The position numbers and the translations under genes were made by a program. A DNA stretch of 43,553 nt, taken from NCBI GenBank assembly GCA_937902595.1, contig CALELH010000620.1, forward strand, positions 1-43,553, written 5' to 3'. This DNA comes from an uncultured Myxococcales bacterium. GTDB taxonomy: Bacteria > Myxococcota_A > Bradymonadia > UBA7976 > UBA1532. This document shows, one piece after another, positions 1 through 43,553 of this stretch; the stretch's first letter is position 1, and the number at the start of each line of letters is the position of its first letter. Below the pieces are notes generated by a model. The model searched no databases and was not told where the DNA came from. It was given only the letters and a program-made list of their open reading frames with translations.

Positions 1-570
1 CATGAGCTCATGGGTGCCTTTTATGACGAGCGGGAGGATGGGGAGGTCCTCACGTATGGCGGCCAAGAAGGCCCCCATGCGGAACGCCTTAAGCTGTCCG
101 TCAACGCTCCGTGTACCCTCCGGGAAAAACAAGACGCTCGCCCCCTCCTCGACTACCCGGGACACATGCTCACCAATCTGCCTGTTCCTGTCTTTCGCGT
201 TCTTCCCTCTGTGCACCGGAATATGTCCGGCGTTTCGCAGATACCATCCACTGAAGGGCACGTTGAACAGCGTCGACTTCGCTAACCAACGAAAGTCACG
301 ATTCAGGAACGAACCAAGAACGAGGATATCCAGAGAGCTCAGATGATTCGCGACCATGATCGCTTGGCCTGTCTCTTCCAGACGTTCGCCATAGATTAGG
401 CTGAGGTTGATGTTCAACGCGTCAGACGATCCAGAACACCATCGATGCATACACCAATGGGTAAACGCCCGCATGCCAGGCAACCACCCAACGGCTGTCC
501 CCATGGTCCCATAGAAGACCGCCCGAGCGGACACCTGGCCCCAATTGTGTGCTGCACGAAGGTAATTCAC
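1..570 (-). CDS. plsC: 1-acyl-sn-glycerol-3-phosphate acyltransferase (PlsC/LPLAT family), 3' end runs off window
   Basis: Not in the ORF track. Manual translation of the reverse strand gives VANHLSSLD (NHxxxxD), FRWLAKSTLF, FFPEGTRS and LPILPLVIKGT. Open from a GTG at 570; in-frame stops lie further upstream. Confidence 0.88.
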   Translation of the reverse strand, partial: MNYLRAAHNWGQVSARAVFYGTMGTAVGWLPGMRAFTHWCMHRWCSGSSDALNINLSLIYGERLEETGQAIMVANHLSSLDILVLGSFLNRDFRWLAKSTLFNVPFSGWYLRNAGHIPVHRGKNAKDRNRQIGEHVSRVVEEGASVLFFPEGTRSVDGQLKAFRMGAFLAAIREDLPILPLVIKGTHELM

Positions 571-771
571 TTGGCCGTCCAGGAAGCTCCAGAATAGAGA
601 CGCGTATGTTTACCGAATTCATTCTGGAATCGCCAGCCAGAGCCGCCGAATCATTGTCACAGTCAAGGAATGAGGCAACGGGCGACGCGTTTGTTTGGTC
701 TATAAGGTGCGACCAGGTCGCTGAGGAGAGGTTCAGATGTTGACCATCCTTTTGGGAGGAGAGAAGGTGGA

Positions 772-2811
772 TTGGTGAAGACGCTCGGTCCGTACAAGAT
801 CCTAAAGACCATCGCCATGGGTGGAATGGGTGAGGTGTACCTGGCTGCCCTAGAGCGTCATGGGGGCTTTGAGAAGCAAGTCGCGCTCAAGTGTGTGCTG
901 CCCAAACTTATGGCAGACGCTCGGTTCCTGGAGTTCTTCGAGCGAGAAGCCCGGTTGGCCGCGGTACTCACCCACAGGAACATCGTCCCGGTCTTTGACT
1001 TTGGGCGTGACCAGGGGCGAGCTTGGTTAGCCATGGAGTACGTCCATGGAGTTGACGTTAAGGCGGTCTATGACCACGTGTGCGGACCGGTTCCAACGGG
1101 CCTCGCTCTACAGATCGCTACGTCCTGTGCGCGTGCTCTCGACTACGCACATCGCGCCCGCGACTCACGGGGGCGCGCCCTCAACATCATTCATCGCGAT
1201 GTCTCACCACAGAACATCCTCCTGTCCTTTGAAGGCGATGTAAAGTTGGCGGACTTTGGCCTCGCCCAAGCGACAGCGCGAGAAAACCAAGAAGAAGGCA
1301 CGCTTAAGGGAAAGTTCGCATACATGAGCCCCGAGCAGGCTGAGGCCAGAGCCGTCGATGGCCGCAGCGACCAGTTTAGTTTGGCCATCGTGCTCTATGA
1401 GCTGCTCAGCGGTACCCGAGCTTTCTATACGGAAGAAGGCGCCCACACGATCCTAGCGAGAGTCGCTCAGGCTAATCTCTTGGCGCCACTCTCCGAGGTG
1501 GCTCCCGGCGTCAGCCCGACCATCGCTAAGGCCGTGAATCGAGCCCTCTCGAAAGACCGACGGGATCGCTTTCCCGACGCTGGAGCTTTCGCAGATGCGC
1601 TCCAAGACGCAGCGAATCTGAGCGGCGTCACCATCGGACAGCCCGAGGTGGGCACCTGGCTTAGGTCCATGTTTCCTGAACGGTCAGCGTCCCTGCGCAT
1701 GCGAACGGAGCAGACCGTCGAGTCGACGGCCGTCGCTGCTGATCCCATTACGCTCAATCGATATGGATCAGAGCATACGGCCGTCGCTGAGTCCCCTGTC
1801 CTCTCAACCCCCTCAGTAGATATCGGTCTTGAAAACACTGCGAGCGCCGAGCATCCACGCCCAGACACCCTAGATGAGCAGACCGAGGACGCCGGGGAAC
1901 GCACCCCATCGATAGAAGCCCCAGTCACAGAGATCTCCAATTCGGACTCTCCAAAGACCAGTCCACTCAGCCGAATACTCATTCCGCTGACGCTCATCGC
2001 AGGACTCGCCATGGGCGGCGTTTGGCTTTTAGACACGCAGACCTCCGATGCACCGCCCACAGAACCGAGAGCATCTGGCACCTCCAATCAAACGAACGGC
2101 GTCGCGGTCGCTCAAATCGCGAGGGACGCCTTCACTCCCAGGGAGCAACTCAAGGACGCATCCGCGCCCGCTCAGACACTCGCTGACCAAGGGCCGGCGG
2201 CGGACGCAGTCGTGCGTACAAATGAACTAGGAGGGCGCGCTCCGGAGGCCGTCATCGGCGCAAGCCCCTCTCTGAAAACAAAGGTAAAGTCCGCCTCGAA
2301 GCGGGCGAAGAAGACGAAACCAAGGACGCGAAAGAGAGGCAGACCGCGAACCGTTCAGGCGACACCTCGCGCCAAGGCACCTCCAGTCCCAAAGCCAATT
2401 AAGGTCGACGCCGGCCTCGACTCGATCAAAGCGGCGCCTAAGACCCCGGCCATCGCGGTGATCCCACCGAGCCCCCCCCCTCTAAAGGGTCTACGCATCC
2501 GCATTGAGGAGGCGCAGGCGAAGATCCGCGGCGCCGCGCTCCGAGAGGGTTGGTATCAGATCACGAAGCGCGCCGCGCTGGCCACGATCGCGACAGGGCA
2601 AGGACCCAAGGTCAAGGTGCGCGCGGTCACGCGGAGCGGAGTCCCCTACGTAACCTTCGGTTCAACCCCCTACGGAGTTCTTTCTATCAATGGTGAAGAC
2701 AAGGGACCCATCCCTGGACCTCCAACGCGGTTGGCGACAGGGCGAATCAAAGTGGAAGTTCGAGCAAAAGATGGAAGCCGGACCCACTTCATACTCAACA
2801 TCGCCGACTGA
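772..2811 (+). CDS. Membrane Ser/Thr protein kinase (Hanks type) with Thr-rich linker, TM helix and Pro/Lys-rich external region
   Basis: IAMGGMGEVY, VALK, IHRDVSPQN, DFG, GKFAYMSPEQ; TM ILIPLTLIAGLAMGGVWLL. Start may be GTG at 775. Confidence 0.93.
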   Translation: MVKTLGPYKILKTIAMGGMGEVYLAALERHGGFEKQVALKCVLPKLMADARFLEFFEREARLAAVLTHRNIVPVFDFGRDQGRAWLAMEYVHGVDVKAVYDHVCGPVPTGLALQIATSCARALDYAHRARDSRGRALNIIHRDVSPQNILLSFEGDVKLADFGLAQATARENQEEGTLKGKFAYMSPEQAEARAVDGRSDQFSLAIVLYELLSGTRAFYTEEGAHTILARVAQANLLAPLSEVAPGVSPTIAKAVNRALSKDRRDRFPDAGAFADALQDAANLSGVTIGQPEVGTWLRSMFPERSASLRMRTEQTVESTAVAADPITLNRYGSEHTAVAESPVLSTPSVDIGLENTASAEHPRPDTLDEQTEDAGERTPSIEAPVTEISNSDSPKTSPLSRILIPLTLIAGLAMGGVWLLDTQTSDAPPTEPRASGTSNQTNGVAVAQIARDAFTPREQLKDASAPAQTLADQGPAADAVVRTNELGGRAPEAVIGASPSLKTKVKSASKRAKKTKPRTRKRGRPRTVQATPRAKAPPVPKPIKVDAGLDSIKAAPKTPAIAVIPPSPPPLKGLRIRIEEAQAKIRGAALREGWYQITKRAALATIATGQGPKVKVRAVTRSGVPYVTFGSTPYGVLSINGEDKGPIPGPPTRLATGRIKVEVRAKDGSRTHFILNIAD

Positions 2812-2918
2812 CAAGCTAGGTTGACAGTGACAAGTAAACTTTACACCGTGCCCGTATATTTCAGGACCGCGTCTTCGAGACATAGGGGGATTTGGCCCTG
2901 GCCGGCAGAAGACTCGTG

Positions 2919-2934
2919 TGGCACGAAGGTTGCG
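2919..2934 (+). promoter_or_regulatory. Putative sigma54 (-24/-12) promoter
   Basis: TGGCACGAAGGTTGCG matches TGGCAC-N5-TTGC, about 35 nt upstream of the 2968 ORF, which has a GGAGG RBS. Confidence 0.7.
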
Positions 2935-2967
2935 ATCTATACTTGAGGTACCCCTGGAGGTGAGCAC

Positions 2968-5457
2968 TTGAGATATGTCCTTACATTCGTCGTATTGGCG
3001 TTCACTTTGGCGGGATGTCCCCAGCCAAAGCAGTCAAACACGCGAGTGACACCTCCCCCAAGCGGGCAGGGACATTTCACGACTGACGATGGCGTGCGGT
3101 TGACTCTGTTTACGCCTATGGGTCGGATCAAATATGGCGAGACCAAGAGCGGAACTATCGCCGCAGGTGGCCTCACCGGGTTTGTCGTCGCGGCGAACCC
3201 TGGCGACCGCCCGGTCTTCACCCTAAGAAGCCGCAGCTCTGGCACCTTCAGCGTAACTGCATACGGCCCACGGTCTTCGACGGGCCTGTGGGGCGATCAC
3301 AGCTCAACGAAGAGCGGCGCCGCGCCCACCATATTGGAGACTTGGATGCCCACCTCTAGCGGAGATCACTTTGTTCTCCTCAGAGTGTTCGGCGCAGCGA
3401 GCGCAGACATCGAGGTCACCGTCACCTGTGAAGGCTGCGCTCCGCCTGAATGCGAGGCCCTAGACGCGTGTAACGTCTACTGCCCGGATGGCCTGGTCCA
3501 CGACGATGATGGCTGCTTAGGCTGCACATGCTCCGGCGCCACCTGTCCATCCACCGGATGTCAGGGAGACGGCCTATGTGTTTTTCCTTGTGGCCGTGGG
3601 ACCTGCCCCGATGGAGACACCTGCATCGGCGGGCAATGTGAACAGGGCAGCGAACTGTGCGGTGTCGAGCGGTGCGAGCGAGGAAAAGCATGCGTCGACG
3701 GCGAATGCAGGCCGACCGCCTTTGAATGCAAAGATCCCACGGATACCTGTCGTGAAAGATGCCCTGATGATCTACGCCCGGTCTGCGCGGTAGTGGAAGA
3801 TCGCCGTCAGACCTTTACCAATCGCTGCGAAGCAGAATGCGGAGGTGCGGAGGCGATCATGGACGGCCGGTGTGAATCTGGATGCGGGCCGATGAACCCA
3901 TGCGACGAAGGCCTTGAGTGCGTGCGCGGCCAGTGCAGACCCAGGGAGTGTGAATGCCCGAACCCAAGTGAAGACATGCGTGTCTGCGGACGGTCCGGTG
4001 CCACGCACCCATCTGCCTGCCACGCTCAATGCGCCGAGGACCCCGTCGCTTACCGTGGCGAGTGCGGAGAAAACTCATGTGAGTCGTCGGCTGATTGTCA
4101 ATTTGATCAGGCGTGCATCCCCGTGCTTCGCGGTTCGACAAACCGAGGAAGAATGTGTGATCCCGAATCTGATCCTGACTGTATTTTGCAGTGTCGACCA
4201 TTGCCGAGATGCAGCACCAACGAGCCATGTCCACGACGACAGCAGGCGTCACTGGGCTGCTATCCGGTCACCTCAGACGTCGGAATCTGCCTGCCGACCT
4301 GCAACGTCCAGGACCCGAGCGCCTGCCGCTTTGGTCATTGCGCCTCAATCTTGCACCGGCGTGGTCGTGAGGTCGCCGCGGAGGGCATCTGCCTCCCACA
4401 GTGCGAGAGTGATGAGCAATGTCCAGGAAGCCTACGATGCTTGCCTGATCTCAGCGGAACGCGAGTCTGCCAGACCTGCGCGTGCGGCAACTTCCCGAGC
4501 GAGCAGGTCTGTACGGGCCGAGGTATATTCGAGAACAGGTGTCTCGCCCTGTGCGCCGGACTAGGCAGCGAGGCCGTGTCACGGCCCATCGACCGAGAGG
4601 TCTGTGACAGCCGCGACAATGATTGCGACGGAAGGATCGACGAGGACATCGCTCGCAGAGCGTGTGGTCAAGACGTGGGAGAATGCCGAGCGGGCGTCCA
4701 AGAGTGTACGGCTGACGGAGAGTGGTCAGCCTGTGTTCGCTCCGTCGGGCCAAGAGATGAGGTATGCGACGGTCTTGATAATGATTGCGATGGACATGTG
4801 GATGAAGCCAACGATCTATGCCCAAACGGAGAGCCTTGTCCTCGACCAGACCATGTTCCTTTAGCCCGAGACTGTGGGATCGATAGCGATAATCCGCTGT
4901 GTGGCCAAGGTCGGCAAGAGTGCGTAAATGGATCCTGGAGCCAGTGTGTGAGCTTCCAAGCCCCCTCCCGTGAGATCTGCGACGAGATCGACAATGACTG
5001 CGACGGTCGCGTCGACGAGGCGGCCGACGGTAACGGCGCTGGCCCAGACAACTCGGGGTGCGGAAATCCACAGAATCCCTGTCAGGCGTGCCCCACCGAC
5101 TGGCGTCCCGTCTGCAGCCGCGACGGAACCGTCTATGCCAATGAGTGCGAGGTACGCTGCGCCGACGGGGTAGACGCGCTGCAGCCTCTCCAGCGCTGCT
5201 ATGGGCTGGCTGAAGAGCTCCCTGTGCGCTGTAGAGCCGATAATCAATGTCGCCAAATGGGTCGAGATGGTCAGCTTTGTCTCAATGTAGACGCAGGGGC
5301 GGACGCCTTCGCAGACGTGAGCGCACCGCTCTCTGAGTGGGCGGAGTGCCTCGCCAACACTGGAACATGTGCGTGCGCGGCGAATCGCTGCGGTTTCATC
5401 GCCACAGCCCAGACACGCCGCTGCCTACCCATGGCGCAAGTAGCACCAATGGACTAG
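2968..5457 (+). CDS. Cys-rich lipoprotein with antistasin-like, Kazal-like and Asp-rich (MopE-type) repeats
   Basis: Lipobox LAGC; CNVYCPDGLVHDDDGCLGCTC (antistasin-like); CPDDLRPVC..TFTNRCEAEC and CPTDWRPVC..TVYANECEVRC (Kazal-like); three E[VI]CDxxDNDCDGx[IV]DE repeats. Confidence 0.82.
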   Translation: MRYVLTFVVLAFTLAGCPQPKQSNTRVTPPPSGQGHFTTDDGVRLTLFTPMGRIKYGETKSGTIAAGGLTGFVVAANPGDRPVFTLRSRSSGTFSVTAYGPRSSTGLWGDHSSTKSGAAPTILETWMPTSSGDHFVLLRVFGAASADIEVTVTCEGCAPPECEALDACNVYCPDGLVHDDDGCLGCTCSGATCPSTGCQGDGLCVFPCGRGTCPDGDTCIGGQCEQGSELCGVERCERGKACVDGECRPTAFECKDPTDTCRERCPDDLRPVCAVVEDRRQTFTNRCEAECGGAEAIMDGRCESGCGPMNPCDEGLECVRGQCRPRECECPNPSEDMRVCGRSGATHPSACHAQCAEDPVAYRGECGENSCESSADCQFDQACIPVLRGSTNRGRMCDPESDPDCILQCRPLPRCSTNEPCPRRQQASLGCYPVTSDVGICLPTCNVQDPSACRFGHCASILHRRGREVAAEGICLPQCESDEQCPGSLRCLPDLSGTRVCQTCACGNFPSEQVCTGRGIFENRCLALCAGLGSEAVSRPIDREVCDSRDNDCDGRIDEDIARRACGQDVGECRAGVQECTADGEWSACVRSVGPRDEVCDGLDNDCDGHVDEANDLCPNGEPCPRPDHVPLARDCGIDSDNPLCGQGRQECVNGSWSQCVSFQAPSREICDEIDNDCDGRVDEAADGNGAGPDNSGCGNPQNPCQACPTDWRPVCSRDGTVYANECEVRCADGVDALQPLQRCYGLAEELPVRCRADNQCRQMGRDGQLCLNVDAGADAFADVSAPLSEWAECLANTGTCACAANRCGFIATAQTRRCLPMAQVAPMD

Positions 5458-5463
5458 GTCCTC

Positions 5464-6336
5464 TTAGACCTCTAATACGGTGTTGTCGATCAAGCGCGTC
5501 GCTCCAAAGCGGACAGCTAAGGCGATGAGCGCGTCTCCAGCGCAGTCGACCTCAATGGGCTCGAGGGACACCGCATCGACCACCTGAATATAGTCAATCT
5601 CGGCGCTGGGGCGGGTCTTGATGACGTCGGCGACGGCCTGCCTTAGAGTCCCAGCGCTGCGCTCCCCTTTCTGCCAAGCTGATCGAGCCTGAGCTAACCC
5701 TTCGGAGAGCGAGAGAGCCTCCCGCCGGTGCTCCTTGCTCAAATAAGCGTTACGACTGCTGAGCGCGAGTCCGTCTGACTCTCGGACGATGGGACCCGCG
5801 AGGATCTCCACCGGGATATCCAGGTCCTGGACCATCCGCCTAATGATGGCGAGCTGCTGGTAATCTTTTTGGCCGAAGACCGCGAGGTCGCACCCCACGA
5901 TATTGAGCAGCTTCGCGACGACCGTACAGACTCCACTGAAGTGGCTCGGGCGACTCTCACCGCAGAGACCCTTGGCGAGAGCGCCGGCATGAATGCTCGT
6001 TTGAGCATCTTCGGAATACATCTCCGATACCGACGGTAAGAAGACCGCGGCACACCCTGCGCTGCGTGCCTTCCTTAGATCACCCTCTATATCTCTTGGG
6101 TACGCGTCTAGGTCCTCGTTTGGTGCGAACTGAGTGGGGTTCACAAAGATGCTCGCTAAGACGACCTCGGACCGCTCCGTCGCCATCCTGATCAGGCTCA
6201 GATGACCTTCATGGAGATATCCCATGGTCGGAACAAACCCAATGGTATGGCCTGCCGCTCTTTGAGCCTGGCGCCAAACCTTGACGTCGGCCTTGGTCTC
6301 CAAGACAAGCAGGCCATCTGGAATGCGAACAGTCAC
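5464..6336 (-). CDS. panC: Pantoate--beta-alanine ligase
   Basis: FVPTMGYLHEGH, SIFVNPTQF, FGQKDYQQ, RESDGLALSSRN; adjacent to panB. Confidence 0.97.
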   Translation of the reverse strand: MTVRIPDGLLVLETKADVKVWRQAQRAAGHTIGFVPTMGYLHEGHLSLIRMATERSEVVLASIFVNPTQFAPNEDLDAYPRDIEGDLRKARSAGCAAVFLPSVSEMYSEDAQTSIHAGALAKGLCGESRPSHFSGVCTVVAKLLNIVGCDLAVFGQKDYQQLAIIRRMVQDLDIPVEILAGPIVRESDGLALSSRNAYLSKEHRREALSLSEGLAQARSAWQKGERSAGTLRQAVADVIKTRPSAEIDYIQVVDAVSLEPIEVDCAGDALIALAVRFGATRLIDNTVLEV

Positions 6337-6347
6337 AAGGATCTATC

Positions 6348-7148
6348 TTAGTGATGGCTGTGGGCGAGGCTGGGAAAAGATCCCTCACGGACCTCGTCAG
6401 CGTACTCATTGAGTGCACCGACGACCGCGTCATTGAGGTTCACATACTTCTTTAGAAACTTTGGATTAAAGCGCTCATCCAGCCCAAGCAGATCGTAGAG
6501 GACAAGCACCTGGCCACTGCAGGCGCCGCCAGCACCGATCCCGATCGTGGGGATCTCTAGGCCCTCGGTGACTTCTGCAGCCAGTGTGGCAGGGATCCCC
6601 TCCAAGACGACCGCATAGGCGCCCGCCTCCTGAAGAGCGTGAGCGTCTTGCTTAAGTCGCTCAGCTGCGTTGAGGGTTCGGCCCTGGATTCGATAGCCGC
6701 CAAACTGATGTACGGACTGCGGTGTGAGGCCGAGATGCCCCATCACAGGTATACCGGCTCGAGTCATACGCGCCACCAGCTCGGCGTATTGCAGACCGCC
6801 CTCTAGTTTGACCGCCTGAACGCCGCCTTCCTTCATTAGACGCGCCGCGTTCGCGAGCGCCTCATCTTCGCTTCCTTGATAGGTCCCAAAGGGGAGGTCA
6901 CCGACCAAATGTGCTTTCGATGATCCACGCGCGACGGCTCTACAATGGTAGATCACCTCGTCTAGGGTCACAGGAAGGGTGTGCTCATGTCCCTGGATCA
7001 CCATACCCAGGGAGTCGCCGATCAAGATCGCGTCGACCGCGGACTGATCGACCAGTCGCGCAAAGGTCGCGTCATAGCAGGTCACCATGACCAACTTACG
7101 CTCCTGCTCGCGCCAATTGCGGATCTGTCGAGTTGTTACTCTGCTCAT
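6348..7148 (-). CDS. panB: 3-methyl-2-oxobutanoate hydroxymethyltransferase
   Basis: TCYD, LIGDSLGMV, AVKLEGG, GHLGLTPQSV, IPTIGIGAG, GQVLV. Confidence 0.97.
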   Translation of the reverse strand: MSRVTTRQIRNWREQERKLVMVTCYDATFARLVDQSAVDAILIGDSLGMVIQGHEHTLPVTLDEVIYHCRAVARGSSKAHLVGDLPFGTYQGSEDEALANAARLMKEGGVQAVKLEGGLQYAELVARMTRAGIPVMGHLGLTPQSVHQFGGYRIQGRTLNAAERLKQDAHALQEAGAYAVVLEGIPATLAAEVTEGLEIPTIGIGAGGACSGQVLVLYDLLGLDERFNPKFLKKYVNLNDAVVGALNEYADEVREGSFPSLAHSHH

Positions 7149-7367
7149 CGTGCTCCCTCTCGTCCCGGGCTCACATGGCTCCAGGCAATCAGGTTATAGG
7201 TGCAACTGCCAACCAGTGATCCGAATGCACCCCCTCTACTGAGGTGGACGCTTCGACCTGCTGCCCATATGGGGAGAGGCAATCTAGTTAAACGTACCGC
7301 GATTCCAACGATGAACCAAACTCATCGGTATTCTCGCGTCCGCCGAGAAGCCGCGTATACTTCAGTG

Positions 7368-7745
7368 ATGAGGTATTATGCAATCTTTCTATTGCTTGGA
7401 TTGGTCTCGTCGTGTGGTGGTCGGCAGATGGCGCATCCCCGAAGCGCAGCGCTTTTGGACTCTGGAGAGGGCGTATTTACCATGCGTTACAATCCATCGG
7501 AGAGCCTCGCTGACCGACCGGAACTCGCCGCGGAGATCAGCTTTGGCGATCGATGGGAGCGCGTCTCTATCGAGGACGCATCCGAGAGTGGAACTCTCTC
7601 CCAACAGCTCCTGCAGAGTATGAGTGAAGCGCCGGGCAGAGCTGTTCGAGTGCGCGGGGACCTGCTGACGCGGCAGGTCCGCTGGGGACAAGGCCACTCC
7701 AGCCGCGTCTTGATCATCTTAGAGCTCACGCCACCGGAAGAGTGA
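7368..7745 (+). CDS. Small hypothetical lipoprotein
   Basis: Within ORF 7200-7745; the ATG at 7368 gives signal MRYYAIFLLLGLVSSC with a lipobox-like Cys. Confidence 0.6.
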   Translation: MRYYAIFLLLGLVSSCGGRQMAHPRSAALLDSGEGVFTMRYNPSESLADRPELAAEISFGDRWERVSIEDASESGTLSQQLLQSMSEAPGRAVRVRGDLLTRQVRWGQGHSSRVLIILELTPPEE

Positions 7746-7890
7746 GACGTAAGGTCAGCTCACCGCTACAGAGACCTCTCTGAAAGACTCGAAGCGGACC
7801 GCCTCAAAGAACTGAACACACGCATCTTGAATTTAGCGTCCGCTTGGTGGAATCATTCGCCGAGAATTTCTACTCAATGAGAAGGTAAAC

Positions 7891-8502
7891 ATGTCTGATA
7901 AGACCCATCCCCTCGACCAGCTCGGGCAGGCAAACGAAGAATCATATCACCGCAGCCAAGACGCAGCCCTGATCGATGAGCTCCGCAAGCGGCTTCAGAA
8001 TGAAGCGCAGGTCGAGTCCATCAAGGCGGAGACCGGCGTCGCCGATGACGCCGTACTCGCTCGACTCGCAGAGCTGGGAATCACCTCTGAGATGGTCCCC
8101 GTACTGCATTTGGTCCCGCTCTTTGATGTCGCCTGGGCTGATGGAGAAGTTCAGGACGGCGAGCGCGTCCTGTTGAATGAGGCCGCAACGGCAACGGGCA
8201 TCACTGAAGGCCCAGCGAGGGCGTTGTTCGAAAAAATGCTCTCGGAGCCACCCGACGCAAAGCTCGTCGCGGCGTCAATGGCGTTCATATCTAGCCTCCT
8301 GCATGTCCTCCCGGAGGGCGAGGCAGAGGCCGCTAAGAACAACCTCATTGACCTATCTCTCCGCGTCGCAGACGCCTGTGGTGGCGTGTTCGGGCTTTGG
8401 GGACGTATCGAAGAGAGTGAGCGGTCAGCGCTTAACCGGGTCGCTGAGCGCCTCTCTGCTGGGCACCCTGACGCGGCCAAATCTCTACTCGATCGACTCT
8501 AA
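7891..8502 (+). CDS. TerB-like (tellurite resistance fold) protein
   Basis: VAWADGEVQDGERVLL and a second VADACGG..IEESERSAL motif typical of TerB; GAAGG RBS-like sequence upstream. Confidence 0.7.
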   Translation: MSDKTHPLDQLGQANEESYHRSQDAALIDELRKRLQNEAQVESIKAETGVADDAVLARLAELGITSEMVPVLHLVPLFDVAWADGEVQDGERVLLNEAATATGITEGPARALFEKMLSEPPDAKLVAASMAFISSLLHVLPEGEAEAAKNNLIDLSLRVADACGGVFGLWGRIEESERSALNRVAERLSAGHPDAAKSLLDRL

Positions 8503-8507
8503 GACCG

Positions 8508-9245
8508 ATGCGATCAGGCCGAGAGTTCGCCCGGTCGCGAGGCGTCACCGTTAAACGTGGTGAGCGGGTCTCGCGCTTCGGTGATGGATGGCTCATCGCC
8601 GACCGGGCTGGATTCAAACCATGTCCATGGGCATTTGAGGTCGCGGAGTTCTCGCCGGCCGCTCAGGCCGATCGTGTCCTCGATTTGGGCACAGGGACCG
8701 GCGCCTTGCTGGTGGCCCTGAACCAAGTGTATCCATCTCTGGGCGAGTGCGTTGGCCTCGAGCTAGACCCAAACACCGCGGACCAAGCTCAGCGAAACCT
8801 CACCCTCCTCGGCGTGGATGACTTCACAGTAGAAGTCTGCGATCTCAGAGTGGCCTCAAGCACCCAAGGGTTCGATCTCGTGGTCGCGAATCCCCCATTC
8901 TATCCAAGTGGCTGGGGCCGAGTGAGCGAAGACAGCGCGAAGGCCCGGGCGACCCACGCACTCTATGGAGACGTCAATGACTTCGCTGAGGTCGCTGCGC
9001 GCTCGGTAAAGCCCGATGGAAACGTGGTCTTCGTCTTCGATGGCGGTCGCGTCCGAGATGTCCTGGTGGCCTTCTCTCGAGCGCGCTTGGTGACACACGC
9101 GATTCGCTTCTTGGAGGATGACCGAGGTCAGTATGCTCGAGTGCTGGTCCTGGGTGGGCCCACAGGTGATGGAGTGATGGTTGAACGACGTGCGTATACG
9201 GATCAAATAGTCGCCGCGGCCAAGGACAGGCCCGGGCAAGATTAG
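8508..9245 (+). CDS. SAM-dependent N-methyltransferase, tRNA1(Val) A37 N6-methylase (TrmN6/YfiC)-like
   Basis: VLDLGTGTG motif I, DLVVANPPFY, ARATH resembling the ARHE motif of the family. Confidence 0.72.
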   Translation: MRSGREFARSRGVTVKRGERVSRFGDGWLIADRAGFKPCPWAFEVAEFSPAAQADRVLDLGTGTGALLVALNQVYPSLGECVGLELDPNTADQAQRNLTLLGVDDFTVEVCDLRVASSTQGFDLVVANPPFYPSGWGRVSEDSAKARATHALYGDVNDFAEVAARSVKPDGNVVFVFDGGRVRDVLVAFSRARLVTHAIRFLEDDRGQYARVLVLGGPTGDGVMVERRAYTDQIVAAAKDRPGQD

Positions 9246-10099
9246 GCTCCTGCAGCGCGCCCAGAGACGACTCTGTCGAGGCCTGCATAGTCCTTCAAGA
9301 CGGACACTTCCGAGAAGCCGGCTGCCCCAAAAAGAGCCGAGACTGCCTCCCCCTGATCGTGCCCAATCTCTACGATCAACAGGCCGTCTTCATTGAGCCG
9401 ACTATAGGCTTGCGGCACGAGGCGACGATAGACATCGAGTCCATCGGCTCCTCCATCTAGAGCGAGCCTTGGCTCGAAGGCTCTCACATCGACCATCAAC
9501 TGCTCGATCTCTGCCGATGCGATATAGGGTGGATTGCTCAATATGAGGTCAAACGGCTCTGTTTGTCCCTCGAGCAGGTCTCCTTCGCTCCAGGAGACTC
9601 CCGGTAAACTCAACCGCTCCGCGTTCCCGCGGGCCACAGACAGCGCGTCGGTCGAGATGTCGATGCCCATAACATCACACTGTGGCCGGGCTTTGGCGAT
9701 AGACAGAGCAATGCACCCGCTGCCGCACCCAACATCGACGACTCTCTTGGACTCTCCTTCGGGTATATTGGCCAAAGCACGCTCGACGAGGTGCTCTGTC
9801 TCAGGCCGAGGCACAAGGACGCGGTGATCAACGCCTACATCGATCTCCCAGAAGCCTCGAGTCCCAGTGATGTACGCGACAGGCTCGTTAGCTGCCCTCC
9901 GGCGTACCCGCTCGCGAATCTCCGACAGCTCTTCAGGCTGGAGCGGCTGGTGATGGCGCACGTAGAGACTCACTCGGTCAAGATTCAGCGCGTCGGAAAT
10001 CAAGAGCTCTGCGTCTAAGCGAGCCGTGTCGAAGTCCTTCTCCTCAAAATAGCCTGTCGTCCACTGCAAAACGCGGGCGATTGTCCATGTGTCTGTCAT
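9242..10099 (-). CDS. prmC: Release factor glutamine methyltransferase
   Basis: ARLDAELL, EPVAYITG, VLVPRPETE, DVGCGSG, SNPPYI, EPRLALDGGADGL. Confidence 0.96.
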   Translation of the reverse strand: MTDTWTIARVLQWTTGYFEEKDFDTARLDAELLISDALNLDRVSLYVRHHQPLQPEELSEIRERVRRRAANEPVAYITGTRGFWEIDVGVDHRVLVPRPETEHLVERALANIPEGESKRVVDVGCGSGCIALSIAKARPQCDVMGIDISTDALSVARGNAERLSLPGVSWSEGDLLEGQTEPFDLILSNPPYIASAEIEQLMVDVRAFEPRLALDGGADGLDVYRRLVPQAYSRLNEDGLLIVEIGHDQGEAVSALFGAAGFSEVSVLKDYAGLDRVVSGRAAGA

Positions 10100-10107
10100 T
10101 ATTCGCC

Positions 10108-10659
10108 TTAGATTTCTCGTCTTCGTTTCGCCGTATACCGAGCGTCAAAGAACGCCTTGGAGAAGCCCCTCTTAAACAGCCGCTCGCAATCCGTCTGCTC
10201 CCGACACGTCTCAAGAGGCCCTAGCTCTAGTTTCTCAAAATCCTTCCGCGTCAGCGATAACGCTAGGAACCGTTTTCTGCGCTCTCGAGCGACCCGCCGT
10301 CGAGTGTTCTTCCCGGCGCGAACGACCTCATGAAAACGCAAGATTACGCGCTTCACCATCGGCATTTCGCTGAAAACCCCTCGCGCGCCGGTCGAATACT
10401 GCGTTCTCCCAAACACCAGCCACTGCACAGCCCTCGTCTTGAGGTCGACATCCGACATCCGGTGGACAGGGTGCCAGAGGTCTATCTTGAGGGTCCCTCT
10501 CTTGTAGACAACTTTCTCTGATTCATGGCGTCTCGGGCTGTGGACCAGATAGACGCCCATGAGCTCTTCAACTCGCTCGAGATTTGGACGACTCGACGTC
10601 CCCTGAGCGACGGATATAGTCGGAAAGATCAAGAGCGTCGCGAGCAGGTGTCGGATCAC
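10108..10659 (-). CDS. Hypothetical secreted basic protein
   Basis: Signal-like MIRHLLATLLIFPTISVAQ; ATGA overlap with the gpsA stop; lies between gpsA and prmC. Confidence 0.7.
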   Translation of the reverse strand: MIRHLLATLLIFPTISVAQGTSSRPNLERVEELMGVYLVHSPRRHESEKVVYKRGTLKIDLWHPVHRMSDVDLKTRAVQWLVFGRTQYSTGARGVFSEMPMVKRVILRFHEVVRAGKNTRRRVARERRKRFLALSLTRKDFEKLELGPLETCREQTDCERLFKRGFSKAFFDARYTAKRRREI

Positions 10660-11654
10660 GCTCGCTCCCGCTTAAGGTCGCGAACCATGAGGTCTTCGAC
10701 GGCCTTCCTACCGCATTTCCCCTCGTACAAAATTCTGAACACCTCAGTCGTTATAGGCATCTCAACCCCTTCTCGGTTCGCGAGGTCGTATGCGCTCCGA
10801 GTAGTCTTGACGCCCTCTGCGACTTGCTTCATCTCCTTCAAGATATCGGACAGCGCCTGACCCTGGCCCAACTTAACGCCCACCGTCCGGTTCCGAGACA
10901 GATCTCCAGTACACGTCAGGACCAGGTCGCCCATCCCTGACAGACCGCTCAATGTCAGTGGATTGGCACCTCGGTGTACAGCCAGTCGGGTAATCTCGGC
11001 GAGCCCTCGCGTCAGAAGCGCCGCGCGGGTGTTGTGACCTAACCCTAGGCCGTGCACAACCCCTGCCGCGATAGCGACGACGTTCTTCAACGCACCGCCC
11101 AACTCTACGCCCGTGACATCCTCCGTCGTATAGGCACGAAAATATGGGGTGCTAAACGCCTTCTGAACAAACTCAGCGACACTCGGGAAGCGCGCGGCCA
11201 CCGTCACGGCTGTGGCCATCTGTAGCAGAGTCTCCCGGGCGAAGCTTGGACCGGAGAGGAAGCTGAGGTCACTCCGACACGATGGATCGATCACTTCGGA
11301 GATGACCTCCTCCATGGTCATCAAGGAGTCATTCTCGATACCCTTGGATGCACTCACGATCGGGACACCCGCGCGCAGGAATGGGGCTGCTTCGGTCATA
11401 ACACGCCGCATCGCGTGGCTCGGGACCACGACGCAGACAAGTTCCGCGCCGGACAAAGCGCTCTCCAAGGAGACAGTCGACGTGAGACCTTCCGGTAAAT
11501 CGAGATCTGACTGATAGCGTGGATTCCGACGATCACGATTGATCCCATCAGCGACGATGGGATCACGTGCCCATTGGATCACAGGGCCCTTATCAGCGAG
11601 CACAGCCGCCAAAGCGGTCCCCCAGCTTCCCCCACCGATTACGGCTGATTTCAT
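10656..11654 (-). CDS. gpsA: NAD(P)H-dependent glycerol-3-phosphate dehydrogenase
   Basis: IGGGSWGTALA, SASKGIE, LSGPSFA, GGALKNV, GMGDLVLTC, SRNRTVG, VAEGVKT. Confidence 0.97.
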   Translation of the reverse strand: MKSAVIGGGSWGTALAAVLADKGPVIQWARDPIVADGINRDRRNPRYQSDLDLPEGLTSTVSLESALSGAELVCVVVPSHAMRRVMTEAAPFLRAGVPIVSASKGIENDSLMTMEEVISEVIDPSCRSDLSFLSGPSFARETLLQMATAVTVAARFPSVAEFVQKAFSTPYFRAYTTEDVTGVELGGALKNVVAIAAGVVHGLGLGHNTRAALLTRGLAEITRLAVHRGANPLTLSGLSGMGDLVLTCTGDLSRNRTVGVKLGQGQALSDILKEMKQVAEGVKTTRSAYDLANREGVEMPITTEVFRILYEGKCGRKAVEDLMVRDLKRERA

Positions 11655-11715
11655 CGAAACTCCCTCAAAGTGTAGTGTCTTTGGTCTAGCATATATCTAA
11701 TCGCGCTTCGGGGCA

Positions 11716-12246
11716 TCAGTGAGGCGCAACCATCACAGCAACTCTCAATGGGAGGCTGCTTTTTGCCTGCTCAGGCTCGTAGAGGATCCACTCCACACTC
11801 TTTGGTGGAAGATGGTTTCGAGCGCATCCACAGATCCAGAGTCTGCCGGTCACGTCCACGCCCTCATCGGTCGTGTAGTTGTAGGGTAAGATGTACGTGC
11901 TCTCCCGCTGACCACGAAAGAGCTCATGCAGCATGGGCACGCGGCGTGGTACCCCCAAGGTCCCCTTGACTGCAGGTGCTGTCCGCACGAGCCCAACGCG
12001 CGTCTTGTTCCTTAACACGCTCGCTAAGAAGCCCAGGGCCACGAGCAGCACGCAGAAGACAGCGCCTAAGAGCATGAGCAGGTGATGATTGTAGACAACC
12101 CCGAGGGTCAAGACCCCCAAAGCCCAGAAGAAGAGTTCTCGACAAATCACCGTACCAGGCGTTCGCCAGACCCTCCGATCGTACGCATCTCTAAGGGCGT
12201 ATTGCCGGGGAGGTTCCACCCCGAGCTTCATCGGTTCCTTGGTCAT
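11716..12246 (-). CDS. Hypothetical two-TM membrane protein
   Basis: Two hydrophobic segments followed by a soluble beta-rich region (YNYTTDEG...YEPEQ); overlaps the tsaB stop. Confidence 0.65.
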   Translation of the reverse strand: MTKEPMKLGVEPPRQYALRDAYDRRVWRTPGTVICRELFFWALGVLTLGVVYNHHLLMLLGAVFCVLLVALGFLASVLRNKTRVGLVRTAPAVKGTLGVPRRVPMLHELFRGQRESTYILPYNYTTDEGVDVTGRLWICGCARNHLPPKSVEWILYEPEQAKSSLPLRVAVMVAPH

Positions 12247-12923
12247 TTCTTCGTCGGGGGGCGAAGCGCTGCATCTGGGTAGCCGTCCGGATAGTTGATC
12301 TCTGCGTCCGACTTCCGAACATAGACAGGCTCCAGAGTCGCTAACGCCTGTGGTGACTCAAGGTCAACGAGGCTAGGGAGTAGCGCGGCCCTTGGGTGAT
12401 GGAGGGCTGGGTCATCGATCACGCTGATACCAGGCATCGTCTCCGTAAGGATCGATTCATAGAGTGTCGCGCCGTCACCCACCAGTCGATAGACACCGTC
12501 CTCGAGCAGCTCTGCGACCCGACTCGGGTCGCAGCACACGGGTTCACTTATGGGCCCGCCCTCCACATAGACTTGACCGCGACGCGCGTCCAGCACAGCC
12601 ACGGCGTCTTCCCCAACGCCTGCCCTTATGAGATGAGTCGTGCGTGCCCCATAGATGGGCTTATTGAGCGCTAAGGCAAACCCCTTGAGCGTCGCCAGAC
12701 AGATCCTCAATCCAGTGAAGCTGCCAGGCCCCAGGCCTGAGACGAATCCGTCTACATCACCCAGGCACCAGCCTGATTGCATCAGTAAACCGTCCACATC
12801 ATCTAGAATACCCGGTCCATGACCACGATGACGCTCAACACGATGCTCGGCCACAATTTGACCTCCATCGATGAGCGCGACGGACTCAAAAAACGTGGCT
12901 GTATCGATACATAGAAGCTTCAT
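12243..12923 (-). CDS. tsaB: tRNA threonylcarbamoyladenosine biosynthesis protein TsaB
   Basis: LLCIDTAT, GPGSFTGLRI, DARRGQVY, LEPVYVRKSDAE. Confidence 0.95.
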   Translation of the reverse strand: MKLLCIDTATFFESVALIDGGQIVAEHRVERHRGHGPGILDDVDGLLMQSGWCLGDVDGFVSGLGPGSFTGLRICLATLKGFALALNKPIYGARTTHLIRAGVGEDAVAVLDARRGQVYVEGGPISEPVCCDPSRVAELLEDGVYRLVGDGATLYESILTETMPGISVIDDPALHHPRAALLPSLVDLESPQALATLEPVYVRKSDAEINYPDGYPDAALRPPTKK

Positions 12924-12946
12924 TGAAACTACACACTCTCTCGGAA

Positions 12947-14971
12947 CTATAGATCCACGGGATTAACGAGCCGGATGGAGGTTAGGTCAGCGAACCAGCG
13001 GCCACTGATATTCTTCATCGTCACCAGGATATCACGTCCCCCAACCTCTGCCCTGACCACCCTCTTCGTTTTGCTATCAGCGCCCTCAACAATCTGAGGT
13101 ACGGAGGCAGGCGCGAGCTCAAAGCGCCATCCTAGGAACACGACCAAGCGCTCAGCGATCGCCTCTTTGGTCGCCGAATTAGGTAAGCCGACCTTCTCGG
13201 CGATGAGGGTACGAGTCTCAGGGGTCACCTGAGCCAATTGCCCACTCACGTCATTTCGATAGACGCTGCCCATCAACCCTTTTAGACGGTCGATAGAGAC
13301 ATGATCATCGGGTTTAACCGTGCGCCAGGTTCTCACCGAATCATTCACCATAGCGAAGACAAACAGCCCCAAGATGAAGATGACGCCAACCCGCTGAAAC
13401 GCCTCCAGGACTTGAGGGGAGGTCGGTCTGCGAGTGATCAATTCAACAAAGGCCACCAAGATATGACCACCATCCAATAGCGGGATTGGCAGCAGGTTGA
13501 AGAAGCCGATACTAAGACTGAGTAAAACCATCAGGTTGAGATAGACGTCCCAACCCTGCTTAGCCGCGCGGCCCGCGAGTTGAAATATAGTCAAGGGACC
13601 GCTCAGCTGCGTGGGGCTCACCGCGCCCGTGAACATGCCACCGATGGCTCGAAGGATCTGCTCCGTTTGTCGCGTGAAGCGACTGTGAGCCTCATACCAG
13701 GCGTGGGCGAGCCGATCCTGATTGACGACCTTCTCATTGGGAATCATCTCGTAACGCGGACGCGAGAACCCTAGACTCCAGATCGTATACTCGCCCGCCA
13801 TCGCATCCGTTCGAGACACGGCGCGCCTCTGCAAACTCCCCGTCATCATCTCGCCGTCACGCAGCCACTGTAGCGTCTTCGGACGCTCTGGATGTGTGTT
13901 GAGACGACGGTTGAGAAACGCGCCTAAGTTCTGAGTGAACCCATCAACGGAGATGAGACAGTCACCCTGCTTAAGGATCTCGCTCGCTGGGCCGTTCGGA
14001 TCGACGGAGGTCACACAGGTACCCGCGTGGCGGAGGCCTGGCGCTTCGCCAGCCTCACGCACCGAATACTTAAGCTCTACCCGTGTCCTATGACGAAGAA
14101 AGTCGAGGGTCGGCAGCACCGCATCGCCCACGCGCTCAACGACCACGGTGACCGTCGTATCAGGAGTGACCGCGCGCAGCCTTTCCATTACATCAAGAAA
14201 GCGAACAGTCTCGACTCCACCGACGGATAAGACCTTATCAAAGGTCCTAATTCCTGCGCGGGCAGACGGGCTGTTTGGCTCTGTAACCGCCACGAGTGGA
14301 TTGAGCATGTCGGGCTGGTAACCGATGACGAATGTGGTCTTCGTATAGCCCAGAAAAGGATCCGAGTAGTGAACCGCCTTCGGCCGTACGCTCAGAGTCT
14401 TGGAGCCGCCAGCGCGCTCAACGACGATACTCAATGGTTCATCGCCAGGCTCGTAGGCGTTTATGTGCTCAATGACCTGCCAGAACGCATGAATCGAATT
14501 TCCATCGATAGATGTGATGGTGTCCCCCTTGCGGAGACCAGCCAAGTGACCCGGCATGCTGTGGTCTGTCGCCCCAACCCGACTGCTGTGTACCTCATCG
14601 TATTGGTCGCTGAACGCCACCATGGGGAGCACGATCAGGAAGGGCAGGAGAATATTCATCGCGGGTCCGGCGAAGGCGATGGCGATCCGGGCGATGGCCG
14701 ACTGCTCCGGAAGACTGCGCCCCTCGTCTTCGGGCGACACCTCATCTTCTGGATCCTGACCGAGCATTCGGACGTAGCCACCAAATGGAATCCAAGCGAT
14801 TCGATAATTCGTCTCACCGCGAGTGATCTCCAAGATGGGCCGCCCGAATCCAATCGAGAAGACCTCCACCTTGACCCCGCATAATTTGGCGACGATGAAG
14901 TGGCCAAACTCATGGATCGTAATCAACACGCCGACCAAGACGATCGCCGCGATAATCGTGAGGGGCGTCAT
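12947..14971 (-). CDS. rseP: RIP metalloprotease RseP with PDZ domains and an extra C-terminal domain
   Basis: HEFGH, FSIGFG, IPFGGYVRM, AGPAMN, PDZ-like GLRKGDTITSIDG and GIRTFDKVLSVGG, NLLPIPLLDGG. Start placed at the ATG at 14971, which overlaps the cdsA stop (ATGA). Confidence 0.93.
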   Translation of the reverse strand: MTPLTIIAAIVLVGVLITIHEFGHFIVAKLCGVKVEVFSIGFGRPILEITRGETNYRIAWIPFGGYVRMLGQDPEDEVSPEDEGRSLPEQSAIARIAIAFAGPAMNILLPFLIVLPMVAFSDQYDEVHSSRVGATDHSMPGHLAGLRKGDTITSIDGNSIHAFWQVIEHINAYEPGDEPLSIVVERAGGSKTLSVRPKAVHYSDPFLGYTKTTFVIGYQPDMLNPLVAVTEPNSPSARAGIRTFDKVLSVGGVETVRFLDVMERLRAVTPDTTVTVVVERVGDAVLPTLDFLRHRTRVELKYSVREAGEAPGLRHAGTCVTSVDPNGPASEILKQGDCLISVDGFTQNLGAFLNRRLNTHPERPKTLQWLRDGEMMTGSLQRRAVSRTDAMAGEYTIWSLGFSRPRYEMIPNEKVVNQDRLAHAWYEAHSRFTRQTEQILRAIGGMFTGAVSPTQLSGPLTIFQLAGRAAKQGWDVYLNLMVLLSLSIGFFNLLPIPLLDGGHILVAFVELITRRPTSPQVLEAFQRVGVIFILGLFVFAMVNDSVRTWRTVKPDDHVSIDRLKGLMGSVYRNDVSGQLAQVTPETRTLIAEKVGLPNSATKEAIAERLVVFLGWRFELAPASVPQIVEGADSKTKRVVRAEVGGRDILVTMKNISGRWFADLTSIRLVNPVDL

Positions 14972-15780
14972 CGAGTGAAGTGCTCCAAGTAGAGCCAGAC
15001 GAAGGGACCACAAAAGAGCAGAGCATCAACGCGATCGAGGATGCCTCCGTGACCAGGGATCAGATCTCCGGAATCCTTAACATCAAAGGATCGCTTCATG
15101 AGCGACTCGACCAGGTCTCCGATAATGGCGAATGATGAGCCGACCGCACCGAGAATCACGCAATCCAGACTAGTGAGAGAGTCCAAACCAGGCACATAGG
15201 CCTGGCACAGAAATGTGAAACCGATCGCGGTCGCCATGCCACCGACAGCACCCTCAATCGTCTTCTTCGGGCTGACGAGCGGATAGAGCTTATGCTTCCC
15301 AAAATACCGCCCCGAAAAGTAAGCCCCCGTGTCGGAACCAAAGGTGATGGCCATCGCCAGGAGAACGATCCAACCACCCTGGGGCTCCAAACGCATTAAA
15401 AGAATAAACGGGAAGGTCGCGCCCAAGTAGAGCAGGCCACAGACATCCAAGGAGAGAGTTGGAAAAGCTGACTCGATAGGCTCTGGACGCGCCAGGCGCA
15501 TGACAGCGAGTAAAATAAAGCCAAGAGCGAGAGCCAGTCCATGGCTATACCCAGTGCACTTCATCGCGATCACGGGCCACAGGATGACGGCTTCACAGAC
15601 CAAAACAAAGAGAACGACGTCAACGGTCTCAGCCTCGGGGCGCGCCATTCGCTGATATTCTCGTGCCCCCACGGCCCCAGCGAGGGCGACAACGCCCGCA
15701 AAGACCCACCAGGGGGTGTAGAGCAATACGGCGACGATCCCGACAGCCATCACGATCCCTGAAAGTACTCGACTCAACAT
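14968..15780 (-). CDS. cdsA: Phosphatidate cytidylyltransferase
   Basis: SDTGAYFSG, VSPKKTIEG, GDLVESLMKR, KDSGDLIPGHGGILDRVD. Confidence 0.96.
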   Translation of the reverse strand: MLSRVLSGIVMAVGIVAVLLYTPWWVFAGVVALAGAVGAREYQRMARPEAETVDVVLFVLVCEAVILWPVIAMKCTGYSHGLALALGFILLAVMRLARPEPIESAFPTLSLDVCGLLYLGATFPFILLMRLEPQGGWIVLLAMAITFGSDTGAYFSGRYFGKHKLYPLVSPKKTIEGAVGGMATAIGFTFLCQAYVPGLDSLTSLDCVILGAVGSSFAIIGDLVESLMKRSFDVKDSGDLIPGHGGILDRVDALLFCGPFVWLYLEHFTR

Positions 15781-15825
15781 GATGTCTCTCCAAGAAGGAC
15801 ACTTAAACTAGTCTGTGGCTCGACC

Positions 15826-16791
15826 CTACGCGTGGTCAGCCAGGGCACGAACGCTAGAGACCGAGGCTAAGATCGCGCGCAGCGATCCATTCTCAGGCTC
15901 ACATTCAATGGCGTCTTTTAGAGCGTCTTCAGCTTTTTTCCAATCACCTATGCTCCGGGCGCTCAATCCACGGACCACAGCGAGGCGTCCCTCAGGCGTC
16001 TCACATACGCTCAACTCTCGCCGCGAAGAGGCGCGGAGAACCTCGGGATCATAACGGAGCGCGCCTCGAGTTCTTAAACAGAGGTCATAGACTGCCCGTC
16101 GAACCGGATTCTCCAAGACATGGTAGGCCTCTGAGAGACGTTTATAGATGTTCTCTATCCGACGATGCAGAAAGCCGCTGCCTTGGAGTAGGCTCCGATA
16201 CCGGTCCGGGTGTGACAGCTCAGCGAGTCGGTGAAAGCGCTCCCTTATATCTTCATGCGTCGCGGTTCTAGGCACACCAAAGACACCGTAATAGTCCTGG
16301 TAGCTCATACCGCCAAAGAGCGTATCAAGCTCGACAACAAGCTCCGACGGGAGGACGCCAAAGTCGGCTAATGGAGCGCGCTCGATCAGAGCCTCCTCCA
16401 TCTTCTCTTGAAATAAGGTGCGCGGCGCGCTTCGCGGCAGACCGACATCGGCGTTCGCTCGTTGACAGAGCCGCGCCGAAGCGTCGCGGTCCGAAAGTGA
16501 CTGCCCAACCAAGGCGATGGTCAAAGACCAGCCGTGGCGAGTCATCCTTAGGCGGCGGCATAGCTTCTCGACCTTGGGCACATCCGCGTCGATGACGACC
16601 AGCCGAGAGCGATGTCTCACCCTGCTCAGTAGCGCAGGCTGGGTGACCTCGTCGGTCACAAGGTCCAAGCTCCCGACCGCCTGAATCACGACATCGCGAA
16701 CGCCACCCGTCAAACAGATGTGAGCGATCTTTCGATCGACGGAGGATCGCTTGAGCGAGACCCGACCTAAATGGCTCGAACGTTGTTCCAC
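15826..16791 (-). CDS. J-domain protein with N-terminal receiver-like domain and C-terminal TPR-like helices
   Basis: DYYGVFGV..RFHRLAELSHPDRY..EAYHVLENPVRRAVYD (J domain with intact HPD). The GTG start shares 1 nt with the Hsp70 TAG stop. Confidence 0.85.
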   Translation of the reverse strand: MEQRSSHLGRVSLKRSSVDRKIAHICLTGGVRDVVIQAVGSLDLVTDEVTQPALLSRVRHRSRLVVIDADVPKVEKLCRRLRMTRHGWSLTIALVGQSLSDRDASARLCQRANADVGLPRSAPRTLFQEKMEEALIERAPLADFGVLPSELVVELDTLFGGMSYQDYYGVFGVPRTATHEDIRERFHRLAELSHPDRYRSLLQGSGFLHRRIENIYKRLSEAYHVLENPVRRAVYDLCLRTRGALRYDPEVLRASSRRELSVCETPEGRLAVVRGLSARSIGDWKKAEDALKDAIECEPENGSLRAILASVSSVRALADHA

Positions 16792-18368
16792 TAAGAGCTC
16801 CGCGCGCGCATCGCGTCGATGTCGTCAGGATCATAGCCTGCGGAGACCCGTACGTGAGCGGCCTGAGCGCGCCCAGTCTCAAGATCTCGCGCCGTCACGA
16901 CGACAAGTCCATTCGCGTCGATCTCGAAGGTGACCTCGATCTGAATCTGACCACGAGGCGCCGGACGTAGACCGTAAAGCTCGATCTCGCCCAAGCGCGT
17001 GTTCTCCGCGACGATTCGGCTCTCACCCTGAAAGATCCTGATGCTGACGGATTCCTGATTATCCTTCGTCGTCGTAAAGACCTGGGTCCTTTCGCATGGA
17101 ATTTGGGCATTCCGCTCAATCAAGACCTCAAAAATCTCGCTGACACTCTGAATCCCCAGAGATTGAGGGGCGACATCTAAGAGCAGCGCATGGGCGCCGG
17201 TGTTTCCCTCAACCAAGTGGTCCTGGACCAGCGCAGCCCCCTGAATCGCCGCACCAATCGCGACAACCTCATCAGGGTTCACTTCAGCCAAGACCTCCCG
17301 ACCGAAATATTGTTTCACCATCTCCCTCACGAGAGGCATCCGGGTGCTGCCGCCCACCAGCACAACCTCGTCCAAGTCCTGCACCGTGAGGCGCGCGTTC
17401 CGAAGCGCCTCATCGCAGATAAGGAAGGTTCGCTGGACGATGTCCTTACACCGCTCACCAAAGCCTTTCCGGTCCAGTTGAAACCTGAGATCGAGAGGCG
17501 CACCAGCCTCGTCTTGAGCGAGCTCATGGACCATCACGATGGCTTTGTCCGTCTCCGTGAGCTCACGCTTGGTCTTCTCTGCCACGTGCTTGAGCCTGCC
17601 CCAGACAAAGGGGTCATCATCCAAGGCGACGTCATGTTGTTTCTTAAAGGCAGCGATCATGTACCTGGCGAGGCGATCATCGAAGTCGTCCCCTCCCAAA
17701 AAACTGTCCCCTGCTGTCGAGACCACCTCAAACACATTCTTGCGTACATCTAAGAGCGTAATGTCAAAGGTCCCGCCCCCAAAATCGTAGATGGCGATGC
17801 GGGCGTTAACGTCGTCGCCATACCCATAGGCGAGCGCTGCGGCCGTCGGCTCATTAATGACACGAATCACGTCGATCCCTGCGAGCTCGCCGGCGAGCTT
17901 AGTCATCTGCCTTTGAGTATCATTGAAATTCGCTGGGACGGTGATCACCGCCTTTCGAATGGGTTGGCCCACATAAGCCTCGGCGATGTCCTTCATACGA
18001 CGCAGGACCATCCCGCTCACTTCGGGGAGCGCGAATTTCTGACCGCGTATCTCTACAAAGGATTCCTGTTGGCGGCCCTTAACGACGCGATAAGGCATAG
18101 AACGCCGGATGGATCTGATCTGTTCACTGTCGAAAGATCGACCAATCAACCGCTTGGCAGACACAACGCTGTTGACCGGATCGACCACAGATTCCTGCCG
18201 AGCTTGGTTACCCACGAGCACCGAGCCATCTTCCAGAAACGAGACCACCGACGCCTGTATCGAATCGCCTGTCTCATCTGGAATCACATGTACGGAACCG
18301 TTAAGTACAACGGCCACACAGGAATTAGTGGTCCCAAGGTCAACCCCTAAGACGGGTTCCAAAGACAA
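16791..18368 (-). CDS. Hsp70/DnaK-family protein lacking the C-terminal alpha-helical lid
   Basis: GVDLGTTNS, TVPANFND, INEPTAAALAYG, YDFGGGTFD, LVGGSTRMP, linker LLLDV, DNQESVSIRIFQGE; only 525 aa. Confidence 0.93.
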   Translation of the reverse strand: MSLEPVLGVDLGTTNSCVAVVLNGSVHVIPDETGDSIQASVVSFLEDGSVLVGNQARQESVVDPVNSVVSAKRLIGRSFDSEQIRSIRRSMPYRVVKGRQQESFVEIRGQKFALPEVSGMVLRRMKDIAEAYVGQPIRKAVITVPANFNDTQRQMTKLAGELAGIDVIRVINEPTAAALAYGYGDDVNARIAIYDFGGGTFDITLLDVRKNVFEVVSTAGDSFLGGDDFDDRLARYMIAAFKKQHDVALDDDPFVWGRLKHVAEKTKRELTETDKAIVMVHELAQDEAGAPLDLRFQLDRKGFGERCKDIVQRTFLICDEALRNARLTVQDLDEVVLVGGSTRMPLVREMVKQYFGREVLAEVNPDEVVAIGAAIQGAALVQDHLVEGNTGAHALLLDVAPQSLGIQSVSEIFEVLIERNAQIPCERTQVFTTTKDNQESVSIRIFQGESRIVAENTRLGEIELYGLRPAPRGQIQIEVTFEIDANGLVVVTARDLETGRAQAAHVRVSAGYDPDDIDAMRARSS

Positions 18369-18507
18369 ACTTCCCTCCTTGCGCTGCTCCAGAGCAGGGT
18401 TAACATCCTATCCTGCATGAGTGCGATGCCAAACCCTAAAGAGACCCCTCTCTTCTGCAACGTATTCTATCCCGTACCGGCGCTGAGATCCTTAAATCTA
18501 GATCAGG

Positions 18508-18536
18508 TTGACGAGATTAAACCGTCCCCCTAGACT
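18508..18536 (+). promoter_or_regulatory. Putative sigma70-type promoter of ffh
   Basis: TTGACG-17 nt-TAGACT, about 95 nt upstream of the ffh start. Confidence 0.65.
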
Positions 18537-18631
18537 GCCGTTCCTTTAGGGACCCCTTGTTCTAAGCCCTGCGCCGCCTAAAGAGCGTCGCGTTTGGGAC
18601 ATGGCCCCGGCAGACAATACCGAGATTTTTC

Positions 18632-20287
18632 ATGCTCGAAGCGATCAGTAAGGGATTCCGATCGGTCAAGAACCGCTTTCAGGGAAAGCGTGAACTCACC
18701 GAGGAGAACATCGAAGAGGCGCTGCGCGAGATTCGCGTCTCGCTGTTGGAAGCCGACGTAGACTTCAAGGTCGTCAGATCCTTTATCGGCGCCGTGAAAG
18801 AGAAGGCGCTCGGAGAGGTCGTCCAGATCGTCGCTAAGAAGAGCGGGTTGTCCGTTACGGCGGGTGACCACTTCATTAAGATCTGCCAAGACGAACTCGA
18901 GGCCCTCATGGGCCCTGTGGACTCGGCGCTCAACTACGCGAGCGGCATCACCAAGGTGATGATGATCGGTCTGCAGGGCGCTGGTAAGACCACTACCACC
19001 GGAAAACTCGCGAAGTTCCTGATCGAGCAAGGACGTCGGCCCGTTCTGGTAGCCGCGGATATCTACCGACCAGCGGCCATCGAACAACTCAAGGTGCTGG
19101 GAGAGCGCTTGGACGTCCCTGTGTACCATCAGGATGGCCAAAGCCCGCCAGATATCTGTGCCGGCGGCGTAGAGTTCGCGCGCAAGCGAGGCCGAGACGT
19201 CGTCATCTTCGACACCGCCGGTCGACTCGCCATCGACGACGCGCTCATGGCCGAACTTGGACAGATCAAGTCTGCGACCAAGCCCGACAATACGCTCCTC
19301 GTGGTCGACTCCATGATCGGTCAGGACGCGGTACGCACCGCGAGCCAATTTGATGAGCAGATCGGGATCTCCGGTTTCATCATGACCAAGCTGGATGGTG
19401 ACGCCCGTGGCGGTGCAGCCCTCTCCATAAAGGCCGTCACAGGGAAGCCCATTAAGTTCTTGGGCATGGGTGAGGACCTCGACTCCCTAGAGGAGTTCCG
19501 ACCGGAGGGATTGGCGAGTCGAATCATGGGATTCGGCGACATCGTCGGCCTCATGCAGGACTTCGAGAAGGTCGTCGACGAAGAGAAGGCGGAGGAAGAC
19601 GCCAAGAAGCTGCTCTCGGGCAACTTCGATATGTGGGATTTCCTTGAGCAAATCCGCACCATCAAGCAGATGGGGTCACTTTCGGAGATCTTTGAGAAGA
19701 TGCCTCTCTTTGGAGACGGCATGCCCGACGGGGCTCAGATCGATGACAAGGCGCTTGGTAAGATCGAGTCGATCATCCAATCGATGACAAAGCAGGAGCG
19801 AAAGCAACCTGAGCTCGTCGAGGGAGAGCCTAGGCGAGCGAAACGAATCGCGCAGGGCTCCGGAAATGAGCCGAATGAAGTCACCGATTTGATCGGACGC
19901 TTCAAGGGTATGCGACAGATCATGGGCGCTATCGGATCCCCCGGTGGTGGAAACCTATTGATGAAGCTTCCTGGTTTTAAGCAGTTCGCTCAGATGCAAC
20001 AGCTGCGTGGGATGGACATGGGCGACGTAATGTCCCAGTTCGGCGTAGAGGGCGGCGGTATGCCCGGTATGGGCGGTATGCCCGGCATGGGCGGTATGCC
20101 CGGCATGGGTGGGATGTCGCCTGCTGCGATGCAAGAGATGATGCCCGGATTACCCCGCGGCTACCTACCACCGGGCACTCCAGGTGGCAGCCCCAAGGGC
20201 GGCGCCCGCGCCAAGAGCAAGAAGAACGCTGCCCGGAAGAAGAACAAGAAGGCTCGGCAGAGTCGCCGGAAGCAACGTAAGAAATGA
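18632..20287 (+). CDS. ffh: Signal recognition particle protein Ffh
   Basis: GLQGAGKTTT, DIYRPAA, DTAGR, TKLDGDARGGAALS, M domain with IIQSMTKQER and RIAQGSG. Confidence 0.98.
   Translation: MLEAISKGFRSVKNRFQGKRELTEENIEEALREIRVSLLEADVDFKVVRSFIGAVKEKALGEVVQIVAKKSGLSVTAGDHFIKICQDELEALMGPVDSALNYASGITKVMMIGLQGAGKTTTTGKLAKFLIEQGRRPVLVAADIYRPAAIEQLKVLGERLDVPVYHQDGQSPPDICAGGVEFARKRGRDVVIFDTAGRLAIDDALMAELGQIKSATKPDNTLLVVDSMIGQDAVRTASQFDEQIGISGFIMTKLDGDARGGAALSIKAVTGKPIKFLGMGEDLDSLEEFRPEGLASRIMGFGDIVGLMQDFEKVVDEEKAEEDAKKLLSGNFDMWDFLEQIRTIKQMGSLSEIFEKMPLFGDGMPDGAQIDDKALGKIESIIQSMTKQERKQPELVEGEPRRAKRIAQGSGNEPNEVTDLIGRFKGMRQIMGAIGSPGGGNLLMKLPGFKQFAQMQQLRGMDMGDVMSQFGVEGGGMPGMGGMPGMGGMPGMGGMSPAAMQEMMPGLPRGYLPPGTPGGSPKGGARAKSKKNAARKKNKKARQSRRKQRKK
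20054..20116 (+). repeat. 18-bp coding tandem repeat (GGMPGM) x3.5 in ffh
   Basis: GGCGGTATGCCCGG[T/C]ATG x3 followed by GGTGGGATG. Confidence 0.9.
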
Positions 20288-21153
20288 GCGAATCGAGCGA
20301 GCGCCCAACCATGCGCTGTGCATATCACCCCGAACGGCCGGCCTTCGCGGCGTGCTTCGAGTGTTTTGACCAACTCTGTCAAAGCTGTACTCATCGAGGC
20401 GACGACGGTTTAGCGCGATGTGGACCATGCCTGGGCATAGCATCGGAACCCCATGGGACGACGCTTGACGGACCTCCAGGACCAGACGACTCCGCCTGGG
20501 ACGACCCGAGGGACCCAAGATTCGTCGAAGACGTGGTCAGCCTGGGCACCCAGAGGCCTCAAGGTGAGTCACCGAGCGTGGTCGTACCTTGGGAGAATAA
20601 GACCCATCCAAGCGACCTGGGCGCCTTCCTGAGGACCGTCGTCATCGGGATTATGCACCCCATCATCTACATGCAGCAGATCCCGTGGCGAAAATCGAAC
20701 CTGATGACACCGCTCATCTTCGCTGTTCTCGCGGGGATGCTGGGACAGGTGGGCCAAACAGCGCGTTTGCTCGCGAACCCTAGCCACATCGAGGAGGCGC
20801 TTAAGTCCGTACCAGAGCTCGCGCACCTCTCTCCTACGATGTTCGTCCTCTGTCTGCTCCCATTCATCCCGATCACGCTCGCCGTCAGCCTCTTCCTCAA
20901 AAGCTGGATAGCGCACACTCTATTGCTCCTCATCAACGCGACTCGAGGCCCCTTTGAGATGACCTTCAGGGTGTTCGCCTACACGGAGGTCGCGACGGTC
21001 CTTCTCCTCCTCCCCGTTCTGGGCCCGTACGCCCACAAGTTCTACGTCGTATTCTTGGTTTTAAACGGTCTCAGGGAGAGCCACGGCGCTGGTCTTGGAG
21101 CGGGACTTCTGGCGCTCATGCCGATGCTTCTTCTGCAGGCGCTTGCCGGTTAG
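20284..21153 (+). CDS. Yip1-family-like membrane protein with N-terminal B-box-like zinc finger
   Basis: CAYHPERPAFAACFECFDQLCQSC..CGPC; PWE motif then several TM segments; ATGA overlap with the ffh stop. Confidence 0.72.
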   Translation: MSESSERPTMRCAYHPERPAFAACFECFDQLCQSCTHRGDDGLARCGPCLGIASEPHGTTLDGPPGPDDSAWDDPRDPRFVEDVVSLGTQRPQGESPSVVVPWENKTHPSDLGAFLRTVVIGIMHPIIYMQQIPWRKSNLMTPLIFAVLAGMLGQVGQTARLLANPSHIEEALKSVPELAHLSPTMFVLCLLPFIPITLAVSLFLKSWIAHTLLLLINATRGPFEMTFRVFAYTEVATVLLLLPVLGPYAHKFYVVFLVLNGLRESHGAGLGAGLLALMPMLLLQALAG

Positions 21154-21160
21154 AGACTAG

Positions 21161-21898
21161 TCAGAGCCTCTCCATAAGCTTCTTTTGCCGTCGTTTCTTG
21201 GCGGCGCCACCGCGCTGATTAGCCGCACGGCTGCGGGTGGTCTTTAAATGAGAGATACGAACCTTAAGGTCTGTCAGATAGCGAGCGGCCTCCGTCCCAA
21301 AGCTGTCCGACTCATAAAGCAGCTTCAAATATCCTGTCTTTCCTGCCTTTGGCCGAGTCCGATATATCGTCAGTCGCCCGCCTCTGATGTCTAGAGATAC
21401 GACCGGTGCATCGCTCTTCGGAGTGAGCCCTTCAGCGTCTGGGAGCACTGGCCCATACTTCGCGATGAGCGCCTCTACAACATCCTTGCTGCTCGAGCGC
21501 ATCTTGGCTGAATACAAGAGACCGACGGCCACCTCGAAGAGCTGGTCCCTATAGAAGCTGAACGTCACTCGCCCATCTAAGCCAGCCATTTTAACCCAGT
21601 GACGGTAGCTCTTGAGACGTCGGGCGCCCTTGGGTGTGCGCTTAAGTTGGGTGCGACCTGAGGCTCGTTTTGCCGATCGGTCGGCCTTAAGTAATTGTTT
21701 CCGGACCGTTCGCTCGAACCGTGTTCTTGTCTCCTCTTCAAAGACAGACAGTCGTGGGCTCATCTTCTCAACCGTAGCTAGAGACGTCCCCCAGCTAAAT
21801 TGACCATATCCATCGCCCGTCGCACCTCGGATGGGCATGGAGTCGGCCGCGACCGGCTCTACAAAAAACAAAACGGAGAGGACGATAAGGTAACGCAT
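21161..21898 (-). CDS. Hypothetical secreted protein
   Basis: Signal MRYLIVLSVLFFVEPVAA; 245 aa; Lys/Arg-rich. Confidence 0.7.
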   Translation of the reverse strand: MRYLIVLSVLFFVEPVAADSMPIRGATGDGYGQFSWGTSLATVEKMSPRLSVFEEETRTRFERTVRKQLLKADRSAKRASGRTQLKRTPKGARRLKSYRHWVKMAGLDGRVTFSFYRDQLFEVAVGLLYSAKMRSSSKDVVEALIAKYGPVLPDAEGLTPKSDAPVVSLDIRGGRLTIYRTRPKAGKTGYLKLLYESDSFGTEAARYLTDLKVRISHLKTTRSRAANQRGGAAKKRRQKKLMERL

Positions 21899-22009
21899 AC
21901 CCTATATTGACGGAGTAGAAGCGCTTCGTCCAAATCCCTGTGTCTTGAATCTAAACATTGGCGCGCGATAACGTGCCATTGGAGGCGCAGACCTCCGCCT
22001 CTTAATCTA

Positions 22010-23656
22010 ATGAAAGTGCCCACATTGAAGATCACAAGTCATGTGTCCCTGCTCGCTCTGTTCTGCTGTGCCTTATTGACAGCGTGTGTGGCCAAGGAGC
22101 CGGCTCAACCCGAGGGCAACAGCGCTGACAGTGGAGCCCCCGACGAAAGAGAGCCAAATCCGTATCTAGATCTCGACGAAGATGGATATCCACCCAACGA
22201 TGGGGACTGCGATGACACCGATGACACCGTAAGTCCCGACGGACGGGAGGTCTGTGATGACGGAATTGACCAAGATTGTGACGGTGAAGACCTCAACTGC
22301 GAAGACGCCGATCAAGACAGAGATGGCTATAGCCCTGCTGAGGGTGACTGCGATGACGAAGACAATCGACGTCGGCCTGGCCGGCTAGAGACCTGTGATG
22401 ATGGAGTCGATCAAGACTGTGATGGGAGAGACCTTCCCTGCACTGAGGTAGACCAAGACGGAGACGGTCTGAGCGAAGCCGAAGGCGACTGTGATGACAT
22501 GAACCCCAGGGTCAGGCCAGGGTTTGGAGATCGCTGTGGAGACGGCATCGATCAAGACTGTAGCGGGTCCGACCAAGAGTGTTCGACGGGCGGTGACCGG
22601 GATGGAGACGAAGTCGTCGATGAAGAGGATGTATGTCCGGAGACCCCTGATCCGCTGCAATCAGATGGTGATGGAGACGGCGTGGGAGATCTCTGTGACA
22701 ACTGCCTGAGAGTTTCCAATGCTGACCAGGCTGATCGGGACAACGATGGGGTCGGCGACCTCTGCGACGACGATGAGGACACCGACGGAGATGGGTTCTC
22801 GGCGACGCGAGGAGACTGCGATCCTGATAACCCCGACGTCTATCCGGGCGCTATGGAGACATGTAACCAAATCGACGATGACTGCAACGGGTTTGCCGAT
22901 GATGGCTGTCCGAGTGACCTGAGAAGCGAGACAGTGCGCTTCGCGGCCGGGCCGAGCCTACTCGGTAGCTTGGACGCAGATCCCGACAGGTGCTTGATGG
23001 ATCCACGCTCCGACGAGAACTGTGACGAGGTCCCTCAACGAGAGATCCAATTGAGCGCGTTCTCAATCGATGTACACGAGGTGACCAACGCTCAGTATGC
23101 TGCGTGTGTCGAAGCGGAGCGATGCCGTCTGCCGGACAATCAGGATCGCTATAATGACCCACAATACGCGAACCATCCTGTGGTCTGGGTGAACCAAACA
23201 CAGGCATCAGGCTACTGTGGCTGGGCGGGCGGCAGCCTACCGACAGAAGCTCAGTGGGAGCGCGCCGCGCGTGGCGCCAGCCCGCTGATGCACAGTCGAT
23301 ATATCACGGGTGACGCCGCCCCCACTTGCCAGCAAGCAAATCTACTCGGCTGCGGAGGAAGTACGGTCGATGTTGGCACGACGGCAGGAGACGTCACCGC
23401 ACAAGGCGTCCAAGATCTGGTGGGCAATGTCCACGAGTTCATTCAGGGATGGTACGACCCAATCTATTACCGCCGCCTGCGTCCTCAAGACCCGATGGGG
23501 CCAGAGGCGCCCGGCATGATGGGCCTGATCCCGGTGAGAGGCGGTAGCTTCGCCGAGACAAGCGACTTCTCTACCATCACGTATCGTGGATTCCGGCATC
23601 TCATGAATAATCGAATCGAAAGTGATCGCGTCGGCTTCCGCTGCGCCCACGACTGA
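22010..23656 (+). CDS. Lipoprotein with Asp-rich MopE-like/thrombospondin type-3 repeats and a C-terminal FGE-sulfatase-fold (SUMF1-like) domain
   Basis: Lipobox LTAC; four DxDxDGY..GDCDD..P..E.C.DG.DQDCDG-type repeats; QSDGDGDGVGDLCD; HEVTNAQY, LPTEAQWERAARG, DLVGNVHE, RGGSF, VGFRCA. Confidence 0.87.
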   Translation: MKVPTLKITSHVSLLALFCCALLTACVAKEPAQPEGNSADSGAPDEREPNPYLDLDEDGYPPNDGDCDDTDDTVSPDGREVCDDGIDQDCDGEDLNCEDADQDRDGYSPAEGDCDDEDNRRRPGRLETCDDGVDQDCDGRDLPCTEVDQDGDGLSEAEGDCDDMNPRVRPGFGDRCGDGIDQDCSGSDQECSTGGDRDGDEVVDEEDVCPETPDPLQSDGDGDGVGDLCDNCLRVSNADQADRDNDGVGDLCDDDEDTDGDGFSATRGDCDPDNPDVYPGAMETCNQIDDDCNGFADDGCPSDLRSETVRFAAGPSLLGSLDADPDRCLMDPRSDENCDEVPQREIQLSAFSIDVHEVTNAQYAACVEAERCRLPDNQDRYNDPQYANHPVVWVNQTQASGYCGWAGGSLPTEAQWERAARGASPLMHSRYITGDAAPTCQQANLLGCGGSTVDVGTTAGDVTAQGVQDLVGNVHEFIQGWYDPIYYRRLRPQDPMGPEAPGMMGLIPVRGGSFAETSDFSTITYRGFRHLMNNRIESDRVGFRCAHD

Positions 23657-23662
23657 AGGCGT

Positions 23663-24196
23663 CTAGAAGTCGACCTTTTGTCGGCGAAGCGCCTTCTCCT
23701 TTTGCTTTCGTTCCTCACGCTCAGCCTTCGTCTCCTTGATGGCGAATTTTGTCTCCGCGAGGATTCGACCACCTAGGCTGACGACCAAACGATACTTGTG
23801 CTCCACAGGGAAATCCTTCTTCGTCATGGTGAAGCCGCTGGCCAAGATCTGCGTGGTCCGCTGATTAGGCATGATCGGAAAACTGATCGCCTGGCGACCC
23901 CGGTCTGACAGGTCGTACACAATCGCGATAAACTCGGTCGCGCGCTTGGCTTTTCGGAAGAAGGCCATGAACTCTAGATTAAGGGTCCCTGACTTCGGGT
24001 ATGAGACCTTCCGCACATTGACCTTCTTCATGTGCCGGATGAAGGCTCGATCACTCTTGAAGGCACCTGGGAAAGGGGTCTTTGACAGAATCACTTTGCC
24101 CCCAAAGACTCTCGCCGGCTTCCGGGCTTCGGCCGATGTGGTGAATCCAATGAGGATCAAACCAGCCAGTAGAATGAGTGGAAGTCTTTGGATCAT
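23663..24196 (-). CDS. Hypothetical secreted basic protein
   Basis: Signal MIQRLPLILLAGLILIGFTTSAEA; beta-rich core and charged helical tail. Confidence 0.7.
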   Translation of the reverse strand: MIQRLPLILLAGLILIGFTTSAEARKPARVFGGKVILSKTPFPGAFKSDRAFIRHMKKVNVRKVSYPKSGTLNLEFMAFFRKAKRATEFIAIVYDLSDRGRQAISFPIMPNQRTTQILASGFTMTKKDFPVEHKYRLVVSLGGRILAETKFAIKETKAEREERKQKEKALRRQKVDF

Positions 24197-24411
24197 AAAG
24201 CTGACCTTTCCAATGAACAGATAAACCAGAGTATCGAAGGGTACTCCAAGCGGATATGATAATCCCCGGCGGTCAGACGCGAGTCTCGCTAAAAAATTCG
24301 ACGTACCGCCCTCTTTTGGGCGACAACGAGGTTGACCACGGGCGCAGGGATCGACAGCCTACGGCCAGGTGCGAAGGCAACTCAGGCTGAGTAGATAGGA
24401 TAGCGACAGGG

Positions 24412-26598
24412 ATGAGGGAGTCTATTTTCGGGTTTGTATTAGCCGGCCTCGTCGTCGGTTGCGCCGTCGGCGCCGTGCAGGCTGTCTTCGGGTTCCCTTC
24501 AAATCATGGACTACACTTCCTCTTAGGCTCGGTCGGTCTTCACGGTTTGTTTGCTCTCCTGATCACGCTTGTACTCGGAACACTCCACCCCTTCGTCCCC
24601 GCGAACCTTGAGCTCTCATCACTGATAAAGAGCGCCAAAGGACACCTGCTCCCCCACCAAGATGATGCTTTGCAGGGGCGATGCCGAGTTGTGACGACGA
24701 TCTGGGTGACGGGCTTCACGGTGATTGGCTCCATTCATCTGCTCAACGTCGGTTACCACGTCTTACTCTCCCGTGTTCAGGCGCCCGAGTTCGCCGCGGT
24801 TGGCGTAGCCCTCTTTGGACTGGCGGTCATTACAACGGTGCTGGCCTTTGCTACCCCGGTGCGGGCGGCAGGCTCCCGTCTATTTGAAACCTTGATCCGG
24901 AGAAACACCGCGCTCACCTTCCTGGTTCATCCTTTGGGCAACTTGATTCTAGCCCTCACCCTTTGCGCGGTGTGGATGGTCGCCAACGCTGATCGCGACG
25001 AGAGTCTCGTCAAGATGGTCCCATGGGTACCCGTACTCGCATTCACTGTGATCGTCTTTGGCTCGGTCGCTGGGGGTGAATGGATACGAGAGCGCCTCGT
25101 TCGTCTCACGTGGCTCAAGTGTCTTCAGCTGTGCCTGATCCCAATCTTTCTCACCACCATCGGAGCTGTCGGTGGGCTGAGATCACCAGGTGCTCGAGTC
25201 GCGCTCGCTAAGCAGCCAGGCCTAAACCAATTGATGATCACCGCCATGCGCGCTCCCTTCGATCAAGATGAAGATGGCTTCTCCTCTGTCTTGAGTGGCG
25301 GTGATTGTAATGACTCGGATCCCAATATTCATCCGAATGCATTAGATATCCCCGGCAGCGGGGTCGATGAGAACTGTGACGGTCAAATGGCGGTCCAGAA
25401 AGTGAACCCAACGACGGTCGATCAATGGCCGGTCTCCTTAGACACACTCGGCTTTCGGCCTCCATACAGTGTCGTCTTGGTGACCGTCGAGTCCTTACGA
25501 TCAGATCATGTTGGATTCTACGGTTACGGAAGAGAGACCACACCGGCGATCGATGATCTCGCGGCTGAGTCGGTCGTCTTTAGAAAAGCCTATTCAGTCT
25601 CAAGTACTCCGCAGATGTCCGTCGCGAGCATCATGTCTGGTCGATACCCATCAGAGCTCATGAGGGACCGTGGTTTCTTCCCGAAGTTCGACCAGAGCAA
25701 CATCTTCATCGCTGAGCTGCTCGCGGAGTCAGGTTTCCACACTGCAGGATTCCCCAGCCATTGGTATTTCCGTGAGGAGAGCGGGTTTGAACAGGGCTTC
25801 GGGCTCTGGCAGCCATATGCCGTAGAGCGCGGTCGAATGCGCTTGGTACCAACGGCAGAGACGGTCGTCACTGCGGCGGTAGAACATCTTCACAGGCTGG
25901 CGCCTGACCCTGAGCGCCCGTACTTCCTCTGGTTGCACATCATCGATCCGCAGCCTCGCTACATCGCTCATCTTGACGTGCCTAGGTTTGGTGCGTCGGC
26001 GGTCGATAGATATGACCATGAGCTCAGATACGTTGACACGTGGCTAGAGTGGTTCTTCGAGACTCTCCGAAGGCGAGAAGACTGGAAGCGGACCGTCGTT
26101 GTTCTTGCGGGAACCCAAGGCGAGAGCTTCCAAAAGATCAAGCCAGCGAGGCTGAGTCAAGCAGACCTAAACGTCCCTTTAATGGTGCGCGTACCTGGTC
26201 TCCAACCTCGACCAGTGGAAGCGCCCGTGAGTTTGGTCGACATCATGCCGACTCTGCTCGACCTCGCCGGACTTGAGGCCAACTCTCCGAAACGAGAGAA
26301 GATCACTCTCCGGGGCACGAGCTTACTCCCACACTTTATTGGGCGCGACCAGGAGCGGAAGCCAATCTTCGCTGAGCTACCCCAATCAGATGAGAGCGCT
26401 ATGCAATTGGCCTGGTTGGATGGAAACACGAAGCTCTCTTTTGATGGCCGAGAGAACACATGGAAATTGTTCGACATCACCAGAGACCCGTGGGAGCAGG
26501 AAGATCTATTACCTACCCGACCTGCTTTGGGGGCCCGCTTGAAGACGTCAATGCGCCAATTCAGAAGTAACCTGACGATCACGCCCGCCCGAAGATGA
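24412..26598 (+). CDS. Multi-TM sulfatase/alkaline-phosphatase-superfamily protein with one Asp-rich repeat; catalytic motifs degenerate
   Basis: About 7 N-terminal TM segments; DQDEDGF..GGDCND..DENCDG; VTVESLRSDH, TPAIDDLA, SGRYP, GFEQGF, VPLMVRVP, VSLVDIMPTLLDL. Confidence 0.85.
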   Translation: MRESIFGFVLAGLVVGCAVGAVQAVFGFPSNHGLHFLLGSVGLHGLFALLITLVLGTLHPFVPANLELSSLIKSAKGHLLPHQDDALQGRCRVVTTIWVTGFTVIGSIHLLNVGYHVLLSRVQAPEFAAVGVALFGLAVITTVLAFATPVRAAGSRLFETLIRRNTALTFLVHPLGNLILALTLCAVWMVANADRDESLVKMVPWVPVLAFTVIVFGSVAGGEWIRERLVRLTWLKCLQLCLIPIFLTTIGAVGGLRSPGARVALAKQPGLNQLMITAMRAPFDQDEDGFSSVLSGGDCNDSDPNIHPNALDIPGSGVDENCDGQMAVQKVNPTTVDQWPVSLDTLGFRPPYSVVLVTVESLRSDHVGFYGYGRETTPAIDDLAAESVVFRKAYSVSSTPQMSVASIMSGRYPSELMRDRGFFPKFDQSNIFIAELLAESGFHTAGFPSHWYFREESGFEQGFGLWQPYAVERGRMRLVPTAETVVTAAVEHLHRLAPDPERPYFLWLHIIDPQPRYIAHLDVPRFGASAVDRYDHELRYVDTWLEWFFETLRRREDWKRTVVVLAGTQGESFQKIKPARLSQADLNVPLMVRVPGLQPRPVEAPVSLVDIMPTLLDLAGLEANSPKREKITLRGTSLLPHFIGRDQERKPIFAELPQSDESAMQLAWLDGNTKLSFDGRENTWKLFDITRDPWEQEDLLPTRPALGARLKTSMRQFRSNLTITPARR

Positions 26599-27788
26599 GG
26601 TCTTTAACACCCGCCCTCGCTCTTGTTTTTTTCTTTCTGGGGTCCCAGGCCGCAAACGCGGACGAGACCGCCTCACATCAAGGGCAGATCCGCGACCGCC
26701 TCGCGAAGGTGTCAGTCGAGAAGGCTGATGTCACCTCTGGACCGGCTGAAGCGTATACCCGGCGTGGACGGGTGTATCGTGGAGATGTACTGACTGTTCG
26801 TGGCAAGCCAGGCTCATCCTGGGTGGAGATCATGAGCGGAGACGTCAGAGGCTGGATTCGCCTGAGCAAGCTGACCATCATCCCCTATGGTCAAATCCGG
26901 AAGGACAAAGGTGGTCAAGTCGACGCTGGCCGGGATCGACGAGAGACCAACTACTCCTACGATGCTCAAGGTCGTCGGCGGCACACAGGCGGAGGCCTCA
27001 TGGGGAGTGGCGAGGGCACTCAAACCGAAGACCAGAGACCCGAAACCAGTGAAGAAGAGCGCAGCGTCTATATTGACGTTGGGGTCGGCATTGGTCAGGT
27101 GGATCGAAAATTCTATTCCAACAGCTCAATGCTCTCTGTTCTGTATGGGTCAGCCGTGGCGCCAGTGGGGCTGTCGACATATCTCGACGCTCAGTGGAGA
27201 CCAAGTCGATGGTTCAGCGTGACGGGATCACTGCAAGATGTGCGGCTCGGTTCATCACGAGTCACCGCCCCGCCCCTCAATGAGGGAGCGCCAATAGAGA
27301 TCGCCGTCGATAGCCAAACGAGTCTAGCGGCCCTCCACATCCACTACTCGACCCCCCAACTCACCGTCGGAGGCTTCACTGGTGTTCATCTCTTTCGTAC
27401 TGGTTTTCAAGAGACCAAGCCGGTCCCGCTCTTTTTAGACACCGTGGTGTGGAGCGGGGTCTTTGGTGCCAAAGCCAGATATCAATTGGGCGCGATCGAG
27501 TTCGACGTTCAAGCTGGCCTTTTGGTCCCGCTGTCCGTCCACCAAGAACCAAAATCAAGTGGCCAAGATACGGCATCCGGTCACCATATTAGTGCTCATG
27601 TGCGCTGGTGGGCGCTGAACAATTGGGCTCTAAACCTCCACCTGAACGTCGATAAGATCTATGTCGAATATCAGGGAGATAATGACCACATAGACACCGT
27701 CACCGAGGGTGGACCATACACGTACACCCAAGCTCGGGAGTCTACTCAAGTGTGGACATTCGGTCTCGGTGTGAGTCGCGCCCTTTGA
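26595..27788 (+). CDS. Secreted protein with SH3b-like domain and probable C-terminal outer-membrane beta-barrel
   Basis: Signal peptide; SGPAEAY..RGDVLTV..WVEI..RGWI (SH3b-like); alternating amphipathic strands ending WTFGLGVSRAL; ATGA overlap with the upstream gene. Confidence 0.68.
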   Translation: MRSLTPALALVFFFLGSQAANADETASHQGQIRDRLAKVSVEKADVTSGPAEAYTRRGRVYRGDVLTVRGKPGSSWVEIMSGDVRGWIRLSKLTIIPYGQIRKDKGGQVDAGRDRRETNYSYDAQGRRRHTGGGLMGSGEGTQTEDQRPETSEEERSVYIDVGVGIGQVDRKFYSNSSMLSVLYGSAVAPVGLSTYLDAQWRPSRWFSVTGSLQDVRLGSSRVTAPPLNEGAPIEIAVDSQTSLAALHIHYSTPQLTVGGFTGVHLFRTGFQETKPVPLFLDTVVWSGVFGAKARYQLGAIEFDVQAGLLVPLSVHQEPKSSGQDTASGHHISAHVRWWALNNWALNLHLNVDKIYVEYQGDNDHIDTVTEGGPYTYTQARESTQVWTFGLGVSRAL

Positions 27789-27810
27789 AGTAAGGCGAAC
27801 ACTCGAGCGC

Positions 27811-30102
27811 TCATCGCGGGGTCAATTTCACCTTGACCTTGACCGTCGTCTCTTTGCCCCAATCAAGGTTCTCTCTCTTCTCTATGAATCCTTGTTTTCT
27901 AATCAACAACGAGACCCGCCGCTCTTTTCGTTTAATGTTTGGCTTAGTGAGCGGCGTGTCGCCAATATACCGACCGTCGAGATAGACCTCAGCCTCCGGT
28001 GGATCTGAGGTGACCACGAGGGTGCCTTGAGACCTCTGCAGTACGAATTGCCGGCGAACCTCCACCACCCCCTGCTCGTTGGCCATCCCGGCGATGCTCA
28101 AGCTTTCGGTATGGGATCGATACCCGTCCCGTTCAAGCCTCACATCGTGCCGGCCACCCACGGTAAACCCTTCGATTCTAGCAGGGGTCAACTGACTGGA
28201 TCGGTCTCCATCTACAATCACCGTCGCCCCCGGTGGTGACGAGCCGATCACCAAGACAGCGGCGCTCACTGGAGGATCCATGATGATCGGTGCTAATTCG
28301 AGCGCCGCATAGGTGATCAACCCAAGCAGCGCGATGACGGTGACCCCACCTGCGCTAAAGACCTTGGCCTTGAGCCGCTCCCCAATAGACATGTCCGGCT
28401 GACTTTGCCTCGACTGTCTCAGCTTTAGGGGAGACGGGGTGCGCGGTCTGGCCGAAGGCGCAGACCGGTTCTTTTCTGAGACCTCGTTGGCGCTCTGCCT
28501 ACCTTGAGGTCTTGGATGTTCTACCGGGTCTGGCGTCACCTCAGATGTAGACCTGGGCACCGCCGCAGGCACACGGGGGGCACTGTCAGGCGTCAACTCA
28601 GACGTCGAACTGGGCACCGCGGCAGGCACACGTCGGTCACCGCCTGACGTCTGTGGTTGTGGTGGTAGAGAAGGCATATCCGGAGTCGTTTTCAAGTGAA
28701 GATCAGGCTCCGGATCGGCTGTTCTCTTAGGCTCCGCTAGCTCATGGGCAGAGAAGACAGACGTCGGCTCATCGGACGCCCCCATTGAACCTGTGACCTC
28801 TGATGTCACCGACTGAATTGAGTCATTCTGAAACATTGACCCATCCAGAAGCTCGGTGTGCTCACCAGACTCTGCCCAACCGCTCGAAGAGACCGAGCTT
28901 GGCTCTACAATGGCGTTGGTTGACTTCGTCAACTCATCGACGTTGTACATACTGGCCATGGTGACGTCGCCGTCATCATAATCGATGGAGCCAGTCGCTG
29001 GCTGATCGTCTTCCCAATCCTCCACCTCTTGCAGCTCTTCAGCGCCTAGAGCGAAGATCACGCTCTGACCATAGGTTCGGTCGAAGTCTTCGGCTTCCAT
29101 GAGTGGGTCATCTGGAACAAGAGGGCTGGGCACCGTAGGCGGGTCTTCGGGGCTCGCGGCGACCATCGTCGCCTCGGAGCGATCCGTGAAGTTCTCCTGA
29201 AGAAACTGACCCACTCTCTGCTGACTAAAGCTGGGCCAATGACCATACAGGAATGAAGAGAGGGCGGTCTGTAGAGCACCTGCGGATGAAAAGCGGTCGT
29301 CTCGGTCGCGCGCGAGGGCCTTCATCACGATCTCTTCCAAAGCTGGAGGGATATCGGGCCTACGCTCACGAATATTGGGGATGACCGCTCTTCGAACCTT
29401 ATCTAAGAGAACCAGCGCCCGGTCTTCCTTGTAAAGCATCTCCCCAGTGATCATCTCATAGAGGCAGATCCCACAACTGAAGACGTCACTTCGGCCGTCA
29501 AGCGGGTCACCCCAAGCCTGCTCAGGAGACATGTAGAAGAACTTGCCTTTGATGACCCCGCTCTCCGTCTGTTGTCGTCTTTGGTTGGCTTTGGCGATCC
29601 CAAAGTCGACGAGCTTAACTTGGCCATCAAAAGAGAGAAGTACGTTTTGTGGGCTCACATCGCGATGGATCAGATTGAGCGGTCGCCCGTAACGGTCTGT
29701 CTTTGTGTGGGCATACTGAAGCGCCGCGGCCGTCTCCTTGGCGACGAAAGCGATGATATCGAACGGGATCGATACATCATCTTCGGCGCAACGCACTAAG
29801 AGTTGATAGAGGTCGCGACCATCCACAAACTCCATGGCGATGTAGTAGGCGTCATCAATACAACCAAGATCGAATATCTGACCCACATTCACGTGGTTGA
29901 GTTGCACGACGATCTTCGCTTCGTCGATCAGCATATCAATGAACTCTTGGTCTTCCGCGTACTTAGGATGAATGACCTTAAGAGCCAGATATTTTTCGAA
30001 TCCCCCGATCCCTGTGGTCCGCGCGAGGTAGATCTCTGCCATCCCTCCAAGCCCGATCCGCTTGATTAGCTCATACGGACCGAGACGAGAGCCTTCTTGC
30101 AC
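27811..30102 (-). CDS. Membrane Ser/Thr protein kinase with two C-terminal PEGA domains
   Basis: IGLGGMAEIY, LALK, IHRDVSPQN, DFGIAK, GKFFYMSPEQ; TM; SSPPGATVIVDG and SDPPEAEVYLDG (PEGA). Confidence 0.94.
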   Translation of the reverse strand: MQEGSRLGPYELIKRIGLGGMAEIYLARTTGIGGFEKYLALKVIHPKYAEDQEFIDMLIDEAKIVVQLNHVNVGQIFDLGCIDDAYYIAMEFVDGRDLYQLLVRCAEDDVSIPFDIIAFVAKETAAALQYAHTKTDRYGRPLNLIHRDVSPQNVLLSFDGQVKLVDFGIAKANQRRQQTESGVIKGKFFYMSPEQAWGDPLDGRSDVFSCGICLYEMITGEMLYKEDRALVLLDKVRRAVIPNIRERRPDIPPALEEIVMKALARDRDDRFSSAGALQTALSSFLYGHWPSFSQQRVGQFLQENFTDRSEATMVAASPEDPPTVPSPLVPDDPLMEAEDFDRTYGQSVIFALGAEELQEVEDWEDDQPATGSIDYDDGDVTMASMYNVDELTKSTNAIVEPSSVSSSGWAESGEHTELLDGSMFQNDSIQSVTSEVTGSMGASDEPTSVFSAHELAEPKRTADPEPDLHLKTTPDMPSLPPQPQTSGGDRRVPAAVPSSTSELTPDSAPRVPAAVPRSTSEVTPDPVEHPRPQGRQSANEVSEKNRSAPSARPRTPSPLKLRQSRQSQPDMSIGERLKAKVFSAGGVTVIALLGLITYAALELAPIIMDPPVSAAVLVIGSSPPGATVIVDGDRSSQLTPARIEGFTVGGRHDVRLERDGYRSHTESLSIAGMANEQGVVEVRRQFVLQRSQGTLVVTSDPPEAEVYLDGRYIGDTPLTKPNIKRKERRVSLLIRKQGFIEKRENLDWGKETTVKVKVKLTPR
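28528..28632 (-). repeat. Imperfect 57-bp-period duplication in the kinase linker (RVPAAVP[S/R]STSE[L/V]TPD x2)
   Basis: Two copies visible in both DNA and protein. Confidence 0.85.
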
Positions 30103-30390
30103 GCGCTTGCTCGCTTTTGTTACGGGGTGAATTCCTACCTGAGTCTAGCCGGCCTGATAGAATAACAGCAAGCTTAGCGATCCGAAGCACGGGTCCTGTT
30201 CGCCGAGAGGTCCCTCACGGCCTCCGCAAACGACCAATAGATAATCACTTCTGCATCAGAGTTCATCGTACGTCATAGCGACACCTAAAGACTATTTCCA
30301 CGGTGGGGTGGTCGACGTAGAGTTGAGTCTCGTAGTAGATTCCCACACCGGGTTCAGGTTCAAGAACGTCCATAAACCGAGGAGGCCTCG

Positions 30391-33300
30391 ATGACATTCG
30401 ATACCAAGCTACTGAAGACCACGCTGCGCGCAGCCGCGCTGCTGCTTCTCTTCGGCGCTTGCGGTCAATCATCGGGTTGCTCTGGATGTGGTGGAGAAAA
30501 AGAGGCGAGCTTCCCCGATAAGGACCGGGTGCATAGCGCCGCGCAGCTCCGCGTCACTCGCAGCGGATTGACCTTTCTCGAAGAAAACCTAGAGCCGCTG
30601 CTTGCGGCCGCTCTCCCAGAAGGTGGTCTGAACATCTGCTTGCCGGGCGAATCAGGCCGAACAATTGGGATCAATTATGGGTATTGCCACCAAGACATGT
30701 GCGCTGAAGGGGGCCTCGGTTGCCAACTAAACATCGCCATTGGAGGTGTAGATCTCACTGCTGAGGAACCCAACACGATCCGCGCGTTGATCGAGTTCGA
30801 CGCGCTGTCTGCGCGCATTCCGATCGAAGCCAGCCCCATCGCCGAGTGTGCCATCCTCATTGATGGATCCGGTTTCAACGTTGAGTTTCCCTTGACCTTA
30901 CTCACGCCGGAGCCTGAACGCTTTTTGAGCTTCGAGTTGGCGGAGAACCCACAATACCAACTGAGCGATATCGACGTTCGGTTTGAAGGAGAGGGAGGAT
31001 TCCTGGGCTGGATCTGCGACGGCATCAGCCTGGTCGTCAATCTCCCCTTCATCCGAGACCTCATCTTCGACACGATTCAGACATTCGTCGATGGGTTACT
31101 GGCCGACCAGATCCGAGGCTTTGTCGAAGATTTCACCTGTCGGACCTGTGAGAGCGATCGCGCCTGTCCAGGAAACCTCGGCGCGACGTGTAACGATGGG
31201 CGGTGTGAGTTTCCCAATGGCCGCTGCGTCGCCGCCAAACTTGGAATAGATGGTCGGTTAGATGTCGGTGATGTGCTGAGCACCGTGACACCTGGTCTGA
31301 ACGCGGTGGTCGACTATCTCGCCGTCGCAGGAAGCTACGCTGAGGTCGAGAACGGCGGGCTGTCCTTGGGTGTCGTCAGTGGCGCGATCAGTCAGAGAAA
31401 CCGATGTGTGCCCCAGGTCGTTCAACCACAAGTCTTTGAGCCGATGCGGACAGATCTCCTGAGGGGAAACCTCGATCTATTAGAGCGTGATTATCATCTG
31501 GGTATTGGTGTGACCCGTGAGATCGTGGAGCATTTTACCTGGGCATTTTTCAACGCAGGCAGCTTGTGCGTTCAGATTACGAACGCGACGGTTGAGCAGT
31601 TAAACGCTGGAATATTGAGTATTGTGCTCCCAGACCTCGCAAATCTGGCCGGTAATCCAGAGGCCCCGGTCGCCATTGCTCTGGCACCACAAAACCCGCC
31701 AGAGGTCGTGTTCGGCAACAACCAGTTTGAGATGGACGAAGAAGGAAACAGGGTACTGGTCGATCCGGCGCTCCTCATTCGGATCCCTGAGCTCTGGTTG
31801 GATTTCCACGTGTTCATGGAGGATCGCTGGGTGCGCATCTTCAGTCTGCACGCCGACATCGAGCTACCCGTTGGCCTAGACTTCACACCCAACAACGAGA
31901 TCATTCCAATTATTGGAGACCTCTCAGAGGGCCTCACAAATATTCGAACAACGAACAGTCGGATCATGCGTGACAGTCCCGATCTATTGGGCACCCTGCT
32001 ACCCGCCCTCCTTTCAATCTTCGTCGGTGACTTGGTGGGCGGGATCGTTGAGCCGATCGCGCTGCCCGATCTCCTCGGCTTCAGTTTGGACATGCAAGAT
32101 GGATCCATATCTTCCATCGAAGAGGGGGCATTTCTGGCCATCTTCGCCCGCCTCGCACAGGCTGAAGCACCAGCGCCAGACGGCGAGATGGGCGAGATGG
32201 GCGAGATGGGCGAGATGGAGGCTCCTCTGAGCGCGACCGTCGAGACTCGTATCAACGACGTCCTAGTGAACACACCCGACACTCACGAATTTAGAGCCGC
32301 AGGACCCAATACCTGGAAGCGCATCGAGGTGCTTCTCGAGATCGAGGCGGGCGACGGTCGAGCAATCGAGAGTCCAATGGAGGTCTCCTGGAGGGTCGAT
32401 GGGTCCACTTGGAGCCCTTTTCAGCCCGCGGGAAATCTAGTAGCGCGGCATCCCATGTTCTTGCTTCAAGGTCGCCACCAGTTGGAGGCGCGGGCGCGGA
32501 GAGTTGGGGACTATAGAAGCTTAGACGCAACGCCTGACAGCGTTGAGATTATCATCGACTCCATCCCACCAAACCTGACGTTAGAGGCGAAGGACGGTGT
32601 TGTTCATATCACCGTAGACGACATGGTGTCTCCGCGGGGGTCGATGCTCCTAGAGGTGCTCAGAGCGGGCGATCGATGGGAGGAACTCCACGAACCCGTA
32701 GTCGAATGGGACGGAGAGGGTCTACTCGTCATTCGCGCGACGGATGAGGCCGGTAATGAGGTCACGGAGAAACTTGGCGAAGGACGCGCTGCGCTCATCG
32801 GTCGTCCACCGATCGATCAACGAGGTCAGACGGGCTGCGACTGCGACGCGAGCGGCTCCAGCCCAGCAGGTCTTTGGTGGCTCAGCCTCCTCATTTTGGG
32901 ACTAAGACGAAAGAGACGGATGACGAGCGCTCTGCTACTCGTAGTTGCGCTCTCCGTCATCTCGATGGGGTGTGATGACAGCTCAGGTGCGAGTAAAGAT
33001 GGAGATCCCGACGGTGGCGTATCTCCCACCCTTTGTACGGATTCTAGTGAATGTGCTGAGCCCAACGAGGCCTGTCTAAGCGGTCGCTGCGGGCTAGTTG
33101 ATTGCCGAGATGGCTCCGACGTATGCGATCAACTCTCGTGTCCGGACGGATCACCCAGGTGTAATGATCGCGGCCTCTGCGAATGCGAACCTTTCTGCGC
33201 CCAAGGGTGTCCAGAAGGCACCTACTGTTGTCCCGCTGAGGATGCCTGTAGGCCGCTACCTGAGGAGTGTACAGAGCTGCGATGTGACCCGTCTCAGGAG

Positions 33301-34602
33301 CGCCGAGTCGAGTTTGTGGATGAAGGCAACCCCCTGGCGTGCGGGGACGAGATCTTCGAATGTGAGTGTCTCGATCAAGCCCCATTAGCGATTGGAACCA
33401 TCGGTCGATTCAATGACATCGCCGTCGTCGGTGACGTGCTTTGGGTCTCTGCATACTCGGATACATACGGTGATCTGGTCGTCGGTCGGTACAATCAAGC
33501 GACGGGTTTTGAGTGGCAGTGGGTCGATGGCTTACCCGCCGAAGGGATACCCGAAGCAAACCCGACCGGTCCAAGAGGCGGCCTCATCGGCCCAGGTCCT
33601 AATGTTGGACAGTACACAGCCCTCGCCGCAGCAGAGAACGGAACGCTCCACGTCGCTTACTACGATGTTGACAACCGTACCCTCAAATACGCTCGGGGTA
33701 CTCTCGATGGAGACGTACATGTCTGGGTCACAATGACCTTGGACGCTGACGGTGATGCGGGTCGATGGGCTAGCATAAGCCTCAGTGATGATGGGGCACC
33801 CGGGATCGCGTATCGAGTGGCCAGCTTGGAGGGCGTAAGCCAGCTTCGCTACCTACAAGCGGCGAGCTCGACCCCGATGAACTCCGACGAATGGGGTGAG
33901 CCGCTCATCATTCATACCCGCGCGCTGGATGATCCCGATCCCGAGACAGGCGCCTATCCAGAAGGTACGGGACTCTTCACTACGCAAGACCGAGACCCAG
34001 ACGGTCTCGCGGTAGTCGCCTGGTATGATCGAACAGAAGGCTCACTGTGGTGGGCACGAATGAATGACGCTGGTTTTGATGAACCAGAGATGCTCGCCGG
34101 CTGGGGATATCAAGATCCCGACAGAGATGGAGATATGGGCGCCAACGTCGACCTCGTCTTTGATGCGACCGGCGAAGCGCATGTCTGCTATCAAGATGGC
34201 CTCACCGACTCTCTCCGATATTTGGCACCAGGTTTGGACCACGATGAATGGGTCGACGACGGCGTGTGGCTTGACGTCGGCGGGCGAGGACATTCCGTCC
34301 ACATCGTCGGGGATGACTGCAATATGCTCACAGATCTCCAGGGCAGACCGCTCATCGTGTATCAAGACAGCACCATGCAGGCGCTGCTATTGCGTCGCCG
34401 AGACCAAGTGACGCCGGATCTGATCGAAGGATGGGGTAGGCGGCGCGCGCTCCGCGGAGACGGTGGCGCCATCATGGGCGCGTTCGGTTTCTACGCCAGC
34501 GCACGGCGAAGCGGAAACCAGGTCTGGATCGTCCACTTCGTGTATCGAAACCACCTAGAAGAGCCTGAAAATGGGCTAGAGGTGCTCACCGTAGAGCTCT
34601 AA
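30391..34602 (+). CDS. Large surface lipoprotein: BPI/LBP(TULIP)-like region, Ig-like domains, internal MYXO-CTERM-like tag, second lipoprotein signal, Cys-rich region and beta-propeller-like repeats
   Basis: GGAGG RBS; lipobox FGAC; AQLRVTRSGLTFLEEN; LGIGVTREIVEHFTWAFFNAGSLC; IRATDEAGN; GCDC..AGLWWLSLLILGLRRKRR; MTSALLLVVALSVISMGC; repeats of the HVAYYD..LKYA type. Confidence 0.85.
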   Translation: MTFDTKLLKTTLRAAALLLLFGACGQSSGCSGCGGEKEASFPDKDRVHSAAQLRVTRSGLTFLEENLEPLLAAALPEGGLNICLPGESGRTIGINYGYCHQDMCAEGGLGCQLNIAIGGVDLTAEEPNTIRALIEFDALSARIPIEASPIAECAILIDGSGFNVEFPLTLLTPEPERFLSFELAENPQYQLSDIDVRFEGEGGFLGWICDGISLVVNLPFIRDLIFDTIQTFVDGLLADQIRGFVEDFTCRTCESDRACPGNLGATCNDGRCEFPNGRCVAAKLGIDGRLDVGDVLSTVTPGLNAVVDYLAVAGSYAEVENGGLSLGVVSGAISQRNRCVPQVVQPQVFEPMRTDLLRGNLDLLERDYHLGIGVTREIVEHFTWAFFNAGSLCVQITNATVEQLNAGILSIVLPDLANLAGNPEAPVAIALAPQNPPEVVFGNNQFEMDEEGNRVLVDPALLIRIPELWLDFHVFMEDRWVRIFSLHADIELPVGLDFTPNNEIIPIIGDLSEGLTNIRTTNSRIMRDSPDLLGTLLPALLSIFVGDLVGGIVEPIALPDLLGFSLDMQDGSISSIEEGAFLAIFARLAQAEAPAPDGEMGEMGEMGEMEAPLSATVETRINDVLVNTPDTHEFRAAGPNTWKRIEVLLEIEAGDGRAIESPMEVSWRVDGSTWSPFQPAGNLVARHPMFLLQGRHQLEARARRVGDYRSLDATPDSVEIIIDSIPPNLTLEAKDGVVHITVDDMVSPRGSMLLEVLRAGDRWEELHEPVVEWDGEGLLVIRATDEAGNEVTEKLGEGRAALIGRPPIDQRGQTGCDCDASGSSPAGLWWLSLLILGLRRKRRMTSALLLVVALSVISMGCDDSSGASKDGDPDGGVSPTLCTDSSECAEPNEACLSGRCGLVDCRDGSDVCDQLSCPDGSPRCNDRGLCECEPFCAQGCPEGTYCCPAEDACRPLPEECTELRCDPSQERRVEFVDEGNPLACGDEIFECECLDQAPLAIGTIGRFNDIAVVGDVLWVSAYSDTYGDLVVGRYNQATGFEWQWVDGLPAEGIPEANPTGPRGGLIGPGPNVGQYTALAAAENGTLHVAYYDVDNRTLKYARGTLDGDVHVWVTMTLDADGDAGRWASISLSDDGAPGIAYRVASLEGVSQLRYLQAASSTPMNSDEWGEPLIIHTRALDDPDPETGAYPEGTGLFTTQDRDPDGLAVVAWYDRTEGSLWWARMNDAGFDEPEMLAGWGYQDPDRDGDMGANVDLVFDATGEAHVCYQDGLTDSLRYLAPGLDHDEWVDDGVWLDVGGRGHSVHIVGDDCNMLTDLQGRPLIVYQDSTMQALLLRRRDQVTPDLIEGWGRRRALRGDGGAIMGAFGFYASARRSGNQVWIVHFVYRNHLEEPENGLEVLTVEL
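32182..32217 (+). repeat. Perfect 9-bp tandem repeat GGCGAGATG x4 (GEM x4) in an interdomain linker
   Basis: Read directly from the sequence. Confidence 0.95.
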
Positions 34603-36896
34603 CGACGCCTCTTCTTACTTCGTGAACGACGAGGCTTGACCGTCTTATGCCTCGTCTTTTGGCTGAAATAAGGAAGCTTCCCCTTACCTCCATAGAGATA
34701 TTGGTACGTGCCATACGTGGACATCACACGCTTGGTGTAGCCCCTCGCCTCCTCATACGGGATTAACTCAACGAAGAGATCCAGCGGTAGGTGGCCTCTC
34801 TGCTTAAGCCATTGCTTCAGTCGTCCAGCGCCTGCGTTATACCCAGCGGGTATGACCGGTAAGGCCGCGTTCGCTGCAGAGCGAACTCGCGATAGATACT
34901 TGGTGCCAAGGACAACATTGAAATCCGGATCCCTCAGACTCTTACGAGTCGCTCGACGTCCAGTGCCTCGAGCCATGTCACGAGCCGTAGGTAAGATGAG
35001 CTGCATCAACCCTATGGCGTTTGCTGATGACTCTATGCCGGCGTTGAACCCGCTCTCCTCCCGCATGATAGCGCGCGCCAAATCAGGTGGAATCGCGGCG
35101 GCTCGCGATTTCTCTCGAATCAATTGGCCAAAAGGTCGAGGAAACGCGACCGTCCAGGCGTCGCGATTCTTACCGATGGGAGCAGACCGTCGAAACTGAG
35201 TGAGGCGCCTGCGTAAGATGTTGTGACTCAGGGGATAAGCGCCAGCCTCATCTAATAACTCAGCTGCACGCCAGAGGGCCGCCGGTGCCTTTGTCTCCGC
35301 TCTACGTACAACGTCCCAGGCCGGTCGAGAGAGACCAAGTCGCGCGAGCTCCTTCGCTAAGGTCCACATGGAGTCATCACTCTCATAGGTATCCGTAAGA
35401 AAAGAGAGCGCTGCGCCCTTATCCTGCAGCGTCTTCAAACCTGTGGTCAGCCAGCGGTCAGCCCGCGTCCTGCTCTCCTCTCGCAATCGGCTGTACGCCA
35501 AGATCGAATACCAACTCAGAGGATACTCAGTCAGCGCTCGACGATAGTGACGCCGCGCCTCCGCTCGACGACCCAAGACTCGAGCAATACGGCCGCGCCA
35601 ATAGGTGCTCCGTCCGAGTTGGCCATCATGGTGCTTGGGAGGTGAGAGCTTCTCCTCTAAGGCGAGTACCCGATGTGCCCGCTTATATTGCCGCCTCTGA
35701 AAGGCGTTGATCGCGACATAGAAGATCGCGTCGGACATCATGTCTCCTCTTGGATAAAGAGGGACTTTCTCGGTGATGAAGACCTCTGCTGCCTCAACCT
35801 CACCCTTGTCATCGATGAGGTGACGGATGAAATGATAGACCGCATCATCAGCTAAACGATGCTTCGGGTTCTCCCGAAGCTGCGCCTTGAAATGCGCTGC
35901 TGACTCCGCATCAGCCCCTTTGACGTTAGCGGCCTTCGCTGCAAGATGCCGTGCCCAAGGGGCGAGGGCGTGATTGGCCGCAGCACACAGAGTCACCGCC
36001 TCCTCCAAGTAGGGCCGAGCTCGCTCCCACTTCCTTAGTTTTCGCAGACCACGACCAAGGGCATATCGATGACGACACAAACTCTCCTGATCCTTGAAGC
36101 GCCGAGTGAGGGGCATCAGTGTCTCTACAGCCTTCTTGTTTCGATGGGACTTCAAGAGCGCTTCACCCATCTGCAGACGCTGCGAGGGAGTCCGCTGAAG
36201 CCATTGGTCTTTCTGGGAGGCATCTAACTTGAGAACCTCTTTGGCTAATCTACCTCCCAGAGACGCTTGCCCTGACGATGGGTGCTCTATATCCAAAGTC
36301 CTCAAATACTTGATGGCTTCCGGGTAATCTTCTCTTTCGACAGAGACTCGCGCCAGGCCGAGCAGCGCGTTCGCCCTCTCGGAACGACCACCCTCTGCGA
36401 GAGATTTATAGACAGCCTCGGCCTCGGACAGGCGCCCCGCTTCTCTCAGTGTTCGCGCTTTTAAGCGTCGGAAACTCTGACCGAGTCGAGTCGGCTCGAC
36501 GATCGAATCAAGCGCCTCAATGGCCTTGTCGGCTCCACCCAACTCGAGGAACGCCTTCGCCCTCTGTAGCGCCGCAAAGCCTTTGAGGGGGTCCGTGAGT
36601 TTATCCAGATTCTCAAGACACTCTAGAGCCTGCTCTGTTCGGCCGGCCTTGAGCAATGCATAACCCTTTACGAGACGTGCATCTGCGGTTCTTGCGTCAA
36701 TCGCCTCGGCGGCACGTACCCACCTGTTTCTTGAGAGCAACTCTCGAACCAGCGGATCCTTACTGCCGAGCACAGCGAGCCCCGGCTCGGCCGAAGCAGA
36801 CGTAGGGAGCGCAATGCCCATCGTCAGCGCGACACCTAGGGCCATCCTGAGGAACCAATTTAAATTAGATCGAATAATTTTTCCGGACGTTTTCAT
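34599..36896 (-). CDS. Soluble lytic transglycosylase (Slt70-like) with TPR superhelix
   Basis: AIMREESGFN, AIGLMQL, GTKYL, GYNAGAG, ELIPYEEARGYTKRV; TPR-like helices. Start uncertain (36896 chosen; ORF open to 36956). Confidence 0.9.
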   Translation of the reverse strand: MKTSGKIIRSNLNWFLRMALGVALTMGIALPTSASAEPGLAVLGSKDPLVRELLSRNRWVRAAEAIDARTADARLVKGYALLKAGRTEQALECLENLDKLTDPLKGFAALQRAKAFLELGGADKAIEALDSIVEPTRLGQSFRRLKARTLREAGRLSEAEAVYKSLAEGGRSERANALLGLARVSVEREDYPEAIKYLRTLDIEHPSSGQASLGGRLAKEVLKLDASQKDQWLQRTPSQRLQMGEALLKSHRNKKAVETLMPLTRRFKDQESLCRHRYALGRGLRKLRKWERARPYLEEAVTLCAAANHALAPWARHLAAKAANVKGADAESAAHFKAQLRENPKHRLADDAVYHFIRHLIDDKGEVEAAEVFITEKVPLYPRGDMMSDAIFYVAINAFQRRQYKRAHRVLALEEKLSPPKHHDGQLGRSTYWRGRIARVLGRRAEARRHYRRALTEYPLSWYSILAYSRLREESRTRADRWLTTGLKTLQDKGAALSFLTDTYESDDSMWTLAKELARLGLSRPAWDVVRRAETKAPAALWRAAELLDEAGAYPLSHNILRRRLTQFRRSAPIGKNRDAWTVAFPRPFGQLIREKSRAAAIPPDLARAIMREESGFNAGIESSANAIGLMQLILPTARDMARGTGRRATRKSLRDPDFNVVLGTKYLSRVRSAANAALPVIPAGYNAGAGRLKQWLKQRGHLPLDLFVELIPYEEARGYTKRVMSTYGTYQYLYGGKGKLPYFSQKTRHKTVKPRRSRSKKRRR

Positions 36897-36949
36897 TGAT
36901 GAATTACGGCTGCTTAACTCGGACTTATGGAAAATAGGCGATAACATGG

Positions 36950-36978
36950 GGAACACAACTTACCTGAATGGTGTCCAA
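36950..36978 (+). promoter_or_regulatory. Possible ECF-type (autoregulatory) promoter
   Basis: GGAAC-18 nt-GTCCAA upstream of the ECF sigma gene; spacer is one base longer than the usual sigmaE-type spacing. Confidence 0.35.
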
Positions 36979-37008
36979 GGTACGAGGGTCCGAAGGAGTC
37001 GAATCGCG

Positions 37009-37590
37009 ATGGAGGAACGCCAGCTGGTCAAACGGCTGAAGCAACGGAATGAGGCGGCCTTTACTCATCTGGTGCGTCTCCACAAGGTACGAATCTATAA
37101 CGTATGCCTTCGAATGATGTCTAACCGCGCTGAGGCCGAAGATATTGCACAAGATGTTTTTGTCCGCGCATTTATGTCCATTGCCTCGTTCCGTGGTGAC
37201 TCAGCCCTCAACACATGGCTGTACAGAATCGCGATTAATCTCTGCAAGAATCGCCTAAAATACCACGCCCGACGTAAAGCGAAGGTCCACACGAGCTTGG
37301 AGCCAATTCATGAGCGTGAGACAGCTGCGATAAACTCTACGGTGGGGGAGCCTGTTGCCAGGCCCGACCTCGTACTCGAGGGAAACGAAGCCCAGCAGCG
37401 AGTACAACGAGCCCTCGCCTCCATTGATGACAGTTTTAGGGAATTGTTAATCTTGAGAGACATTCAAGGACTCTCGTACATCCAAATAATGGAGATTACA
37501 CGATTGCCCGAGGGGACCGTCAAGTCCCGCCTGCACCGCGCTCGAGGCGCCCTGCGGCGTGCTTTTGACGAACAGGAAGAAATGGAATGA
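37009..37590 (+). CDS. ECF sigma-70 factor (RpoE/SigW-like)
   Basis: AEDIAQDVF, FRGDSALNTWLYRIAIN, GLSYIQI, GTVKSRLHRAR; AAGGAG RBS before the ATG at 37009. Confidence 0.93.
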   Translation: MEERQLVKRLKQRNEAAFTHLVRLHKVRIYNVCLRMMSNRAEAEDIAQDVFVRAFMSIASFRGDSALNTWLYRIAINLCKNRLKYHARRKAKVHTSLEPIHERETAAINSTVGEPVARPDLVLEGNEAQQRVQRALASIDDSFRELLILRDIQGLSYIQIMEITRLPEGTVKSRLHRARGALRRAFDEQEEME

Positions 37591-37982
37591 CGCGCAAACG
37601 AGACAAGATTGACGCTTTGTTGACCGACGCTGTCGATGGCGAGACCTCGAATGAGGTCCTAAATGTGCTCAAGGAGTCTGATCTCCAGGAGGAGTTCGAG
37701 ACAGCGGACAGCGTCCGGACGTTGCTCGCTGGTGTCGAATCCGAGCCTGTTCCGAATCAATTCGTTGCAAAAGTAACTCAAAGGGTGCGCCGTCGAACGG
37801 GGGGCCGCTATTTCCATCCAGCTGACCGACCATTTGGAATGCTCGTTTCAATCGATGCCTTTATAGTGCTCGCCGTCGCTGTCATGGCTGCCTGTTGGTT
37901 TCTTCTCAACCCAGCCGTAGATGTTCCAGCTGAGCGCGTCGATTTCCCTCCCAAGATTGAAGCACCGAAGGGTACTCCATAG
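37587..37982 (+). CDS. Putative membrane anti-sigma factor
   Basis: ATGA-coupled to the ECF sigma; LLTDAVDGE N-terminus resembles anti-sigma domains; single TM; no HxxxCxxC. Confidence 0.6.
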   Translation: MTRKRDKIDALLTDAVDGETSNEVLNVLKESDLQEEFETADSVRTLLAGVESEPVPNQFVAKVTQRVRRRTGGRYFHPADRPFGMLVSIDAFIVLAVAVMAACWFLLNPAVDVPAERVDFPPKIEAPKGTP

Positions 37983-38033
37983 AGTCAATCTATGACTCAC
38001 CCAAGCCCATAAACATCACGTACTCCCACGGAC

Positions 38034-40232
38034 TCACTTTCGCTCCGCCAGGCTGAACGTGGGCGCCTCAACACGCAGATGTCTCCCGAGGTATACCCGA
38101 ACCAAACCATGTTCATCTGTCCTCCAGAGAGGAATCTCGAGACCACGAATACGCCTAACGACCTCTGAGTGGGGAAAACCGTATCGGTTATCCAATCCTA
38201 AACTCGCGACTGCGTACCGCGGTTGCACGACCTGGAGCATACGACGGCCGGTGCTCGTGCGACTGCCATGATGACCGAGCTTCAATACGTCGACCCGGCC
38301 CGGGTTCATGGCGGCCAACCTCGCCTCTCCCGCGCGCTCAAGATCACCAGTCAAGAGGACCGACCCCGAATATCCATCTATACGCACCGCGATGGACCCA
38401 TCATTCTCCGACATCCAGGAGGACCTCAAAGAAGGGAACGTTCTCACATGAAATCGACCAAAATGGTTGTCCGTACGACCCGCTTCTCGAATCTCAACGC
38501 CCGTCTCTTGGGCGTACTCCAAGATCCTTTGCCAGGCTTGATTATCCGTAGTCCGCCAGGGATGAATGAGGCGTACGACCTTAAAGTCCCTCAGGATTGA
38601 AGTCAGTCCCAAGAAGTGGTCCGGGTGGTAGTGGGTGACGATCACTTCATCCAGGGTGTGGACGCCCATGAACCGTAGATATCCACGCAAGTGGTATGCC
38701 TGCGCGGATGGTCCGGCGTCAATGAGCACCGCCTTACCCGCAGACCTCAATAAGATGGCATCCCCCTGGCCAACGGACACAAAATCGACGGCATCGTCCT
38801 CTGGTCGAAGGTGTAACGCGCCACAAACTAAGAGCGTCGTGAGCAGGAAAGACAAGACGCGCCAGCGGAGAAAGAGCGGACAAACAAATAAAACGAGCCA
38901 GAGAGGAGTTGTCCAGCGACCAACCACCCATAGTCCACCAAACAAGTCGGCTATAGATTCGTTCAGGGCGACGAGAAGCTCTGCGACATGCGCTGCCCAA
39001 CTCAAAGGCGTCGTCGTGAGGGGTGAGCATAAGAAGCCGAAGAACCCAAAGGGGATTACGAATCCACTGGCAAGCGGCGTGATCACAAGATTTGAGAGAG
39101 CTGCTCCCGGAACCACGACACCAAAATGCCACGCCTGGACTGGCATAGTCGCGACGCTGGCTGCTACAGCAGTTCTAAGCCAAGACAGTGGCCCGCCATC
39201 ACCACTCGCGAAGATCAAGAGCGTGAGAACAACGCCGAAAGACAATTGGAACCCGACGGTCGAGATCACGGATGGCTGCGCCGCGATTAACATGATGGCC
39301 GCCAACCCCAAGGTGTTCGTAGTCGACTGTCGCCGTCCAAAGGCCACACACAGCAACATGACCCCAGCCATAACTCCTGCCCGTTGGGCGCTGATGGGGA
39401 GCTGCGCCAAGAGGATGTAGCCGATCATAGGAGGAAGCGCAGCTAACGCCGCCCAGCGGTGGGCACGCCGCCACCCCAAGGTGAGACCAACGCTTAAAAA
39501 GAAGAAGAATACGATCCAGACAGTCACGGCTACGTGAAGTCCGCTCACCGCGAGTAAATGTGCTGTTCCAGCTGACTCAAAGGAGGCAAGAGCGGTCTGT
39601 GGCACGGCTTTACGGTCACCGAGCAGCACACCCGTGAGTACGCCTGCGCCATAGGATGGCTCAATAGACTCTAGAATCTTGCGCCCGGCCGACCTCATCC
39701 GAAAGATCAACTGTGACAGTCCGTTGGCGGGTCTTAGGAGCTCGACCGGACCACGACTCGACCAAAGAACACCAACGGCACCATAGGTGGCGCTAGCGTC
39801 AAAACCCCCTGGATTGGATCGTGGCAACAATCGAGTGAAAGGCCCCTCGACGATGACATTCGATCCCGGTGAAACCCCTCTAAGAGGACGACTAAGCGTC
39901 ACCTTTACTGAGGATTTAGTGGAGGGCGAAACATCGACAATGACTAAAGCCTTAGAGGCCATAATCTTGACGGATCGTACTCGGCCAGGCAGGCGGTCGT
40001 AGAGAGAGAGGTCCTCATCTTGAGTTCCTCTCTGTTGCTCCAATTGACCGCAGATAGCACCGGCTACGAAGACCACACAGGTCAAGAAATAGGCGGGGTC
40101 ATATCGATGGAGAGCGAGGGCGCCTATCAAGGCCAATGGGATGGTCCAAGACCAGCTGATGGGAAGCCATCCAAAGGTCACTCCTAGGCTCATCGCAAAC
40201 GCTAAGATAAGCCACCGGTTCGTTGATTCCAT
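38034..40232 (-). CDS. comEC: DNA internalization competence protein ComEC/Rec2
   Basis: NPGGFD, AHLLAVSGLHV, GFQLSF, SVGQGDA, THYHPDH, TGDLE, KLGHHGS. Start placed at the ATG at 40232. Confidence 0.93.
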   Translation of the reverse strand: MESTNRWLILAFAMSLGVTFGWLPISWSWTIPLALIGALALHRYDPAYFLTCVVFVAGAICGQLEQQRGTQDEDLSLYDRLPGRVRSVKIMASKALVIVDVSPSTKSSVKVTLSRPLRGVSPGSNVIVEGPFTRLLPRSNPGGFDASATYGAVGVLWSSRGPVELLRPANGLSQLIFRMRSAGRKILESIEPSYGAGVLTGVLLGDRKAVPQTALASFESAGTAHLLAVSGLHVAVTVWIVFFFFLSVGLTLGWRRAHRWAALAALPPMIGYILLAQLPISAQRAGVMAGVMLLCVAFGRRQSTTNTLGLAAIMLIAAQPSVISTVGFQLSFGVVLTLLIFASGDGGPLSWLRTAVAASVATMPVQAWHFGVVVPGAALSNLVITPLASGFVIPFGFFGFLCSPLTTTPLSWAAHVAELLVALNESIADLFGGLWVVGRWTTPLWLVLFVCPLFLRWRVLSFLLTTLLVCGALHLRPEDDAVDFVSVGQGDAILLRSAGKAVLIDAGPSAQAYHLRGYLRFMGVHTLDEVIVTHYHPDHFLGLTSILRDFKVVRLIHPWRTTDNQAWQRILEYAQETGVEIREAGRTDNHFGRFHVRTFPSLRSSWMSENDGSIAVRIDGYSGSVLLTGDLERAGEARLAAMNPGRVDVLKLGHHGSRTSTGRRMLQVVQPRYAVASLGLDNRYGFPHSEVVRRIRGLEIPLWRTDEHGLVRVYLGRHLRVEAPTFSLAERK

Positions 40233-40405
40233 TGGTCGAAGGATCTCCCTATCAGTGTCCAAAGGACTAATCGGACAACTGAGGGGCCCGTTGCGGAAAA
40301 GGTGAGAACATAGCGAAGCTAGGTGTCCGATCATTGACCGCATTCCGGAGTTCGTGATAGCCCGCGGTAACCCCATTGCTGTTGGGGCATAGTCAAGAGG
40401 TGTAC

Positions 40406-41773
40406 ATGCGGCGGTATATCGTCCTCGGTGTTTTGAGCTTTGCGGTCTTCGCGGGTTTCGCGGGGGCCAGGCTTAAGATTCACACCCAAGACAACCACTT
40501 TGTTTACCTCGCAGACTCCTTCCTGAACGGTCAGGTTGAGCTCACTCGTAAACCACATCATGGGAACGATTGGGCGAGCTACGAGCGTATGAAGCTCAAG
40601 GGAGAGTCAGCGAATCAACACGGGGCCGAGGTGAAAGGCTTCTTTACTCGCCGTAAGGGCAAACCCAACGAATTTAGGACGCTCCAGGGAGAAAACCTCA
40701 CCATCCCAAAGAAGGATCGAGGAGAACGAAAGACCCATCACTATGTCTCCTTTCCGCCGGGTCCTGCGGTGCTGATGATGCCGTTCGTTGCCGCCGTGGG
40801 CTATGGGACGAATGATGTCCTCTTCACGATCCTCTTCGCGTCTATCAACGCGGTGCTCTTCTTCATACTTCTCTGTCGGTTTAGAGAAGATGGATACACC
40901 GACCGAGACGACAAGCAGCTTCTCTGGTTTACGGCCTTATTCATCTTCGGAACCGCGCATTTCTGGTGTGGGGTCATGGGCAGAGTCTGGTTTACTGCGC
41001 TGATCATTGGCGTGACTTTTCACCTACTCTATATTTATTTCGCGCTGAACGCGCGCCGACCCTTGCTCGCCGGCCTCTGCTTGGCGGTCGCTTTCTCGAG
41101 CCGGGCGAGTCTGGTCTTCGCGGCGTCTTTCTTCTATTGGCAATTGCTGCGCCCCAAGGGGGATGAGGACACGGGGGAAGATCGATGGAGGAAGGCGGCG
41201 CTCTTCTCGGCCCCTTGCCTAGTCATCGGCCTAACGCTGCTCTATTACAACCAGGTGCGCTTTGCGAACCCGCTCGAGTTTGGACACACTTATTTGGCCG
41301 GCGGCTCCCTCGCTCGCATCCGTGACTTCGGTCTCTTCCACGCTGAGTTCCTGAACCGAAATCTAACCGCCGCCTTCACCCTATTGCCGCGATTTACTGA
41401 TTCAGCTCCATTCATTCAATTTAGTAAGCATGGCATGAGCATCTTTCTGACGACCCCCGCTCTCATCTGGCTACTGTGGCCTAAAGAATCGAATGCAATG
41501 CATCGACCGCTCTGGATCGCGACGGCGTGCGTTGGTGTCCCTCTCCTCTTCTATCAAAACACCGGCTGGGAGCAGTTCAGCTACCGCTTCATCCTCGATG
41601 TACTTCCGTATCTCGTTCTCTTGTTGGTGGCCGGCGCCCGACCGATGACGCGGACCTTTAAAACGCTGATCATCGTCGGAATATTGATTAACGCCCTCGG
41701 CGCGGCGACATTCCAGCGCGCGGGCATGGGCTCATTGTATGGCCATCACATGACTGAAGAGCCGAAACGCTGA
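40406..41773 (+). CDS. Polytopic membrane protein, probable GT-C-fold glycosyltransferase-like
   Basis: GAGGT RBS; TM1, then a large loop with YVSFPPGPAVLMMP, about 10 further TMs, and GWEQFSYRFILD near the C-terminus. Confidence 0.6.
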   Translation: MRRYIVLGVLSFAVFAGFAGARLKIHTQDNHFVYLADSFLNGQVELTRKPHHGNDWASYERMKLKGESANQHGAEVKGFFTRRKGKPNEFRTLQGENLTIPKKDRGERKTHHYVSFPPGPAVLMMPFVAAVGYGTNDVLFTILFASINAVLFFILLCRFREDGYTDRDDKQLLWFTALFIFGTAHFWCGVMGRVWFTALIIGVTFHLLYIYFALNARRPLLAGLCLAVAFSSRASLVFAASFFYWQLLRPKGDEDTGEDRWRKAALFSAPCLVIGLTLLYYNQVRFANPLEFGHTYLAGGSLARIRDFGLFHAEFLNRNLTAAFTLLPRFTDSAPFIQFSKHGMSIFLTTPALIWLLWPKESNAMHRPLWIATACVGVPLLFYQNTGWEQFSYRFILDVLPYLVLLLVAGARPMTRTFKTLIIVGILINALGAATFQRAGMGSLYGHHMTEEPKR

Positions 41774-41860
41774 GAGGCTGAAGCCAAGTGCGCACTCAGC
41801 GATCCAGCAATCAGCCCGGTGTGATATAAGTGTTCGCAGTCAGATATAGGGAGAGAGAGC

Positions 41861-43186
41861 ATGAGCGGCTCATCGAATGGAGAGCCACCTGAGTTACCGC
41901 CGCCATCAAGAGGCTCGTCTAAGGCTCGACCCTCAAGTCAACGCTCGGTGACTGAATCCACGCTCATCGATACATCTCCCTCAAGTTCAAGACAGCTGAT
42001 CAGTGATTCAACGGGTCAGGCACGACGGACGCCCGCTTCGAGCAGTCAAGGCGGTGGTGCTCCCATGAATATGGACTCCATGAACGCTACGGAGCCTCCA
42101 GCAACCGAGGTGACCGCCACGGCAAAGGATTTGAAGGCGCGCGGCGGCCTACTAGAGCTCAATGAGTCTCCCCGACATGTCCGCGTTCGGAACATGTCTA
42201 CGTCGGAGAAAGGTGACCGCTCATTCGTTCGCGGACGCCTCGTGGTCGTGTCCGATTTGGCTGCGGGTCTTTACATATATCTGGACGCACCATTACTCAC
42301 CGTGGGGCGCGGTCGGGATGCCGACGTCATGGTTCTAGATGATGGTGTGAGTAGACTCCATGCACGACTCGTTCGACACGAAGACGGATTCCGGATCATT
42401 GACGCCGACAGTGAAAATGGCACCTATCTGAACGGTCGTTCGATTCGAGAGGCTGAATTATACGATGGAGATGTGATCGCACTGGGACAAACACAACTCC
42501 AATACGAGGGCGTAGGATGGCGTCGAAGACTCGCCGAGCGGCCCTCAATGGTTCCAGCTGTGTTTCAGTCTGGAGAGGCATCCAGCGATGGTAGCGCCAC
42601 CGTATGGCCCAATTTCGTAATCGCCGCGCTGACGACCTTCATTTTCGTCGCGCTCGTGTCTCTACTGCGAGGGCCTATGGCCCCAGAGCCCAAGGCGATC
42701 GCTCAAGAATGGTACACACGCGCACAACAGTCGGTCACAGAATCCAGATGGCTCGACGCCCGTGATGAAATCGAGATCGCGAAAGTCTTAGGACTAGCGA
42801 AGGCTCCATACGAGGCTCTCATCCACCAGGTTGAGCGAGAAATGGCTGATGAGGAACTCACCCACATGATCCATGGGAGCATCGTCGCTGGACAGCCGAT
42901 CTCGACAATAAAAACCCTCCAGGAGAGAGTCTCTAAGAACACCCCGACCGCACAGAGGATCAGTCAAGCCGTATCCAAAGAGGTCGACCGTCGAGTTGCT
43001 CGGTGGCTGAGAGATGCAAAGCGCGCCCACATGGCCGCAGACCACGATCGGGCGTTACTCCGATTGGATAGAATCTTAGACCTCCGCCCAGAAAACGCGG
43101 AAGCCAAGCGCTTAAGACTGAACCTTCAGGTTCCTAACTTACCGACGCGCCCCGGTCAGCCAGAAGACCAGAAACAACATCAATAA
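41861..43186 (+). CDS. FHA domain protein with TM helix and TPR-like external domain
   Basis: TVGRG, GVSRLHA, SENGTYLNG, GDVIALG (FHA); TM; helical C-terminus; disordered Ser/Thr-rich N-terminus. Confidence 0.88.
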   Translation: MSGSSNGEPPELPPPSRGSSKARPSSQRSVTESTLIDTSPSSSRQLISDSTGQARRTPASSSQGGGAPMNMDSMNATEPPATEVTATAKDLKARGGLLELNESPRHVRVRNMSTSEKGDRSFVRGRLVVVSDLAAGLYIYLDAPLLTVGRGRDADVMVLDDGVSRLHARLVRHEDGFRIIDADSENGTYLNGRSIREAELYDGDVIALGQTQLQYEGVGWRRRLAERPSMVPAVFQSGEASSDGSATVWPNFVIAALTTFIFVALVSLLRGPMAPEPKAIAQEWYTRAQQSVTESRWLDARDEIEIAKVLGLAKAPYEALIHQVEREMADEELTHMIHGSIVAGQPISTIKTLQERVSKNTPTAQRISQAVSKEVDRRVARWLRDAKRAHMAADHDRALLRLDRILDLRPENAEAKRLRLNLQVPNLPTRPGQPEDQKQHQ

Positions 43187-43535
43187 CCTCTTGAATCTCA
43201 AAAGGTTTATCGAGGTATGCGTCGGCTCCATATAGAGGTGATGTCATCTCATTTACCGTACGACCGATCGCCGTCAACATCACCACTGCGATGTCCTTGT
43301 ACTCATCCTTGCTTCGGATGTACTTGCACAGCTCCCATCCAGACAGCGTCGGCATCATCACATCTAGAATAACCAGGTCAGGCTGATGACCAATGATCAA
43401 CTCAAGAGCCTCTTCGCCATCCTTAGCCTGAATCACCTCTCCTTCAAGAGAAGCTAGTGATCGGCTCAAGATGCGCCGAATCTCGATATCGTCGTCGGCT
43501 AGCATAATCAGCGGCCGGCCGTACTCTTCGCTCAT
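43134..43535 (-). CDS. Stand-alone response regulator receiver protein
   Basis: LADDD, PDLVILDVMMP, MLTA, GADAYLDKPF; GAGGT RBS before the ATG at 43535. Confidence 0.92.
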   Translation of the reverse strand: MSEEYGRPLIMLADDDIEIRRILSRSLASLEGEVIQAKDGEEALELIIGHQPDLVILDVMMPTLSGWELCKYIRSKDEYKDIAVVMLTAIGRTVNEMTSPLYGADAYLDKPFEIQEVIDVVSGLLADRGASVS

Positions 43536-43553
43536 GGGTACCTCACTCATTAG

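Follow-up and report, generated by a model that had tools for sequence, protein, structure and literature searches.

Annotation pipelines and predictors assume that sorting tags and lipoprotein signals lie at the ends of a chain, and the locus analysed here, in which both stand back to back in mid-chain, raises the question of whether one chain could be the precursor of two lipoproteins. The locus lies in a window of 43,553 nucleotides (contig CALELH010000620.1, assembly GCA_937902595.1) from an uncultured Myxococcales bacterium, which is marine and of a predatory type. Translation of the window gave one stop-free frame of 1403 amino acids on the forward strand (Table 1), in which the junction consists of G815, C816, D817 and C818, a hydrophobic stretch from A826 to L838, RRKRR at R839–R843, M844 (ATG at 32920), and G860 followed by C861. 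The initial annotation had described a Cys motif, a transmembrane (TM) segment, an Arg cluster and a second signal, in frame and followed without a stop by about 540 amino acids; the translation agrees, with 542 further residues in frame after Cys861, and the order of the junction, a tag and then a lipoprotein signal in mid-ORF, is confirmed. On the opposite strand, the upstream neighbor encodes a Ser/Thr kinase with PEGA domains and the downstream neighbor an SLT/TPR transglycosylase; neither gave a functional clue.

Table 1. Features of the fused gene, in positions of the window
Feature	Positions	Strand	Basis
Whole ORF, putative precursor of two lipoproteins	30391–34602	+	1403 aa plus stop; fused frame in 83/93 class genomes with a match
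N-terminal lipoprotein-type signal, LLLLFGA-C24; lipobox Cys24 codon 30460–30462	30391–30462	+	Cys invariant (C1 of alignment A2, 49 rows)
Predicted BPI/LBP/CETP-like (TULIP) tandem lipid-binding fold	30517–32169	+	AF2 pLDDT 86.5; Foldseek 1ewf, 1bp1
Two predicted Ig/FN3-like beta-sandwich domains	32242–32784	+	AF2 secondary structure, model residues 595–775; FN3-type Foldseek matches
Internal MYXO-CTERM tag, GC-D-C; Cys816 32836–32838, Cys818 32842–32844, helix 32866–32904, RRKRR 32905–32919	32833–32919	+	TIGR03901; likeness to the genome's 29 terminal tags
Internal lipoprotein-type signal: shared n-region RRKRR, uncharged h-region M844–G860, lipobox SMG-C861 (TGT 32971–32973)	32905–32973	+	Homologs, split and standalone forms
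Predicted disordered tether from Cys861 on	32971–33024	+	AF2 pLDDT <50, residues 1–18 of the second-half model
Cys-rich region preceding the propeller	33028–33375	+	Nearly invariant Cys columns C70–C133; AF2 model
Predicted seven-bladed beta-propeller	33376–34599	+	AF2 pLDDT 91.9; Foldseek PLL-type lectins

The internal tag, the internal signal and the two halves

The tag has the Cys signature GCDC, followed by the TM helix and the Arg-rich cluster, as had been proposed for a MYXO-CTERM; the TIGR03901 model matched it at 24.5 bits in a six-frame search of the genome (cut-off 20) and, in hmmscan, at 17.3 bits in the whole protein and 18.1 bits in the first half, both below the cut-off. Among seven homologs scanned with this model, four passed, one reached 19.2 bits and two had no match. 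The genome holds 31 MYXO-CTERM matches, of which 29 are terminal, with 0–10 residues following, and similar to the window tag, which is followed by 560. Judged by its sequence features, the window tag appears to be an ordinary MYXO-CTERM of the source genome except for its position. A count of N-terminal lipoboxes in the genome's other MYXO-CTERM proteins (9 of 22) contained evident false calls and was discarded. The "lipo-invert" C-terminal anchoring domain NF058595 was rejected as a candidate at 17.8 bits against a cut-off of 37; the model was non-specific, with sub-threshold matches in 10 of 14 control genomes and none over the cut-off in the source genome, and a literature search did not find the term "lipo-invert".

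The signal that follows begins at residue 839 of 1403 and comprises the basic RRKRR, an uncharged h-region of 17 residues and the lipobox SMG-C, with Gly at −1. A lipobox regular expression after PROSITE PS51257 fits this signal and 88 of 105 internal signals of homologs; of the N-terminal signals in these proteins, 76 of 99 fit. The internal lipobox Cys is preceded by G, A or S in 111/112 homologs (G in 76, A in 27 and S in 2 of the 105 parsed proteins), and one homolog, P0166, has Val. The junction loop in fused homologs is 3–29 amino acids long with a net charge of +3 to +11. It had been inferred that the Arg cluster serves as both the tail of the tag and the n-region of the second signal, and this fits the data: fused loops go down to three residues, and the second gene of split pairs has its own short basic n-region. 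Residues +2 and +3 after the lipobox Cys are mostly Asp, which in E. coli means inner-membrane retention, so the surface location of the second half remains uncertain. According to the AF2 model, Cys861 is followed by 18 disordered residues, a feature of lipoprotein tethers as well.

The two halves had been called TULIP-like and propeller, and structure prediction bears this out. The AF2 model of the first half combines a lipid-binding fold like that of BPI/LBP with two Ig-like domains (Foldseek 1ewf, E 3.1e-15, TM(target) 0.63; 1bp1, TM(target) 0.66), and that of the second is a seven-bladed propeller, with a match to the Photorhabdus PLL-type lectin 8q82_A (E 3.2e-13, TM(target) 0.74, 12% identity). 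The likeness to BPI/LBP/CETP proteins of the TULIP superfamily and to PLL-type propeller lectins is at the level of the folds of the halves, whereas identity is only 9–14%; Pfam searches with the whole protein and with each half, at E up to 1, found no family, and the LBP_BPI_CETP models were not matched. The ESM Atlas gave only weak leads (scores ≤0.83), LBP_BPI_CETP_C among them (BPI-type leads 0.82).

Conservation of the junction in fused and split genes

Three studies contributed contigs (runs X1, X3 and X4) that span positions 32802–33064 or more without gaps (X1 may be the source sample of the window), and they show neither the stop nor the frameshift that would have spoken against a fused chain. 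The X4 strain, about 95% identical, differs by nine substitutions in 32862–32964, seven at third codon positions and two causing conservative changes in the second hydrophobic stretch; no stop arises. Of 113 genomes of one class, 93 have the family, which also occurs outside that class, and a reading of the match table gave one open frame across the junction in 83 of these 93, with nine class genomes unscorable as fused or split because their contigs end at the junction. The fused frame also occurs in further families of the phylum. One homolog lies at G035:C1:4599782–4603969, in the complete 5.05-Mb genome of a cultured member of the class. The pattern is more than chance: all 2552 open frames with a length of 300 amino acids or more in the six-frame translation of the source genome were scanned heuristically for a Cys, a helix, a basic cluster, a second helix and [GAS]-Cys, and three places matched, all in real genes (the window gene, a paralog and one unrelated gene).

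An earlier junction heuristic missed 22 of 107 long proteins. Because eight of the 22 seem to be repeat proteins unrelated to the family, with 7 to 15 matched stretches and no lipobox Cys behind a basic cluster in the junction region, membership of the homolog set was redefined as a BLAST match to both halves. Homologs had been expected to keep the Cys/TM/Arg/TM/Cys pattern, and it was found in 32/32 genome loci and in 112/112 database proteins matching both halves (105 by regular expression, 7 by eye). Loop and helix sequences vary freely across loci; as aligned, it is the signal features that are conserved at the junction, not the sequence itself. The same junction is found in an unrelated trypsin-like protease family, in 4/4 same-genus loci, and 4/4 loci of that family in other genera have a terminal tag.

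Both fused and split homologs exist, and they are separated exactly at this point. In locus L033, gene 1 ends with RRRRRGEDQ and a stop, and 20 nt later gene 2 opens with a lipoprotein signal. Gene 1 carries a terminal MYXO-CTERM in six further split pairs (L061–L064, L066 and L067), and in five of the six (L061, L063, L064, L066 and L067) gene 2, which encodes a lipoprotein-type signal, begins within the stop of gene 1, the start and stop codons sharing 1–2 nt. All seven first-half genes examined end 0–21 amino acids past the basic cluster; the lipoprotein-type signals of gene 2 in L033 and the latter five pairs lie at the aligned position, and ten standalone second-half homologs begin with such signals there as well. 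By this alignment, the internal signal is the counterpart of the N-terminal lipoprotein signal of the split relatives, and the separate-gene relatives suggest that the fused chain is cut into two.

In a tree, which was a quick tree only, the fused state changes at least three times: split L033 falls inside a fused clade, and one paralog that is fused sits among split forms. The covalent link is dispensable, since fission and fusion have been repeated at exactly this point. As far as gene order and sequence can tell, the most likely origin of the arrangement is a fusion between two neighbor genes that were coupled in translation, the first with a terminal MYXO-CTERM and the second with an N-terminal lipoprotein signal, so that Met844 would probably be a relic of the former gene 2 start codon.

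Proposed processing and its alternatives

The enzymes that such a chain would need are encoded in the source genome: the myxosortase MrtP (NF040674, 365.6 bits, cut-off 250; myxosortase core NF040914, 150 bits, cut-off 100), LspA (104.5 bits), two Lgt and Lnt (234.8 bits). What the junction consists of and how widely it is conserved, the occurrence of fused as well as split forms, the enzyme genes and the folds are established; we infer, and consider somewhat more probable than not, that the precursor is threaded through the inner membrane via a hairpin and then cut by LspA and MrtP into two lipoproteins. This inference covers the two cuts and the two lipidations, where the products end up, their 1:1 ratio and what the pair does. 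After the N-terminal lipoprotein signal, the BPI-like/Ig half would be exported and the MYXO-CTERM helix would act as stop-transfer; a cytoplasmic Arg/Lys loop of five residues would follow, and then a re-export helix, which is the lipoprotein signal, and the exported Cys-rich/propeller half. Lgt and LspA would act at Cys24 and at the internal Cys861, so that the propeller half would be released as a standard lipoprotein with its lipid at the N-terminus, and MrtP would cut at the lipidated Cys816/818, freeing the BPI-like half with a lipid anchor at both ends. A hairpin of about 45 residues would be thrown away.

A single cut would leave one half behind: either LspA frees the propeller lipoprotein and the leftover hairpin keeps the BPI-like half in the inner membrane, or MrtP frees the first half and the second stays on an uncleaved signal-anchor. 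Neither enzyme has been shown to accept such a context, no precedent for an LspA site inside a chain turned up in the literature searches, and the tag falls under the cut-off in hmmscan. Both Cys positions are retained in 112/112 homologs, however, and each protein of the split forms has a complete ordinary signal, which argues that both signals are normally processed, and we regard a single cut as unlikely.

The hairpin could also be a permanent anchor of an unprocessed inner-membrane protein with two periplasmic domains, the Cys pair having another role such as a disulfide. Hairpin-anchored proteins are common, and direct evidence of cleavage is lacking. Such an anchor would need neither G, A or S before an invariant Cys nor a MYXO-CTERM signature like that of the genome's terminal tags, however, and the freely varying loop and helices and the repeated separation of the halves also speak against it; we consider it doubtful indeed.

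The initial annotation had offered translation of the second half from ATG 32920 as an alternative, which would make two overlapping cistrons. That codon directly follows the Arg cluster and is preceded by a purine-rich stretch, and the split relatives have a start codon at this spot, but the start lacks conservation: in 16 of 32 loci, the loop and the first six residues of the h-region contain no in-frame ATG, GTG or TTG, only eight have ATG, and Met occurs near the loop in 21 of 105 proteins. A Shine-Dalgarno-like motif was present in only 2 of the 32 loci and, by the pattern used, not before the ATG of the window. The full-length chain would be made anyway, and an internal start seems to us very improbable. 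An artefact of assembly or sequencing that joined two genes, imaginable in a source genome fragmented into 837 contigs, is already refuted by the independent contigs, which agree without an indel, and by the class-wide fused frame.

Known systems and meaning of the junction

The two-cut reading can be set against several known systems. MYXO-CTERM/myxosortase sorting, as in TraA with MrtX in Myxococcus xanthus and MrtP in the Bradymonadales, has the same Cys signature, helix and Arg cluster, and the cognate MrtP gene is present here; the window tag differs in lying 560 residues from the C-terminus, its Arg tail passing straight into a second export signal. MrtP is named for the Bradymonadales in a preprint (Haft, 10.1101/2023.06.07.544157). 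An internal MYXO-CTERM was in print already in 2025: processing was proposed for MXAN_5598 of M. xanthus, which the authors took to be a fusion of genes whose N-terminal part is processed, and C-terminal sorting tags were stated to work in mid-protein (Guo, Haft and Wall 2025, PMC11980579). The article also reports that MrtX processed a MYXO-CTERM in E. coli. MXAN_5598 shares the internal tag with the window protein, but its C-terminal part is described as an outer-membrane beta-barrel with an OmpA domain, and the passages on it mention no lipoprotein signal after the tag (PMC11980579). As far as they describe it, MXAN_5598 is one gene in one species, whereas the window design has a lipobox after the tag, class-wide conservation and recurrence in a second family.

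The bacterial lipoprotein pathway (Lgt, LspA and Lnt) has the same plan of n-region, h-region and lipobox with an invariant Cys, and its enzymes are present, but in the window the signal is internal and its n-region is joined to a preceding TM helix. Literature searches found no report of Lgt or LspA acting on an internal signal with an n-region tied to another helix. Flavivirus polyproteins are cut by signal peptidase at internal signal sequences, and the Bradyrhizobium FbcH cytochrome b/c1 precursor is a polyprotein with an internal signal sequence. With these the window protein shares one chain, membrane segments that restart export and outer-face cleavage into separate proteins; their cuts are of the signal peptidase I type, whereas those in the window would be lipid-dependent, made by signal peptidase II and a CPBP-type intramembrane protease.

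On a more general proposal we are evenly divided: the tag and the lipoprotein signal may form a portable, self-removing membrane linker, a hairpin excised by MrtP and LspA, through which a tagged gene could fuse with or split from a following lipoprotein gene without functional loss. It would be a bacterial counterpart of the internal signals of viral polyproteins and the first case in nature in which signal peptidase II acts within a protein.

If both sites are cut, LspA and a myxosortase would be able to work on internal sites, a change of one base could join two-gene surface modules or take them apart again, and one product would be held by lipid at both ends. The junction, as a small substrate from nature, also lends itself to tests of how lipidation takes place in the MYXO-CTERM pathway, a step that is still unknown. 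We suspect, as speculation, that the pair recognizes lipids or glycans at the cell surface of this predatory lineage; in predatory-type Myxococcota, the pairing of a BPI/LBP-like bacterial protein with a lectin-like propeller may, equally speculatively, bear on the handling of foreign outer membranes.

Anatomy of the junction and identity of its elements

Translation of the gene under study confirmed the initial description and coordinates of an internal junction, at which a first half ending in a MYXO-CTERM tag runs in frame into a lipoprotein signal and a second half; the junction is real.

Features of the gene and other loci mentioned in the text (window positions unless a genome, G, or contig, C, is named; G000, the window's own genome)
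Feature	Position	Strand	Details
Gene under study	30391-34602	+	Single open frame, 1403 codons
N-terminal lipoprotein-type signal		+	Separate from the junction; ends at Cys24
Junction (residues 815-861), first part		+	G-C816-D-C818, short Ser/Gly/Pro spacer, hydrophobic A826-L838
Junction, Arg cluster		+	RRKRR (839-843)
Junction, Met844	ATG 32920	+	Followed by an uncharged stretch up to G860
Junction, Cys861	TGT 32971	+	542 more residues downstream
FGE-sulfatase-type protein and sulfatase	22010-26598		Upstream; both with MopE "putative metal-binding" motifs
ComEC-type competence protein	38034-40376	-	With metallo-beta-lactamase domain
Lgt copies	G000 C287:9005-10499; C675:593-1432		One immediately downstream of lspA
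GspD-type secretin	G000 C299:88-1530		348 bits, cut-off 351; match truncated by contig end
Paralog (L044)	G000 C13:713-4633		1306-aa frame, ~25-29% identity to the window's gene, same internal junction
Protein of unrelated family	G000 C57 (L043:1-2952)	-	Same junction
Ortholog in two frames	G023:C36:35394-39526		Break at query 961/962, in second half, off the junction
Tandem family members, two on one contig	G028:C220:15920-23970; G007:C209:10956-20622
Fused frame outside the class	G308:C22		Query 16-871 in 1297-aa frame

The first element is, judged by profile matches, a MYXO-CTERM tag. The MYXO-CTERM model check suggested initially, run with TIGR03901, gave 24.5 bits in a six-frame genome search (cut-off 20), an assignment that hmmscan of the protein did not reproduce above the cut-off (17.3-18.1 bits). 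Of 31 matches above cut-off in the genome, 29 closely resemble the window's tag and end 0-10 residues past the match; the two that continue are the window's protein and one on contig C57. Among seven homologs, four scored above cut-off, one reached 19.2 bits and two had no match, in agreement with a preprint (10.1101/2023.06.07.544157) that calls for curation of this short model. The genome encodes the myxosortase MrtP (365.6 bits, cut-off 250), the type described for Bradymonadales in that preprint. A type II secretion system is probably also present, a GspD-type secretin having been found just under its cut-off. In the M. xanthus model, surface display needs such a system.

The second element has the makeup of a lipoprotein signal, and we regard it as one. 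A lipobox expression after PROSITE PS51257 matches the internal signal of the window's protein and of 88 of 105 homologs; for the N-terminal signals of these proteins the figure is 76 of 99. AlphaFold2 predicts the 18 residues past Cys861 to be disordered, like a lipoprotein tether, and 10 standalone second-half homologs (570-740 aa) start with lipoprotein-type signals. LspA, Lnt and two Lgt copies are encoded in the genome. An Lgt-like enzyme has been proposed to lipidate the MYXO-CTERM Cys, the actual enzyme being unknown (PMC11980579, available part).

No Pfam matches were found in either half. AlphaFold2 models from alignments of 49 rows (first half, pLDDT 86.5) and 58 rows (second half, 91.9) bear out the initial proposal of a TULIP-like half and a propeller half. 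The first resembles BPI, LBP and CETP (1ewf, E 3.1e-15, TM(target) 0.63-0.66), followed by two Ig/FN3-like domains; the second is modeled as a Cys-rich region and a seven-bladed propeller most like the PLL-type lectins of Photorhabdus (E 3e-13, TM(target) 0.74, 12% identity).

Conservation of the junction and its split forms

Aligned with MAFFT, 32 homologs taken from genomes (25-58% identity, the C13 paralog included) all show the Cys motif, hydrophobic stretch, basic cluster, second hydrophobic stretch and G/A/S-Cys. The residue after this Cys is mostly Asp, Ser, Gly or Glu, and the sequence between the features is unconserved. Both halves were matched by BLAST in 112 of 188 collected database proteins, with the junction pattern recognized in 105 by regular expression and in the other seven by eye, including P0166, which has Val before the lipobox Cys. 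In the 105 parsed proteins, lipobox position -1 is G (76), A (27) or S (2), the hydrophobic stretches span 11-21 and 12-31 residues, and the loop between them has 3-29 residues (median 6) and a net charge of +3 to +11. In two loci of family f2 (L014 in G026, L015 in G025) the cytoplasmic hairpin loop is enlarged, with about 29-40 residues and an abundance of His, Ser, Val and Arg, while both flanking signals are retained. A six-frame scan of the genome (2552 open frames, minimum 300 aa) found the pattern three times, and never in non-coding frames.

The ATG of Met844 could instead provide an internal translation start for the second half, an alternative raised in the initial annotation, but such a start is not a conserved feature. 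As for the single fused frame itself, an assembly artefact, whether lost stop or frameshift, is excluded by gap-free contigs from the runs of three studies and by the fused frame in 83 of the 93 same-class genomes (of 113) that match the window's protein (E <=1e-20; table reading). One of the remainder is split and nine are unscorable, their contigs ending at the junction. No base is inserted or missing in the contigs: those of X1, which may be the source sample, and X3 (covering 32802-33064) show no differences at the junction, and a single X4 contig, from a ~95% identical strain, spans the full kilobase and shows 44 substitutions and no gaps. Nine of these lie in 32862-32964, seven at third codon positions and two (Ala to Val, Val to Ala) within the second hydrophobic stretch. 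The family is not confined to the class: in a phylum sample of 301 genomes, 91 match (E <=1e-25), among them fused frames such as that in G308. The two-frame ortholog in G023 may reflect a frameshift or assembly error.

Homologs proved to be both fused and split, with the break at this junction. P0154 (843 aa) comprises only the first half and ends ...RRRRRGEDQ, directly before a TGA at locus L033; 20 bases further, in another frame, begins a gene with a basic n-region, hydrophobic stretch and FG-C-DD. L034, a relative whose first half is 82% identical, is fused, and more than one indel separates the two loci in the DNA around the junction. Eight further loci comprised six split pairs, a first half alone with a terminal tag, and a fused frame broken by its contig end. 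All seven first-half genes stop 0-21 residues beyond the basic cluster. Gene 2 opens with a lipoprotein-type signal in five of the six pairs, its start codon sharing 1-2 bases with the stop codon of gene 1; the sixth, L062, is ambiguous. With this overlap, a one-base change upstream would run the tag's Arg tail straight into gene 2's Met and signal, the arrangement seen in the window.

In a quick maximum-likelihood tree of 48 second halves (32 fused, 6 split, 10 standalone; L062, L065 and L068 omitted, careful search unfinished), split L033 adjoins fused L005 within a fused clade (support 100), the fused paralog of the window's genome falls among split forms (support 99), and the fused state requires at least three changes on the starred branches. 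The closest relatives of that paralog in other genomes are split pairs.

The C57 protein, unrelated to the window's family, combines a lipoprotein-type signal and a trypsin domain (PF00089) with MopE motifs and MYXO-CTERM; another lipoprotein-type signal comes next, and the contig ends after at least 279 more residues, whose fold is unknown. Its junction recurs in 4/4 same-genus loci (G000 and three other genomes), whereas in other genera 4/4 loci end 0-8 residues past the Arg cluster, as a terminal tag.

Proposed processing and precedent

By the positive-inside rule of membrane topology, a positive loop between two hydrophobic stretches predicts a hairpin that places the two large halves on the non-cytoplasmic side. 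LspA would cut before lipidated Cys861 and MrtP at the lipidated Cys of the tag, yielding the propeller half as a lipoprotein and the BPI-like half as a protein with a lipid anchor at both ends. We consider this two-cut processing somewhat favored; it is inferred, and no cleavage has been shown. The strongest argument for it comes from evolution: elsewhere the two proteins work from separate genes that carry ordinary terminal signals, and fused and split states have interchanged several times while fused forms keep all signal features. Against it, no report of an internal LspA site was found in the literature searched, and whether MrtP tolerates a tag in mid-protein is unknown. The initial interpretation is supported by sequence comparison, with processing unproven.

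Rare ORFs with internal MYXO-CTERM motifs are reported in the available part of Guo, Haft and Wall (mBio 2025, PMC11980579). There, MXAN_5598 combines an adhesin, the tag and an outer membrane barrel with an OmpA domain; the authors suggest gene fusion, propose processing, and cite LPXTG and ArtA work for mid-protein tags that function. The words internal, fusion, fused and polyprotein are absent from the available text of the Haft preprint (10.1101/2023.06.07.544157). No published case of a tag directly before a lipobox signal with one shared basic cluster, a junction kept throughout a class and seen again in a second family, was found in the MYXO-CTERM literature, which was covered only partly. 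Internal MYXO-CTERM tags were already known; the lipobox signal straight after the tag is the new element.
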